The notes below the pieces were generated by a model that saw only the letters and a program-made list of their open reading frames with translations, ran no database searches and had not been told where the DNA came from. A stretch of 63,547 nt of DNA, the filler included, from Stramenopiles sp. TOSAG23-3 (Eukaryota), in NCBI GenBank assembly GCA_900128585.1. It is 40 parts of 40 records of this genome, joined end to end, with 100 filler letters (N's around TTAATTAATTAA, not from the genome) between each part and the next. Parts side by side here need not be neighbours in the genome. Positions count along the whole stretch, not along the records: positions 25,594 to 27,085 come from LT645774.1; 39 more parts are not named here. The stretch is one strand, 5' to 3'. A program made the position numbers and the translations under genes. Shown piece by piece: positions 1 through 63,547 of this stretch; position 1 is the first letter of the stretch; each line of letters starts with the position of its first letter.

Positions 1-85
1 AAATTTGTTGCAGGATTAAATAAACGGGACAGGAACGTATCCTTAGAATCCCTTTGAAGCGACGAAGACCTTCTACGGTGTTGCC

Positions 86-1504
86 ATGGAGGCTTTTGAA
101 AATTTTTACAGGTCTTTGCTGCATTTTGATCTTCGGAAAGGGCAAGGGGTCGATTGGAGTGTTGCCATCGAAGGGCTTTCGAAACCAGAACAAGTCGTGC
201 GTTTCAAGTCATTGCAGGCAATACTGAGGGCGTCGGATCATTTATATTCGGCAGTCAGTACTGTGAGGCAAGCCCACACCCTAAGTCGACGACTATGTAC
301 AATCGCAACGGAGGACGAGCATGAGAAGACCCGGGCGATGTCCCTTCTGGCTTTATCAAAGGTGATTGCGTTGTCCGAGCTCGACCAAAATATTACAGGC
401 AATGCTCGAAGGATAGTAAACAGCTCGTTTGAGACGCTCCTGCGTCTGATCAAGTCCGGAAAGAGCTATCCCAAGTATGCACCAATTATTGTCCAAGCAA
501 TTGGCCCTTTTTTAGAAGATGGCCCACATAACTTTCGGTACAACACCGAACAGTCCCTGTTGTACCTTCTTGAGAAAAAATGGGCCGAGTCGATGGAGGA
601 TTCTCAAATACATGTGTTCATTGTGGGCACCATACTATTTACACTATGCCGATACTATACGCGTACCCCTGACAACCGAGAGCGCATTCGGCGTTTTTTG
701 CCCTCCATTTTTGAGATTTACCGCTCGTCAACATCGACCAACTGCGATCGGCCCAGTGCATCCCTTGCTCGTTCCACTTTCAGAGCAAAATTCCTGGAAA
801 ATATAGAATTCCATTCAAAGTCGAAATTATTTCCCCAGTATCAGTCGTCTACGGTCCGTGGTATGTAAACTGCATAGTTCGTGAGAAAACAGAGGCAATA
901 GAGGACATGCTGATCGAGGAGTACCTTGACGGTTGGCGGTCATTTATGTTATTGAATTCAAAGGAATCGTCTTCGGCTCAACTGGTGGAGAGGGAGCATT
1001 TAATGAAAGAAGAAGAGAAAAACTCCCCCATCGCTCGAAACGATGGCGAGGAAAAGTTTCACTCGACACTTAAATTAACTCCCATTCGTATTGAAATGTA
1101 CAGAATGGAGAAGGAGCGGTCTAATATCGCCGCTATCTTTGTGTCGAATGATTCAAACTTGCCCCAATCGTATCATTTGATACCGTCGTTTCAATTGGTG
1201 GGTTTGGGGGGAGAGGAGGTGCTGGATGGCGTGGTCCCTCCAAAGGCCAAAGTTAAAGCGCAGTTTCAAGTTAGCAAAGCTGTCTCCGTTCAAAACAATG
1301 TGTGTTTTTATGCGTCAATAACTGCTGTGGATGATTTCGGGCAAATAATTGGAAAAACTGTCATTTCAGGCAGGGACAAAATGCCCGTGGAATGCATATG
1401 CTCCCCCGATTTTGGCATGTTTCTGGAGCAAAGGCAAAAACACAGAGCTGCCGTTGAAGCCCATTCAGAAAGATTAAATTTCATCTTGGAAACTATCGCA
1501 ATGG
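86..1504 (+). CDS. Unknown protein, helical N-part plus beta-rich C-part, split by a frame change between about 715 and 880; 3' partial
   Basis: ORF 86-868; the frame of ORF 907 is open from 715 and reads LPLVNIDQLRSAQCIPCSFHFQSKIPGKYRIPFKVEIISP... Confidence 0.55.
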
Positions 1505-1604
1505 NNNNNNNNNNNNNNNNNNNNNNNNNNNNNNNNNNNNNNNNNNNNTTAATTAATTAANNNNNNNNNNNNNNNNNNNNNNNNNNNNNNNNNNNNNNNN
1601 NNNN
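1505..1604. other. Artificial contig linker (44 N + TTAATTAATTAA + 44 N), repeated 39 times through the window
   Basis: Identical 100-nt spacer with six-frame stops roughly every 1.6 kb; contig lengths fall steadily from 1504 to 1479 bp. Confidence 0.99.
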
Positions 1605-2209
1605 TCCATGTCAAACATCAGCTCGGGAGACATGAACTCGTCCGTGCCACAAATTGTCATTCTGTTCAGTTCTTGAGCACTCCGTGTTCGCTCCAGCTTT
1701 CTCGCAAAACCAAAATCGCACCACACAGCAGTGGGGGGAACCCCCGGCTTCAATATGACATTGTCCGTTTTGACGTCACGGTGCATAAGTCCGTTTCCGT
1801 GCAGGTACTCGAGCCCAGAGGCCAGTTCTTTGATAACTGTAGTGCGAAAATTCCACCCAGGGGATTTTGAGGGGAAATTGCCGTTTGAAGATTCGTTTAA
1901 AACGTATTCGCGCAGATCTCCGCCAGACAACAACTCGGTTACGATGTAAACGATCTCCTCGGCCTCTTTGTAACAGGACGCTATGTACGCCAACAGGTTC
2001 GGGTGGTTCGTCTCTTTCAATATGGATATTTCTGAAACAATGTACTTCGCATGAAATTCATCCATTAATTTTTGCTTTTTCACGGCACAGTTTCTTCCTT
2101 TGTAAACACCAGCAAAAACTTCTGCAAAATTTCCAGACCCTATGGGTTTCTTGACTTCCAAAGCGGCAATGTCCAGGTCGTCCTCAATCTGTGCAAGTAA
2201 GGCTGCCAT
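1605..2209 (-). CDS. Protein kinase, TKL/LISK-like, 3' partial
   Basis: GSGNFAEV, AVKK, HRDVKTDN, DFG and MTICGTDEFMSPE motifs. Confidence 0.92.
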
Positions 2210-2900
2210 TGGATACTCTGTGATTCTGTTCCCTACTTTCAAACGTAAATGAATTCAATTGATTCTTAAGACAATCGCGTGAGTTGATATACGAATGCTT
2301 GTTTGTCTGAAGAAAAATAAATACTGATTGCTTTCCTTCTGATTCCTTTCTATCAAATTCTACAGTGTCTCTATTACACAAACTGAATGAATTGTACCTC
2401 CTCCAATTATTAGATAGCTTGTGAAATCAAAAACAAACAACAACAACGAACAACAACAGCAAAAAAAAGATTTTTTTTTCCTGCCTGCCTGATGATGAGC
2501 CTGATGGATGAGGAGAATTTTATTATTTCTTTTCTTCTTCAGGCATGATGCAATATTAATAATAATACAATATTACATATAGTTATTAATATTGTTTTCC
2601 TATTATCAAAATAGCAAATATCCGTTTTTTTTTTCCTTCCGTCTTCCGTCCCTCTCTCTTCTTCTTTCTTCTTCTTCAATCTTTTTTTCCTCCTTCTTCC
2701 TCCTCCTCGTGTTTTTATGTGGAGCAGTTTGTTTATTTCTCTACGAGGAACTGCAGAGTCTATTTTACTGGCAAGGATTCGGCATCATTACTTGCTAACA
2801 AATTCATTGGAAATCAAAAAGAAACATAGGAATTGCTAAATGATTAACAATAAAATATCGCAATAGTTGATAGTAACGAGGATCAGTATCAGGTTGTACA

Positions 2901-3107
2901 ATGGCTGACGAGGAGTGGGCGAAGCAACAGAAAGCCCACCAAAGGGCTGTAGACGCCGCTAGGACCGCCGTTGCACGCCGCGGTTTTGTATTCCATTCCC
3001 TTCTTGGTTCCGATGAGCGAATACACGAAATTTATAGAGGAAATAAGAAGGCTGATAAAAAAAGAATTAAGCGTCGGTCATCGTTGCCTAGCGTCATAAC
3101 CCCTCTG
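2901..3107 (+). CDS. Hypothetical protein, 5' end only
   Basis: acaATGg start, divergent from the kinase, open to contig end. Confidence 0.5.
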
Positions 3108-3207
3108 NNNNNNNNNNNNNNNNNNNNNNNNNNNNNNNNNNNNNNNNNNNNTTAATTAATTAANNNNNNNNNNNNNNNNNNNNNNNNNNNNNNNNNNNNN
3201 NNNNNNN

Positions 3208-4628
3208 CTGCGGTTCAAATCGTATTGCATAGTCCGCCATTTCCCCTCTTCGAAAGAGCCCGCGAAGTTTCTTGCTATTTGCTGGCCTAACTCCCATAAC
3301 ACTCGGGTTATGGCTTGCCGCGTAACCTCCCAAACCGTTGTAAATTCCCGATCGATCAATCGTAGCCAGTCCTGAATCTTTTGATAAATTCCTGGCAATA
3401 ACGGGTCCCAATACTTTTTAATCAGAGGCATCGCTGTTTGAGAAATTAGATTCCGCCATCTATCGAACGATGTGACAGCCCGCTCGTCCCGACTAATCAC
3501 ATCCCAAGCTTCCGCGTCCCCGCCATCAATTCCCAACGCGTCGACTATTCTCTCAGTTATGGCTAATTCCTTCGCTCGAGAACGCGATTTTGCCGATCTC
3601 AGCTCCTCGCCATATTGGAGCTGACCTTCTCTTGTGAGGATTGGTGCCCATTTAAACAATTCCCCCAAGTCGAACCGGAAGATTGCAAACGCCAGGCTTG
3701 TCGGGACGACTGCTGTTTCTGCCTGGGAAATTTCGTTTTTTAACTCTTGGATCATGATCTTATCCTGCTTCGTAAGCGCTTCCATGAACATCTGTCCCTT
3801 ATACGTCTTACATTTCCATAATATTTTATTTACCGCTGACGTGTACCCTTGTTGAGGTGTAGAGATAAGAGGATTATACGTACCTGAATTTGGGGGCAGA
3901 GCTTGATGTGCGTGGAACTCTGGTATCGCCCGTCCCTGCCCTCTTCCCGTGTAACTTTCTCTTCCTCTTTCTTGAGAGCTCTGCCCGATCTGTGATGCTG
4001 GGATAAACCCCTGGAGTGGCCGTGGTGGTCCTGCGATCTGCTGGGGTGTTCTCCCCATCCGACTGTTCAGCGTCGCCAAAGTTTCGTCGTGGTTGGCCCC
4101 AGCCAAGTGTACCCTCGTATTCGGGGGGGTAAAGTACTCCTGTCTTTGCCAATCGTACTGTGTGTTGGGCGTATCCGTGTTTCCTTGTGGGCTTAGTTGT
4201 GTCCGTTGCGGTCTCGCCTGTTCCTCTAATACCCGTATCTTCGCTTGGAGAGTCTCCAACATTATCTCTCTGTTCGTGGCCGCAGCGCTCAAATTTCTTG
4301 CTTCGTCTTGGAGAGCCCTAACTACCTCCTTCTGCCTTTCCAAGTGGTCGTTACTCGCCTCCACTTCTGCTCTCAGACTCGTGATAATAAGATCTCTCTC
4401 ATCAACTCCTGGGATGTCGAACTCCCCTGACTCAGTGGGTGTTACAACCGACGTGTTGTCGCTTGGTAGTTCTTCCGTCACCGTCGGAGGTTGGGTTTGC
4501 GTGCCCTGAGGTGTCCCTGAGCCTGATGCCCCTCCATTAGATCTCAATGCACGCTGCTCATTAGCCGATGGACGGCGGGGGTTCTGCCCCCGGCCTTTCC
4601 TCTTGCTTGTCCTTGTTCGTGTTGGCAT
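3208..4628 (-). CDS. Gag-like/ORF1-like protein of a possible retroelement, 3' partial
   Basis: MPTRTRTS start, disordered N-terminus, coiled coil, P/Q-rich linker, helical C-domain; no diagnostic motif seen. Confidence 0.35.
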
Positions 4629-4810
4629 TCTAAAAAATTTTCTTTTTCTTTTCGTTTCTTTTCTTTCAAGGTAGATTCGATAATCTGAGCTACTGTCTAG
4701 AATCGGATTCNNNNNNNNNNNNNNNNNNNNNNNNNNNNNNNNNNNNNNNNNNNNTTAATTAATTAANNNNNNNNNNNNNNNNNNNNNNNNNNNNNNNNNN
4801 NNNNNNNNNN

Positions 4811-5400
4811 AGAGTCTTTTGCGCTGTCTCTGGCAACATGATACCTGTGCTGTAAATAATAGATGAAATCAGAATATGTTCAGTAAAAGATTATGACAAA
4901 ATATTTGGAAAAAATCCACAAAAAGACACATAATCACGTATATACAGATTGAAATCGTAATATCTGAACCAATCACATCATTGGATGTGAATGAATTGGA
5001 TAGTTATCTCGATATGGCTACTCTAGCGCATGCGTTTACCATTATGTTCATTCAATAAAAATTGTCATTGGTGTTGACACAACCAACAACAATTTTTACA
5101 GGTAGCGAAGCTTGCTACAATAACGATTGGTGATATAACACGCGCAACAATTTCATTGACAGACATGTGAACAAAATGAATGACGAACATTTTGATCTGA
5201 TGTAACTTCCATCAAATATTTGGAAAAAAAATAAAGACGAGCAGTAAAAGCTGCCCGAACACAAACGAAACTCAATGAAAGTTGTTTTCAGCAATGTTAA
5301 AGAAAATCAACTTACCACCAGCAGTGACTGTCTCAGCCAAAGCTTTCTGTACCAAAACACGGTTTCCTAAAGGTGCGAGACGGCGAGCGAGGTTAGCCAT
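4811..5400 (-). CDS. HSP10: 10 kDa chaperonin (Cpn10/Hsp10); exon 1 5400-5316, intron 5315-4845, exon 2 from 4844, partial
   Basis: Spliced translation MANLARRLAPLGNRVLVQKALAETVTAGGIMLPETAQKT; GTAAG donor and CAG acceptor; not in the ORF track. Confidence 0.95.
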
Positions 5401-5540
5401 TGACATTTTTAGTTACACAAACTTCGTTAGTTACTAATCAAAAGGACGCAGTAAACAAACACACAAAGGTAGAAAGGGCTAAGGGCGCACTGACACCACA
5501 CAAAAGTCACACAAGTCACGTTTTGACCAAATTTAGAAAT

Positions 5541-5580
5541 TTTTGCCACGTGTCGTGTCGCCAAATTTTGCCACGTGTCG
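5541..5580. promoter_or_regulatory. Duplicated TTTTGCCACGTGTCG (G-box/E-box core) in a bidirectional promoter
   Basis: Two exact 15-mers at 5541 and 5566, between divergent cpn10 and ORF 5714. Confidence 0.55.
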
Positions 5581-5713
5581 GCCAACTTCACGGTTTCATA
5601 AACTAACGGGTACCTAAAATGGCAGTCACAAGTAATATTTTTTTTTCAAAAGACAATGTCAAATCATTCTTGATTTACAAAAATTTCCAATTTACAAAAT
5701 GCTGGAATAGAAT

Positions 5714-6312
5714 ATGGATAGCATGAGCAACGAGGTTATTTTAGACTCTCCAAATAGTATATCATCTTGGATTGATGGTGTTGTCGAAGTTGATTCTACA
5801 GATGATGAGTTTGATAATGGATTTGACACTGGTGACAACTCTTCAGATAAAGAACAACTAAAAAGAAACGTTCCTCAAAAGAAACCTGGAAGATCTGGTT
5901 CAAATTTTGCAGTTGGTGCTACTAAGCTGTCGAAGAATGACCCTAGAGCCTTGCTTCTTTCTACACGACCATATTTTGTCCACGGTGCTGGAATAGACTC
6001 TGCAAATGGCAAATATACATTTGACCCTGATAGTGAGGTAGACTTTATGAATACTTCAAAATTTAAACGAAGATGGTATCAGGAAAAAATATCAATTATT
6101 GATGATTCCAATAGTGGCGGAAATATTTACGAGCTCTTCGAGTTACTTCGAATTGGAAGGTGTAAATGGGTTTTTCGTGTCCATACAAATAATTGTGCAA
6201 CAAGTAAACTCACAGAACTTAAAAATTTCAAAGTAGAAAACTTTGATTGTCACGTTGATCTATACATGTGTGATAATCCATCACCACTACCTCCACATGT
6301 TGGATGGCCATC
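5714..6312 (+). CDS. Hypothetical protein with V.GAG...NG.Y and LY...LPP..GW motifs, partial
   Basis: Long ORF open to contig end; motif pattern familiar from stramenopile proteins. Confidence 0.7.
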
Positions 6313-6412
6313 NNNNNNNNNNNNNNNNNNNNNNNNNNNNNNNNNNNNNNNNNNNNTTAATTAATTAANNNNNNNNNNNNNNNNNNNNNNNNNNNNNNNN
6401 NNNNNNNNNNNN

Positions 6413-7914
6413 TTCTTTACACCGTACATATACACAGCATTGTCACGGTTAATTAAATTAAATATTTTTTTTTTCTGTTTTTTTTTTTTTTATGTGGTTG
6501 TTTGTTCTTGTCTTTATCCGCCTCCTTTTCGTGGCGGACCGCTGTACCGAACCATTGCTCCCCACCCTGACAGCACCGTTAAAAATCGATTCCTTGGTCT
6601 TTTTCGCATATTTTTGAGACGAAAAAGTGCTATGGGCGTTCAAACTTCGTGACGGCGTTTTCATGGTTTTGCTCGAAGCCGAGCTTCGAAGTAATGCCGA
6701 CTTGGAGGACAGCTCCACGACGCCAGGCGTGCCGTTACCTTTGTCTTCGGCTTCTTTTTCCTTATTAATTCTAATGTTACTATCGTTCTTCTTCTTCTCA
6801 ACAACCTTTCCGACCGTCTGAGAGCCTGCAGAAACGACGACTGCTGTCTTGGTTTGCTTTGCAAGTCTGCCTTTAATGCCCTGGACATCGCTGTCGAAAG
6901 TTTCACACGCTTTACTGCGGCGTGCGGCCCGCTTTGAGGTAGCAAAACTGAAAGGCTTCGTATGGGTGGTCTTCGCCTTCTTTTTGCCGCTATCTTTTGC
7001 CGGCAAGCCCCCATTTCTATGGACAGCCCCCTTCTGTTGTTTGGTCACTGCTCTCCCAAACGCGATCGGTTTCTTCTCTCGGCCTTTTCGATCCGACGGG
7101 CATTTCTTGTAGCTTCTCTTGCCGACGCTACTGTGGGGCTGGTGGGCGGCTGCGGCGTTCGTTACGTTCTCCTTCTCTTGCTTTGCGGGGACGGACGCTT
7201 TCTTCAAATTGGGGGAAGAGGTTGACACTCTTTTTTGGCGTGTCAAATCGCTCTCTTCATGTATACCATGCACTAAACTCGCCATGTTTCTAAAAAATAA
7301 ACTAAAATCTACCACTATGTACGGGAGATTTTAGCCAGGCACGTTTGCCGGTAGGTTGCCAAGGAGACCAGGGGTGAGGGAGACCTAACGCGGTGTCAAA
7401 ATCGTGCACGGGACAGGCTCACGGGATTTCGACAAACAAGATTAATCGTCAACGGCACGCTGTTAGCAGACAGGATCACGAACACTCCTTAGCTCTGTCT
7501 TCGATCGAAACTACGACGTATACAATTTCAGTCGATTTTAATGAACACTTCGTAAACGTGTTAATCGACCAAAGGGATGGATATTCTTTGGAAATCCCAT
7601 ATGGTAATGCATGAAAACATTTTTTATATAGCACCACACCAAGATAAAATAATACTGTAATATAATAAGGCCGGCACCACCATTTTTATACAGTACACAG
7701 CACCACATACGAGGTTTATTTTTTCATAATCTTATCAAAAAAAAAATTGAAAATGTACAAAATGAAAAGAGGTGTAACAGGGAAATAGAACAGGAAAACC
7801 TTGAGGCGGATAAAGACAAGAACAAACAACCACAAAAAAAAAAAAAAAACAGAAAAAAAAAATATTTAATTTAATTAACCGTGACAATGCTGTGTATATG
7901 TACGGTGTAAAGAA
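6413..7914. repeat. Contig bounded by a 112-bp inverted repeat (6413-6524 / 7803-7914; first 79 bp perfect)
   Basis: Direct reverse-complement comparison, one mismatch. Confidence 0.95.
6458..7285 (-). CDS. Basic low-complexity protein with KEN box and TPX2-like T.KPFSFATSKRA motif
   Basis: ORF translation; C-terminus runs into the terminal inverted repeat. Confidence 0.55.
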   Translation of the reverse strand: MASLVHGIHEESDLTRQKRVSTSSPNLKKASVPAKQEKENVTNAAAAHQPHSSVGKRSYKKCPSDRKGREKKPIAFGRAVTKQQKGAVHRNGGLPAKDSGKKKAKTTHTKPFSFATSKRAARRSKACETFDSDVQGIKGRLAKQTKTAVVVSAGSQTVGKVVEKKKNDSNIRINKEKEAEDKGNGTPGVVELSSKSALLRSSASSKTMKTPSRSLNAHSTFSSQKYAKKTKESIFNGAVRVGSNGSVQRSATKRRRIKTRTNNHIKKKKTEKKNI

Positions 7915-8359
7915 NNNNNNNNNNNNNNNNNNNNNNNNNNNNNNNNNNNNNNNNNNNNTTAATTAATTAANNNNNNNNNNNNNNNNNNNNNNNNNNNNNN
8001 NNNNNNNNNNNNNNATTTTAATTTAATAGTAATTAGTAATAAAATATCACTTTTTTAATTCTATTTCATTTTTTGTATCATTTTGAAGAGGCTCGAGTCT
8101 CGAGTCTTGACTTGTTCGCTGCCAACCAACAACCAAAAAGACGGTTGTATTGAATTTTATATAATAAATAGGATGTATTTATATTTATATCTCATGTTTT
8201 AACTGATTGCTATTTACATTGAATACAATTTATAATCATAATGTATATTTATCTATTTAATATATATATACTATATTTATACTTATAATTAATCTCTATT
8301 CTGATTGGAGAAGCTTGCTTTTTATATAATTATTACCAGGTATTTTTATTTTACTTTTT

Positions 8360-8410
8360 TTATAAAAAAAAAAAGTTAAGAAAGAAAGAAAGAAAGAGAA
8401 AGAAAGAAAG

Positions 8411-8461
<51 letters not shown>

Positions 8462-8470
8462 AAAAGAAAT
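8360..8470 (+). repeat. (GAAA)n microsatellite; (GAA)n tracts also at 22405, 38313, 49500, 52585 and 53080
   Basis: Visible tandem repeats. Confidence 0.95.
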
Positions 8471-9002
8471 AAATAGTCTAATATAATTGCCTTTTTTTAT
8501 AACTGCCAATAATAATAATAAAATGATAATAAGCAAATTCAACACTACTACTACATCATATTATTATGTATAGAAGAGAGAAGACTATTCATAGTCGATA
8601 TAATAATAATAATTATTGGAATAATAATATAGTGTCAAACTTATTATGGATAGAGGTTTATTTTTCTTCTTTCTCGTCCTCCGTCGTTAATACTTCTTCG
8701 TTGAGACGAACAAAAAAGCATGTACGTACATAATTGCGAGAAGAATTATTTTGTAGATGCACTCATGCCGCGCGTTTAAATTATAAGTATTCGTCTATCT
8801 ATCAATTTGTTTGTTTTTAGTTTTCGTTGGGAAACTTGGACAGCGGCCGGCGGAAACGAATAAGGTGCCTGGACTGTGGAAGACCAGCGTCCTTCAATAG
8901 TAGTTCCGAGCACACGCTCCCTTCTCCCGTAGACCAGGGCGCTCCTCCTTTTGGGCTGATAGATACACAGCCGTCATTCGGCCATACCCGGACCCTTCGA
9001 AC

Positions 9003-9516
9003 ATGAACCCTCGATTTTGTTGCCGTCTCCGTGCCAGTCTTTTCCTAATAGTATGTATAGTGATAGCCGTTAACTGCGGTTCTGCCCAGCCGTCGATCCC
9101 TAACGAAAACTACGACTGCGAGGCCGACCGCCGCCGTCTGACGAATGGGATGGGGCAAGCCGCCGCGTACGACCTGCGCAGGGCCGCGGGCGGGCTAATC
9201 CCAGACACAAATCCTGGGTACACCGGGGGGCCGTACCAAGAGAAGACCTTCGGTTCGAGGGGAACCGTTGGCAGCGTCATACCCCAGGCGGTGGACTATA
9301 GCCTGATAGGAAACCGCAACAAGGACGTACTGTTCCACCTCCGGTCCAACATAGAAATCCCGGACGACGGGGAAATAAGCCCTCAGATTTTCGTCCCAGA
9401 TGACATCATTGTCAAGACCATCGAGGTGAACATCCGGGGCCTGTACCACGAGCACGCCGAGGACTTGAAGATAAGACTTCAGCACGTGGTGGAAGAGCAC
9501 TCCGAGCCGGACGTCT
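9003..9516 (+). CDS. Secreted protein with proprotein-convertase P-domain-like region, partial
   Basis: Signal peptide; IPDDG...IFVPDDIIVKTIEVNIRGLYHEHAEDLKIRLQH. Confidence 0.7.
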
Positions 9517-9665
9517 NNNNNNNNNNNNNNNNNNNNNNNNNNNNNNNNNNNNNNNNNNNNTTAATTAATTAANNNNNNNNNNNNNNNNNNNNNNNNNNNN
9601 NNNNNNNNNNNNNNNNAAGAAGAAGCACAAGAACAACATGATAATTGCAGTATATATATATATAT

Positions 9666-10616
9666 ATGAGCATGCCCTGTTTCTTTCTTAAACATGGTTT
9701 ACTATTGATCGCCGTCGTTGTCCTTCTAACGGTGGTTGAAGCGGGGAAGTCGTTTGGTCGGTACCGTGGACGGGAGCACATTGCTCGGCAAAGCTCACAC
9801 ATGCACATCCACGCCCCTTACCATGTTCAATTCGTCAAAGGGCACTTCGTCGAACACATAAAGAAGCGCTTCGCCGATGCGGACGAGGACGAGAACGAGG
9901 AATTGTCGCACCACGAGTTCGTTCGTTTGATCGACATGGTGGTCCTTGACCACCGCGAGGAAACCAAGAGCACAGAGCTGGCACCCCACCCCATACACAT
10001 CGACGACGTGTACAAAGATTTTGACGCGAACGAGGACAATGTGATCGATCTCCACACTGAGTGCCACGAGGCCAACGCCCTGCATTCCGTGAACCAGTGG
10101 CTGCAGCAAGCCGAGATCGTCGCGGAGCACGAAAGGCACCCCCACACGCTGGAATCGAGAACGCACCCAAAACGGTTCGTGGCCTTCAACGCGAGGGAAA
10201 TCAAAGAGCTTCTCCACACGATCACGGACGTCGACCGGGACGAGCAGTGGACAGAGGAAGAACTCGGCGACACACTCCACGTCCTCCACAAACAGGACCA
10301 TGGGTACTCCTACACCCGCCTTCGCAGTGCCACGGACATGTTTCGACGGCTAGATCGCGACCGAACGTTTAGCCTCAACCAACGGGAAATCTACGAGCCA
10401 AGGCACCCCAACGACGAAGATTTGGACGAATTCATCGACCAAGAGGCCTTGCGCGCAACGGTTATTGAATTTGAAGATCGCACGGGGTACACGCACGATC
10501 CCACACGGTTCGACTACTTGTTAGAGCACGACAAGGAAGAGAAACGAAGGCAGGAAGAAGCAGAAGAAAACGCGAATGACGAGTTTGCGAAGGAGGACGC
10601 CGCGGAGGCTCTGTAA
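9666..10616 (+). CDS. Secretory His-rich multi-EF-hand protein (copy A, GC-rich)
   Basis: Signal peptide; loops DEDENEELSHHEF, DANEDNVID, DVDRDEQWTEEEL, DRDRTFSLNQRE; colinear homologue at 35601-36584. Confidence 0.88.
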   Translation: MSMPCFFLKHGLLLIAVVVLLTVVEAGKSFGRYRGREHIARQSSHMHIHAPYHVQFVKGHFVEHIKKRFADADEDENEELSHHEFVRLIDMVVLDHREETKSTELAPHPIHIDDVYKDFDANEDNVIDLHTECHEANALHSVNQWLQQAEIVAEHERHPHTLESRTHPKRFVAFNAREIKELLHTITDVDRDEQWTEEELGDTLHVLHKQDHGYSYTRLRSATDMFRRLDRDRTFSLNQREIYEPRHPNDEDLDEFIDQEALRATVIEFEDRTGYTHDPTRFDYLLEHDKEEKRRQEEAEENANDEFAKEDAAEAL

Positions 10617-10802
10617 ATAAACCGGCGTCAAAGATTATTTGAAAAACAAAAAATTGGCTGCTATTTAGATAATTTTTAGATCTCTATAGTTCGTATATTT
10701 TTAATATCTAAAACGCGTTATATGGCGTATTTTGGTACTGGAAGAAATCAAGAGAATAGTCTAGGGTATTTTCTTGTATACTGATGGCTTCAACATTTTT
10801 AT

Positions 10803-11118
10803 TTAAGGGCTGCCGTCTGCTGCTTCCGCGGGCATAACCTCGTCATCTTTGTCCGGGCCGTTCGTGCCCTTTCTCAACGCTTTCACTCGCTTTCGGTCAT
10901 GGTTGCCACGATGTATTTTCTGTATTTTCTTAGCAGCGTGCCGCTGTTCGTGCATGACCCTGACTTTTTTTCTATCGCTTTTGCCCCGGTGAACCCTTTG
11001 GATCTGCTTGGCGGCTTGGTGCTGCTCCTTTCTATCGTTCGCCTTCTTTCGCCCCATCTTTCCCCGCTGCACTTTCTGTATCCGTTGGACCGCCACGTGC
11101 TGCTCCTTCAGCTCGTTG
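10803..11118 (-). CDS. IQ-motif protein, C-terminal part
   Basis: Three IQxxxRGxxxR motifs. Confidence 0.85.
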
Positions 11119-11218
11119 NNNNNNNNNNNNNNNNNNNNNNNNNNNNNNNNNNNNNNNNNNNNTTAATTAATTAANNNNNNNNNNNNNNNNNNNNNNNNNN
11201 NNNNNNNNNNNNNNNNNN

Positions 11219-12608
11219 TTTTATTCCAAGGATTATTAATCTTATCAATTTTATTATTAATCTCATATACACTATGAAAACCTTTGCCATCAACTGAATA
11301 ATAATATAATAATTTTTTTATAGAATGGATATCTAATTCTTTTGCACCATATGGATATCTTATCCCAACATTATTAAATACACCACTTTTAATTTTATTA
11401 AGCATTTTAATTATTGAACTTCTTTTATGCCAACAACACAATGCATCAGATTCTATACCAAAATTATCAATAATATAATTACCCACACTACCACTTCCTT
11501 CATCATGAGCTATTCTACTATTTTTAATATTATATATTGGCATTTTTACAGTTTTTAAACGTTGAAATAATTTTTTAGTTGCTAAAAATTCAAGATTGAC
11601 AGATACAATAAGCTTTTTTTGTTCACTTGCAGAAGCATTTGCATTAAATTGTTTAATAATATCATTTATGTCATCTTTAAAAATATTTTCATGATCTAAC
11701 ACACTATCATTTGCAGCATCTGTTAATACAACAGATGCTGCATTACTGCCTTTATTGTTACCATTTGCTATATGATTATGCCTACCATCACTACTTCCAC
11801 GTAAAATTTTTCCATTTTCATTTAATTTAAATGCTTGATCCACTGACTTGTTATAAATAAAATTTACTTTCTCATCTATATGTTTTAATAATTCATTTAC
11901 TTTATTGCATTCTAAAATTTCATCACACATAAAACCTTTGGATGCTATATTTCTAGTATCTTCACCTTTTTTTGGTGGTTCACCATATAATGATGCCAGG
12001 TATGATAATGCCTTTCCAGGTCTTACACCAGTCAGAATAGAAGATGCATATAGACGATTACTATTATTATTATCATTATTATTATTATTAGTAAATAAAG
12101 GTATTTTTAGAGGAACATCTAGATTAGCTTCTGCATTATTATACTTACATTCAGCACATTGTAGTATTGCATAAGCTTCCCCTACTTGTTTGTGCATAGA
12201 TAAATATGACAGACTTGGTCTCAAGTTGCTACCACAACTACACCTACCTAGGGTAGATATTAGATGGGTTAATGCTGTTTGAGAAACAACTATTAAATCA
12301 TCTTGATTTGATTTAATAACTTTTGATAATTCCAATTTCATATGTTTTTTTATTAAACCTGCATTATGAATCTCCTGTGCTGAATAGATGGAAGTTCTTT
12401 GTACTAAATCTTCATTTGCAATAGATGATCTTGATGGAGGAGATTCTTGTGGCACAGAAACAATATCACCAAATGATAAGTAATATTTAAGATGCTCATC
12501 TAGTCTTTCACCCACCCATAATCCCGCTGGTGATGAGGAATCTAAGTTTCTTTTAGATAATTTTCTATTCATTGTTGGAGTCCTATTATCAGTATTGTTA
12601 TTAGACAT
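11219..12608 (-). mobile_element. DDE transposase, Kolobok/Mutator-like (C/DxxH group), 3' partial
   Basis: CxC...CxxC, SSDGR (D1), SVNLEFLATKKLF, IAHDE (D2), CCWH; very AT-rich. Confidence 0.7.
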
Positions 12609-13031
12609 ATTAAAATATATATATGTAATAGATAAATGTATAAAAATATAAAAATATAAAATAAAAATTATTGTTTTTACGACCAGAAAAAAAAATCATA
12701 ATTTTACGTGAAATTTTTNNNNNNNNNNNNNNNNNNNNNNNNNNNNNNNNNNNNNNNNNNNNTTAATTAATTAANNNNNNNNNNNNNNNNNNNNNNNNNN
12801 NNNNNNNNNNNNNNNNNNTATAGAAGAAAGAAGAAGAACAAATAAATCATTTTGTTCATCTCAAAAGAAAGTATTAAATATATATAGAGAAGAAGAAAAG
12901 AGATTTAATCCTTTTAAAAGTTAGCAAAGAAAAGGAAGAAACCAATTTGATACTTAAATAGAGACGACTGTTTTGGGTAAAAGCAAGGAGAAAGCAATAT
13001 CAATTCGCTGTAGAACAAGTTCAGCATCATC

Positions 13032-14317
13032 ATGGGTGCAGGGGCGAGCCTAGAAAGCATCCAAGACTTGGACACCGAGCGCTTGGCGCAACTTGCTGTG
13101 GACAACAAGTGTCCCTCCATTGTGAAAAAGACCATTGAAGAAAATGAAATCGACGGTCCTACGACTCTAGAGCTAAACGATGAAATTGTCTCCACCCTGG
13201 TGAGTTCTCCCCTTCAGAAAGCGCAGCTGCTGGGCGCGTTCCACCGGCTATCCCCCAAGGCAAGCCCCGGCACCGTAGGGTCCCGTACGCGTGGCGGGAA
13301 CGGTGCACCGCCCATCGAGGACGACAGTGACGGGGTGGACGCACAGTTGGAGCTCCACGACGTCAGCCTCAACGACCTGTTTCAGCGACGGTACGCCATT
13401 ATTTGTGCCTGTGATAATTACAAGTATGCCGGCAGCGAGTTGCCCGCATTGCATTGTGCGGTGAACGATGCTCGATTGTACGAGAAAACGTTAACAGCCA
13501 TGGGAATGGAGGTCAAGCTCTTGCTCAACGAGGAGTGCAACAAAGGCAACATCATCAGCGTCCTGGACCAGGCTGTCAAACGGTTCGGTCAAAGCAAGGT
13601 CGCTGCACAGTTCATGTTCATCTACGCCGGGCACGGGGTTCCTGACAAAGCAGGGCGTGGGTGGATTGCACCGTATGGCTTTCAAGGCAGCGAACTTCAC
13701 GGGACCGGCTTGCGAATGGACAGGATCAAAGATTTTGCGGAAGAGGTCGGCGCCACGCAACAAATGTGGATCTTCGACTGTTGCCACGCTGGAAACGTCC
13801 TGGCTGGAAGGCATCGGGGCGCGAGCGCCCGTTTTGCGTTGAACAAGTGCAAACGACCGGCTGTTCAAGCGATGACGGCGGTGACAAAAGACCAGAAAGC
13901 GATCGAAAAGGAAGGGAACGGCGTCTTTTCCAAAGTATTCTGTGCGGGTCTGACCGCGTTCGAGGAACGAAAATTTGTCACGTTCAACAAGCTGACGGAC
14001 TACATCGACGAGCGCGTGGACATGAACTCCGACGGTAAGATGGCACCACAGTTCGGGAAAATGCTGTTGGACCACTACGGGAAGCTGTGCGAAGGGCAGT
14101 TTGTCTTTTTCAACGCCAACGACCCGCCGATTGCGAAGATGTCAACGCCGGCAGCGGCGACGGGGGGCACGCGCGGTGGGGCGGGCACGGCGGCGGCGGA
14201 CGAGAAAGCGAAGCGAGAGGCGGGCGAGAAAGCGAAGCGGGAGGCGGGCGAGAAAGCGAAGCGGGAGGCGGGCGAGAAAGCGAAGCGGGAGGCAGTGCGT
14301 GCCGTGAAAAAGAGGAT
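13032..14317 (+). CDS. N-myristoylated SAM-like + bacterial-type caspase (peptidase C14) protein, 3' partial
   Basis: MGAGAS; IEENEIDGPTTLEL SAM-like segment; YAIICACDNY, AVNDA, FIYAGHG, IFDCCHAG, PQFG...EGQFVF. Confidence 0.9.
14202..14293 (+). repeat. 24-bp coding tandem repeat (EKAKREAG, about 4 copies)
   Basis: Visible in DNA and protein. Confidence 0.95.
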
Positions 14318-14874
14318 NNNNNNNNNNNNNNNNNNNNNNNNNNNNNNNNNNNNNNNNNNNNTTAATTAATTAANNNNNNNNNNNNNNNNNNNNNNNNNNN
14401 NNNNNNNNNNNNNNNNNGGAGAGAGAGTTCGTAGAGTAACTTAAGTACATTACACCTAACTTGTATCAAGTAAAAACACCACCTTACATTTCTTTATTAT
14501 ATTATAAAATATTATTTCTATTTCTTTCTTCTTCAATTCAACATTTTTTATTCAGAGATGATGTTATGATCGCTGCTGATTTATATTATATATCGAAATG
14601 ATGATGCGCCTTTATTATTATTATTGGGTTTCTTTTTGTGCAGCAATATATTTGTGTCTGTGCTATCTTCGTATTACATTTAATAATAGTTCATATTGTC
14701 ATAACTCTAAACCCTTACTTAGCTTTAGAATCGAAGAACAGAAATCATCGTCTGTCCAATCAGTCACGTCTGCATACGAATAATTCTCCAGTGTGGCTGG
14801 CATTCTTTAATTTTGACGCACTAAGATATTCGGCGCCCCACATCATCGCACACTTTGACCATCTTCTGAACGCC

Positions 14875-15630
14875 ATGCAAAAGTTCGTCGGCGCCGCCCT
14901 CCTCGTCCTACTCACAGTCGTAGACGCTGCGAACGAGGTTTCGATGTGCCCCAAGTTTATCGACCAGCGCTTTTGCGAATCCGCCGCCACCAAAGATGGC
15001 TTAGCATACTTCGAGTGGCAACGCTCACCACCGCAAAATGAGCCGTGGCACGTGTGCACGTACCCTGGTGACGACTATGGCTGCGCTAACATCCCCAAAG
15101 ACGTGCCGCCGAAGAAGATAGACAGAGGCGACAACGTGTGCGGCCGGTGCAACTTCAATGGTTACAGCTCCTCATTCTGCCACAATAACACGGTAGACAA
15201 CTCTCTTGCGATCGTCGTCGTCGAGTACAAGGTTCAAGGTTGCCAGAAAGAAGCCGTCGAGAAGCGCGACGGCGAGCACTCGCCGCCACGCTACTACAAC
15301 CTCTCCACCGAGGTGGCGCCGGCGTGCGTTTCGACTGCACAGAGTAAAATTTGCGATGGGCAATCTGCAAGCGGCGTCCCGTTCAACTGTAGAGGCGATG
15401 AAAAGTTCGATGACGGCAAGTGCGAGGGCGGTCGCTGCTGCTCTCCGCAAGAGCCACCAAAGACGTGCGAAACACTCAGTGGTGACACGCACGGAGCAAG
15501 CTGCCCGGACGCCGGCAGCCACACGCAGTGCGAAGACAAGATGCTGTGCGGCTGGTTCCAAGACGAGAAGGTGAACCCCGTCGAATCGTACTGGAAGCTC
15601 GAGCCGTCGGGCTCTGCCCTAGGACGATAA
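14875..15630 (+). CDS. Secreted cysteine-rich protein
   Basis: gccATG with signal peptide MQKFVGAALLVLLTVVDA; many Cys; GC-rich relative to flanks. Confidence 0.75.
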   Translation: MQKFVGAALLVLLTVVDAANEVSMCPKFIDQRFCESAATKDGLAYFEWQRSPPQNEPWHVCTYPGDDYGCANIPKDVPPKKIDRGDNVCGRCNFNGYSSSFCHNNTVDNSLAIVVVEYKVQGCQKEAVEKRDGEHSPPRYYNLSTEVAPACVSTAQSKICDGQSASGVPFNCRGDEKFDDGKCEGGRCCSPQEPPKTCETLSGDTHGASCPDAGSHTQCEDKMLCGWFQDEKVNPVESYWKLEPSGSALGR

Positions 15631-17614
15631 GCGGCATTATTTAAAAAAACAAATTATATAGTATGTTTTAATAACTCTCAAAAAATATCAATCGCAATTT
15701 CATCTCCAACCCTAATCTTATCTTGTTTGATATTTTAATAATTATTATTTATAATAAAATATTATAAACATCATCATGTGTTGTTCATCATCATTAGAAT
15801 AATAAAAAGATATTAAAAAGATATTTCAATTCCTCAATTCCTCAACTAAATCTCCTTGACAGAAGAATCAAAAAAAAGAATCAAAAAGTTGAAGAAAAAA
15901 AAGATTGGGAAGATCANNNNNNNNNNNNNNNNNNNNNNNNNNNNNNNNNNNNNNNNNNNNTTAATTAATTAANNNNNNNNNNNNNNNNNNNNNNNNNNNN
16001 NNNNNNNNNNNNNNNNCGGCATCGGCAGAAGACGCGCAAAGGGCTGCTGCAATCGCAAGCGTGTACCCAACTGTTCGTTTCATTCTTTTTCGGTGTTTTT
16101 TCCCCCTCTTTTCCGTTGTTATAAAATTGCACGTTGGTATATTTACTTTAATAGTTTTTTATATCAGTTATTCAATTTTTATTCAATTTCTAAGTCATTG
16201 CATTTTTTAAAAGGTTGACTTGACTCCTGTGGGAACAGGACCGACTCCAGGGTTGAACAAAACAAGGCATTATTCCTACTACCAATGGTGGTATGTGTTG
16301 TTGTTCCCTAGGGCTTCTTCTTTTTTTAAAATCATTTTTTAGAAAAAAATAATGATGAAATATTTATTATTATACCCCGTATATAATATAGACACACCAC
16401 CTTTGAGCCTTTTGTTTACTTCAACATTTTTGTTTTGTTTTTGTAGTTACAGTACTCGTAGATACTATAGACTAGACTATAATGTACAATATTCCAGTAC
16501 AACAACACACACAATATCACATTAAACTTCGTTTGTTCAGATTTTTATCAGTATCCATCTTGACTGCTGGATGCTGTGTGGTTGATGAAGTCTTTTTGTT
16601 GTTGTTGGTACACTAGTCTATTATTTATCCAAGTTGGATTGTAAACTATTTTATAGACTACACATACACACATACACACATATCCTATATATATTTACTA
16701 TAAAATAATATATTCTAGACAAATTAATTAAGTCCTTTTTCTTATTTTGGATCTGTGCTCCGTTGTTCTCCTATGTACGGTACCAACTGAGGAAAAGGAA
16801 GGGGGCGGGGATAAATAATGAAAACTTCTCTTCTGATGTTTTTATTTTTAAAATGCTAATAAATAAATAAAACAACTGCTTGAACGATTACACTATAATA
16901 CGTACATATGGTATGGTGAACTCCTCGTATTATTTATTACATAGGACTAGTCTGTTATAAGTAATACCGAGTAGAATATTATACTACCGGTATTTTTAAT
17001 AAAAACTCAGGTCGTCTGTATTAATAATAGTCTAATTAATTACACATACAAGGGCATTGTATGTATTAAAACACCTCACCTCTGCAACTAAAAGTGTAGC
17101 AGCTGTTCTGTTGGATTGTTTTTTCCTTTTCCCCTTTTTTGTTTGTTTCTTTTAGATTACATTAGTAGTCGTTCTAGCAAACAGAGTATTTAATACAATA
17201 AAAGGTACGTAATACCAAGAGAGACCACTCCCAGTAGTACGATATTGTAATACAGATGATCGATCATTGACTATTTAATACTTGACCGACTGTACATTAC
17301 AACGTAGACGACATGTGGTACAGTAATTAAAATAATAATTAATTAGCTAGAAAACGACAAAATAAAGAAAGAAGGATCTCCCCAGAAGAAGGAGGACTCA
17401 GGAATCCTCTTCATCCGATCGTTATCCTATTATCCTCCTCTTTCTCCCACCTTGTTGTCGTCGACGGTGGCCTTTTCATCACTGCAAGTTGCTGGTTCCA
17501 GTGCTCCCTCCCCTNNNNNNNNNNNNNNNNNNNNNNNNNNNNNNNNNNNNNNNNNNNNTTAATTAATTAANNNNNNNNNNNNNNNNNNNNNNNNNNNNNN
17601 NNNNNNNNNNNNNN

Positions 17615-18428
17615 AGCAGCTCGACACAACATGAATGTAACGTGGCATGTTTGTAACGTACCTGAGTGTGGTCACAGATGTAAGACTTCTTCAAACTTAA
17701 AAGAGCACCAAGCAGCTCGACACAACATGAATGTAACGTGGCATGTTTGTAACGTACCTGAGTGTGATCACAGAAGTAAGACTTCTTCAGGCTTAAAAAA
17801 GCACGAAGGAAGAAAGCATGACGTTGGCGACAATCCGTGTTCAACGTGTTCCGATTTAGTCTACCACTTGTTTCGATACAACGGTTGCAATATATGCAGA
17901 CAGTGCGCAGAACAATATGGATTGAAAAAGCAACGCATTGAGCTAAAATACTTAGAGGAATTGAAAAAAAAGTTCCGTTTTCCGTTTACACACAACCGAC
18001 AAGTCAAAGGCGACGAGTGTACGAAATGGCGCCCAGACGCAATGTTCTTGGATGTTAACCACAGAGTTCACATTCAACTCGAAATAGACGAATACCAGCA
18101 CCGCTTACACAATGGCAGTTACAGCTGTGAAGAAAAACGCATTTCCAAACTGTATGATGAGTTCAAACATAATGTGCCAGAGCATTACGTAGTAATTCGT
18201 TTCAATCCGGATGCACAGTATTCAGGTCAGACTGTGGATCGTGATGACGTATTTCGTACCAGAATTGATGCCTTGGTTAAAACATTGAACCAGGTTCGTA
18301 CGAACCCACCACCGGAGTTACTATCCGTCATATACATGTACTATGACAAGTGGAACCATCACATTGTTAAACAGTTTCCTAAATACTTTGTGGATGACGA
18401 CAATGAATTGACATGTGCTAAAATTTGA
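17615..18428 (+). CDS. C2H2 zinc-finger array + PD-(D/E)XK endonuclease (giant-virus type), 5' partial
   Basis: CxxxxC..HxxxxH fingers on a 96-bp repeat; RPD...LEIDEYQH..YSCE..R...IRFNPD. Confidence 0.85.
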
Positions 18429-18593
18429 TTGGAACGTCTCAATTTCCGACAATGCAACTGGGGAGTCAATTGTCACAAGTCTAGGAAGAAGTGGACGCTT
18501 ACCTATTACACAAATATCTTAACGCGCACTATACAATTTTATTAAAAAAGCGTATACTACATATATTATTATTTTTTTGCAACAATATCTTAA

Positions 18594-19112
18594 TTACGAC
18601 GCTATGGTATTCGTAATATTTTTCCTGCTCCTCTTCGCTGCCGTAGTCATCACCGCTTCGACAGTCCCGATTCTCTGCCGAGGCTTGGGTTTATTGTCCC
18701 TCTTCTCCCCCACGATTTGTCTTTCACGGGATGGAACGAACACGTTTGGTCCCGCCTCCTCGTCTTCGTCGGAGGAGAACGCGATCGTAACACCCGGACT
18801 GCTGCCATTCATTATACTCTTGCCACGACTCGCCCCACTTGCACGAATTTCTCTTTGGATCCACCCTCCTTCGCGGTGGTCGGTCGTACTTCCTGCCAGT
18901 CTTTGGCTCGCGTCTCGCTGGAAAGACTCCTGCGATTGAACGACCAATGGCCCCCCATATCTCCGTGCTCGTTTCAAAGGCGCTGGGACGGCAGTGGTCC
19001 TAAAGTTACTATTGTTGTGGCTTGGCTCGGCCCGTTGTCTCAGTGCGGGTCGTCCCTCAGCGTGCCCGTGCGCACTCCCTGAAGGGCGCCTCCGTCTACC
19101 CCCGTCTACCTC
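18594..19112 (-). CDS. Hypothetical low-complexity protein, C-terminal part
   Basis: GC-rich ORF ending before an AT-rich spacer. Confidence 0.45.
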   Translation of the reverse strand, partial: EVDGGRRRRPSGSAHGHAEGRPALRQRAEPSHNNSNFRTTAVPAPLKRARRYGGPLVVQSQESFQRDASQRLAGSTTDHREGGWIQREIRASGASRGKSIMNGSSPGVTIAFSSDEDEEAGPNVFVPSRERQIVGEKRDNKPKPRQRIGTVEAVMTTAAKRSRKNITNTIAS

Positions 19113-19992
19113 NNNNNNNNNNNNNNNNNNNNNNNNNNNNNNNNNNNNNNNNNNNNTTAATTAATTAANNNNNNNNNNNNNNNNNNNNNNNNNNNNNNNN
19201 NNNNNNNNNNNNAATAACCACTCTCGGCCTTTCTTTTACCTTCCTGTGAAAACAATAGTCGGGCGCTTTCCTTTTGTTCGACTGAGAAATTGCAGTTCCT
19301 ATACTTGCATGTATTTCTTGTACAGAGCTCTAAAACAACAAGATGATTGTTTAATTATTATTAATATGATATAAAATAATAATTATTCTTGTGAGAAGTT
19401 GGAACGAACGGGGGACGGGGGAAGAAGAAAAAGAGGGAAGAAAAAAAAATATTCAAGGTTGTTTTTTTAATTATTAATAAATACAATAACACAGCAACAC
19501 AGCACACAGTTTCAGCACAGACAATAGAGTATGATATTTTATATCGCGCTTCTATCGTGAAAATAAGGAATCCTCCTTCCTCCCTCAACATTGTACACTG
19601 TATGCTCTGATCATACTGTACGGAGGATGATTTTATAGTTAGTAGTATATAAATTAATTTTAATATAAATAATATAGTCATTGTAAACATACTCGTACTG
19701 TCTTCTTCTATATAATAAATAGACTGACTAATTAATTTCGCGAAGAAGAAGAAGGAAAGAAGAAGAAAAAAAGAAGAATTTGGTGGAACTTGGTGTTTGT
19801 TGTGTTGTGTTGCTGTTCTTGTGGGCGGGTTCCGTTGTCTGTTTGGTAAAGCTTAATAATATAATCGAATAATCCTGCCTTGCAGTATCCTCAATGTAGT
19901 TTGTATGGTGTTGATTTTTAATAGAAAAAGAAATGAATAAATACGGATGGGTTTAGACATCTTCTAGTAAGGAACTTGGTGCTATAGATGTA

Positions 19993-20544
19993 ATGGAGAA
20001 AAAGCGAAAGAGATCCGGGGCGACAGAAATTGCACTCACGCTCTTCTCCTTTGCGTATAAGAATGGAATTCCTGAGGGCTGTCTTTACTACGCCGACCTG
20101 AGAGCGCTTGAGAACCCTGCATGGAAAATACGGGACTATAAAACAAAAACAGGTGTAGATGGGGATGTAAAAGCGTTTGTGTTTAAAAGTGCTAGGGCAC
20201 AAAAAAAATATGCAGATATCTTGGGGTCATTAAAACGTCTGCAAGAAGTTGCGAACGGTGCGTTGAAAGTAGGCATTGGCTGCAAATCTGGGCAGCACCG
20301 TAGTGTGGCATTCGTGGAAAAGCTATCGGCAGAGGCCAGTTTGAACGTCACCAATGTCCTTCATTTGGAACAAAGTAAAGTAGAGGGTATAGCGCGCCTT
20401 CCAACTTTTCGTTGCGCGTGCTGTGGTATCAAGCCGAAGGGGTGCAACGAGATGAACATCCACCTGTTGGGTAAGAAGCATTCTAAGAAGCAAGCGAAGC
20501 TTCGCAAACGTCGGGGACGCTTGAATCCCGGGGAAACGTCGTGA
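19993..20544 (+). CDS. RapZ C-terminal-like domain + U1/matrin-type zinc finger
   Basis: SFAYKNGIP, DLRALENP, TGVDGDV, IGCKSGQHRSVAFVE; CACC...HLLGKKH. Confidence 0.85.
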   Translation: MEKKRKRSGATEIALTLFSFAYKNGIPEGCLYYADLRALENPAWKIRDYKTKTGVDGDVKAFVFKSARAQKKYADILGSLKRLQEVANGALKVGIGCKSGQHRSVAFVEKLSAEASLNVTNVLHLEQSKVEGIARLPTFRCACCGIKPKGCNEMNIHLLGKKHSKKQAKLRKRRGRLNPGETS

Positions 20545-20810
20545 AGTGTGTAATGCAAATTAATAGAGTTCTCTGTGTAAATAATGCAAATGATTTGTTC
20601 TATAAAAAGTGATTATTTGTACATGTTAACTTATTGCTTGCCTTTCTTTTTTGGGAGAAGAACAGCGTGGATGTTTGGGAGAACACCACCGGCAGCGATG
20701 GTAACACCANNNNNNNNNNNNNNNNNNNNNNNNNNNNNNNNNNNNNNNNNNNNTTAATTAATTAANNNNNNNNNNNNNNNNNNNNNNNNNNNNNNNNNNN
20801 NNNNNNNNNT

Positions 20811-22304
20811 TTAAACGTCGCAGGCAGTGTTTCGCTGGGCAGCGCGAGTACCGATACCATAACGATAAAGTCCCGTGTAGTTCACAACGATGGAACACAG
20901 CTTATCTCAAAGTCAAGGACGGAAATGATGGCATTTTTAGAAATAACCGCCGCGCTGGACGCGCTGGAAAATAAAACGATCGACAATTCCCCTATTGGAT
21001 TGGACCGCCCATCTACAGGATCGTTTACTGAGGTACAAATTGGCGGAGCGGTTGCAGTCAAAACAATTATTTTGAATGGCTCGCAAATACTTTCTTCTGC
21101 TGAAGAAATGAACAAACTCGCTCAACACCCAGTGTCAAGGCACGATTTGACAAAGTTGCATGAATTAAACGTCTCCGCGGATGAACTCAATTCTATTGCT
21201 GGCATAACCAGTGACGGGTCGAGCCTGATCCGGGAAAACCTGCCAGCCATGAAATCTCGTTTGAACATAACTAGTGCGGGGATTGGGCAGTTGGAAATAA
21301 CCAAAGTCGGGACAATAAGTTATGGGATATGGAACGGCACGAGCATTTCTACCAACAAAATAGAAAGTGCAGGTTTACGAAATATTGCTGTCCTGAATTG
21401 CTCGGAAGACAAAGTTTTAAAGCGGTCGGGTGGGGCGTGGGCATGCCGTGATGACGTTGACACAAAGCGAAGCGATGTTGACGTAAAAACGCTGATCTCA
21501 AAACCCTACATAGACTCGTTGCATATTGAAAGGGTGGGAACAGTAACAACAGGGGTATGGAATGGCCAAGCGGTAAGTGATGCTTATTTGGACAACAATT
21601 TAACCATCGAAAATGGCCGGATATCGAGAACCAACATCGTAGTCGAAAACGGGCATAACATCACAATTGGCAGCGGTGGTACGTTGGATCTTCAAAACGG
21701 GACGTTGCTATTACGCGATGCGCAAATTAAAACTTCAAAAATTTATGGCGATTTGCGAAGCAGCAACGCGGTTATTAGCAACGCGATTGTTAGCACCGCT
21801 ACCATTTCTGGGGGGTCTATTGATGGCACAGAAATCGGGGCTATTACTCCCAGTACAGGAACATTTACTGATCTTGAAGTATCTGGTGGCGTAACAATAT
21901 CGAACCATAACGGTAAAGACCATGGTTTGAAGCTCGGTACCGTTTTGGTAACCGCGACTGCTAAGGAGTTGAATACAGTATCCAATATCACTGAAGACGG
22001 GCACACGTTGATTGGACAACCATCCATGTCGGATATGAAGACGTATTTAGAAATTACTCCGGATGGAATAAACACTCTTGCCATTACCAAGGTAGGAAAT
22101 ATATCTGATGGGACTTGGAATGGAGACTCGATTACGAATGCCAAGGTCAACGATGATTTAACGATCAACGGGGGGTCTATTACCAACACCGACATTGAGA
22201 TCGGTGTTGGGAGGACGTTGAATGTGACTGGTGGTACACTTCTTATGCGCGATGGTCAAATATCAGCTGCTAAAGTGTATGGAAATATAACAAGCAACAA
22301 AGCC
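20811..22304 (+). CDS. Phage/giant-virus tail-fibre-like repeat protein, open at both ends
   Basis: Repeated VGT(I/V)xxGxWNG (x3), IGxxxPSTGxFT (x2), TATAKELN and L(L/M)RDxQI modules. Confidence 0.7.
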
Positions 22305-22737
22305 NNNNNNNNNNNNNNNNNNNNNNNNNNNNNNNNNNNNNNNNNNNNTTAATTAATTAANNNNNNNNNNNNNNNNNNNNNNNNNNNNNNNNNNNNNNNN
22401 NNNNAAGAAGAAGAAGAAGAAGAAGAAGAAGAAGAAGAAGAAGAAGAAGAAGAAGAAGAAGAAGAAGAAAAAAGAAGAAGAAGCAGAAGAAGAAGAAGAA
22501 GAAAAAATATAATAATTAAATATTATATTATTATACCTGGTGGTATTACTTGGTATTTTATTAATAATAATCATCATCATCATAAAAAACATTTTTAAAA
22601 AACTCTCTTTCCCGCTTTCCTTTCATTCTGCTTTTCTTTCGGAGTATATAATTAGATTGGACCCTCAATTCTACGAATTCAGATCTTAATTTTCGATTCT
22701 CGGACATCAAAGGATTAACAAGTGAGTCATCCAACAA

Positions 22738-23637
22738 ATGAACTTACTAGACTCTCAACTAAATGCTGGTGGCGATAAGGTTGGGTACGTTAGTGACCTG
22801 GCTGCTGCATGCAACGCGCCGTTTGTGCTGAACGTAGAAGATATTATACGCGAAACTAGTGAACGTGGGGAAACGGAAAACTCTTCGGAATTGCATGTCT
22901 CTCGTACCCCAATAGATATTGTATGCTCTGAACTAAGGACTGTTTTTGTAGTCGATGTCGATGCAGAGATGCGGTCAAACTACGACAGCTGTAGCAGACT
23001 CGATATGGTTAAACGGTGTATAAAAGCACACGTGCAAGCCGTACTTTCGTCGCCCAGTGTAAACGTCGACTTATTTGCCATTTGCATTCTTCACAGTGAC
23101 GGCCAAGCCGCGTGGTATTTGAACTACACGTGCGACTTGAGGCGAATTTTTGATGCGGTGGAGAGGATCGAATTAGACAACGTTGGCGCTTGCCCGTGTG
23201 ATTTAAGTGCAGTTATCGAGAAATTACAGTCGAACGCGCCTGGGGGTTTTGAAAAAGAAGATTTTCTCTACCACATTGTTCTTGTACACTCTCGTAGTGG
23301 ATTGTGCCCAGTCTTTTCGAAAACCAAACAGAGCCACATGGAGTTTCTGTCGCATCGACAAGTGGTGTTTGATATCGTTTTTTTGCACAATAGAGTCACG
23401 TCAGAAGAGAAATTCGGGCTTCTTCGAGAAATCCATGCAAAGTTGTGCGAAGTGATCGACGTCGGATCCAATGTCGATGGACAAACGGGTGAAGGGAAAT
23501 GGCCGTCCTACGTTTTTTCGGGGTTTGAAAATGAAGAACAAATGTGCGTGAACTTCCTTATGCTGGCAGCGCACCCTGCCTTGCGAGAAAACCAAACTGC
23601 TGATCCTTTGCAATTTCATAAAAAAATATTCATTTAA
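22738..23637 (+). CDS. BABAM1: BRISC/BRCA1-A complex member 1 (MERIT40)-like vWA protein
   Basis: VDVDAEM, SRLDMVKRCI, CDLS, IVLVHSRS, FDIVFLH, LAAHP motifs. Confidence 0.8.
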   Translation: MNLLDSQLNAGGDKVGYVSDLAAACNAPFVLNVEDIIRETSERGETENSSELHVSRTPIDIVCSELRTVFVVDVDAEMRSNYDSCSRLDMVKRCIKAHVQAVLSSPSVNVDLFAICILHSDGQAAWYLNYTCDLRRIFDAVERIELDNVGACPCDLSAVIEKLQSNAPGGFEKEDFLYHIVLVHSRSGLCPVFSKTKQSHMEFLSHRQVVFDIVFLHNRVTSEEKFGLLREIHAKLCEVIDVGSNVDGQTGEGKWPSYVFSGFENEEQMCVNFLMLAAHPALRENQTADPLQFHKKIFI

Positions 23638-23999
23638 ATCGTAAATAAAAGGTTATATCAAGTTTTTGAACAGAGTTCTAAAATATTAAATGGAGCAATT
23701 ACTCTTAATGTTTCCTTCATTTTTGTTGTTGTTGTGTGTTGTTGTTGTTGTGTTTTTTCAAAAAAAAATCATCAAAAAAAACGAATTTTTGTTGTTGTTT
23801 ATTATTATTTTTTGACATTCTTCTTTTATTATTCTCCCTCCTCCCACCAGCCCACCACCAGACTATTATCATTATCAAATAATAAAGGTACCAATATAAN
23901 NNNNNNNNNNNNNNNNNNNNNNNNNNNNNNNNNNNNNNNNNNNTTAATTAATTAANNNNNNNNNNNNNNNNNNNNNNNNNNNNNNNNNNNNNNNNNNNN

Positions 24000-24393
24000 T
24001 TACTACTATTGAACCAGTCCTTGGTTGAATTGATGCAGTTCTACCCAATCCATCACCTTTTTCTAAAGGTATTAAATCACGAGCATGTAAATTTGTTTCA
24101 TGTAATAAATCAATTACCTTGATGTCTTCCCTAACATATTCACCATTCTCATCAAATTTTATGCAATTAATTTTACGTGTATTTGCGCTTTGTATGTGCA
24201 CAAAACGTTTATTATTATCTATATTATTGTTATTACTGTTATTGCAAAAGAAACCGTTATTATTATTTAATAAGATAGATTTATTATTATTATGATTCCT
24301 CCATTTTTTCCCATGTCTTCCAATTAAATAAAAATTTCTAACGATCGAAATTTTCTGTTTTGTTACAATATTTTTCACAATTGATGTAAACAT
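24000..24393 (-). CDS. MRS2: Mitochondrial Mg2+ transporter MRS2 family, N-terminal part
   Basis: Presequence-like N-terminus; FDENG...LHARDL...SIQPR.GSIVV. Confidence 0.75.
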
Positions 24394-24980
24394 GATGATG
24401 ATAATGATGATGATAATCGGTTGCAATAAATGGATTGTTATTATTCTTAGATTTCGTTTTGGTTTGTAGTTGTGTTCTAATTTATTGTTATTTCATCATT
24501 CATCTATTAATTATTTATTTGCACATTATTTGATATTTGTTGGATAAGATAGATGGCCATGATAGTTGTGGATCAGTTCAATAATAATCGTAATCATATT
24601 TATATACTAATTACAATAAGACAATTATATAGGAGTGGCTTCCACTACCGGTATAGCACGTGTTTAGCTTTTAGCTTTAAGGTGCTTACTGGCTTAAATA
24701 GCTGGTGGATAGCCAGATAGCGGAAAAGTCTAGGACCTAGATTAGGATAGCGGTTATTAAAACTTTAACTTTTCAAGCCATTTTATTACCAGAGTACAGT
24801 ACCTAGGTATAACACAGAGAACAGAGAGTGTATTTCATGTTTAGGTGCACATATATAAAATACATGCATACATTTTGTGAATATCCTTTCACATGATAAT
24901 TCTTACTCTTCAAAACAATACAATAACGGAGGTAATAATATCATATCTATCTCACACTAGGGCCTCTTCTACCAAGCATC

Positions 24981-25493
24981 ATGGGAAATTTATGTTCAAG
25001 TTTCACTGCAAGCCAAGAAAAGACTATAAGAGAACATCGAAGACTATTTAATGTATTACATTTTACTGAATCGGATGAAAGAAACTTAGCACATATTTTT
25101 TTTGGTGCTGATGTAAATTATAATAGGAAAGTGAGTTATCAAGAATTTTTAGATAAATTCTCATTTGAAAACAATTTATTTTGTAAAAATGCATTTTTAT
25201 TGTTAGATCGTGATCATTCTGGAGACTTAACATTTACACAATTTACTTTATGTATTTGGAACTTTTGTACAATGTCAGAAGCCGATTTAATTATTGCTGC
25301 ATATGATTGTTACAATAACGATGGTCATGATGGCATACATATTGATACAATGATGAAATTGGTTGACGAGGCTACAGGAATTTTATCAGGTGTTACTGGC
25401 TCGGGTCATTTAGAAATGGGGATATCAAAAGCATTTAAACGCCATCATTATGACCCGCAACAATTGCAACGAAAAGAACACCATGCATTAGAA
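24981..25493 (+). CDS. Myristoylated EF-hand (calcineurin B/NCS-like) protein, partial
   Basis: MGNLCS; DVNYNRKVSYQEF, DRDHSGDLTFTQF. Confidence 0.85.
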
Positions 25494-25595
25494 NNNNNNN
25501 NNNNNNNNNNNNNNNNNNNNNNNNNNNNNNNNNNNNNTTAATTAATTAANNNNNNNNNNNNNNNNNNNNNNNNNNNNNNNNNNNNNNNNNNNNAT

Positions 25596-27085
25596 TTCAG
25601 AGAGAGGAATGGATTTAACAATACACTATCGCTAGTGATAGGAAAGCCATTTTGTTCAAGGGCCAAGCCCCCGCCTTGGCCAAGGGAAATCGTATCGGAC
25701 GATCCTTTCTTCACTGGCAGAGAACAGTTCATACAATCGTTGTACGATCGCATGTGGGGCGACACGGAAAGTGGGAAGTGGGAAGTGCTGCGTGGCCTTG
25801 GGGCCATTGGTAAGACTGCGATTGCGAAGCAGTACGCACGCATATACCGGGAAAAATACCCAGGGGGTATATTCTGGGTATCAGCAGACACTGCAGATTC
25901 TGTTCATGCCAGTTTTCGGGGCATTGCAAGCGATGATTTGAAGATGGGGGGGCTTGGTAAAGATGCGCGTATCGATGAAGTCATTGGGCGTGTTCTCAAA
26001 TGGTTTCAAGAACATCGAAATTGGTTGGTCATTTACGACAATGCAGACGACCTTGGCTTGCTGACGTCTCATGTTCCGGACAAGCACACCCTTGGGCACG
26101 TTTTGTTGACAACGCGAGCAAAGCAAGCTTCAGATGAATTTGCAACGCTTGGGTTTGATTTGGAGAAGGATATTGTAAGCGTCAAAACGCTGCCACAAAA
26201 TGAAGCAGAAAGCCTTCTGTTGCGTGTCGTAGGGCACGTAGAGAAACCAGAGGGAGAAAACGCCAATGCCCTAATGTGGCTTGCAGGACCGGAAGGGTTG
26301 GCCGGGCTCCCATTGGCACTTCGTCAGGCGGGGTCTTGTGTGCGGAAGAGGCAACTGTCATGGGCGGAGTACAAGACGGCATATCTACAGAAACGCACGG
26401 AACTGTTTGATGACACGGAGAAGCGTGAATCAAAGGATAAAGAAAGGCTTTTCAAATGGTTACAATCGCAACGGCTCCAGAAACATTTTGCAGATTTTCA
26501 AAAGAAGTTGGAATGTGAATCTCTGAGAGACATATTGGAAGTAAAAGCGGACGATGTCAAAGTGTTCATGAAGCTACCAGAGCAACGCCGATTTATGCGG
26601 GCAAAAAATGAGCTTCGATCGTTTGATTTTGAAGAAGAATCAATAACAGTCAAAACAACGTGGTGCATGAATGTGGAAATATTGTCTCCCGGTGCAAAGC
26701 TACTGCTTCAGCTTGCGTCGTGCTTTGCACCCGACTACAAACCGGTAGAGATTGTTGAAATGGCGTCAAAAATATTAGGTAAAGGAGGAATTTTTGATAT
26801 TGTGAATGAATTGAAGGGAAAAGATATGGGTGCACTTCTGAGTGAACTTTCGACGTATTCCCTGATCGAATGGGATGAGAGCAGGAAGAAGGTGTTTGCA
26901 ATGCATCGGTTGGTACAGCAGGTCCAGTTGGATGCAATGCCAGAGAAGAAAAAAGAAGGGTTAGCATGCCTTAGTGTTCGTATTGTTAATGAAGGGGGTG
27001 CAAATATTGATGAGACACAACAATGGGGGGAGCAGATAATGATTCGGCAACAGTGGGCAAGCCATGGAAGTTTTATTTTAGATGC
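25596..27085 (+). CDS. NB-ARC STAND NTPase (NLR-like) with inserted SAM-like domain, open at both ends
   Basis: FTGRE, GLGAIGKT, IFWVSA, WLVIYDNAD, LLTTR, GLPLAL, MHRLVQ; insert at about 26436-26617. Confidence 0.92.
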
Positions 27086-27185
27086 NNNNNNNNNNNNNNN
27101 NNNNNNNNNNNNNNNNNNNNNNNNNNNNNTTAATTAATTAANNNNNNNNNNNNNNNNNNNNNNNNNNNNNNNNNNNNNNNNNNNN

Positions 27186-28392
27186 TTGCTTCGCGCCTTG
27201 TGATACTTTCAGGGAAAATGTTGAGGCTGTGATGCTTCTCTTGAAATGAGGGGACAATGCAATGATCAGCTTTTCCGAGACGATTTTGCAAGCCGCCAAA
27301 TTCTCCAAACCGCGCCACCACACCCGTGTTCAGATCGGATTTTCCAAGTCTCTCCCACACAGGCAAGGAGCGGTCCCCCCCCATCCCTTGCTTGGGATTT
27401 TTGTAGATTTTGTTTAGCTTGTTCGTCAAAATGCTGTAGTCTCTTCCCCCTTGCTGTTTTTCAGCCAGTTCTCGGGTCAGAGCGATTCTATTATGTTGAC
27501 GCCTTTCTTGCAACGTCTCCATCATGCGGTGGCGTCTTTTCCGGCTGTACTCAACTGGCTGGAATTTTGACACTCTTCTGAACCCAGCATTTGCAGTTTT
27601 GTCGAATTGTTTCAGGCGGTTTGCGTCCACCACGTGGTCGCAATTGAGAATATTGTATGCAGCACCTTCGCTTTTCTGCTCACTCTCGTTGGTGCCAACG
27701 CAACGTTTTCCCTGAGGCCTCTGTGTTGGTGTCCGAGAAACAATCGTGCCTGTGCCTTTCAGCAGCCTAGACTTATAATTTCTTCGATGCGAACCTTTCG
27801 TTTCTACAAATTTCGCTGTTTCCATTGCAGCGCGCACAAGTTCATCCTTTGCATCTTGGGAATATAATTCGTGCGTTATAATATTGCCTTTCCGCGACCG
27901 GCCTCTCTTCGTAAGCCCTGTGGGTTTATTCTTTAATCTCTCCCAGTTGGGGTGTCGTCTCAGCGGGGAACCATTCACAATATCAAAAGGTATAGAACTG
28001 CGCTGCGCCGATTTCCCCGGTCCACCAGGCATTGGCTCATCAGGATGTTTGCTACTGTGATGATGGATTAAATTCCAGGGCTTGCTTGCCTCATTTGCAC
28101 GCAAAAAAGGTTCAGGTGTGTCGTTTTCTCCGAGACTGTTGTACGCCGACCTCCGGTAATGAGATCGTAGTGGACTTGTATGGAACGAAGGCTTTGTCGT
28201 AGATTTCTTGTAATGGTCAAATGTGGGCCTGACAAAAGTTGATAGAAATTCATCAGAAGTTACGCGGCCTGTTTTTTTGGCAGGAAAGTGCGAATTGCGG
28301 GCTTCTTCCTTCGTCCACTTTAATGGCCCACTTTTTTCGGTTTCAAGTTGCTTTGTAAACTCTCCCCAAGATCGAGGAGAGTTCCCAGACAT
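27186..28392 (-). CDS. Hypothetical basic protein with (Y/F)(N/D)I(L/I/V) repeats, partial
   Basis: ORF of about 400 aa. Confidence 0.7.
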
Positions 28393-28776
28393 TTTTTCTT
28401 TCTGGGTTAATTATGCCTTTTAAAACTAAACGCTGCCTTTTTAGTGTAATAGGAACAAATTATGCATCTATTGAACAATTGAAGAGTAAAATCATTTCAA
28501 TTCGAATCAAACCCTTTTGTAGATATACCGACAAGCCAAGTTTGTAAATAGTTACTGTACCATGGTATCTGTTGAATAATAGTAAGAAGAAGGGTGGTGG
28601 TGGTGTATATTAATAACTAATGAGATGTGGTGGATTATTTGATTTTTTGATAATAAAAAATATAAATTATTATCATNNNNNNNNNNNNNNNNNNNNNNNN
28701 NNNNNNNNNNNNNNNNNNNNTTAATTAATTAANNNNNNNNNNNNNNNNNNNNNNNNNNNNNNNNNNNNNNNNNNNN

Positions 28777-29651
28777 CCCCATGCTAGCAATGAACAAATT
28801 TCGGAATGCAATCAACGCCTGCTCTAGAGGATTTGTCTGCTTCGCTTTCACAAGCTCTTCAATTGCTACGTTGTGCCGCCCATGCCCTTCTGTGTAAAAA
28901 AAATCGAACTGCGGAAAATGCTGCAATGCATCGATAACAGTTTGATCCTCTGTCGAAATGAACACACGGTGCAGGCTTGTCCGTTCTGCAATGGTTTCTA
29001 GAGGCTTGATGTATTTGTTGAGATGAAATGTAAGGCTTTCGGTCCCTTTGTCTCCGTGGCGAATGTGCGCTGCAATATAATTTCCTTCTCGGATAGACTT
29101 CAAATTGGTGAATGCAATGGCGCAAAACAGCATCGTATTAGGTTGTAGTACAAACCATTGTAGCTGAGACCGCATGAACAAAATTCCGTGCTTTCTGTAA
29201 CGCTTGGGTATAAAATACCTCACCTGCATGGTATTATTGTTGAACGGAGGGGTTTGTCCCAGAAGCGTATAGCGCTGAAAGGATAAGTAAAGGCATTTTT
29301 CAGGATGGGAGGTTGGATCGTGTGACATATTTTTCAAATATGGCTTGCATTCTGGCTCAGTATTTTGCGCAGGTTCCGCGCAACCGAGAACTGGTCGGAC
29401 AAATCCGTCTGAGGGGCAACGAAAAAGCATACGAACAAATCCTCCCTTCCAATGATGCCGGCACATTTGCGATAGCACGGGTCTTTCGCCCCAATACAAA
29501 AACTTGGCACATCCATCAGTGATTTTGGGACAAACATCGGCGGAAAGAACTCCAGGGTCAAATCTCCTCCCTGCGCATCCCCTCCATGAAAGGAGGCCAA
29601 AGACAGAGTAAGGATTTTAAGAAGGAAAGAACAAAAACGCCACACCACCAT
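28777..29651 (-). CDS. Alpha-1,6-fucosyltransferase-like (GT23) protein with internal frame change near 29350
   Basis: HIRHGDK and VFISTED motifs; signal-peptide part (from 29651) lies in another frame. Confidence 0.7.
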
Positions 29652-30508
29652 CGCCGTTCGCGTGTTTTGTTTGTTTCCACACGACAAAAATTATTCAAGA
29701 AAAAAACAAGCACCACCTTTCGTTTTGTCTTCTTCTCCTTCCACTGCAACACACGTTTAAATTGTACTATTTACATTAAACCAAGATGGAAAAATGAGCG
29801 GAACCCCCTCAATCCGCATACGCATATATTTTGATACGTAGGCCATCATATACAATCTCGACGACATCTCCTCTTCTCTTCCTAATCATTACAAAAAATA
29901 AAATATCACAACAACAAAAATGTGTTTTAACTATTATAATATTTTATTATGTATTGATGATGATGGAGGAGGATGTACCAGTATTAATACGACGAGATGG
30001 GGGGGGATGAGTACCTGTATTTTTTTTTTCTACCGTACGGTAGGACTATAATATTTTATACCTGTACATCATCATTAGATTTTTTCAATATATTTTTAAT
30101 AAAATTATGATGAAGCGGTGTGTCATCCAAAATGTATTATTATTACATACCAGGTATTTGCTTGATATGATGATGTGGTGGTGGTGTTTTTCTCTATTTA
30201 CAGTGGTGTGGTGGTGTGTCAATCAACGTAATCATCACAACTCACAACCAACGAAATATAATAAATTNNNNNNNNNNNNNNNNNNNNNNNNNNNNNNNNN
30301 NNNNNNNNNNNTTAATTAATTAANNNNNNNNNNNNNNNNNNNNNNNNNNNNNNNNNNNNNNNNNNNNATGAACGATACGATAGAAACGAACTTCTGGATG
30401 CGTTGGAGGATGCAGTCAACGAGTACTATAATACCAGAAAGAAACACTTTTCCAACGGAACCCAAGAAAAACAAGTGAGTTCAGACGAAAGTCGTTAAGG
30501 GGCAAACA

Positions 30509-31857
30509 ATGAGCCATAAGAAAACATTAAAGGAAACGCCTGAACAGCTAATCCAACGGATATTGCGACAGAATAAGGACATGGAAGAGAAGGTTGCCAA
30601 AGAGGCAGCTCAGGGTTCGCTGAAAAACGATTCGAACGACGTGCCGGTGGACAAGGCCCCGGCTAAGGGTGTGGAAGAGAAAGCTGCCAAAGAAGCAGCC
30701 AACGGTTCATATGGAGATGGAGTGCAAACGGGCGACGTGCCAGTGGACAAAGCCCTGGCGGCCAAAGAAGTGCCTGCAATCGAAGTACCAGCACGTGATC
30801 AAATTGAGGGCGAAGGAACGAACGACATTGAAAACGAAAAGGCGCCGGTTTATAAACCTGCGGCGCCCAAGCCAGAGGAAGAAGTGGAAAAGCCAGTAAA
30901 GCGCAAGGCAAGAATAGTCAAGCCTGTGCCTGGCGCCAGTACTGGCCCGGCGTCCCCGACGCGCCAGGCGGAGGGGCGCCGCAGAAGAAGCACTTTGTAT
31001 GGGCATACCAAGTCAAGTCGGAAAAAGATGGCTTACAAACTAGTCGACCAGTATGAAAAATCCATGCAAATTAAAGATTTTAATACGACCATCGCCCCGA
31101 CGATCAAGAGCAAGCGCATGAGCATACCGAGGCAAGCACAGATGCGTGCGTTGCAGGCAGCGGAGAGAGAGACTTGCACGCTGCAGGGCACGAAACGGCG
31201 GCTGGTGGGGCGGCTTGGGTCGATACAGCGTGAATTGGGAAGCCTATCAAACCAAACTAAACTAATATGCGATAAAAAGAAAATGCTAGAGAAGAAGTCG
31301 AACAGGATTCGCATTGCCTGGGACAGAGACAGCAATGACTACGAAACTCGTAGCAAACTGGCGGACAGAAACGTCAAAGGGGTGCAAGCGCGCCTGTCAC
31401 AGGCTGCTGCCAACCATGAAATGAAGTTAAAAGAAATAGAAAAGTTGGAGGCAGACAAAATATTGGCAATGAAGCAAAAGATCGAGGAACTTGATTTAGA
31501 GATTGCGTCACACAAGGTGCGAAACGATGAATTCATGACCGATGTGCAAGTAAAGCTGGCCCAGGTTGGAAAAACCCAGCTCGTAGAACGAAATTTGGCC
31601 ATTTCGTTGCGCGTTCAGAAGGCCCAGATACTGGGGGTGCTAAAAACTCGCGGGGCGGCGGAATTGCACAATTCCTACGTAGCAGCAATGACACATTTGA
31701 GAAAAGAAAGCGGTAGGGTACGACAAATCTTACGCCATACGAACGAGGAAAAAATGAGGCTCAATTCTTCCCTTCACGATGAACGATACGATAGAAACGA
31801 ACTTCTGGATGCGTTGGAGGATGCAGTCAACGAGTACTATAATACCAGAAAGAAACA
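30509..31857 (+). CDS. Coiled-coil protein, 466 aa when the contig is circularised (continues at 30447-30498)
   Basis: 79-bp direct terminal repeat 30368-30446 / 31779-31857; ORF wraps to TAA at 30496-30498. Confidence 0.85.
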
Positions 31858-32058
31858 NNNNNNNNNNNNNNNNNNNNNNNNNNNNNNNNNNNNNNNNNNN
31901 NTTAATTAATTAANNNNNNNNNNNNNNNNNNNNNNNNNNNNNNNNNNNNNNNNNNNNTGCCGTAAGTTCCGATGATAATTTTTGTTAACAATTACAATTT
32001 ATCTGTGTAAACATATTAGTTTTTTTATCGTTGTGTGCTTTTTGTTACTCCTTTGAGA

Positions 32059-33396
32059 ATGGAAGAGTCGATTAAGAAGCGTATTTGGGCGGCTCGCCAC
32101 GATAGACATCCGTCATGGCATAATAGTGCTTTGCTACATGCCGTCGATATGATCCATACGTCCTCTAGTCGCGACCAACCTCGTGCAGCACTTATTGTGT
32201 TGGAAAGCTTTGAGGCAATGGTAGGGGATATTGAATGCGCTCTCGAAAATGAAGATTTTAAAGAGAAGTGGGCACAAGGGGGTGTGTCTTTCTTTCTTTG
32301 GGACGGGCACAATGAAGAGAGGGATGTTGACAGCAAAGAAAGACGTCTAGCAAAAGTATTAAATAGTGGTGAAACGTGTGGTGAGAAAGGCGCTTGCTGG
32401 CATGTCATGGACAAAGAAGTGGCCAGATGGGTGGAAACATGTAAAGACCTGTGGAAAGATAGGGAAAAACGGTATAATTTTCTCGAGAGCATAGTGCAGT
32501 CGGAGTGGAAGCAACAGAGGCGCACGAATTGTATCCAGTTTGTCCTGTGCACTCCCTCCACCGCGATTCTCTTCTTTGTCACCAACTACCTTCTGAGTAC
32601 AGATAAAAAGAGTAAGACCAACCAATTTATCTGCTCGATTGCGGCTTTGCCAATCCACGTGAAAGTGGAGAAATGGATAAAACAAAAGATGGACAAACCA
32701 CGCGACAATGTTAAGAAAGGACCCGATAAGATGCTGCAGCTAAACACGTCTGACCTGCTGCTCTTTCTGAAAAAACAATCAGAAGACGTATTCTGCATCG
32801 ACATGGATGCTCTTATTTCTATTCCCACAAAGCGCAGGAAACTTTCAACGAGACGCAAAATGACAGAATCTGAAAAAGATGCAAGGAGAGAAAAGATGAA
32901 AGAACGTCAGAATGCTTTTTGGGAAAAATGCGAAGAGGGGTGGAAAATCGTCGAAAAGGGGCATGAGTCCAGGAAGTTCTTTGAAAGTAAAGTGCACGAA
33001 GGCCATGGCGGTGTGCGCACGTTTCGAGACATATTTCAGGACGTCCAAGATGAACTTGACAAAGACCCGAAGTATGAAGAAAAAAATAAAACAGAAGTAG
33101 AAACGGCGAGGCGGTACAAGGCTGATATTGAAACCAAAGAGAAGCAATACGAATACTTTCGCCATCATTTTCGTCACGCTGTGTGCGGCATGTACTCTGG
33201 TGTGGATTTAAGAAAGGACAAACCAAAGGCACTTGAAATAACCATGGAGAAGTGCAAAGATATGAAACGATTCTTACGCATGTACGGATTACAGGATCAT
33301 GTTCACACAAAACCGGAAAAGGACTTATTGGAAATTGTAAAAACTGTGCCTAGTGAAGCAGTAGTGACGTATTTTAAAAAAAGGGGAATCGTGTAA
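32059..33396 (+). CDS. Hypothetical protein
   Basis: Complete long ORF, no motif recognised. Confidence 0.75.
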   Translation: MEESIKKRIWAARHDRHPSWHNSALLHAVDMIHTSSSRDQPRAALIVLESFEAMVGDIECALENEDFKEKWAQGGVSFFLWDGHNEERDVDSKERRLAKVLNSGETCGEKGACWHVMDKEVARWVETCKDLWKDREKRYNFLESIVQSEWKQQRRTNCIQFVLCTPSTAILFFVTNYLLSTDKKSKTNQFICSIAALPIHVKVEKWIKQKMDKPRDNVKKGPDKMLQLNTSDLLLFLKKQSEDVFCIDMDALISIPTKRRKLSTRRKMTESEKDARREKMKERQNAFWEKCEEGWKIVEKGHESRKFFESKVHEGHGGVRTFRDIFQDVQDELDKDPKYEEKNKTEVETARRYKADIETKEKQYEYFRHHFRHAVCGMYSGVDLRKDKPKALEITMEKCKDMKRFLRMYGLQDHVHTKPEKDLLEIVKTVPSEAVVTYFKKRGIV

Positions 33397-33548
33397 ATGT
33401 AATAAATGAATGGCTTATTAGATTTTCTAATAAATCACACTCAAACANNNNNNNNNNNNNNNNNNNNNNNNNNNNNNNNNNNNNNNNNNNNTTAATTAAT
33501 TAANNNNNNNNNNNNNNNNNNNNNNNNNNNNNNNNNNNNNNNNNNNNA

Positions 33549-33977
33549 CGGGCGAACGACGAGCTCCGGGACTGGGCCATTGAGGTCGGGCCGACCGACG
33601 ACCCGTACCAGGATCCCTTCCAAAAGCGACGGATGGAGAAGAAGGAACGGATACTGAAGAACAAGCTCAAGCAGCTCGGGAACCAGGACAGGGCCAGCGG
33701 GAGGAAAGTGCCCCATGGTCTCAAGCCCAACCTTGCCGCCCAGGACCAACGGGGAAGCAAAGGGTCGCGACGGAATAGAATCGGGCTGGGGCAGAGTACC
33801 AACGAAGCGCTCGTCGATTCCCAACGGTCCAGTGCGTCCATGGGAAAGTTTGACAAAAAGTTGAAAGGGGAGAAACAGCCCAACCGAGGGGGGAAACGGA
33901 GGAAAAAGCTTGGGGTCACCAACACGAGGGATGAGAGCGCCATGGCCCGCAAGATTCTCGACAGGGTGCTCAGCTGA
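33549..33977 (+). CDS. RRS1: Ribosome biogenesis regulator RRS1, C-terminal part
   Basis: WAIEV...DPF...KKERILKN...SSASMGKFDKKL. Confidence 0.9.
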   Translation, partial: RANDELRDWAIEVGPTDDPYQDPFQKRRMEKKERILKNKLKQLGNQDRASGRKVPHGLKPNLAAQDQRGSKGSRRNRIGLGQSTNEALVDSQRSSASMGKFDKKLKGEKQPNRGGKRRKKLGVTNTRDESAMARKILDRVLS

Positions 33978-34377
33978 GGGAGCGAGAAAGGGGAACGAGA
34001 GTTTAGTTTTAGGATAATTTAAGTTTGGCATGGAAGCATTTTGAACTATCATATCTTATGTTAAGTATCTTAAATCTATGAATACTTGGCCGAGTTAATT
34101 TGATGGTCGTACATTCATTACGCCCCTCTAAGTGGTGCACGTGCCAGGGGTGTATTACAGTGTACACGTATCTTCTTTTTCTTTGTTTCTCTGTCGTCAA
34201 CTGAAATGTTATTTTCATCTCTCTTAAAAAAGTTTTATTTTTCTGCTTTGCGACACACTGTCGCAACCACGCTCGTCCCTCTGTCCTCCCCTTCGTTCGT
34301 CCTCCCCTTTTCTCCTTCTCTTCTTCTCCCGCTTTGCTCCGACCAACCGACTCTCTCTGTTTGGTGGACCATGCACG

Positions 34378-34761
34378 TCAAAACCCACGCCGACGCTTCA
34401 ACTCTTCCTTTCGCTTCTGTCGACGCTTCAGGCATTCTGGACAGACCCACTTTCCAGTCGGGGCTTCCCCAGGCTTGATCCCCATGCATTCGTAATGGAA
34501 CCATTCCAACACACACCCTTCGTCCGAACATTCAATCATCTCCCCGTACGCGACCTCCTTGCACAGGCAATAGACTGGCTCAAAACGAAGGGATGCGTCG
34601 TCATCGAACTCATCGATCAGGTTCAACTGTTCCTTTGGGGCACAGACCGCGCTTTGCCCCGCCTTCGCCTTCAACGACGCCTTTCCCTTTCGCTTCCGTT
34701 TCTTTCGCCCCGTTGTAAACCCGTGCAAACGGTCCGCTGCCGTCTTTCCCTTTCGCTTCAA

Positions 34762-34794
<33 letters not shown>

Positions 34795-35036
34795 CGGCTG
34801 TTGCTTCGGCTTTTGCTTTGCAAGGGCCTTCTCCTCGACGTACCGGTCTTGGCACCGGCCGATCTCCTCGTCCAACCGGGCAATGTAATCGTCGATCCGA
34901 TCGTACACTTCCGACGATTTTTGAATCACACGTTTGTATTCCTTCACCACCGACGTCTTCCCGCCCTCGAGGTCCGTGAACCGTTCGTGCGCCACCATCA
35001 AGTCCTCCACCGGCTGCCCGTCCGTCCTGTCCCGTC
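34378..35036 (-). CDS. ING: ING-family PHD finger protein, 5' partial
   Basis: EPVYCLCKEVAYGEMIECSDEGCVLEWFHYECMG...GKWVCPEC. Confidence 0.93.
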
Positions 35037-35600
35037 NNNNNNNNNNNNNNNNNNNNNNNNNNNNNNNNNNNNNNNNNNNNTTAATTAATTAANNNNNNNN
35101 NNNNNNNNNNNNNNNNNNNNNNNNNNNNNNNNNNNNGGTGCGAAGAAGCTGTTACGCCGTCGATAAAATGGTTTCAAAAAACATACAAAAAACTAGTGTA
35201 CGAAGTAAAAAAGAATGTCTGCAAAAAGTCTCTCTGTAAAATAAATTTAATTTAAAATATATGTGTGTACGACTTGTATTTTTATTAAATGCATTATTTG
35301 TGTATGATACCACATACGAACCACGTCTCATTACTCTTCCTCAGTAATTAAAAAAAAAAATACGGAACGTGTGACGAATTCCCCTGGGTATTTTTTTATT
35401 TTATGTACTCGGTACTAGACATATTAATTATTTGGTTTTCTCTATTATGGGAATATCAACACATTAGTGTGAGATAGATTATTTCAGTTATTGTAATTCT
35501 TTTGAAGTTTAGGAATTATCAATGTGAGTAAATTAAAACAATAAATTATGCGTAAATTAATTATATACGAATATATATGTGTGTGTGTGTAAATTGTTTT

Positions 35601-36584
35601 TTATAGACTCCCTGCAACAACATCAGCTTCTGCCAATTCTTCATTTCTATTTGCTTCTGCCTCAGCTCGTTCTTTTTGTTCCTCTGGATCATGTTCTAAT
35701 AAATAATCGAAACGGTTTGCATTGTGAGTATATCCGACTCTATCTTCAAATGCGATGACAACTTTTCGCAATGATTCTTGATCAATAAATTCATCAAATT
35801 GCTCATCAAGTGGATGCCTTATTTTTAAAAGTTCTTTCTTCCTCAATGTCATACTTCGATCCCAATCTAACCTACGAAACATATCCATGGTTGATCGTAA
35901 TCGTGTTTTACTATGTCCATGGTCGTAAAGTTTCAATACGTGCAAAACATCGACCAATTCTTTCTCGCTCCAATGTCCACTGCGATCAACATCCGTCATT
36001 GAATGCAATAAGTCTTTTAATACACGCGCTTCAAATGGTTCAAATCGTTTTGGATGAACTCGATCCTCCACTGTATGTGGATGCCGCTCATGTTCAGCAA
36101 TAATCTCCGATTGCTGCAACCATTGATGTGCACTGTGCAATGCATAGGCATGATGGCATTCAGTATCAAAATCAATATAGCCATCATTATTTTGATCAAA
36201 ATCTTTCCACACATCATCTATATGAATTGGATGAGGATGTAATTCTGTACCTTTCGTTTCTTCCATATGTTCATCAACAACCAAATCAACTAAATTAACA
36301 AATTCGTCATGTGAAAGTATTCCATCATTGTTTTCATCCGCTTTGTCCAAATTTGCTTTAACATGATCAGCAAAATGATGCTCCACAAATTGTTGATGAT
36401 ATGGAGCATGTTTATGCAATAACGATGACTCTCTAGCAGCAAATTCTTTCCCTGCATATCGATTATGCGATCTTGCTGCATTGGATGTGTACATTATAAA
36501 TAACATATTGATGAAGCATATTCTCACAATAAATAATTGTTGCATTGAAGAAGAAAAAATATGATTCATTCGTTGTTGTTTCAT
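35601..36584 (-). CDS. Secretory His-rich multi-EF-hand protein (copy B, AT-rich)
   Basis: DENNDGILSHDEF, DQNNDGYIDFDTE; colinear with 9666-10616. Confidence 0.88.
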   Translation of the reverse strand: MKQQRMNHIFSSSMQQLFIVRICFINMLFIMYTSNAARSHNRYAGKEFAARESSLLHKHAPYHQQFVEHHFADHVKANLDKADENNDGILSHDEFVNLVDLVVDEHMEETKGTELHPHPIHIDDVWKDFDQNNDGYIDFDTECHHAYALHSAHQWLQQSEIIAEHERHPHTVEDRVHPKRFEPFEARVLKDLLHSMTDVDRSGHWSEKELVDVLHVLKLYDHGHSKTRLRSTMDMFRRLDWDRSMTLRKKELLKIRHPLDEQFDEFIDQESLRKVVIAFEDRVGYTHNANRFDYLLEHDPEEQKERAEAEANRNEELAEADVVAGSL

Positions 36585-36725
36585 GGTATATGTCTTATTA
36601 ATGTGTATTAAAAAAAAAAAACAGNNNNNNNNNNNNNNNNNNNNNNNNNNNNNNNNNNNNNNNNNNNNTTAATTAATTAANNNNNNNNNNNNNNNNNNNN
36701 NNNNNNNNNNNNNNNNNNNNNNNNT

Positions 36726-36831
36726 GGGCATCGTCCTGACGGCTCCAGTCGGCGCCATCGCTATTTCTGTAGCGGGGCCGCGGCTCTTGACGAAGGACGA
36801 GGTTGTTAACGAGGCGCCGTCTCGAGTGTGA
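36726..36831 (+). CDS. C-terminus of NHA/SLC9B-type Na+/H+ antiporter
   Basis: GIVLTAPVGAIAISVAGPRLLTKD...stop. Confidence 0.7.
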
Positions 36832-37047
36832 GGTTTTTTGTTTCATATAAGTTCGTTGTCCATAGTACTCTTAATACTATCTGCTCGTAAACTACACACA
36901 CAACGCGCGAAATGCGTGCTAGTGTCTTACTCTAGAGTTCCATGGCCTACGTACTCGCTCAAGACCCGCAAAACTACAAACTACCGCATCAACTGCGACG
37001 CCTACGACGATTTCGACGGGCACTGCACGCACGCGGAGCCCGCCGGT

Positions 37048-37088
37048 TGCCCCGTACCGTTAACGGTACGGGGCACACAGACCCTAGT
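37048..37088 (+). mobile_element. Helitron-like 3' terminus (28-bp palindrome, 8 nt, CTAG, T)
   Basis: TGCCCCGTACCGTTAACGGTACGGGGCA-cacagacc-CTAG-T. Confidence 0.5.
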
Positions 37089-37278
37089 GAGTTTTGCGCC
37101 ACTAGCATTTAAGCTGTTTTACGCCGCTCGTCACAACGCTGTTCTTCGCCGCTCGCCCTTTCCGCCCCCGTAAAAACGTTTCTCTCGCTCCCCGCGTTCC
37201 GATGAGCACCTTTTCAAAACCATCCGAGCCCACCTTGCCGCGAAACTGCCGCCGACACTAGGACCGTTTCGGACCCGC

Positions 37279-37367
37279 TCTAACCCGACTTTCGCCCAAC
37301 CCTAACCCTAACCCTAGTCTCATCCTAATCCTAACCCTTACTCGGACCGAATCCTAACCTCAACCTC
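37279..37367 (+). repeat. Degenerate interstitial telomere-like (CCCTAA)n
   Basis: cccaaccctaaccctaaccctag...cctaatcctaaccctta...cctaacctcaacc. Confidence 0.75.
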
Positions 37368-37534
37368 GCGACAGATAAAAAAAAGTCGAGTCAGTCATTC
37401 CGATTCTGACTTTTTCCATCTCAACTTATCGCCAAATCGCCAAATCACCAGACCAAAAAAAGTCGAGCCGGTCATTCCGATTATGACTGCTCGACCACGT
37501 ACCAAGGAGCGTGGAGCGCGTGGTTAAAGGAGGT

Positions 37535-37749
37535 GATGATACTTTTGTTGCGGGTGGTGGCTCCGACTTACCACAATGATTCGTTGGAAAAACCCACCAT
37601 GCCCAATGAGTCTTCTTGCTCCTAAAAGTCTGTAGTTCGTAAATTATTTTTGGGAGCTCATATGTTTGTCTATGTATAAGAGCTTGGAGATAACAATCTT
37701 TATGCGCACGTCCGTGATTACGACTCCGCTCTGATATTTTCTTTGGCAT
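37535..37749 (-). pseudogene. DUF1810-like gene, truncated
   Basis: ELQTFRSKKTHWAWWVFPT; joins a DUF285 tail remnant near 37535. Confidence 0.65.
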
Positions 37750-37797
37750 ATGCTGCTTTTCTTAAACGATAATATTTTTTTAACCCATCAAACATGA

Positions 37798-38212
37798 TTA
37801 AAAATTAAGTAAATACCAAGGAGCGTGAAGCGGCTGGTTGAAAGAGCTTGCGTCTGCAAACATCCATCTCATATTAATCACATTGGACACGTTCCACTTG
37901 TTAAGCGGCTGGTTAAACGAGCTCGCTTCATTAAACATAAAACCCATAATCCTCACATTGGACACATTCCACTTGTTAAGCGGCTGGTTAAAGGAGGTTG
38001 CGTAATTAAACATACTTTGCATATACGTCACGTTTGACACGTCCCACTTGTTGAGCGGCTGGTTGAAATATGTTGCGTCTTCAAACATACCAGCCATATT
38101 CGTCACATTGGACACGTTCCAATTGTTGAGCGGCTGGTTGAAAGACCATGTTCCTTCAAACATAGATTCCATATCCGTCACATTGGACACGTCCCAATTG
38201 CTAATCTCGCCT
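37798..38212 (-). CDS. DUF285/BspA-like 25-aa repeat protein, C-terminal part
   Basis: W(D/N)VSNVTxMxxMFxxAxSFNQPLN repeats with 75-bp period. Confidence 0.95.
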
Positions 38213-38667
38213 NNNNNNNNNNNNNNNNNNNNNNNNNNNNNNNNNNNNNNNNNNNNTTAATTAATTAANNNNNNNNNNNNNNNNNNNNNNNNNNNNNNNN
38301 NNNNNNNNNNNNAGAAGAAGAAGAAGAAGAAGAAGAAGAAGAAAGAAGAAGAAGAAGAAGAAAGAAGAAGAAGAAGAAGAAGAAGAAGAAGGCAGGAATT
38401 TTACTTCTTTATTTTTTTATATAGATGTTAGTTATAGTTACTCCTTTTTTCTTCCTCTCTCATATTCACTCCTATCCATCATCTCATATTATTATGTCAA
38501 AAGCTATATATTTTTATTATTTTTATATGTGTATATATACATTGACTTAATGTGTTTAAATGTTTATGTAGATGATTATATCTATTTAATGAATTATAAA
38601 TGAATATTCTGAATAGAAGTGGAAACATATGAAGTCTTGAGTTTTTATTTACGTAAAGCAACAACTT

Positions 38668-39789
38668 ATGAGAAAAGCCTTCATTTTTCATGTGGTGGTG
38701 CTGGTGGTTATGGTAATGGTCCAGGAGTGTGGTGGGCTCCCCTCTCGAACGGGGAGGAAAGGCTATTCGTTCCGTGCGGTGATGGGGGGAACGACTCGAA
38801 AGACTTGTTTTTCGGGGAATAAAATATTCCAGCGCGAACTGGTCGATGACTTCAAGAACCGGTTTACCGGGAGTTTTCTTTCCGTCTCGTTTCTGGACAC
38901 CGTCGAGGCAAGCTCGGAGGGCGACTGTGAAGCGGAATCGCGGCAGCATTGCTTGGAGCTATCTCACAAAAATTACAAAGGACCAAAGAAGCCAAAGAAG
39001 CGGTGCTCATGGTGCCAGCCGTCACATGTACAAATGGAAGAAGGTTTTTGTATCCCCTGCGCGGACGTGAAGAAAGCGGAGAAACGCTCCGGAATGAAGT
39101 GCAGCCCTTCTCTGTTCGAATGCGGGGAGCCTGGAGAGGCAGTGCCAAGCAAGAAGGTCAGTTCCAAAGTTTTGCCATCTGCAATGCTGTCGAAATCGAA
39201 AAGCAAAGCACAGGGTAAAATTGGTGCTGTTGGCTCAGCGTTGAAAGCTGGGGTCTGCAAAGTATTGCCGTGCAATATGATGAAAGGGGCTAAAGGGGGG
39301 AAGTGTGGAAAGGAAGGCAAGGAAGGCAAGGGAGGCAAGGGAGGCAAGGGGGGGAAGGGCGGTACGGGGTGCGATGACTCGCAGCCGCCGCCCCCAATAG
39401 ATAATATCGTAGACGAACCAGGCCATTCAGACCAGGGCGAGGATACGGTCGATGCTGAGGATAGGAAGTGGCCAGAAATTTCCAATTCGTGGGCAGAACC
39501 TGTGCATTATGGCCCACAGGTCCTTCCGTGGAGCACAAGACAATTTTGTGAACGAGTGAAAAAGCTTTTTGCAGAATCCAGTCCTCCCTATAGCGACTTT
39601 TCCGCCGATTGCATGGTCGCTTTTGGTAGTCCCTGCGCAGCACAATGTGGTATATTGTCCGGTTTGTTCGAATATGTACCGGAAGGGGCAACATATAGAA
39701 TCACTCTGTCCGATTGTTTCACCTGCTTGAAAACAGCGGATTGTGTTCCAGGTTGTGTCAAAACTGGAAGTTGCGTTGGGAATCTCTAA
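38668..39789 (+). CDS. Secreted cysteine-rich protein with (G/E)GK repeats
   Basis: Signal peptide; Cys clusters; GKEGKEGKGGKGGKGGKGG. Confidence 0.8.
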   Translation: MRKAFIFHVVVLVVMVMVQECGGLPSRTGRKGYSFRAVMGGTTRKTCFSGNKIFQRELVDDFKNRFTGSFLSVSFLDTVEASSEGDCEAESRQHCLELSHKNYKGPKKPKKRCSWCQPSHVQMEEGFCIPCADVKKAEKRSGMKCSPSLFECGEPGEAVPSKKVSSKVLPSAMLSKSKSKAQGKIGAVGSALKAGVCKVLPCNMMKGAKGGKCGKEGKEGKGGKGGKGGKGGTGCDDSQPPPPIDNIVDEPGHSDQGEDTVDAEDRKWPEISNSWAEPVHYGPQVLPWSTRQFCERVKKLFAESSPPYSDFSADCMVAFGSPCAAQCGILSGLFEYVPEGATYRITLSDCFTCLKTADCVPGCVKTGSCVGNL

Positions 39790-39900
39790 CTGCACGAATA
39801 NNNNNNNNNNNNNNNNNNNNNNNNNNNNNNNNNNNNNNNNNNNNTTAATTAATTAANNNNNNNNNNNNNNNNNNNNNNNNNNNNNNNNNNNNNNNNNNNN

Positions 39901-41387
39901 ATGCAAGTTGCACGACGATGTTTTGAGAATTGGAAGGCATCGAACCGTATCTCGAAGCGCCAGCGGTCCATGTTGCACCGACGACGGATGCAAATATGGT
40001 TTTCGGCGTGGAAAAAATGGTTAGTACAAGTAAAAGGGTTGAGGACATTAGACGAGAAAAATCGCCATGAACAAGAAAGCAAGCAATGGGCCGAAGTTGC
40101 CAGTGATTTGAAAACCAGGGTTCTCGAACTAGAGGGCGAAGTGTCACAATTGAACAATCTCTTGAAGAAGGAAAAGATGAAAAACGAGCAAGCCAAAGCC
40201 AGGGAGGTGGACTTGAAGTTTCGTTTGGACGACTCACAAACTCGGTGCAAACGCTTAATGGGCATTGTGGAACAAAGTGTCGGAAAAACTATAATGGACA
40301 CTAAACACCGGATTGGGAGCATTCCAGGGACAGAAATGGGCTTTGGGCAAGATACCGCTCCCCCTAGCCCGTCTTCAAGGAAAAAAAAAACTTCCTTGCC
40401 GATGTGGATATTTCTTCAGGACATTCGTAAAATTGGCAAACAGGCAATGACGCAGCGTGATTTGGATGTGTACAATGCAAATGCAGGAGGGGTCAAACGA
40501 TCCGAAGAGACATTTGATGAGCAACTTATTACCACTAGCACTGATATTTCTGCTGAAGCGTCTACACTTGCAATTGAACAATTGTGTAAAAAGGACGCAA
40601 CTTCTTTAATAAAGGCATGGGTGAATTACCAAATAAACAACCCGTGTTCTTCCCAGACCTTTGGAGCAGACGTAGACGAGTCCCAATTTGCGCCGGCATC
40701 CGATGCTCCCCAGATGCGAATCGATAACTTCAGCTCGCACTTGAGAGACTCCGTCGAGTACGCACTTCTTTCATCTAACATATTGCTGCAGCAGCCAGTA
40801 ATAGATCGTGTCGGCGGGTACGAAGTGCGAGTAGATGCAGGTGAATTTCGACTGCCAACGCCCACCAAAACAAAGAAGAAGAAACAGGTCGAAGAGCAAA
40901 AGGCTGCTGCCCTGGCCGCTGCAGAAAAAGCAATGAGGGCACAGCTACGCGACATATTTGACACAATGGACAGTAGTAGTGATGGCAAGTTAACACAGGC
41001 GGAGCTACTCCAAGCCATCGATGAAAACACGGCGTTGGTGGAAAAATTAAATGCCCACCCTCGGCTAGCACCATTTCTAATCCCGTCACTATGGGAAGCG
41101 GCGTTCAAAGAATCCGATGCAAACACAGATGGTGTCATTACCTTTGATGAATTCTTAGAATATTCTTACGGTGTAAAGGCAGGGAAAGGCCTCAGCACAC
41201 AAATTTACGACTTGCTCGATGAGAACAAGAACGAGAAGGTTTCGCGCGCGGATATTCTCGGTGCGGTCAGTGGGATCGGGAGTGCTCAGGTTACCTCATT
41301 GTTTCAATGCCACCCTGATCTGTCCAAAATTATGGATGTGGAGCTGTGGGAAGCCCAGTTCGAGAAAGCCATGCAAGGCGAATTGCA
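39901..41387 (+). CDS. Coiled-coil + calponin-homology-like + EF-hand protein, internal fragment
   Basis: LIKAWVNYQI...IDNFSSHLRDS; DSSSDGKLTQAEL, DANTDGVITFDEF. Confidence 0.85.
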
Positions 41388-41487
41388 NNNNNNNNNNNNN
41401 NNNNNNNNNNNNNNNNNNNNNNNNNNNNNNNTTAATTAATTAANNNNNNNNNNNNNNNNNNNNNNNNNNNNNNNNNNNNNNNNNNNN

Positions 41488-42974
41488 GAATATACTCCAT
41501 GGAATTTTTTTGAAAGAAGGGTCTTGGGTCTTCTGGTCTTCTTGGGTCTTTTGGGGTCTTGCTGCTTGGCTTGGCTTGGGTTGGGGGTTGGGGTCAGTCA
41601 ATCAAACGAAAGTAAAATTAATACGAGTAGTTATTATAGACTAACAACTGGAATAAGTTTTCAGAGACGAGAAGAAGGTGAATGAATTTATTGAATGAAG
41701 AATGAAGGACTTCAACATTTTTCATTTTTCCTCCGCAGCAGCAGCGCAGCAGGCTTCATGTCCTCGTATTATGATGTAGAATAATACTACTAATAATTAA
41801 GAATATAGAAGTGGGTGATGGGATGTGGCTGGTGCGTGTTGTTGTCTTGTTGTGTGGTGGTGTATTATAATTATTTAATATTCGTTTGACTTAATATTTT
41901 GCTGCAAATGTCTTTCCCTGGTAGAATGTATTTATTTTATTAGAATTTGTTTAATTTCTTCGTTTCATGAACAAATAAATCACACCCAGGAAAAGAAAGG
42001 AAGACTCCTCACCCCCCTTGTTATTATTTGCACTTATTAAAAACTCTTCGACCTCCAGAAGTTTGTTAACTGGGAAACTTGCTGTCGTAGAAATGAGAAG
42101 GGTAAATTTATTTATTACCGCAACGTTGCTTTGCACGGCGGTTGCAGGAGCGGAGGGATTTTTGAAATCGGACAATTCAACAAGTAGAATTAAATCATTT
42201 AATTTAAATACGTCGACGGTTAGAGTTGACGGGAATATGAGCTCAACTGGAACAAGACAAGTTAGACGGAAGGGAGTAGTTGTGGACTTTGGTCTTGCCA
42301 GCAAGGATTCAAGCGCAGAGGAGGAGGCGATCGTTCCCGTTAGAGAATTAAAAAAGAGCGGCGTCGCGCTCACCCAGTCCCTTTTAGAATCCGAGTTTTC
42401 CTCCGTAGTACTGCCTGCAGTAGGGCTAATAGGGCTGGCCATTTGCTGTTGGTTCGTGCGAATCAGCTACGCAAAGCATCCCCCGCAATCCATTGGTTTT
42501 GAGCTCAATTCGATCAGGGCTGCGCGAAAAGGTTACAGCAAGGTTGACAAGGATGAGGAAGAATTCGTGATGATAGATATATACGATCATCCCGACAACA
42601 AAACTCTTAACGAAACATGCTTTCTGTCGGACACGGACGATGATACTGAAGATGAAAACGAGGAAGAAATCAAACCTTCTTTGGATGTAAACAATTCAGA
42701 AAAAATTCGTCCTTAGCTAATATATATAGACTATACCTGACAAATCTATGTTGTACTAAATAAATAAATAGACGACGACTATAAAAATAATAATAAAATA
42801 TAATAAAAATACAACTGTATTATACAGGGGAGTGGTCATCCTCGGATACCATCATCACAGCATCTGATATGACTCTCCCTGCAGGGCAGCCAGCCAGCAG
42901 CAAGACCCCAAAAGACCCAAGAAGACCAGAAGACCCAAGACCCTTCTTTCAAAAAAATTCCATGGAGTATATTC
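41488..42974. repeat. Contig bounded by a perfect 79-bp inverted repeat rich in GG(G)TCTT units (41488-41566 / 42896-42974)
   Basis: Reverse-complement comparison. Confidence 0.95.
42093..42716 (+). CDS. Small type I membrane protein with acidic cytosolic tail
   Basis: Signal peptide MRRVNLFITATLLCTAVAG; TM VVLPAVGLIGLAICCWFV; GYSKV motif. Confidence 0.75.
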   Translation: MRRVNLFITATLLCTAVAGAEGFLKSDNSTSRIKSFNLNTSTVRVDGNMSSTGTRQVRRKGVVVDFGLASKDSSAEEEAIVPVRELKKSGVALTQSLLESEFSSVVLPAVGLIGLAICCWFVRISYAKHPPQSIGFELNSIRAARKGYSKVDKDEEEFVMIDIYDHPDNKTLNETCFLSDTDDDTEDENEEEIKPSLDVNNSEKIRP

Positions 42975-43076
42975 NNNNNNNNNNNNNNNNNNNNNNNNNN
43001 NNNNNNNNNNNNNNNNNNTTAATTAATTAANNNNNNNNNNNNNNNNNNNNNNNNNNNNNNNNNNNNNNNNNNNNCG

Positions 43077-44560
43077 AAGGTAAAGGGCCTTCAAAAGCCA
43101 AAGATCAAGCGAAGCTTTGGCGCGGAAATTATAGAGGTCAAGCTTGGACGAAAAAAGAGTGGGAAAGCGGACGTGGACTTGGCGTTGGACGAGTCGCTGG
43201 CCACGAGGAACACCTGCGACGCGCAGTTGAAGCGGGTGCTGGGAACGTTGGACAACGTCGACAAGTTTGCGTTTTCGAGTGGGAAGAAAGAGGCGCTGGA
43301 GAAGAGAAAACGGAAACAACTGCTGATGCGGCTGCGACGTGGAAGGGAGGAAAAAAGGACGAGGAAAAAAGTCAACGAAATGGCCCGCAGCCAGTCCGAA
43401 CCACTGTACAAAAAAGTGTTGAAGGTCAAAGACCCGCACTCAAAAGGGAACCGAAAGCTCGTGAAGCAGCTGATATCCAAGTACAACGAAGAGCAGGAGG
43501 ATCTCTGGGAAAAAGAGGGGGTGTGGGGCGGGGAAACGGGCTTCACGATGGCGACAGTGCCTCGGGGGAGCTGGATAGGGGAGAACCTGGGGAGTGCGCC
43601 GGATAAAATATACCAAGGGGAGAAAATGTACACCGACATTGCTGCCGTCGCGGAGCGAAATATAGCCAAGTGGAAAAAGATGCCAAACCTGAAGGCCTTC
43701 GACAGCAGTGGCCCGCGCATCCCGGAGGTCAAGCTGCAGCCAAACGACCTTGTAGATACCATAGGCATGCAGCTGAGGCAGACGAAACTTTACTGGACGG
43801 GGAGAAAGAAAGGAGTAAAGTTCCACGACGTCCCGCGCGACACGATGCAGTTCGCGAAGGCCGCTGCAGGGGTTGGTTCAGACTTAATCTACCCGCAGAA
43901 GAGCACCCTGGACACCCGGCAGACGTACTGGTTTCCATTTAAATGCACGGACGAGAGGTTCCCGGACAGAAAGTTTCAGTACGACGAGGGCGGGTTGTAC
44001 GCGCCGAAGTACACTGGGACGGCCATGGACGAGGACGATCCCGACTACTATAGCAGCGACGACGATGAAATCACCAAAATAGAAAAGATGCTTCCCGTGC
44101 ACGAGCGGCACAACTCTTTTGCTGTCGGTGTCCTAAAAGCAAAGCTGAAAGGGCCGTCTCGGTCGTTCAAGGACAAAACGCAGCGCACGGGAGAGCTAGG
44201 CACAGAAGTGTACCCAAATCTGGGCTGGAACTTTAGCCTATTGAAGGAGCACAAGCATTGGACAAAGAAAGATGTGTTCATGAAGACCGGACCGAGCGGT
44301 CGCGAGCGGCCGAACGAGTTCAAGCCCAGGTTTACGGTGGTGGGCACACCGACCATGAAGCCTTCCAACCTTTCCGCTTTTCGGCGCGAGCTGGCAATGA
44401 ATTCACCGTTGTTGCTCGAGCCAATGGCGGCGAAATTGCACGCAGAAATTAAAGCAGAAAAGAAGAGGAAGCGAAAAGAAGCGAAAGACAAGGCCCTGAA
44501 AGAAGAGCGTGCGAAGCGAGAGCGAGCCGAAAGGCTCCGACAAGGGACCCAGGCTTCGGC
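43077..44560 (+). CDS. Hypothetical protein, internal fragment
   Basis: ORF spans essentially the whole contig. Confidence 0.75.
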
Positions 44561-44688
44561 NNNNNNNNNNNNNNNNNNNNNNNNNNNNNNNNNNNNNNNN
44601 NNNNTTAATTAATTAANNNNNNNNNNNNNNNNNNNNNNNNNNNNNNNNNNNNNNNNNNNNTGAAGAAGAAAAAAAGAACTTAACAAAT

Positions 44689-45045
44689 ATGGGAGCTGGC
44701 GCGTCCGCTGCGGTGGAGATAGAAGAATACGAAGCAAAGTACAACAATTCACGGGCATTGAGCGATGTGGACAAGCAAAAAATTCAAGACTTTAGACTTT
44801 GTAGAAACGAAAGCCTTTACGATAGACTAGAAGTTCTTAAAATTGATGACACGCTCTCGAAGGAGGTGCGAGAATTTGTGGAATACAAGCTTCAAAAGAT
44901 TGCAACAGAGGTTGCAACGCAAGCGATAAACCAAGCGGCAGCTTTGTTGGTCGTGAAAGAAAAGGCAAAGCGAAATACCGGAAGCTACGGGCACAAGTGC
45001 GACGAGGAGGGGGAGAGGGTGCGTGGGGGAACGAATAAGAAGTGA
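44689..45045 (+). CDS. Small N-myristoylated protein
   Basis: MGAGAS start. Confidence 0.6.
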   Translation: MGAGASAAVEIEEYEAKYNNSRALSDVDKQKIQDFRLCRNESLYDRLEVLKIDDTLSKEVREFVEYKLQKIATEVATQAINQAAALLVVKEKAKRNTGSYGHKCDEEGERVRGGTNKK

Positions 45046-45082
45046 AACATCCTTTGTAAAAATCTATTTTATGTACTCTTTT

Positions 45083-46146
45083 TTAAAAGTCTACTTTTTT
45101 TGCAGGATCGGCCCCCTTGTCGTATTGAAAGTCCCAACTTTGGCAATACCCCTTAAGGGGATGAACCGGATGGTATCCGCATGCGTTATTCACCGATTTC
45201 ATTTTGCTCATTTGCGGCGTGTATTCCGTTTTTTTCGCTTTTCGCACAGTCTTTCTGTACGGCAGACCTACAGATGCCGCCTGATTATGAGCACTGTAGC
45301 ATGGAAGGAATTTCCCGATCTGCTTTGCTTGTTTCCCGAAACTTTTCACGCGCAGCCGTTCTGTGTGCATTTCTTGGGTCTTTTTCTTGCTTTTCATCAG
45401 GTAATGCATCATCTTCTTGCTCGCGGCGGGTACTTTTAACCGCCTCTTCCCTAAAGCTTTCAGCTTTTCAAGCTCTCCCGGGAAGGCCTGCAACTTATCT
45501 TCCATTTCTTTTTCCCAGGTCTCTTTCAGCTTTGGGGCCATGGACCCTGCCAAATCATACTGCCGGGAAGAGTAAGTGCGAATGGTGCCGTTAACGCCCA
45601 GGCCATTAATCAATGGATAACGCATTACGTACGATGCGCTCCGTTTCATCAATTCATGGGCCTTTGGCGGCTGTTTCCCGGGCTCCATCGCCAGCTCAAC
45701 GGGAGTCTTTATCCTCTTTGGGCGATCCCATGGGTCTTGCACCTTGGATGACTTCTCTTTCGCTTTTCTCTCTCTATGTTTCTTTAACCTGTTCTGTGTC
45801 GGTGCCCACCAAGACGCGACAAGCATCAGCAATTTGTCTTTCGTAAACGGTAACGGCAAGCTCGTCCACGGCTTTCTTCTGGCTTTGGACGTTCGGCTTT
45901 CCAGCTCGTCTCGATCCAACGCACGGCGAAGATGTGCACTGTCCAACACTTGCTGCTTTACATTACCGGGAGGTTCCGCAGTGCACAATACGACTGGGAT
46001 CTCCATTCCATACTCAAACAGCGACCTCATTAGGTTTGGCCCAAAAACATGCGGCAATTCCATCGGTATGAACAATAGATTAAATTCTTGCTCAGGCTTG
46101 TCTTTTACCCCTCTCATTATTGCCGCAACAAATCCCGACACCTCAT
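45083..46146 (-). CDS. Protein with degenerate receiver-like domain, C-terminal part
   Basis: FNLLFIPMELPHVFGPNLMRSL...IPVVLCTA. Confidence 0.6.
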
Positions 46147-46247
46147 NNNNNNNNNNNNNNNNNNNNNNNNNNNNNNNNNNNNNNNNNNNNTTAATTAATT
46201 AANNNNNNNNNNNNNNNNNNNNNNNNNNNNNNNNNNNNNNNNNNNNC

Positions 46248-47039
46248 CCCACGTATCATGTAGGGGATTACCAGGCGGACAGAGACGAATTAGCTGAGGG
46301 CGGGGAGGGAGGATACGTGCAGCATTTTTTGAACGGTTTTGAAGGACGGAAGGCGTCCATCCTGTTTAAATGCGACGCGGCTGCGGAAGAGGATGGAGGG
46401 ACGGACTCCTCTGCGACGAAGGGGGCGGCAAAGCTTATCGTGGAAGAGCCAAGCGAGCGGGTGTACCGTTTTACGTACTCGACTCCACACGTCTGCTATT
46501 CAAAAGTTAAGAAGCGCCCAGAGACGCTGGCAGAGCAGGCAAACACCGTCCTCCTGTCTCTTCACAAGGTCTGCATTCGATATGTCGAGTCCTGGGGGAC
46601 GAACGAGCTTTGCGGCGGCAACAAGGTGAGGCAATTGCACGTAAACACGCCGAAGAAGAAAGATGAAAGCGAGTCCGCAGTCGACACGACAGAGTACGTG
46701 CTGGGGAATTTTGACAGTGAATTTAATGCTCAAATGGTGGACGGGGGCGATGCGATTCTTCCCTCTCCCCCCTTGCAAAGGTACATAGAGGTATACAATG
46801 CAGGGACGCGCTGCGACTTGACGAAAAAGTTCCGGCGCGTTACGGTAGAGTACATGTGCTCAGACTCGGAAAAAACGTTCATTTCTTCCGTGGAAGAAGT
46901 GTCTACCTGTAATTATAAAATGACCGTGCTGACGCCCCTCCTTTGCTCTTTAAAGGGGTTCGACAAAGAGACGAAAAAGAATGCGAATTTGGAAGATATT
47001 ACATGCTTCGAAGAAAACCAATTATCGACTGAAATATAA
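46248..47039 (+). CDS. ER lectin OS-9/ERLEC1-like (MRH domains), 5' partial
   Basis: QHFLNG, NELCGGNKVRQLH, YNAGTRCDLTKKFRRVTVEYMC, EEVSTCNYKMTVLTPLLC. Confidence 0.9.
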   Translation, partial: PTYHVGDYQADRDELAEGGEGGYVQHFLNGFEGRKASILFKCDAAAEEDGGTDSSATKGAAKLIVEEPSERVYRFTYSTPHVCYSKVKKRPETLAEQANTVLLSLHKVCIRYVESWGTNELCGGNKVRQLHVNTPKKKDESESAVDTTEYVLGNFDSEFNAQMVDGGDAILPSPPLQRYIEVYNAGTRCDLTKKFRRVTVEYMCSDSEKTFISSVEEVSTCNYKMTVLTPLLCSLKGFDKETKKNANLEDITCFEENQLSTEI

Positions 47040-47297
47040 AATGTGGAGGAAGAGAAATGAAGAGTAAACTTGTCATAATTAAATTTTTACTTTTAATTAC
47101 GGTATGAGGACGCTAAAATTTAATTTCTTAAATAACAGCCAATTTTCTTGTTTTTAATTACTTAAATAAGAGCCAATGTTCTTCTTTTAATTTAATAACA
47201 GCCATAATTTTGTTTTTAATAAATTTATGAGCCATTTTATTATTTTAAAACAAGAAATTGGCTGTTATTTTGAGCCATTTTATTTTGTTTTTAAAAA

Positions 47298-47731
47298 TTA
47301 AACTAGTTCCTCTGGAGGGTGTGCATCAGAGGAGCCGTCACTGCTGTCGTCGCTGGAATCACTTAGCAATTGCTTTCCTCTTCGTTTCATCTCTATTCGC
47401 TTCCATCGCTTGTAATCCCTCTGAAAGTGTGTTGTTACTTTCTTCGTGTTCAAGGCATCCGATTTTACCGACTTCAAAACAGAAAGCCCGCCGAAAGCCC
47501 CCACGGTATAGACTACAGCGTACGTGTATGACGAAAGGTTCTGATGATTGTTATACACAAACCTCAAACAACACAACACGGCCCCGGCTGCTGCAAGCAG
47601 GCAAACCCCTAATATCAACAGAAGAACACTATAACGTTCGATCTTCTGGCATTCTGCTCTGTAAAACCTGTCGATTCGAGTCCGTCGAAATCGGCGGGCT
47701 CGATACATCCGCCTGGCTCCGCCGGTGCATG
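47298..47731 (-). CDS. Membrane protein C-terminus
   Basis: Hydrophobic helix followed by charged tail. Confidence 0.55.
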
Positions 47732-48427
47732 NNNNNNNNNNNNNNNNNNNNNNNNNNNNNNNNNNNNNNNNNNNNTTAATTAATTAANNNNNNNNNNNNN
47801 NNNNNNNNNNNNNNNNNNNNNNNNNNNNNNNAAAGATATTCTAAATATAGTATATAGTACTAATAGTCGTCTAATAATACATTATAGTCCATAGCGACAT
47901 AGCGACTATAGTATTTAATATATTACGGTAGTCGTCTAAATGTCACAATGTCCCCCCAATCTCATAAATTCTGTCCGTATTTTTCATCAATTGCTTCCTC
48001 ATTTTTTTTCTTAGACTATTGACTCGTAGTCTAGAACACATTAAAGTTGGCATTTTCTTTTTATTTTAAATAATTTAAGAAGGAAAGAAAACGATGAAAA
48101 ATCGAAATCGACTCATTTTTATGCTGTGACATGTATCTCTTGGGAAGATGATGTGCGGTGTAAATAGAAAAAGAAGAAGAAGAAGAATACCCCCCTCCTC
48201 TATATACACCACCACAGCAGTAGCAGAATTATTATAACAGCGCCCCCCCCAGTTCCCGCCCCTGCCCGGATAAATTTATACGTTGCATCTAAAACCACTT
48301 TACTCGTAAAAAAAATCCACGCTCGTGTAAGAAAGAAAATATAGAGATTCTGCGAAGAAAGAGCCGGTGGTCAACATTAACCAGGTAGAGGAGTGCTGCA
48401 TGTACATACACACATGTTTATTCAAAC

Positions 48428-49316
48428 ATGGCTTTGAAAACAACGAGAACGAGAGAATACCGAACCCAAAACTCGTGGCGCCGTCGGAGCATAACGATCT
48501 TGGGAAAAGCTATCGAACAAAGCGCCAAGTTGCACAAGCAGGTTTTTATAGGGCAACGAGTAATCGCCTTGAGCTCTTGCTTTGTATTGTTGTTCTTTGT
48601 TGTGAACACTGTGTTATTTAATTATGGCAACGTGCTTCTTAGTGTTTGTATGGTTTTAAGTTTTCTGGGGGTATGTGGTGGCTTTGGTTTACTGTATTAT
48701 GGCAACGTATCCCTTGTAATTTTACGCAAACTTTCTCGTGAGCCATACGTTTGGATCGTCTTTACCCTGGCGTTATCCAATATGATCATTGACTGTGCAA
48801 TGCCTTTCAATGCATTTTCTCCAATTGCTGGGACAATGTATTTTATAGCCGTTTGTTTGGTTCTAACTTTTGATGTAGTAAATACCAAGTCTAGGGCGCT
48901 CACAGTGGGCACAGCGACGGTTTTCATGCTGGTCACGCTCTGGAACATTTTACGACATTTCTTTGGCAATGTTGACGCAGGCGTCGTGCTTCTGAAATAC
49001 GGAGAAAGTTACACGCTCTATAAGAATTCTGTAAAGCGATCAATTTATATCGAAATCTGTTTATTTACCTTGGAGGGTATATGGACATTAATCACGGACA
49101 AAAAAATAGAAAAATTTATGTTCATTAAAGAATCAATATATAGGGAAACACACACGGAAGAGGGCGGCACGGACGTCGGTACTACAAACCAGGGCAGTTC
49201 AACATTAAATCCAAACCAAGTCGATGCAACATTCAGTGATGGCGACCCAGGGCAAAGAAGATTAAGCCTTGTTTGGGGGCAAAGAGTCATTGTTGTTTGC
49301 ATACTTTTTTGTTTCC
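48428..49316 (+). CDS. Multi-pass membrane protein with internal repeat, partial
   Basis: About 6 TM segments; GQRVI motif recurs. Confidence 0.8.
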
Positions 49317-49984
49317 NNNNNNNNNNNNNNNNNNNNNNNNNNNNNNNNNNNNNNNNNNNNTTAATTAATTAANNNNNNNNNNNNNNNNNNNNNNNNNNNN
49401 NNNNNNNNNNNNNNNNTGTTTCCGGATTATATGCGTTCAAATATTCCTCCGTTTAGCTTCATTATTATTTATTACATAAATCATCAAAAAAAAAAAATAC
49501 CAAAAAAAAAGAAGAAGAAGAAGAAAGAAGAAGAGAGAAGAAGAAAAAAAAAGAAGAAGAAAAAAAAAGAAGAAGAAGATGATAGAAAAAAAAAAAAAGA
49601 GAAAGAAGAAAAAAAAATCCCCAAAAAATAAAAAGTGAAAAAGGTGCTGTGGTATTACTATAATAAAAATATTATTTTTATTATTATTATTGTTTTTATT
49701 CTTCTTCTTCATTCTTCGGACGACTAATAATAAGAAAGAAGAAATGTTCAAGAAAGATGGCTAACTCTCTCAACGGTTTATATACGAATTTAAAATATAA
49801 TTTTTGTATTCTTTTAGCAACGAACAAGTAAGGATTTTCATATAAACATAAAGAGCTACGAAACAATATCTTTCCCAGTCCTCAAAAACAAAACTCATCA
49901 TTTGATACTTCCGTTTTTATTTCAGAACACAGTTCCATTGAATCTTGCAACGTTCCTCCTCATTCGCATCAACGAACATACAAA

Positions 49985-50488
49985 ATGCCATCGACGACAA
50001 GCAGAAAAGAGAACTTCGAGTTGAATCGCTCCAAGGACGAACATTTCAGCAGTGATATTAAAAATGAAGAATATAGCAATAACGGAACTTCCCTTTGGGC
50101 GTTCGTAAATCATCAAATAGTCCTCAGAAAGAAAAAAAAGATGCAAGATCTTGTCTGGTCAAAGAAAGAGGTTGAACTTTGGAAAAATGCCAGTACTACT
50201 TCCTACGTTGAAACGCTCCACATGAAAAACTACGACTTCGAAACGGTCGTCAGACCTGCAGTTTTGAGGAACATGCAATGGATACTGCACGGGAACTGCG
50301 CCAACGTAAAAAGCCCAAATCCATTGTTGGTGGCAAACGATCGGATTTTCATCCGTTCCATGAAGTCGCCATCCGAGTTGCTTTGTGTACGGAGAAATAT
50401 ACATCGAGAGGTGAAAAGGTATGCGGCATGGGTAGAGGGAAGAAGGAAAAAGAGATCTTCACGGAAAAGTTTTTGCCTCTCCCCATAA
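49985..50488 (+). CDS. Hypothetical protein
   Basis: aaaATG, complete ORF flanked by AT-rich DNA. Confidence 0.55.
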   Translation: MPSTTSRKENFELNRSKDEHFSSDIKNEEYSNNGTSLWAFVNHQIVLRKKKKMQDLVWSKKEVELWKNASTTSYVETLHMKNYDFETVVRPAVLRNMQWILHGNCANVKSPNPLLVANDRIFIRSMKSPSELLCVRRNIHREVKRYAAWVEGRRKKRSSRKSFCLSP

Positions 50489-51000
50489 AGCACAACCTTT
50501 GCATTTCTCTTCTTTCTCGCAACGATTGAAATTTTTTTCTTTCTTATACCATTTTGCCTTCCTCGTGCTTTTCGATATAATCGTAATATAGTATTTATAT
50601 TTTTTGAAAAAGTGAAAATTAGTACTCGTACCAAGTAGAAGACTAATAATAATAATAAATAATAAAATTAAAAAAAAAAGAAGAAGATATTATTATAACA
50701 TCTCTATAGCATAGAGGAGTACGAAGTTTGGAAAGCACCACCAAGCCCACCACCACCACCGTAGTATTAATACCTAATAAGGTACAACATCAAGGAAAAT
50801 CAATCTCAACAACTACAACAACAATGTCACAGCATCGCCCTAAATAATTCCGGTACCCGTAGTAGTTGATTGATTGAAATTTGAATCCTTCTTTTCCTCG
50901 NNNNNNNNNNNNNNNNNNNNNNNNNNNNNNNNNNNNNNNNNNNNTTAATTAATTAANNNNNNNNNNNNNNNNNNNNNNNNNNNNNNNNNNNNNNNNNNNN

Positions 51001-51336
51001 TTCGACGCAACGGCTGTACTCGACGAAACGACCATACGCTGCAAAAAAGAAGTGTGGAATGTAGTGCGTGATTCTTCGACTGTCTGGATACCAGTGAATT
51101 TTTTGAATTTCATGTACTGCCCAGCCCATTTGCGGGTTCTTCCGTCCATTTTTACGTCGTTGGCGTGGAATACGATCCTGTCGACAAAGATCCACAAGCC
51201 GTTGGACGCCAAGCAAAAAAAACACTGCATCGTCACTATGCCTGAAATGCAAATGCAGTATTGCGTGATGCCCCCCCGACAGTCTCTTGCTCCAGTCAGC
51301 GGAATAAAGATATATCAAACCAGAGACGAGTATTAA
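51001..51336 (+). CDS. Mpv17/PMP22 family, C-terminal part
   Basis: VWIPVNFLNFMYCPAHLRV...WNTILS. Confidence 0.9.
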   Translation, partial: FDATAVLDETTIRCKKEVWNVVRDSSTVWIPVNFLNFMYCPAHLRVLPSIFTSLAWNTILSTKIHKPLDAKQKKHCIVTMPEMQMQYCVMPPRQSLAPVSGIKIYQTRDEY

Positions 51337-51805
51337 AATAATTTATCACGTGCGCTTGCAAACGAAAAAAAAGCAAAATCACACGAAGTAACAACTTGTA
51401 TTGGCTGTTATTTAAGTAATTAAACTTCGTGTACTGCGAACTTATCTCTACTGTTGTGACTTTAGTAAAAATCAATATTTTACCCTTTTGTCACTTCGCC
51501 TTGACTAATCATTCTCATGTCTGTATTAGATAAAACATGTATCATACATATTCTGATTAATTAAAATATAAAAAAACAAATTATAGTAGTACCAAGGTAT
51601 ATACTAGATTTCTGGTAATTTACCTTAAATTTTCCACTTTTCACTTTAACAGCATAATATCATCACAAAAAATAAACCATAGATTTATTATTTTTTTTTG
51701 GGAGGTTTTCACAACTACATAGAAATAGCACCAAGCACTTCCAATGATTTCATCTCAGGCAAGGCTTCTTGAGATTACATTATTTTGTCTAATTGTTATA
51801 AATAC

Positions 51806-52348
51806 TTAATACCTGGCATCAATCTGAAGACAATAACTCCCCACACGTCCAGTTCTTTCACCAACCATATATGGCTCAATTGAAAAGCGACATCTAGGGT
51901 ATTTTTCGTTCAAATCTACACATTTCTTTTTTTTTGGCGATAAAGTAGCGTTTCTCACAAGGAGACATACAAGTAATTCGACAAATAGCCATACCAAGCC
52001 CACGTATACTGGAGTCGCAGTGGGATGCAAAGAAATATAAGCCGCCAAAATTGCGAAGACGATAAAAGTAAACGAGTTTGCATAGAGTGCTGGGTTTCCT
52101 CCTGCACTATTCAACTCTTTGCATATGTCTTGATAATCTTCTTTTGAAATAATATCTTTGAAATTTGTGGATTTCACATAATATTCGTAATCCGTTAAAA
52201 CATATCCTTTACAAGAACAATTTTCACTTATAGGAATACGAAGTGGTCTGCCTGAAACCAAAACGTTTGTCGGCGCCAAAGCAGCAGAAGCAAGAGGAAG
52301 TGTGTCCCGCTCCATTGAGACATAGTCGGGAGAACCATGTGGCTTCAT
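51806..52348 (-). CDS. Two-TM protein, weak Erf4/golgin-A7-like resemblance
   Basis: ISKEDYQDICKELN, two TM helices, LNEKY. Confidence 0.55.
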   Translation of the reverse strand: MKPHGSPDYVSMERDTLPLASAALAPTNVLVSGRPLRIPISENCSCKGYVLTDYEYYVKSTNFKDIISKEDYQDICKELNSAGGNPALYANSFTFIVFAILAAYISLHPTATPVYVGLVWLFVELLVCLLVRNATLSPKKKKCVDLNEKYPRCRFSIEPYMVGERTGRVGSYCLQIDARY

Positions 52349-53679
52349 GTTTTTAAAATCGCCCTTTTTAAAAAAAAAGATTTTTTAATTTATGGTGTGA
52401 ATTTCGAATAAAATAAAGTTTGGTTTGTGATGTTGATTGGTGCGGATTTGTTTTGTTTGTTTCTTTTGTTTGTGAGCATAAATTNNNNNNNNNNNNNNNN
52501 NNNNNNNNNNNNNNNNNNNNNNNNNNNNTTAATTAATTAANNNNNNNNNNNNNNNNNNNNNNNNNNNNNNNNNNNNNNNNNNNNTTCTTCTTCTTCTTCT
52601 TCTTCTTCTTCTTCTTCTTCTTCTTTCTTCTTCTTTCTTCTTCTTTCTTCTTCTTCTTCTTCTGTTTTGTTCTTCGAGCATCACTTATAAATAACTAATA
52701 AAATTAAAGCAAAGCTAATTCTCATTCTATTCTAATTCTAATTCTCATTCTAATTCTCATTCTATTCTCATTCTTCATTATAGACACCATTGTTGGTTTT
52801 TTAAATATTATAATGTTAGTATTAGGGTTAGGATTGCATTGAACAACATTTCAGCTCTTTTTTTTTTATTCTTCTTTTTTATAATTTTAATTTTAAGATA
52901 TTTATATTATAATAATATTTTATATAGGCGTAGCAAGCATAATCCTATGAGAATTGGGTCACAGGATCTCTTCTCTCTCTGAAGAGTTTCTGATGAATCG
53001 AAGGAAGAAATTGTGGATGTGGTTAAATACCATATAGAGAGCATAGAGATAGAAGAGGATATTTTATTAAAAAAGTGAATTCAGAAAAAGAAAAAGAAAG
53101 AAGAAAGAAGAAAGAAGAAGAAAGAAGAAGAAAGAAGAAGAAGAAAAAAAGTGGTGAATTCAGAAAAAGAAAAAGAAGAAAGAAGAAAGAAGAAGAAAGA
53201 AAAAGAAAGAAGAATATTTATTTATTTTATTTTTATGATGATATAATAGTCTTTGATGATACATTATTATGGGTGAATAAAATTAATGAAGACGACAGAT
53301 GAAACATCGTATGTTAAGGTATTTATAAATAAATAGGAATCAGAATATGTCTTTATATAAAATGAAATTCATACTTTATAGAAATATATAATATAACTAA
53401 TCCTTAATTAAGCCGGCGGTGAAAAGAACGAAAAGAAGAAGAAAAAGAGAGAATCATCATCATTCATCATCGTTTTTTTTTGTTTTTTGTTGTTTTTTGT
53501 TGTTTCTTTTTCTACTAGGATATATTGTAACAATTTCAGAGTGTACACGCGCAAGTTCATATTTTTTGCATAATTCGCACAAATGCATTTGATTACATTC
53601 TTTTAAACTTTATATTGTGTTTTTCTTTTCATTAACAAAAAAATTGAACTTCTGTTTGCACACTTTCTCTTCTACAAGG

Positions 53680-54067
53680 ATGCAGTCCTCCTTTGCCTTT
53701 GTTTGTATTTTGCTCATTGCCACGTCGTCGGGTGCTTTTGGGAACACGGTGGTGGACGTAATCGAAGGGCACAGTGGTTTGAAAACGCTGGCCGCTGCGT
53801 TGAAAGCTAGTGGGCTAAACAGTGCACTGGAGGGCAGCGGCCCGTTCACCGTGTTCGCCCCCGTCGATAATGCATTTGTAGCGAACAACATGCAGGACTT
53901 CAAGTTGAAATTTTTGCTGGACAAAGCAAACGTGGAAAGCCTCCAGACACTGCTGAAATACCACGTCTTGGGGAACGTGGAAAGGAAGGCTTCTTCCTTT
54001 AACAACAACGACAACCTTACAACGTTAGAAGGCTCGGACCTGTTCGTTGCAAAAAACGCAACTGGCC
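53680..54067 (+). CDS. Fasciclin (FAS1) domain secreted protein, partial
   Basis: GPFTVFAPVDNAF, LLKYHV, TTLEG. Confidence 0.95.
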
Positions 54068-54167
54068 NNNNNNNNNNNNNNNNNNNNNNNNNNNNNNNNN
54101 NNNNNNNNNNNTTAATTAATTAANNNNNNNNNNNNNNNNNNNNNNNNNNNNNNNNNNNNNNNNNNNN

Positions 54168-54656
54168 AAAGAGGAGCTCAGGAGTATTTTTACTTTGCTG
54201 GATACCGACATGGATGGTCGCCTACTGCCAAATGAAGTGTACGTTGCAATGGCAGCAGTTGGCGTCACGCCCACACAAGAAATAAAGAGGGCCATACAGA
54301 AACGACTGCCCAGGACGGCCGCGACAGAGGGAGTAGAGTTTCATATGTTTGAGCGTATCATAAAGAGCACGCTCACGGCACAACCTGTACAAAGAAAGGA
54401 CCTTCAGATGCTATTAGATTTATACGATACGACAGGGACAGGGCGAGTTAAAGGCTCACAACTGAAGCGGCTGTTGCAAATCCCAACGTCGAGCCACACA
54501 GAACTTACAAAAGTGGAGACCCGGCAAGTCTTTGACGAGTTGGATTTGGATAGTGACGGCGAAATAGAATTTAATCACTACGTTGACGATGTTGCGGATG
54601 GGTTTGCTAGAATTTTAGATCACAAACCTCTGGCACTGTCAAGCTTGACCATGTAA
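54168..54656 (+). CDS. Calmodulin-like EF-hand protein, 5' partial
   Basis: DTDMDGRLLPNE, DTTGTGRV, DLDSDGEIEFNHY. Confidence 0.85.
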   Translation, partial: KEELRSIFTLLDTDMDGRLLPNEVYVAMAAVGVTPTQEIKRAIQKRLPRTAATEGVEFHMFERIIKSTLTAQPVQRKDLQMLLDLYDTTGTGRVKGSQLKRLLQIPTSSHTELTKVETRQVFDELDLDSDGEIEFNHYVDDVADGFARILDHKPLALSSLTM

Positions 54657-54815
54657 CAATTCGTTTCCCTTCTCAAATTAACAATGAGGTACAGCAATAT
54701 TAATTTTATTATTCTTACCAATGGCATTGTCTTCTTAATTTGTTTTTTACGATAAAATAGTTTCTTCTTCAATATACAGCAACAAACTCCTCTTTAAAAC
54801 ATGCGTGGTCCCCTC

Positions 54816-55649
54816 TCAAACTTTGTCGTGTTGACTCGATTTGGAAGGGTCTTCGAATATTGATTTGACGTGCGCCAGAACCTTCTTCTTTCGCCTGACC
54901 CGAAAAGGCGGGGGGTTGAGCCACCGCATAAAATTGTGGCGCGCAGAACCGTGGACAAAGAGCAGGGCGTCAGTTCCCAGCTCGCCATTTCCTTTTCGCA
55001 TACCACTGGAAACAGGGGAATCCTCAAAAAGTTGCTCTACAAAAGTCACCAGCGCGTAATCGCTCAAATACTCCAGACCGACCAGCGAATGGGCGGTGTA
55101 GTTTGACCTTGAGAACATGTCCAGCATATCGCCCAGCTCATCGTGGGCAATGGTGGCCTCCTCCGAACCTTTCCATGCACGCAACGATTTCGGTCGGCAA
55201 ATGGACACAAGCACAAAGGGCAACGAGCCCCGAAAGTACAAGCTGCGAAACGCATTTTTCATGACCATGAAATCGGATGCGGTAGGGAATTCAGAACTGC
55301 ACAATTCAATGTGGAGCATGAACACATCGTCCAGCTCTGAGATCTGCGGGGCCACGTACTCTGGGTCGTATGGGTCTGCCGGGTGCTTCCCAGACGCTCC
55401 ATATGCATTGTTCTGGCTACTCTCGGCGAGCGCGGCCTCTATATCCCCAAGCAACTGGTTTATTGTTGCAAACTGCTTCATTCGATTTCTTTCAAACTCG
55501 TTTATGCGTGCTTCACGGCCCGCTATTTTTTCTTGAAACGCACTGTCCTGCCCCTTCCCGTGCGCATCTTGAGTTGGATAGACAACCAATGAGTCTGGGT
55601 CTAATTTATTGAGCTTCAAGCTTTTCTTCAAAATTCCACGCGCCTCGTC
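54816..55649 (-). CDS. Hypothetical protein, C-terminal part
   Basis: Long ORF convergent with the calmodulin-like gene. Confidence 0.7.
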   Translation of the reverse strand, partial: DEARGILKKSLKLNKLDPDSLVVYPTQDAHGKGQDSAFQEKIAGREARINEFERNRMKQFATINQLLGDIEAALAESSQNNAYGASGKHPADPYDPEYVAPQISELDDVFMLHIELCSSEFPTASDFMVMKNAFRSLYFRGSLPFVLVSICRPKSLRAWKGSEEATIAHDELGDMLDMFSRSNYTAHSLVGLEYLSDYALVTFVEQLFEDSPVSSGMRKGNGELGTDALLFVHGSARHNFMRWLNPPPFRVRRKKKVLAHVKSIFEDPSKSSQHDKV

Positions 55650-55750
55650 NNNNNNNNNNNNNNNNNNNNNNNNNNNNNNNNNNNNNNNNNNNNTTAATTA
55701 ATTAANNNNNNNNNNNNNNNNNNNNNNNNNNNNNNNNNNNNNNNNNNNNA

Positions 55751-57229
55751 TACTTTTCTTGGGTTGAGAATTTTTTCGTCCACGTCCGCGGTTACTTATC
55801 GACCACGATCCGACGATTTGTCCGCTTGTATTACTTGTTGATATTAGCTTGCCACTGGTGCGCTTGTGGGTTTTACTTTATTGCTGAGCTGTCTAAGTTT
55901 GAAGGATGGGCGGAGACGACGTGGATTTCTGCAGATGCATCGAACGAAAACCGTTTGATAGACCCTGACAGTGGATCGGGATTAGTGGGCTATCTGAGGT
56001 CGCTGTACTTTGTGCTTGTGTGCGCCTCCACCGTAGGCTACGGTGACATCGCACCGACAAACCTGGTAGAAACTATATACGTTGCTATCACCATGCTTTT
56101 TGGCGGCTTGCTGAAACCCGCCGTCGTGGGAGGCTTGGCGTCGCTCATTGTGGGGTACGTGAAGGATAAAAACGCGGACAAGCAGCAGGCGGTGGACCTG
56201 GGAAAGACAAAAAGTATTCAAAATGACGACATTGGTCACACTTTGGATGAAGCAGCTTTTCTTCGTGAACTCTCGCCATCCCTTGCGAGTTCGATACTCG
56301 ATCATAACGTTGGGAAACTGGTAAGAAACATAGAATTTTTCCACGGGCGCTCGGACATATTTTTTAAGAATGTTGTGGATGCATTTCGCCCCGCATACTT
56401 CATTCCGGAAGAAACCATACTAAAATTTGCAGAAGTTGGGGATTCAATGTATGTGCTGAAACGAGGAAAGGTGAAAGTAACGAACGAAAGCAACGATGTG
56501 GTATACTGTACCCTAAATTCAGGCTGTTACTTTGGTGAAATCGCCATGTTACAAGACACTACCCGAAACGCTAATGTAATTGCCGTTGATTACTGTGACT
56601 GCTTTGCGCTAACACGGCAAGAATTTATCAGGGCCGAGCAAAATTCACATGATTTTCAAGGGCGTGAAACCGTGCTTGCGCTGCTTCGGGCGTCGTGGGA
56701 CAAGAAGAACAAGTCAAATTCTCTATTGGAAGAAACGCTAGATAAAAAGCTAGAACATCTCACTACAGACTCGGTTCCAGCGAACAAATCGGGGGAGGCA
56801 GAAACCAACCCAGAAACGAGTAAAACTGTAACCAACAGCACAGGTCCGAAAGGGAGGAGCGACAACATGGTTCTCAGAGCCGTAAGAATGGTTTTTCTGC
56901 GCCGAGAAACTGTGTTTAATGCCGCGATTTTGTACAATTTGTTTTCCATCCCGGTACATTTTGCTTACGCGTTCCCACTTTATTACTTTGCAATCGATTG
57001 GGTGTTGGACGGGGCATTATGGTGTATTTTCTATTATTTAAAAAAGCAAGGGGGGGAGGTAGCAAGAGCTGATTTTTGGGCACTGTTTCCTTTCGATTTG
57101 CTGGTGTGTTTGCCAATAATGTATGGTTTGGCCAGTGAATACGAATCGGTGAAATATTATTACTCCATGTGCCTCTCCTTGTGCCGCCTCAATAAAGTGC
57201 TCTTGTGCCGACGTTACAGGTTTGGAAAG
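55751..57229 (+). CDS. Cyclic-nucleotide-gated K+ channel with tandem channel repeats, internal fragment
   Basis: TVGYGD filter; CNBD GCYFGEIA...RNANV; TM segments of a further repeat follow. Confidence 0.92.
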
Positions 57230-57329
57230 NNNNNNNNNNNNNNNNNNNNNNNNNNNNNNNNNNNNNNNNNNNNTTAATTAATTAANNNNNNNNNNNNNNN
57301 NNNNNNNNNNNNNNNNNNNNNNNNNNNNN

Positions 57330-57520
57330 TCACGTAGACCAGCAGCATCGAGTACGCCCCCATGTTATGCAGCGATTGTCGTTGTTTCTTATTGGACGCT
57401 TCTTCGTCCGTGTATGGACGCCACTGCGTGTTGAGGAAGAGCGAAAGGGTCAGGACAAACAGCAGTACGTGAATTTCCACGCTGCTGGGAACGTAATTGG
57501 TGACAAACGAAATGGCATCA
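57330..57520 (-). CDS. Fragment of a polytopic membrane protein
   Basis: HVLLFVLTLSLFLNTQWRPY...SMLLVYV. Confidence 0.45.
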
Positions 57521-57723
57521 GGGAGACCTACTCTATCTCCTCCAAAACGAGAAACAAATGTTCCTTGAATGTTTTGTATGTTTAATAATATATATTAATT
57601 CTCACTATCCAAGTATTCCCAAAGAATAATATTCGATTTTACTATGATACTTCATATGTACGATAATGGCTATAATAATTCTTTAAGCTGAAAACCGGCC
57701 TACCAAGGACTGTCAGAAACAGG

Positions 57724-57849
57724 CCTAGCCTCAAACACCCTGCCCTCCAGAAGGGAGACCTTCCAAACCCTAACCTTGCACACCCTAGCCTCAAACACCC
57801 TGCCCTCCAGAAGGGAGACCTTCCAAACCCTAACCTTGCACACCCTAGC
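57724..57849 (+). repeat. 60-bp tandem repeat (2.1 copies) containing AAACCCTAACC
   Basis: Exact 60-nt period. Confidence 0.95.
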
Positions 57850-57879
57850 ATGGTGATAAAATCGCCGCTACTGCCCCCG

Positions 57880-58524
57880 TACAAAACGATACCAATGTAG
57901 TGCAGACTGGACGTCGTTACTGTGGACACCCCGACCAGCACGGAATGAATAACTTCAACAGTCACCCCCTGGTCTATGAAGTCGCTATCCTGCTGTCCCA
58001 ATCCACTCCGCTCTGCGTGTGGCAAATTTTGTATGTCCCTTCAGCCAGCAAAGGGCCTTGTATGATCATAGTCTCGTTCGTCAGCTGCAAACGCTTGACG
58101 GAAGAGTTTTGGCACCCATAATTTACCCCACCTACACTTGTGGGTAGAAAGGCTACCACATCGCCAACGGCTGCACTGCTGCCGTCGACTTTGATAGCAA
58201 TAGAATGGTGAGAAACTATCTTCTCCCCTGACGAATGCAACGGCGTCACTGCCTGCACGGTCGGGGCTACAACTTGCATGCGAACATTTTGCCAAGCAAA
58301 ATCTGTGGAAGTGTCCCCCCCGCTTGCACTCTCCGCAAAGCAAATTACGTGCACTCCATTAGTACTTCCTGCTGCCAGCGTCACGAGCAGGCTTCCGTCC
58401 CCGGTACTGAAAACAGCCCCCTTTGAATTCGGAGCGACCCCTACCCTAACTGTCCCTTTTTGTACACCACTTGTACCTTGTACATTATAAATAGGATTAA
58501 ACTCGTGAATGGCAAAAACCCCAT
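57880..58524 (-). pseudogene. Secreted beta-rich repeat protein with two frame changes, ending at the repeat
   Basis: Signal-like MGFLPFTSLILFI, body ...GTYKICH and tail QDSDFIDQGVTVEV lie in successive different frames. Confidence 0.55.
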
Positions 58525-59731
58525 ACTAAAATTTGCAGGCACACAGGCAAAAGTTTGTGATGACTGTCATTTGATGATGGCATTTGATGATGATATTTTT
58601 TAGAGAGTTATTAACAAGAAAAATTTGGCTGTTATTTTTTAGAAGAGTTATTATTTATAGTTAGCTTACCCTTGGTAGTTCTATAGGCGTACGAGGAGTT
58701 GTTGTTGGTGTTGTTTATACAAAATAAAAATTTAAGACCAATCAATTGGAATCTTGACCAGAACTTGGGGAGGATCTGCAATAGGAGGAGACATTGTTCT
58801 TGAACTGACNNNNNNNNNNNNNNNNNNNNNNNNNNNNNNNNNNNNNNNNNNNNTTAATTAATTAANNNNNNNNNNNNNNNNNNNNNNNNNNNNNNNNNNN
58901 NNNNNNNNNTGTTTATACACAAACGAGATAGATATTGGTTTTGAAGATATTATATTGTGGGAAAATATATAGAGAATATAATTAAAATATAAATAATTTA
59001 GATTTATAATAGTGGTGATTAGCTGGTAGAAGTAGCGAGAAGAAAAAAAGATATTTTATAGTCTAGTCTAGTAATAATAGACACTGAAAACAAAAGACCA
59101 TCTTTAATGTATTCTATTAATCATATTCTAATAATAATATCTTTAAAATATATAATAATAGTCCAGCAATTAATAATTATTAATAATCATCAAGTCAGTT
59201 CGTTCAGTTAGTTAGTTCAACATATATTTTTTATCTTTTTTTTTTGGTCTAAAATATTATTAAAATTATAATAGATCAATATATTATATATACACAGCAC
59301 TATGAGAATTTTAGATCGTGATTTATTATTATTTCTTCTTCTTCATTTTTTCTTCTTAGAAAAAAATGAAATATTTATTACAAATAGTCGTCTAGCATAT
59401 TAATAGCATGTATTCTATTATTATTACTTCAACATTTTTTTATTTTTTTAAATAATAATATAATAATGTTTTTTTTTAATTCCTTCTTCTTCTGGTACCG
59501 GTAGTCTAGTTGTTGGTGTGGTGGTGTATTTTAATAATAATAATAATTCATGGAAATACATGTTTGGCACAACTACTAGTTGGTAAAACATTTTGTTAAA
59601 GTACGAGTATTTGAAAAGAGTATATTAAAATGCATAGAAAGATCCACATTAAAATTAACAGAAATAATTGATACAACGAAGAAGAAAAAAAGACAGGAAG
59701 CCTCAAAACAAAGGAAAACTAAACAATAATA

Positions 59732-60389
59732 ATGAAATTTACTACTGCATGTATAGCCGCTGTTGCGGCCTTTACCCTGACTCCTGGCGCCAACGCAAAC
59801 TGGTTCAGCTGCAACAACCAGTGTGGTGCACAGAAAAATATTGGCAAGGGCCTTTGTGTACAAGGAAATTATCCCAAAGCCCAGGAAATGTGCAATGTCA
59901 ACGTTGCCCAAACCTATAAACGATGCAAACAGAAGTGCGCCAGCCGAAGACTACGCGGTGACGCTATTGCCGCGAATCTTGATGACGTGTACCGTGGGAG
60001 TATGCTACACCGACCATCAGATATGTTTGATCAAGGCTTGGTGCCGGATAAAAAGCGTTGTTTGGAAGCAATGGCTCGTGTGTGCCCAGGCGAGCAGAAA
60101 AAGGGAATGGTGTGCCAGGCGTGCATCCAAGAGCACAGCGACCAGCTCCGCTCACTCTGCGCACACACACAGTCAGGACGTGAATTCTGCTGGAATAATG
60201 ATGAACCTGATGACGATGATGACCTTGTCGGCACTTTTCGACAGCTGGCAAGAAAACGACGACTGCGAAAACAAAAACTCAGTAGCACTATGAAAAAATG
60301 CCTACTAAGAAATGTGCATAAAATGGGAAAATGCAAAATGGAATTCCGGTGTAATCAAGCTAGCTCTGACTGTATCCATGTAAAATGTC
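59732..60389 (+). CDS. Secreted cysteine-rich precursor with RRL sites, partial
   Basis: Signal peptide; three Cys modules separated by RRLR motifs. Confidence 0.8.
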
Positions 60390-60489
60390 NNNNNNNNNNN
60401 NNNNNNNNNNNNNNNNNNNNNNNNNNNNNNNNNTTAATTAATTAANNNNNNNNNNNNNNNNNNNNNNNNNNNNNNNNNNNNNNNNNNNN

Positions 60490-61491
60490 GAACCCGTAGG
60501 TGATCAGCAAGTCAGGGTTGGTCATAATCCCGTAACTAATGAATACCTCCTCCCCTTCCTTGTAATCCGAGTCCGTGTACACCCTGAGTTCTTGGTGTTC
60601 GTCGTTGTAATCGTACGAAAATTGCAGCGCTGGGCGTGGGTTGTGGTGGTTGAGCATGTCGCAGAAAGGCACCATCAAAGACACGATTCCCTTCTCATCG
60701 TCCTTCAGATCGGCGCCTTTGTCTGCGCCAAAAATGGTATGGCCGTACCTGCCGGTTACGTTCAGGGCAAACGACCTCGAGAGGGTCGTTGCGTATGCCC
60801 ATGCAAAGTTCTCGTACGTGAATTGGCCCTTACCGAAGAAATCCCTCATCACAGGCGTCAGCTCGGCATATACTTTTTCAATTTTCTTACGTTGCTTCCG
60901 CGCGCGTGCGATGATAGGGCATTGGTCTTCATGCGGACACTGCAGCAAGCCAAGATCTGCCGGCTCCCAGAATAGCAGGTGCCCGAGGTTCTCTTTTGCC
61001 GGCATGACCCCTATGTACTCTGCCCACTCGGAGTCTGGCTGAAAACGTTCGTACAGCAGGTGCAACGCCAGCACAATTTTTTCCCCCACGACAGGCTTCA
61101 GCATGCCTAGAACCGACCCAATCTTCGATTTCATAGCCGATAAGTGCGACATAAAAAACTTGTTTGAGACCGTGAACAATAAATCCCCTCGCGCAAAGTC
61201 CTTCGTGGCCTTAAGGCCGCGGTGAGGGCCTTCCCCGGGCAACTTGCCAGGAAAGTATGCAATCTCCACCCCTTCCGGGCGAAACTCTTTCTTTTCTAAC
61301 CAAGAAATGAATTTCTCTTCAGCCTCCCCAAGGCTTAGGGGATTTTGTGCCGTGCTTTTAGATTCTTTACCAACTACTTCGGCAGCCGGCTGAGTATCGG
61401 CCGAACTGCAACAACAAAAAAACACTGCACACAAACACACAACTAAGCGCCAGTTGTTGGTTGAACCCGGCTGAAAGCGTCGGAGTCCCAT
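60490..61491 (-). CDS. SET-domain methyltransferase (Rubisco LSMT/SETD3-like) with signal-like N-terminus, partial
   Basis: RGLKATKD, MVPFCDMLNHH, GEEVFISYG, LLITYGF. Confidence 0.93.
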
Positions 61492-61889
61492 GATAGGCTT
61501 CTTTAGTTTACAAGAAGAACAAACCTTTGAAGCAGCAAACGTTTACGAAAAAATACTAATAAATGCTGCTGCAATTTCAAGTATGCTAAACGTATACTCT
61601 TCATGTTTCAAACGGCACTTCCACTCGTTCATTTATACATTCCTTCATTGATTTAACAAAATGTTAAAAATACACTTGTGTGTCAACAAACATCTTTTTT
61701 ATTCTTCCAATATAATAATAAAAATAATAATTATTTGGTGGATGGATAAAATTATTTATTATTATTTTTTTTTTTCTTCTTCTTCTTCTTGTTGCTGTTT
61801 CTACTTTTTGGGTCCCTGGTACCACCAGGTATAATATTAATACCTGTACCTGTATTGTATTATACCTGGGGTACCTGGGTACCGTACGG

Positions 61890-61968
61890 GGATTACAAGG
61901 AAGGGGAGGAGGTATTCATTAGTTACGGGATTATGACCAACCCTGACTTGCTGATCACCTACGGGTTC
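61890..61968 (+). repeat. 79-bp inverted copy of SET coding sequence (60490-60568)
   Basis: Exact reverse complement. Confidence 0.95.
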
Positions 61969-62068
61969 NNNNNNNNNNNNNNNNNNNNNNNNNNNNNNNN
62001 NNNNNNNNNNNNTTAATTAATTAANNNNNNNNNNNNNNNNNNNNNNNNNNNNNNNNNNNNNNNNNNNN

Positions 62069-63048
62069 TGTTTTGAAAACGCAAATTCTTTTAATAATAA
62101 TTTATAATCCATTAATAAACGAGAACGCTTTTCTAATGAAAAATTAACTAATAACTGATTAATAGCAAACTCATTTAATGTTTTTTTATCAGCTATTATT
62201 AAATTTTCTTGTAAATCATTAAAATTATTGAATTTAATATTATTATTATTATTTCGAGTTTGTTTTTGATTGATAAAGAAAGTTCAAGTATTTTCTAAAT
62301 TTTTAAAATTTTGATTTAAAATTAAAGAACGATCCTCTTGAATATGTAAACTACTTTTTTTATTATACTCACGAAAAGTTAATAAACGAGTTGTTTTACG
62401 TTGTTTATTTAAATCAATTAAACGATGTCACCTTTTTCATAATTGATTATGAAAACGTGAAGCAAAAAAATGTCATAATGTATCTGATTCAAAACTAATC
62501 AAATCTCCTATTTGTAAACGATAACTAGGTTCTTTTTTTAAACCGTAATTAATTTGTAAACCTCTAGTTTTAATAAACATATTAGCTAAAAAAATAGTAG
62601 GAGTTAATTTCATTCTAAAACTGATAACATCTAGACGAGTTTCAAACATTTTAAAAAAATTAATAATTTTAAATTGACGACTTTTATTATATTGATGTTT
62701 AAATCAATTGCGTATTTTAGAGTCATCAAGTTTTCTATAAAAACTTAAAAACCCTTTTTTACGATATAATTCAACTTTGTATAAATTTTTTTGAAGATAA
62801 AATCTTACTTTACGTCGTTTTTTTGACGAAAAATTAAAAAATTTAAGTCCAAAAATATAACGCATTTTATATCATTTTAAACTATGAATTCCTCTTACTT
62901 TGCGTCATTTATCTCCTTTATGTCAACGCAAAAATTTTAAAACGCGACGATCATGAAAAAAACGAAGACGATTTAAACGAGAAACAAATGTTTTATCTTG
63001 TACATTATATACTATTTTTAAATGAGGTTTATATCAATTTTTTCTCAT
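62069..63048 (-). CDS. rps4: Mitochondrial ribosomal protein S4 (TGA=Trp), 3' partial
   Basis: FETRLDVISFRMKL...EPSYRLQIGDLISF; frame open with only TGA interruptions. Confidence 0.92.
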
Positions 63049-63051
63049 AAT

Positions 63052-63547
63052 TTAATATAATAAATTTTTTAATTTTTTAAATAAAATACGGTAAAAAAGC
63101 TCATGTTCTTCACGAGAACTTACCAAAAAGCTTTGTTCTATTAAACGTACCATAAATTCTATTAATAAAAATGAATCATCATTTCCTATAAGTGAAATAC
63201 TTGCAGATTTCATATTTTTATCTGAATCTACTAATCCTACAGAAACTAAACGTATAAGATCTGATTCATGTAATAAACCTTTATCTGCAGTTAATGCAAA
63301 TAAAAAATCAGGAAAAGCTGGTTGATTTCCTTTAGAAATACGACCTGCTAATTTTTTCATTAATAAATGGCGTGTTTTAGATACATGTTTTTTTTTTAAT
63401 AAATCTTTAAAAACTAATAAAACAAAAGCTCATAATTTAGATCAATTAGAAAGTAAACCTCCATATCAATTAGTACCTACATATCCTAAAAAATGAGGAT
63501 ATCTATTATTTTTTAATTGAAAATGTCATTCTAAAAAATTATTTAAT
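63052..63547 (-). CDS. rps2: Mitochondrial ribosomal protein S2 (TGA=Trp), 5' partial
   Basis: N[TGA]YGGLLSN[TGA] matches WxGGxLxNW; FPD, VDSD, GNDDS. Confidence 0.9.

What the first reader, a model, noticed from the sequence alone, without database searches (positions are those of the whole stretch)
25596..27085. NLR-type NB-ARC NTPase with a SAM-like domain inserted inside the NOD module
Seen: a full NB-ARC motif series. Between GLPLAL (HD1) and the winged-helix start (TTWCMN...LLQLASCF...MHRLVQ) is a ~60-aa insert (about 26436-26617: LFKWLQSQRLQKHFADFQKKLECESLRDILEVKADDVKVFMKLPEQRRFMRAKNEL) with a SAM-like W-L..L..F...L..L....D......R pattern. Known: STAND/NLR proteins normally carry interaction domains at the termini. 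Inference: an internal SAM could act as a homotypic recruitment or polymerisation module on the oligomer.
Basis: partly seen in the sequence, partly recalled or inferred. Interest (0 to 1): 0.75.

Follow-up and report, generated by a model that had tools for sequence, protein, structure and literature searches.

The report
SAM domain inside an NB-ARC switch
A gene fragment from a marine protist encodes an NB-ARC "molecular switch" ATPase that carries a small SAM protein-binding domain at the hinge between two of its core subdomains, an unusual layout shared by a small family of related proteins.

Summary
The finding is one 1,492-nt piece (25594-27085) of a window made of 40 unrelated pieces. 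One frame is open from end to end, so the gene is cut at both ends. It encodes Walker A, Walker B, GHVLLTTR, GLPLAL, then an extra segment of about 75 aa, then the winged-helix domain (Pfam DUF7779) with MHRLVQ.

The extra segment is real. Independent marine runs bridge both of its borders, one of them an oligo-dT RNA library, and no spliced form was seen.

It is a SAM domain:
- The same site holds a homologous insert in at least eight other proteins, and in two of them it passes Pfam's SAM cut-offs.
- A profile of the eight inserts hits solved SAM domains (E 5e-11).
- An AlphaFold model (core pLDDT about 90) has five helices and matches only SAM structures (Z 8-10).

Among 323 complete NOD units fetched, 316 have 10-29 residues at this site and 7 have 66-159. 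Relatives are caspase-, trypsin- or Death-like domain + NB-ARC + SAM + WH + TPR.

What the SAM does is untested. My best guess is that it helps assembly of the activated oligomer. No paper on this layout turned up in seven searches. It is a new variant of a known kind.

The parts
25596..27085 (+). Gene fragment: a single open frame across the whole 1,492-nt piece, cut at both ends by the piece's ends
   Evidence: 0 stops in this frame against 25 and 27 in the other two + frames. Translations. Spacers.
25692..26405 (+). NBD + HD1 of the NB-ARC module (aa about 20-257 of P0001)
   Evidence: Pfam NB-ARC 34.3 bits, cut-off 23.5. AfsR NB-ARC E 1.6e-6 over aa 20-244. Alignment A1.
25794..25817 (+). 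Walker A / P-loop, GLGAIGKT
   Evidence: G54, G56, G59 and K60 are nearly invariant in A1.
26022..26051 (+). Walker B region, WLVIYDNADD
   Evidence: W130, D135, N136 and D138 are nearly invariant in A1.
26094..26117 (+). GHVLLTTR (sensor-1-type motif; the name is recalled)
   Evidence: G154, H155, V156, T159 and R161 are nearly invariant in A1.
26304..26321 (+). GLPLAL motif of HD1
26412..26621 (+). SAM domain inserted in the HD1-WHD linker. The five modelled helices are aa 260-278, 282-291, 297-301, 305-308 and 314-329.
   Evidence: Model at pLDDT 79, core about 87-91. Foldseek and VIA-align matches are all SAM domains. SAM_TNK 21.3-21.4 bits, below the cut-off of 25. Leave-one-out profile E 1.8e-6.
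26427..26645 (+). Segment that is extra relative to canonical relatives (aa 265-337). It includes the linker after the SAM.
   Evidence: Alignment with P0003 and P0012. Census of 323 NOD units. GC 38% against 51% and 43% in the flanks.
26670..26951 (+). Winged-helix domain (Pfam DUF7779), with the MHD-like MHRLVQ at 26901-26918
   Evidence: DUF7779 38.4 bits, cut-off 27. Motif position.
26952..27085 (+). Start of the region after the WHD. The sensor part is missing because the piece ends here.
   Evidence: Relatives continue into TPR_10/TPR_12 repeats. Alignment A1.

Best explanation
Shown: the piece encodes part of a eukaryotic STAND NTPase of the NB-ARC/DUF7779 (TPR-type) group. A genuine SAM domain is inserted in the short linker between helical domain 1 and the winged-helix domain. 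This layout is shared by a small, clustered set of relatives that carry N-terminal caspase-like, trypsin-like or Death-like domains and C-terminal TPRs.

Inferred from what is established for Apaf-1-type STAND proteins (recalled): ligand binding at the sensor allows nucleotide exchange, the WHD swings away from NBD-HD1 about exactly this linker, and the protomers oligomerise and bring their effector domains together.

Inferred and untested: the SAM at that hinge is a protein-protein contact module. It would make SAM-SAM contacts between protomers, or between rings, that stabilise or extend the active assembly. SARM1's SAM ring holds its TIR domains together in a comparable way.
For: Insert is real:
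- X4 record 10 (26350-26574, 0 differences) crosses the left border.
- X7 record 15 (oligo-dT RNA library, 26601-26803) crosses the right border.
- X5 (RNA) record 12 lies inside the insert (26439-26601).
- No joints were seen, and the only indel is an in-frame +3 nt.

Same site in relatives:
- P0169, P0232, P0209, P0148, P0211, P0125 and P0175 align across it.
- P0253 is cut within it.
- Of 323 complete NOD units, 316 have 10-29 residues there and 7 have 66-159.

SAM identity:
- P0169 scores SAM_1 26.9 bits (cut-off 23) and SAM_2 22.1 (cut-off 20.5).
- P0232 scores SAM_TNK 28.1 (cut-off 25), lying between NB-ARC and DUF7779.
- Of the 8 inserts, 5 hit SAM_TNK, 5 hit SAM_2 and 3 hit SAM_1 at E <= 0.01.
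- The insert profile against PDB sequences gives 58 SAM proteins among the 60 rows listed, best 5.1e-11, with SARM1 at 3e-6.
- The model has five helices. In the VIA-align second look at Foldseek's top matches, all 50 entries listed are SAM domains, Z 8.2-10.1.

Clustering: on a tree built without the insert columns, all 8 SAM-bearing units lie on one side of a branch (SH-aLRT 94) from 61 canonical units. None of 500 label shuffles was as clustered.

Effector and sensor context of relatives: Peptidase_C14, Trypsin_2, and TPR_10/TPR_12.
Against: - The role is not shown by anything here.
- The query's own SAM is below Pfam's cut-off (21.3-21.4 against 25).
- The query lacks glycines that its relatives keep (LEC for LGV, VFM for vGM).
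- Only core residues are invariant across the inserts (F258, W275, L276, L281, L297). No conserved interaction surface is visible.
- The closest full relative, P0003, has an intact NOD without the insert, so the SAM is not needed for the NOD as such.
- All 4 differences seen in the insert in other runs change the residue. This also holds for 17 of 22 differences in the flanks.
- The effector and sensor of this particular gene are unknown.
Confidence: 0.45

Rival explanations
1. The SAM is a docking site for another molecule rather than for itself. The partner could be a SAM-bearing downstream protein, RNA or lipid, recruited to or released from the NOD when the hinge opens.
For: The best sequence matches of the insert profile include SAMs that form heterodimers (SHIP2/EphA2, E 5.1e-11). 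The insert surfaces differ between sub-groups, as expected for lineage-specific partners. That SAMs can bind other SAMs, RNA or lipid is recalled knowledge.
Against: No partner was identified. The piece has no neighbouring genes. Relatives already carry their own effector domains, so an adaptor is not obviously needed.
Confidence: 0.2
2. The SAM acts within the molecule. As a bulky module in the HD1-WHD hinge, it tunes or latches the closed ADP-bound state (autoinhibition or lever) and makes no contacts between molecules.
For: The position is exactly the linker that is 10-29 residues long in 316 of 323 NOD units. The WHD pivots there in solved STAND proteins (recalled). Only fold-determining residues are conserved.
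Against: No model of the SAM together with the NOD could be obtained. The single-sequence fold of the whole fragment failed (pLDDT 33.8). SAM domains are not known to me as intramolecular latches (recalled).
Confidence: 0.2
3. In this particular gene the SAM is a decaying relic. It is inherited from a SAM-bearing ancestor, still folded or half-folded, and no longer used.
For: The SAM score is below threshold and family-typical glycines are missing. All 4 of 4 differences in the insert change the residue. The sister P0003 has lost the insert, or never had it.
Against: The frame is kept open (52 of 20,000 shuffles). The only indel seen is in frame. The model is confident. The same excess of residue-changing differences holds for the essential NBD.
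Confidence: 0.1
4. The insert is not a real feature. It is either a retained in-frame intron (GT at 26425, AG at 26649, 225 nt) or an assembly chimera.
For: GT...AG ends giving a 225-nt in-frame stretch can be read in the sequence. The insert is more AT-rich than its flanks. The gene model of P0002 stops right at the insert site.
Against: Contigs of other runs, one of them an oligo-dT RNA library, cross both borders, and no spliced form was seen. Homologous SAM inserts sit at the same site in proteins of other sources. The frame is open beyond chance.
Confidence: 0.02

Closest known systems
NB-ARC-TPR STAND NTPases. Examples: bacterial 'FxSxx-COOH system tetratricopeptide repeat protein' (a name given by NCBI), AfsR, and the brown-alga and amoeba NB-ARC-TPR candidates of PMC3341825 and PMC4053784 (passages read)
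   Same: NBD-HD1-WHD(DUF7779) core with the same motifs. About 30-37% identity over the NBD-HD1. TPR_10/TPR_12 sensors in relatives.
   Different: Canonical members have a 10-29-residue HD1-WHD linker (316 of 323 units). Here a SAM domain sits in it. 'SAM' and 'sterile' occur nowhere in the main text of PMC3341825.
P0003 (eukprot g8264.t1), the closest full relative and probably a paralogue from the same proteome source
   Same: 48% identical NOD, sister to the query on the tree (SH-aLRT 97).
   Different: No insert (DDTRDEKTVWTTW). It has an N-terminal FYVE domain (56.8 bits) and a hydrophobic C-terminal tail instead of TPRs (read from the sequence, not tested).
SARM1 (ARM-SAM-SAM-TIR)
   Same: A SAM domain combined with a death or immune effector. 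The insert profile hits SARM1's SAM at E 3e-6 to 6e-5 and the model matches it at Z 8.2-8.3. P0125 and P0175 carry a second module after the SAM, reminiscent of SARM1's tandem.
   Different: SARM1 has no STAND NTPase, and its SAMs are a separate central region rather than an insert. That its SAMs form the octamer ring is recalled, and also stated in a passage of bioRxiv 10.64898/2026.09.21.753143.
Fungal NLRs with an N-terminal SAM_Ste50p domain (PMC9815663, passage read)
   Same: A SAM combined with a NOD in one protein.
   Different: There the SAM is at the N-terminus, in the effector position. Here it is inside the NOD.
Apaf-1 / CED-4 / plant NB-ARC proteins
   Same: NB-ARC fold and motif order. 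Weak sequence match to Apaf-1 (E 0.24).
   Different: No domain in the HD1-WHD linker (recalled), and different sensors (WD40, LRR).

Membership tests
NB-ARC (STAND P-loop NTPase) | Pfam NB-ARC profile above its gathering score | tested here: met
   34.3 bits against 23.5, aa 31-277
NB-ARC (STAND P-loop NTPase) | Walker A, Walker B, TTR, GLPL and MHD-like motifs in order | tested here: met
   GLGAIGKT, WLVIYDNADD, GHVLLTTR, GLPLAL, MHRLVQ. These columns are conserved in A1. The motif names are recalled.
NB-ARC (STAND P-loop NTPase) | Nucleotide-dependent oligomerisation | not testable with these tools
   Needs biochemistry
DUF7779-type winged helix after the NB-ARC | Pfam DUF7779 above its gathering score | tested here: met
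   38.4 bits against 27, aa 346-439
NLR in the strict sense (NOD + LRR) | C-terminal leucine-rich repeats | tested here: inconclusive
   The piece ends 44 aa after the WHD. Relatives carry TPR_10/TPR_12, not LRR.
SAM domain | A Pfam SAM profile above its gathering score, for the query alone | tested here: not met
   SAM_TNK 21.3-21.4 bits against 25 (E 2.6e-4 to 2.9e-4). SAM_1 15.8 against 23.
SAM domain | SAM profile match of the homologous insert family | tested here: met
   P0169 SAM_1 26.9/23 and SAM_2 22.1/20.5. P0232 SAM_TNK 28.1/25. Insert profile against PDB best 5.1e-11, with 58 of the 60 listed rows SAM proteins. The query is linked to the family at E 1.8e-6 without itself in the profile.
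SAM domain | Five-helix SAM fold | tested here: met
   Predicted, not solved: five helices, core pLDDT 87-91. Foldseek TM (target) 0.65-0.83 and rmsd 1.2-2.0 for standalone SAM-domain chains, though all E >= 0.04. VIA-align Z 8.2-10.1, all 50 entries SAM. The tool warns that Z below about 13 can be common for helical bundles, so the uniform SAM list and the sequence profile carry the weight.
SAM domain | Self-association or partner binding | not testable with these tools
   Needs purified protein

The most novel reading that the evidence does not exclude
The hinge SAMs form a SARM1-like collar that holds these receptors in a pre-assembled ring before any ligand arrives. That would make this a STAND family that switches by a conformational change within a standing oligomer, instead of by ligand-induced oligomerisation. 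The versions with a second module after the SAM (P0125, P0175) would be the closest parallel to SARM1's tandem SAMs.
Probability: 0.12. Interest if true: 0.8.

Novelty: new variant of a known kind. Interest (0 to 1): 0.55.

Why it matters
STAND/NLR-type switches are the core of cell-death and immune receptors from bacteria to plants and animals. Their accessory domains are described at the termini or between modules.

A folded interaction domain kept at the very hinge that moves on activation is a natural experiment on how that hinge works. It suggests an extra layer of assembly or control. It also adds a marker (NB-ARC, SAM, DUF7779 in that order) for a little-known group of putative protease-coupled death or immune receptors in marine eukaryotes.

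The function is untested and the query gene is partial, so the present value is a well-defined structural hypothesis.

Tried and rejected
- **Whole genome:** none is held for this window.
- **Single-sequence AlphaFold of the whole 483-aa fragment:** unusable, pLDDT 33.8. No model of the SAM together with the NOD exists here.
- **Complex prediction with two copies of the insert:** 'no answer', score 0.00, controls not run, and my alignment was not used. This is no evidence either way.
- **The search for homologous proteins with alignment A2, 'longer':** searched only proteins of 2,107-5,000 aa and gave 3 hits, one of them useful (P0270).
- **The same with 'near':** returned mainly canonical proteins, because only the 8,000 candidates sharing most words were scored.
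- **Scans of metagenome contigs:** P0001 gave 15 pattern matches, none confirmed. A4 had no stretch conserved enough. A5 gave 144 pattern matches, none confirmed. The full gene was therefore not recovered.
- **tblastn of six relatives against the window:** only this piece matches.
- **ESM Atlas on aa 200-445:** only generic STAND and winged-helix clusters, nothing on the insert.
- **Earlier findings of this scan:** none by sequence or by words.
- **Retained-intron idea (26425-26649):** rejected.
a misreading, corrected.
- **Parts of the gene without cover in the laid runs:** for example 26144-26193. These say nothing.
- **X3 record 7:** has only 26 nt beyond the right border, so I did not count it as bridging.
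- **Literature:** seven searches (and a passage search in 75) found no paper describing a SAM inside a NOD.

Full report
**What the window is.** The window is not one locus. It consists of 40 pieces, falling in length from 1,504 to about 1,480 nt, joined by N44-TTAATTAATTAA-N44 spacers. The finding is exactly one piece, 25594-27085 (1,492 nt). It has no neighbours that mean anything, and no whole genome is held. A tblastn of six relatives against the window found only this piece.

**The observation.**
- One + frame is open over the whole piece: 0 stops, against 25 and 27 in the other two frames. The gene is therefore cut at both ends. The ORF listing merely began at the first GTG, 25635. An early note of mine about an upstream stop was a misreading and is corrected.
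- The 483-aa translation (P0001) matches Pfam NB-ARC (34.3 bits, cut-off 23.5, aa 31-277) and DUF7779, the winged helix that follows NB-ARC in TPR-type STAND proteins (38.4 bits, cut-off 27, aa 346-439).
- The motifs stand in order: GLGAIGKT, WLVIYDNADD, GHVLLTTR, GLPLAL, then ITVKTTW and MHRLVQ.
- The closest solved relative by sequence is the NB-ARC of AfsR (E 1.6e-6). Apaf-1 is weak (E 0.24).

**The insert is extra.**
- The closest full relative, P0003 (48% identical), runs ...DDTRDEKTVWTTW... where the query has about 73 more residues (aa about 264-337). Bacterial relatives such as P0012 are like P0003.
- I extracted 323 complete NOD units from 320 fetched proteins and aligned them. In the segment that corresponds to P0001 259-340, 316 units have 10-29 residues and 7 have 66-159.
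- A more careful alignment of 71 units also counted the second NOD of P0270, giving 8 insert-bearing units.

**The insert is neither a chimera nor an intron.**
- I laid contigs of four other marine runs on the piece.
- X4 record 10 (26350-26574, no differences) crosses the left border.
- X7 record 15, from an oligo-dT RNA-Seq library, crosses the right border (26601-26803).
- X5, an RNA library, has a contig inside the insert (26439-26601).
- No joint or spliced form was reported. The only indel is +AAA at 26641, which is in frame.
- These are contigs, so they show presence, not expression level. RNA libraries can also hold DNA.
- The 73 insert codons stay open in only 52 of 20,000 shuffles of their own bases.
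- The insert is more AT-rich (GC 38%) than the left (51%) and right (43%) flanks. I leave this unexplained; its Lys/Glu-rich make-up is one possible reason.

**The same insert in relatives.**
- The exhaustive search listed 150 of 14,462 hits. A few of them matched the query in one stretch across the insert.
- Fetched and aligned, P0169, P0232, P0209, P0148, P0211, P0125 and P0175 have a homologous segment at the same place. P0253 breaks off within it.
- P0125 and P0175 carry a second module of about 75 aa after it.
- P0270 has two NODs with inserts of about 70 aa that match the insert profile only weakly (domain E 0.002-0.03).
- A profile of the seven other inserts, built without the query, finds P0001 at aa 258-327 with E 1.8e-6 (22.6 bits). 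It finds no canonical protein among the 349 fetched.

**It is a SAM domain.**
- *Query alone:* below Pfam's cut-offs. SAM_TNK scores 21.3-21.4 bits against 25, and SAM_1 scores 15.8 against 23.
- *Relatives:* the insert passes the cut-offs. P0169 scores SAM_1 26.9/23 and SAM_2 22.1/20.5 at 542-597, between NB-ARC (327-551) and DUF7779 (618-701). P0232 scores SAM_TNK 28.1/25.
- *Across the eight inserts:* 5 hit SAM_TNK, 5 hit SAM_2 and 3 hit SAM_1 at E <= 0.01.
- *Profile of the eight inserts against all PDB sequences:* 58 of the 60 rows listed are SAM proteins. The best are SHIP2/EphA2 (5.1e-11), Caskin-1 (1.2e-10) and SARM1 (3e-6). The two exceptions have E > 0.06.
- *Model:* AlphaFold2 on the 83-aa segment with a nine-row alignment gave mean pLDDT 79 (blocks 11-70 at 87-91) and five helices.
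- *Foldseek against the PDB:* no hit with E <= 0.001, as is usual for so small a domain. Every row shown is a SAM domain; for standalone SAM-domain chains the target TM is 0.65-0.83 and rmsd 1.2-2.0 Å.
- *VIA-align second look at Foldseek's top matches:* Z 8.2-10.1, and all 50 entries listed are SAM domains. The tool warns that such Z values can be common for helical bundles. I rest the call on the uniform list together with the sequence profile.

**Family and history.**
- Relatives have Peptidase_C14 (P0125, P0148, P0211, P0175, P0253) or Trypsin_2 (P0232) at the N-terminus. P0270 has a sub-threshold Death domain (19.6/22.6). C-terminal TPR_10/TPR_12 repeats occur in P0169, P0232 and P0211, and TPR_12 in P0270.
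- The query's two closest hits carry other N-termini: Peptidase_S74-like in P0002 and FYVE in P0003. P0002's model ends just at the insert site, so it is uninformative.
- I built a tree from the NOD without the insert columns: 71 units, 332 columns, quick IQ-TREE, unrooted.
- On it, 61 canonical units lie on one side of a branch (SH-aLRT 94). All 8 SAM-bearing units, plus P0003 and P0272, lie on the other side.
- P0001 pairs with P0003 (97) and then with the caspase-type SAM group (90).
- The SAM label needs 3 changes on the tree, and at least 2 are forced by starred branches. None of 500 shuffles is as low.
- This fits one old gain with later loss in P0003. Without a root, and with several long branches, gain and loss cannot be told apart.

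**How it probably works.**
- *Shown:* the anatomy, NBD-HD1-[SAM]-WHD.
- *From established knowledge of Apaf-1-type STAND proteins (recalled):* the WHD closes on the bound ADP, and it pivots about the HD1-WHD linker when the sensor is engaged. Oligomerisation and proximity of the effector domains follow.
- *Inference:* a SAM at that pivot is most simply a contact module displayed on the NOD.
- *Estimates (identity is about 0.9 certain):* self-association that stabilises or extends the oligomer, about 0.4-0.45. A docking site for another partner, about 0.2. An intramolecular latch, about 0.2. A decaying relic in this gene, about 0.1.
- *Against a strong functional claim:* only core residues are invariant. 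The query lacks glycines its relatives keep. P0003 does without the insert. All 4 differences in the insert seen in other runs change the residue, although 17 of 22 in the flanks do too. Gene-wide, 21 of 26 differences change the residue, which suggests fast-evolving paralogues or alleles.

**Novelty.**
- Seven literature look-ups found no description of a SAM inside a NOD.
- The nearest in print is an N-terminal SAM_Ste50p in fungal NLRs (PMC9815663, passage read) and SARM1's SAM ring.
- 'SAM' and 'sterile' do not occur in the main text of the brown-alga NB-ARC-TPR paper (PMC3341825; term search and passages).
- Supplements were closed, so domain tables there could not be checked.
- I rate it a new variant of a known kind, of moderate interest.

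Noticed in passing
window 1-63547: The window is a chain of 40 unrelated pieces of about 1.5 kb, sorted by falling length and joined by N44-TTAATTAATTAA-N44 spacers. ORFs and neighbourhoods that cross the spacers are meaningless.
   Followed up: yes
P0003 (eukprot g8264.t1): The closest full relative has FYVE (56.8 bits), a long helical region, then NB-ARC and DUF7779 without the SAM. It ends in a hydrophobic tail instead of TPRs, which suggests a membrane-tethered STAND. The tail was read by eye and not tested.
   Followed up: partly
P0002 (eukprot g8854.t1): A 69%-identical relative with a duplicated N-terminal segment and a Peptidase_S74 (endosialidase chaperone) match (27 bits, cut-off 22) before the NB-ARC. 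Its gene model ends exactly where the query's insert begins.
   Followed up: partly
P0270 (2,448 aa): A Death-like N-terminus (19.6 bits, below the cut-off of 22.6) followed by two complete NB-ARC/DUF7779 units and TPRs. Both NODs have an insert of about 70 aa at the same site, with only weak similarity to the SAM profile.
   Followed up: partly
P0125 aa about 452-530 and P0175 aa about 555-630: A second helical module of about 75 aa directly after the SAM insert. Its pattern looks SAM-like by eye, but neither Pfam nor my insert profile detects it as SAM.
   Followed up: no
window 25684-26982: Of 26 differences seen in contigs of other marine runs, 21 change the residue, including in the NBD. 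This suggests fast-evolving alleles or paralogues.
   Followed up: partly
window 26427-26645: The insert has GC 38% (GC3 37%), against 51% in the left flank and 43% in the right.
   Followed up: no
window 26418-26617 (run X3): read-laying table 5c lists a contig that runs from 26617 back to 26418 with one letter between. This may be a small circular or repeat artefact of the contig builder. Unexplained.
   Followed up: no
window 24981-25493: The neighbouring, unrelated piece encodes the start of an EF-hand protein (EF-hand_1 26.8 bits, cut-off 25.4) that begins MGNLCS. This looks like an N-myristoylation start (recalled motif).
   Followed up: partly
window 22738-23634, 27187-28392 (-), 28777-29499 (-): Long ORFs on neighbouring pieces have no Pfam match at E <= 0.001.
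   Followed up: partly
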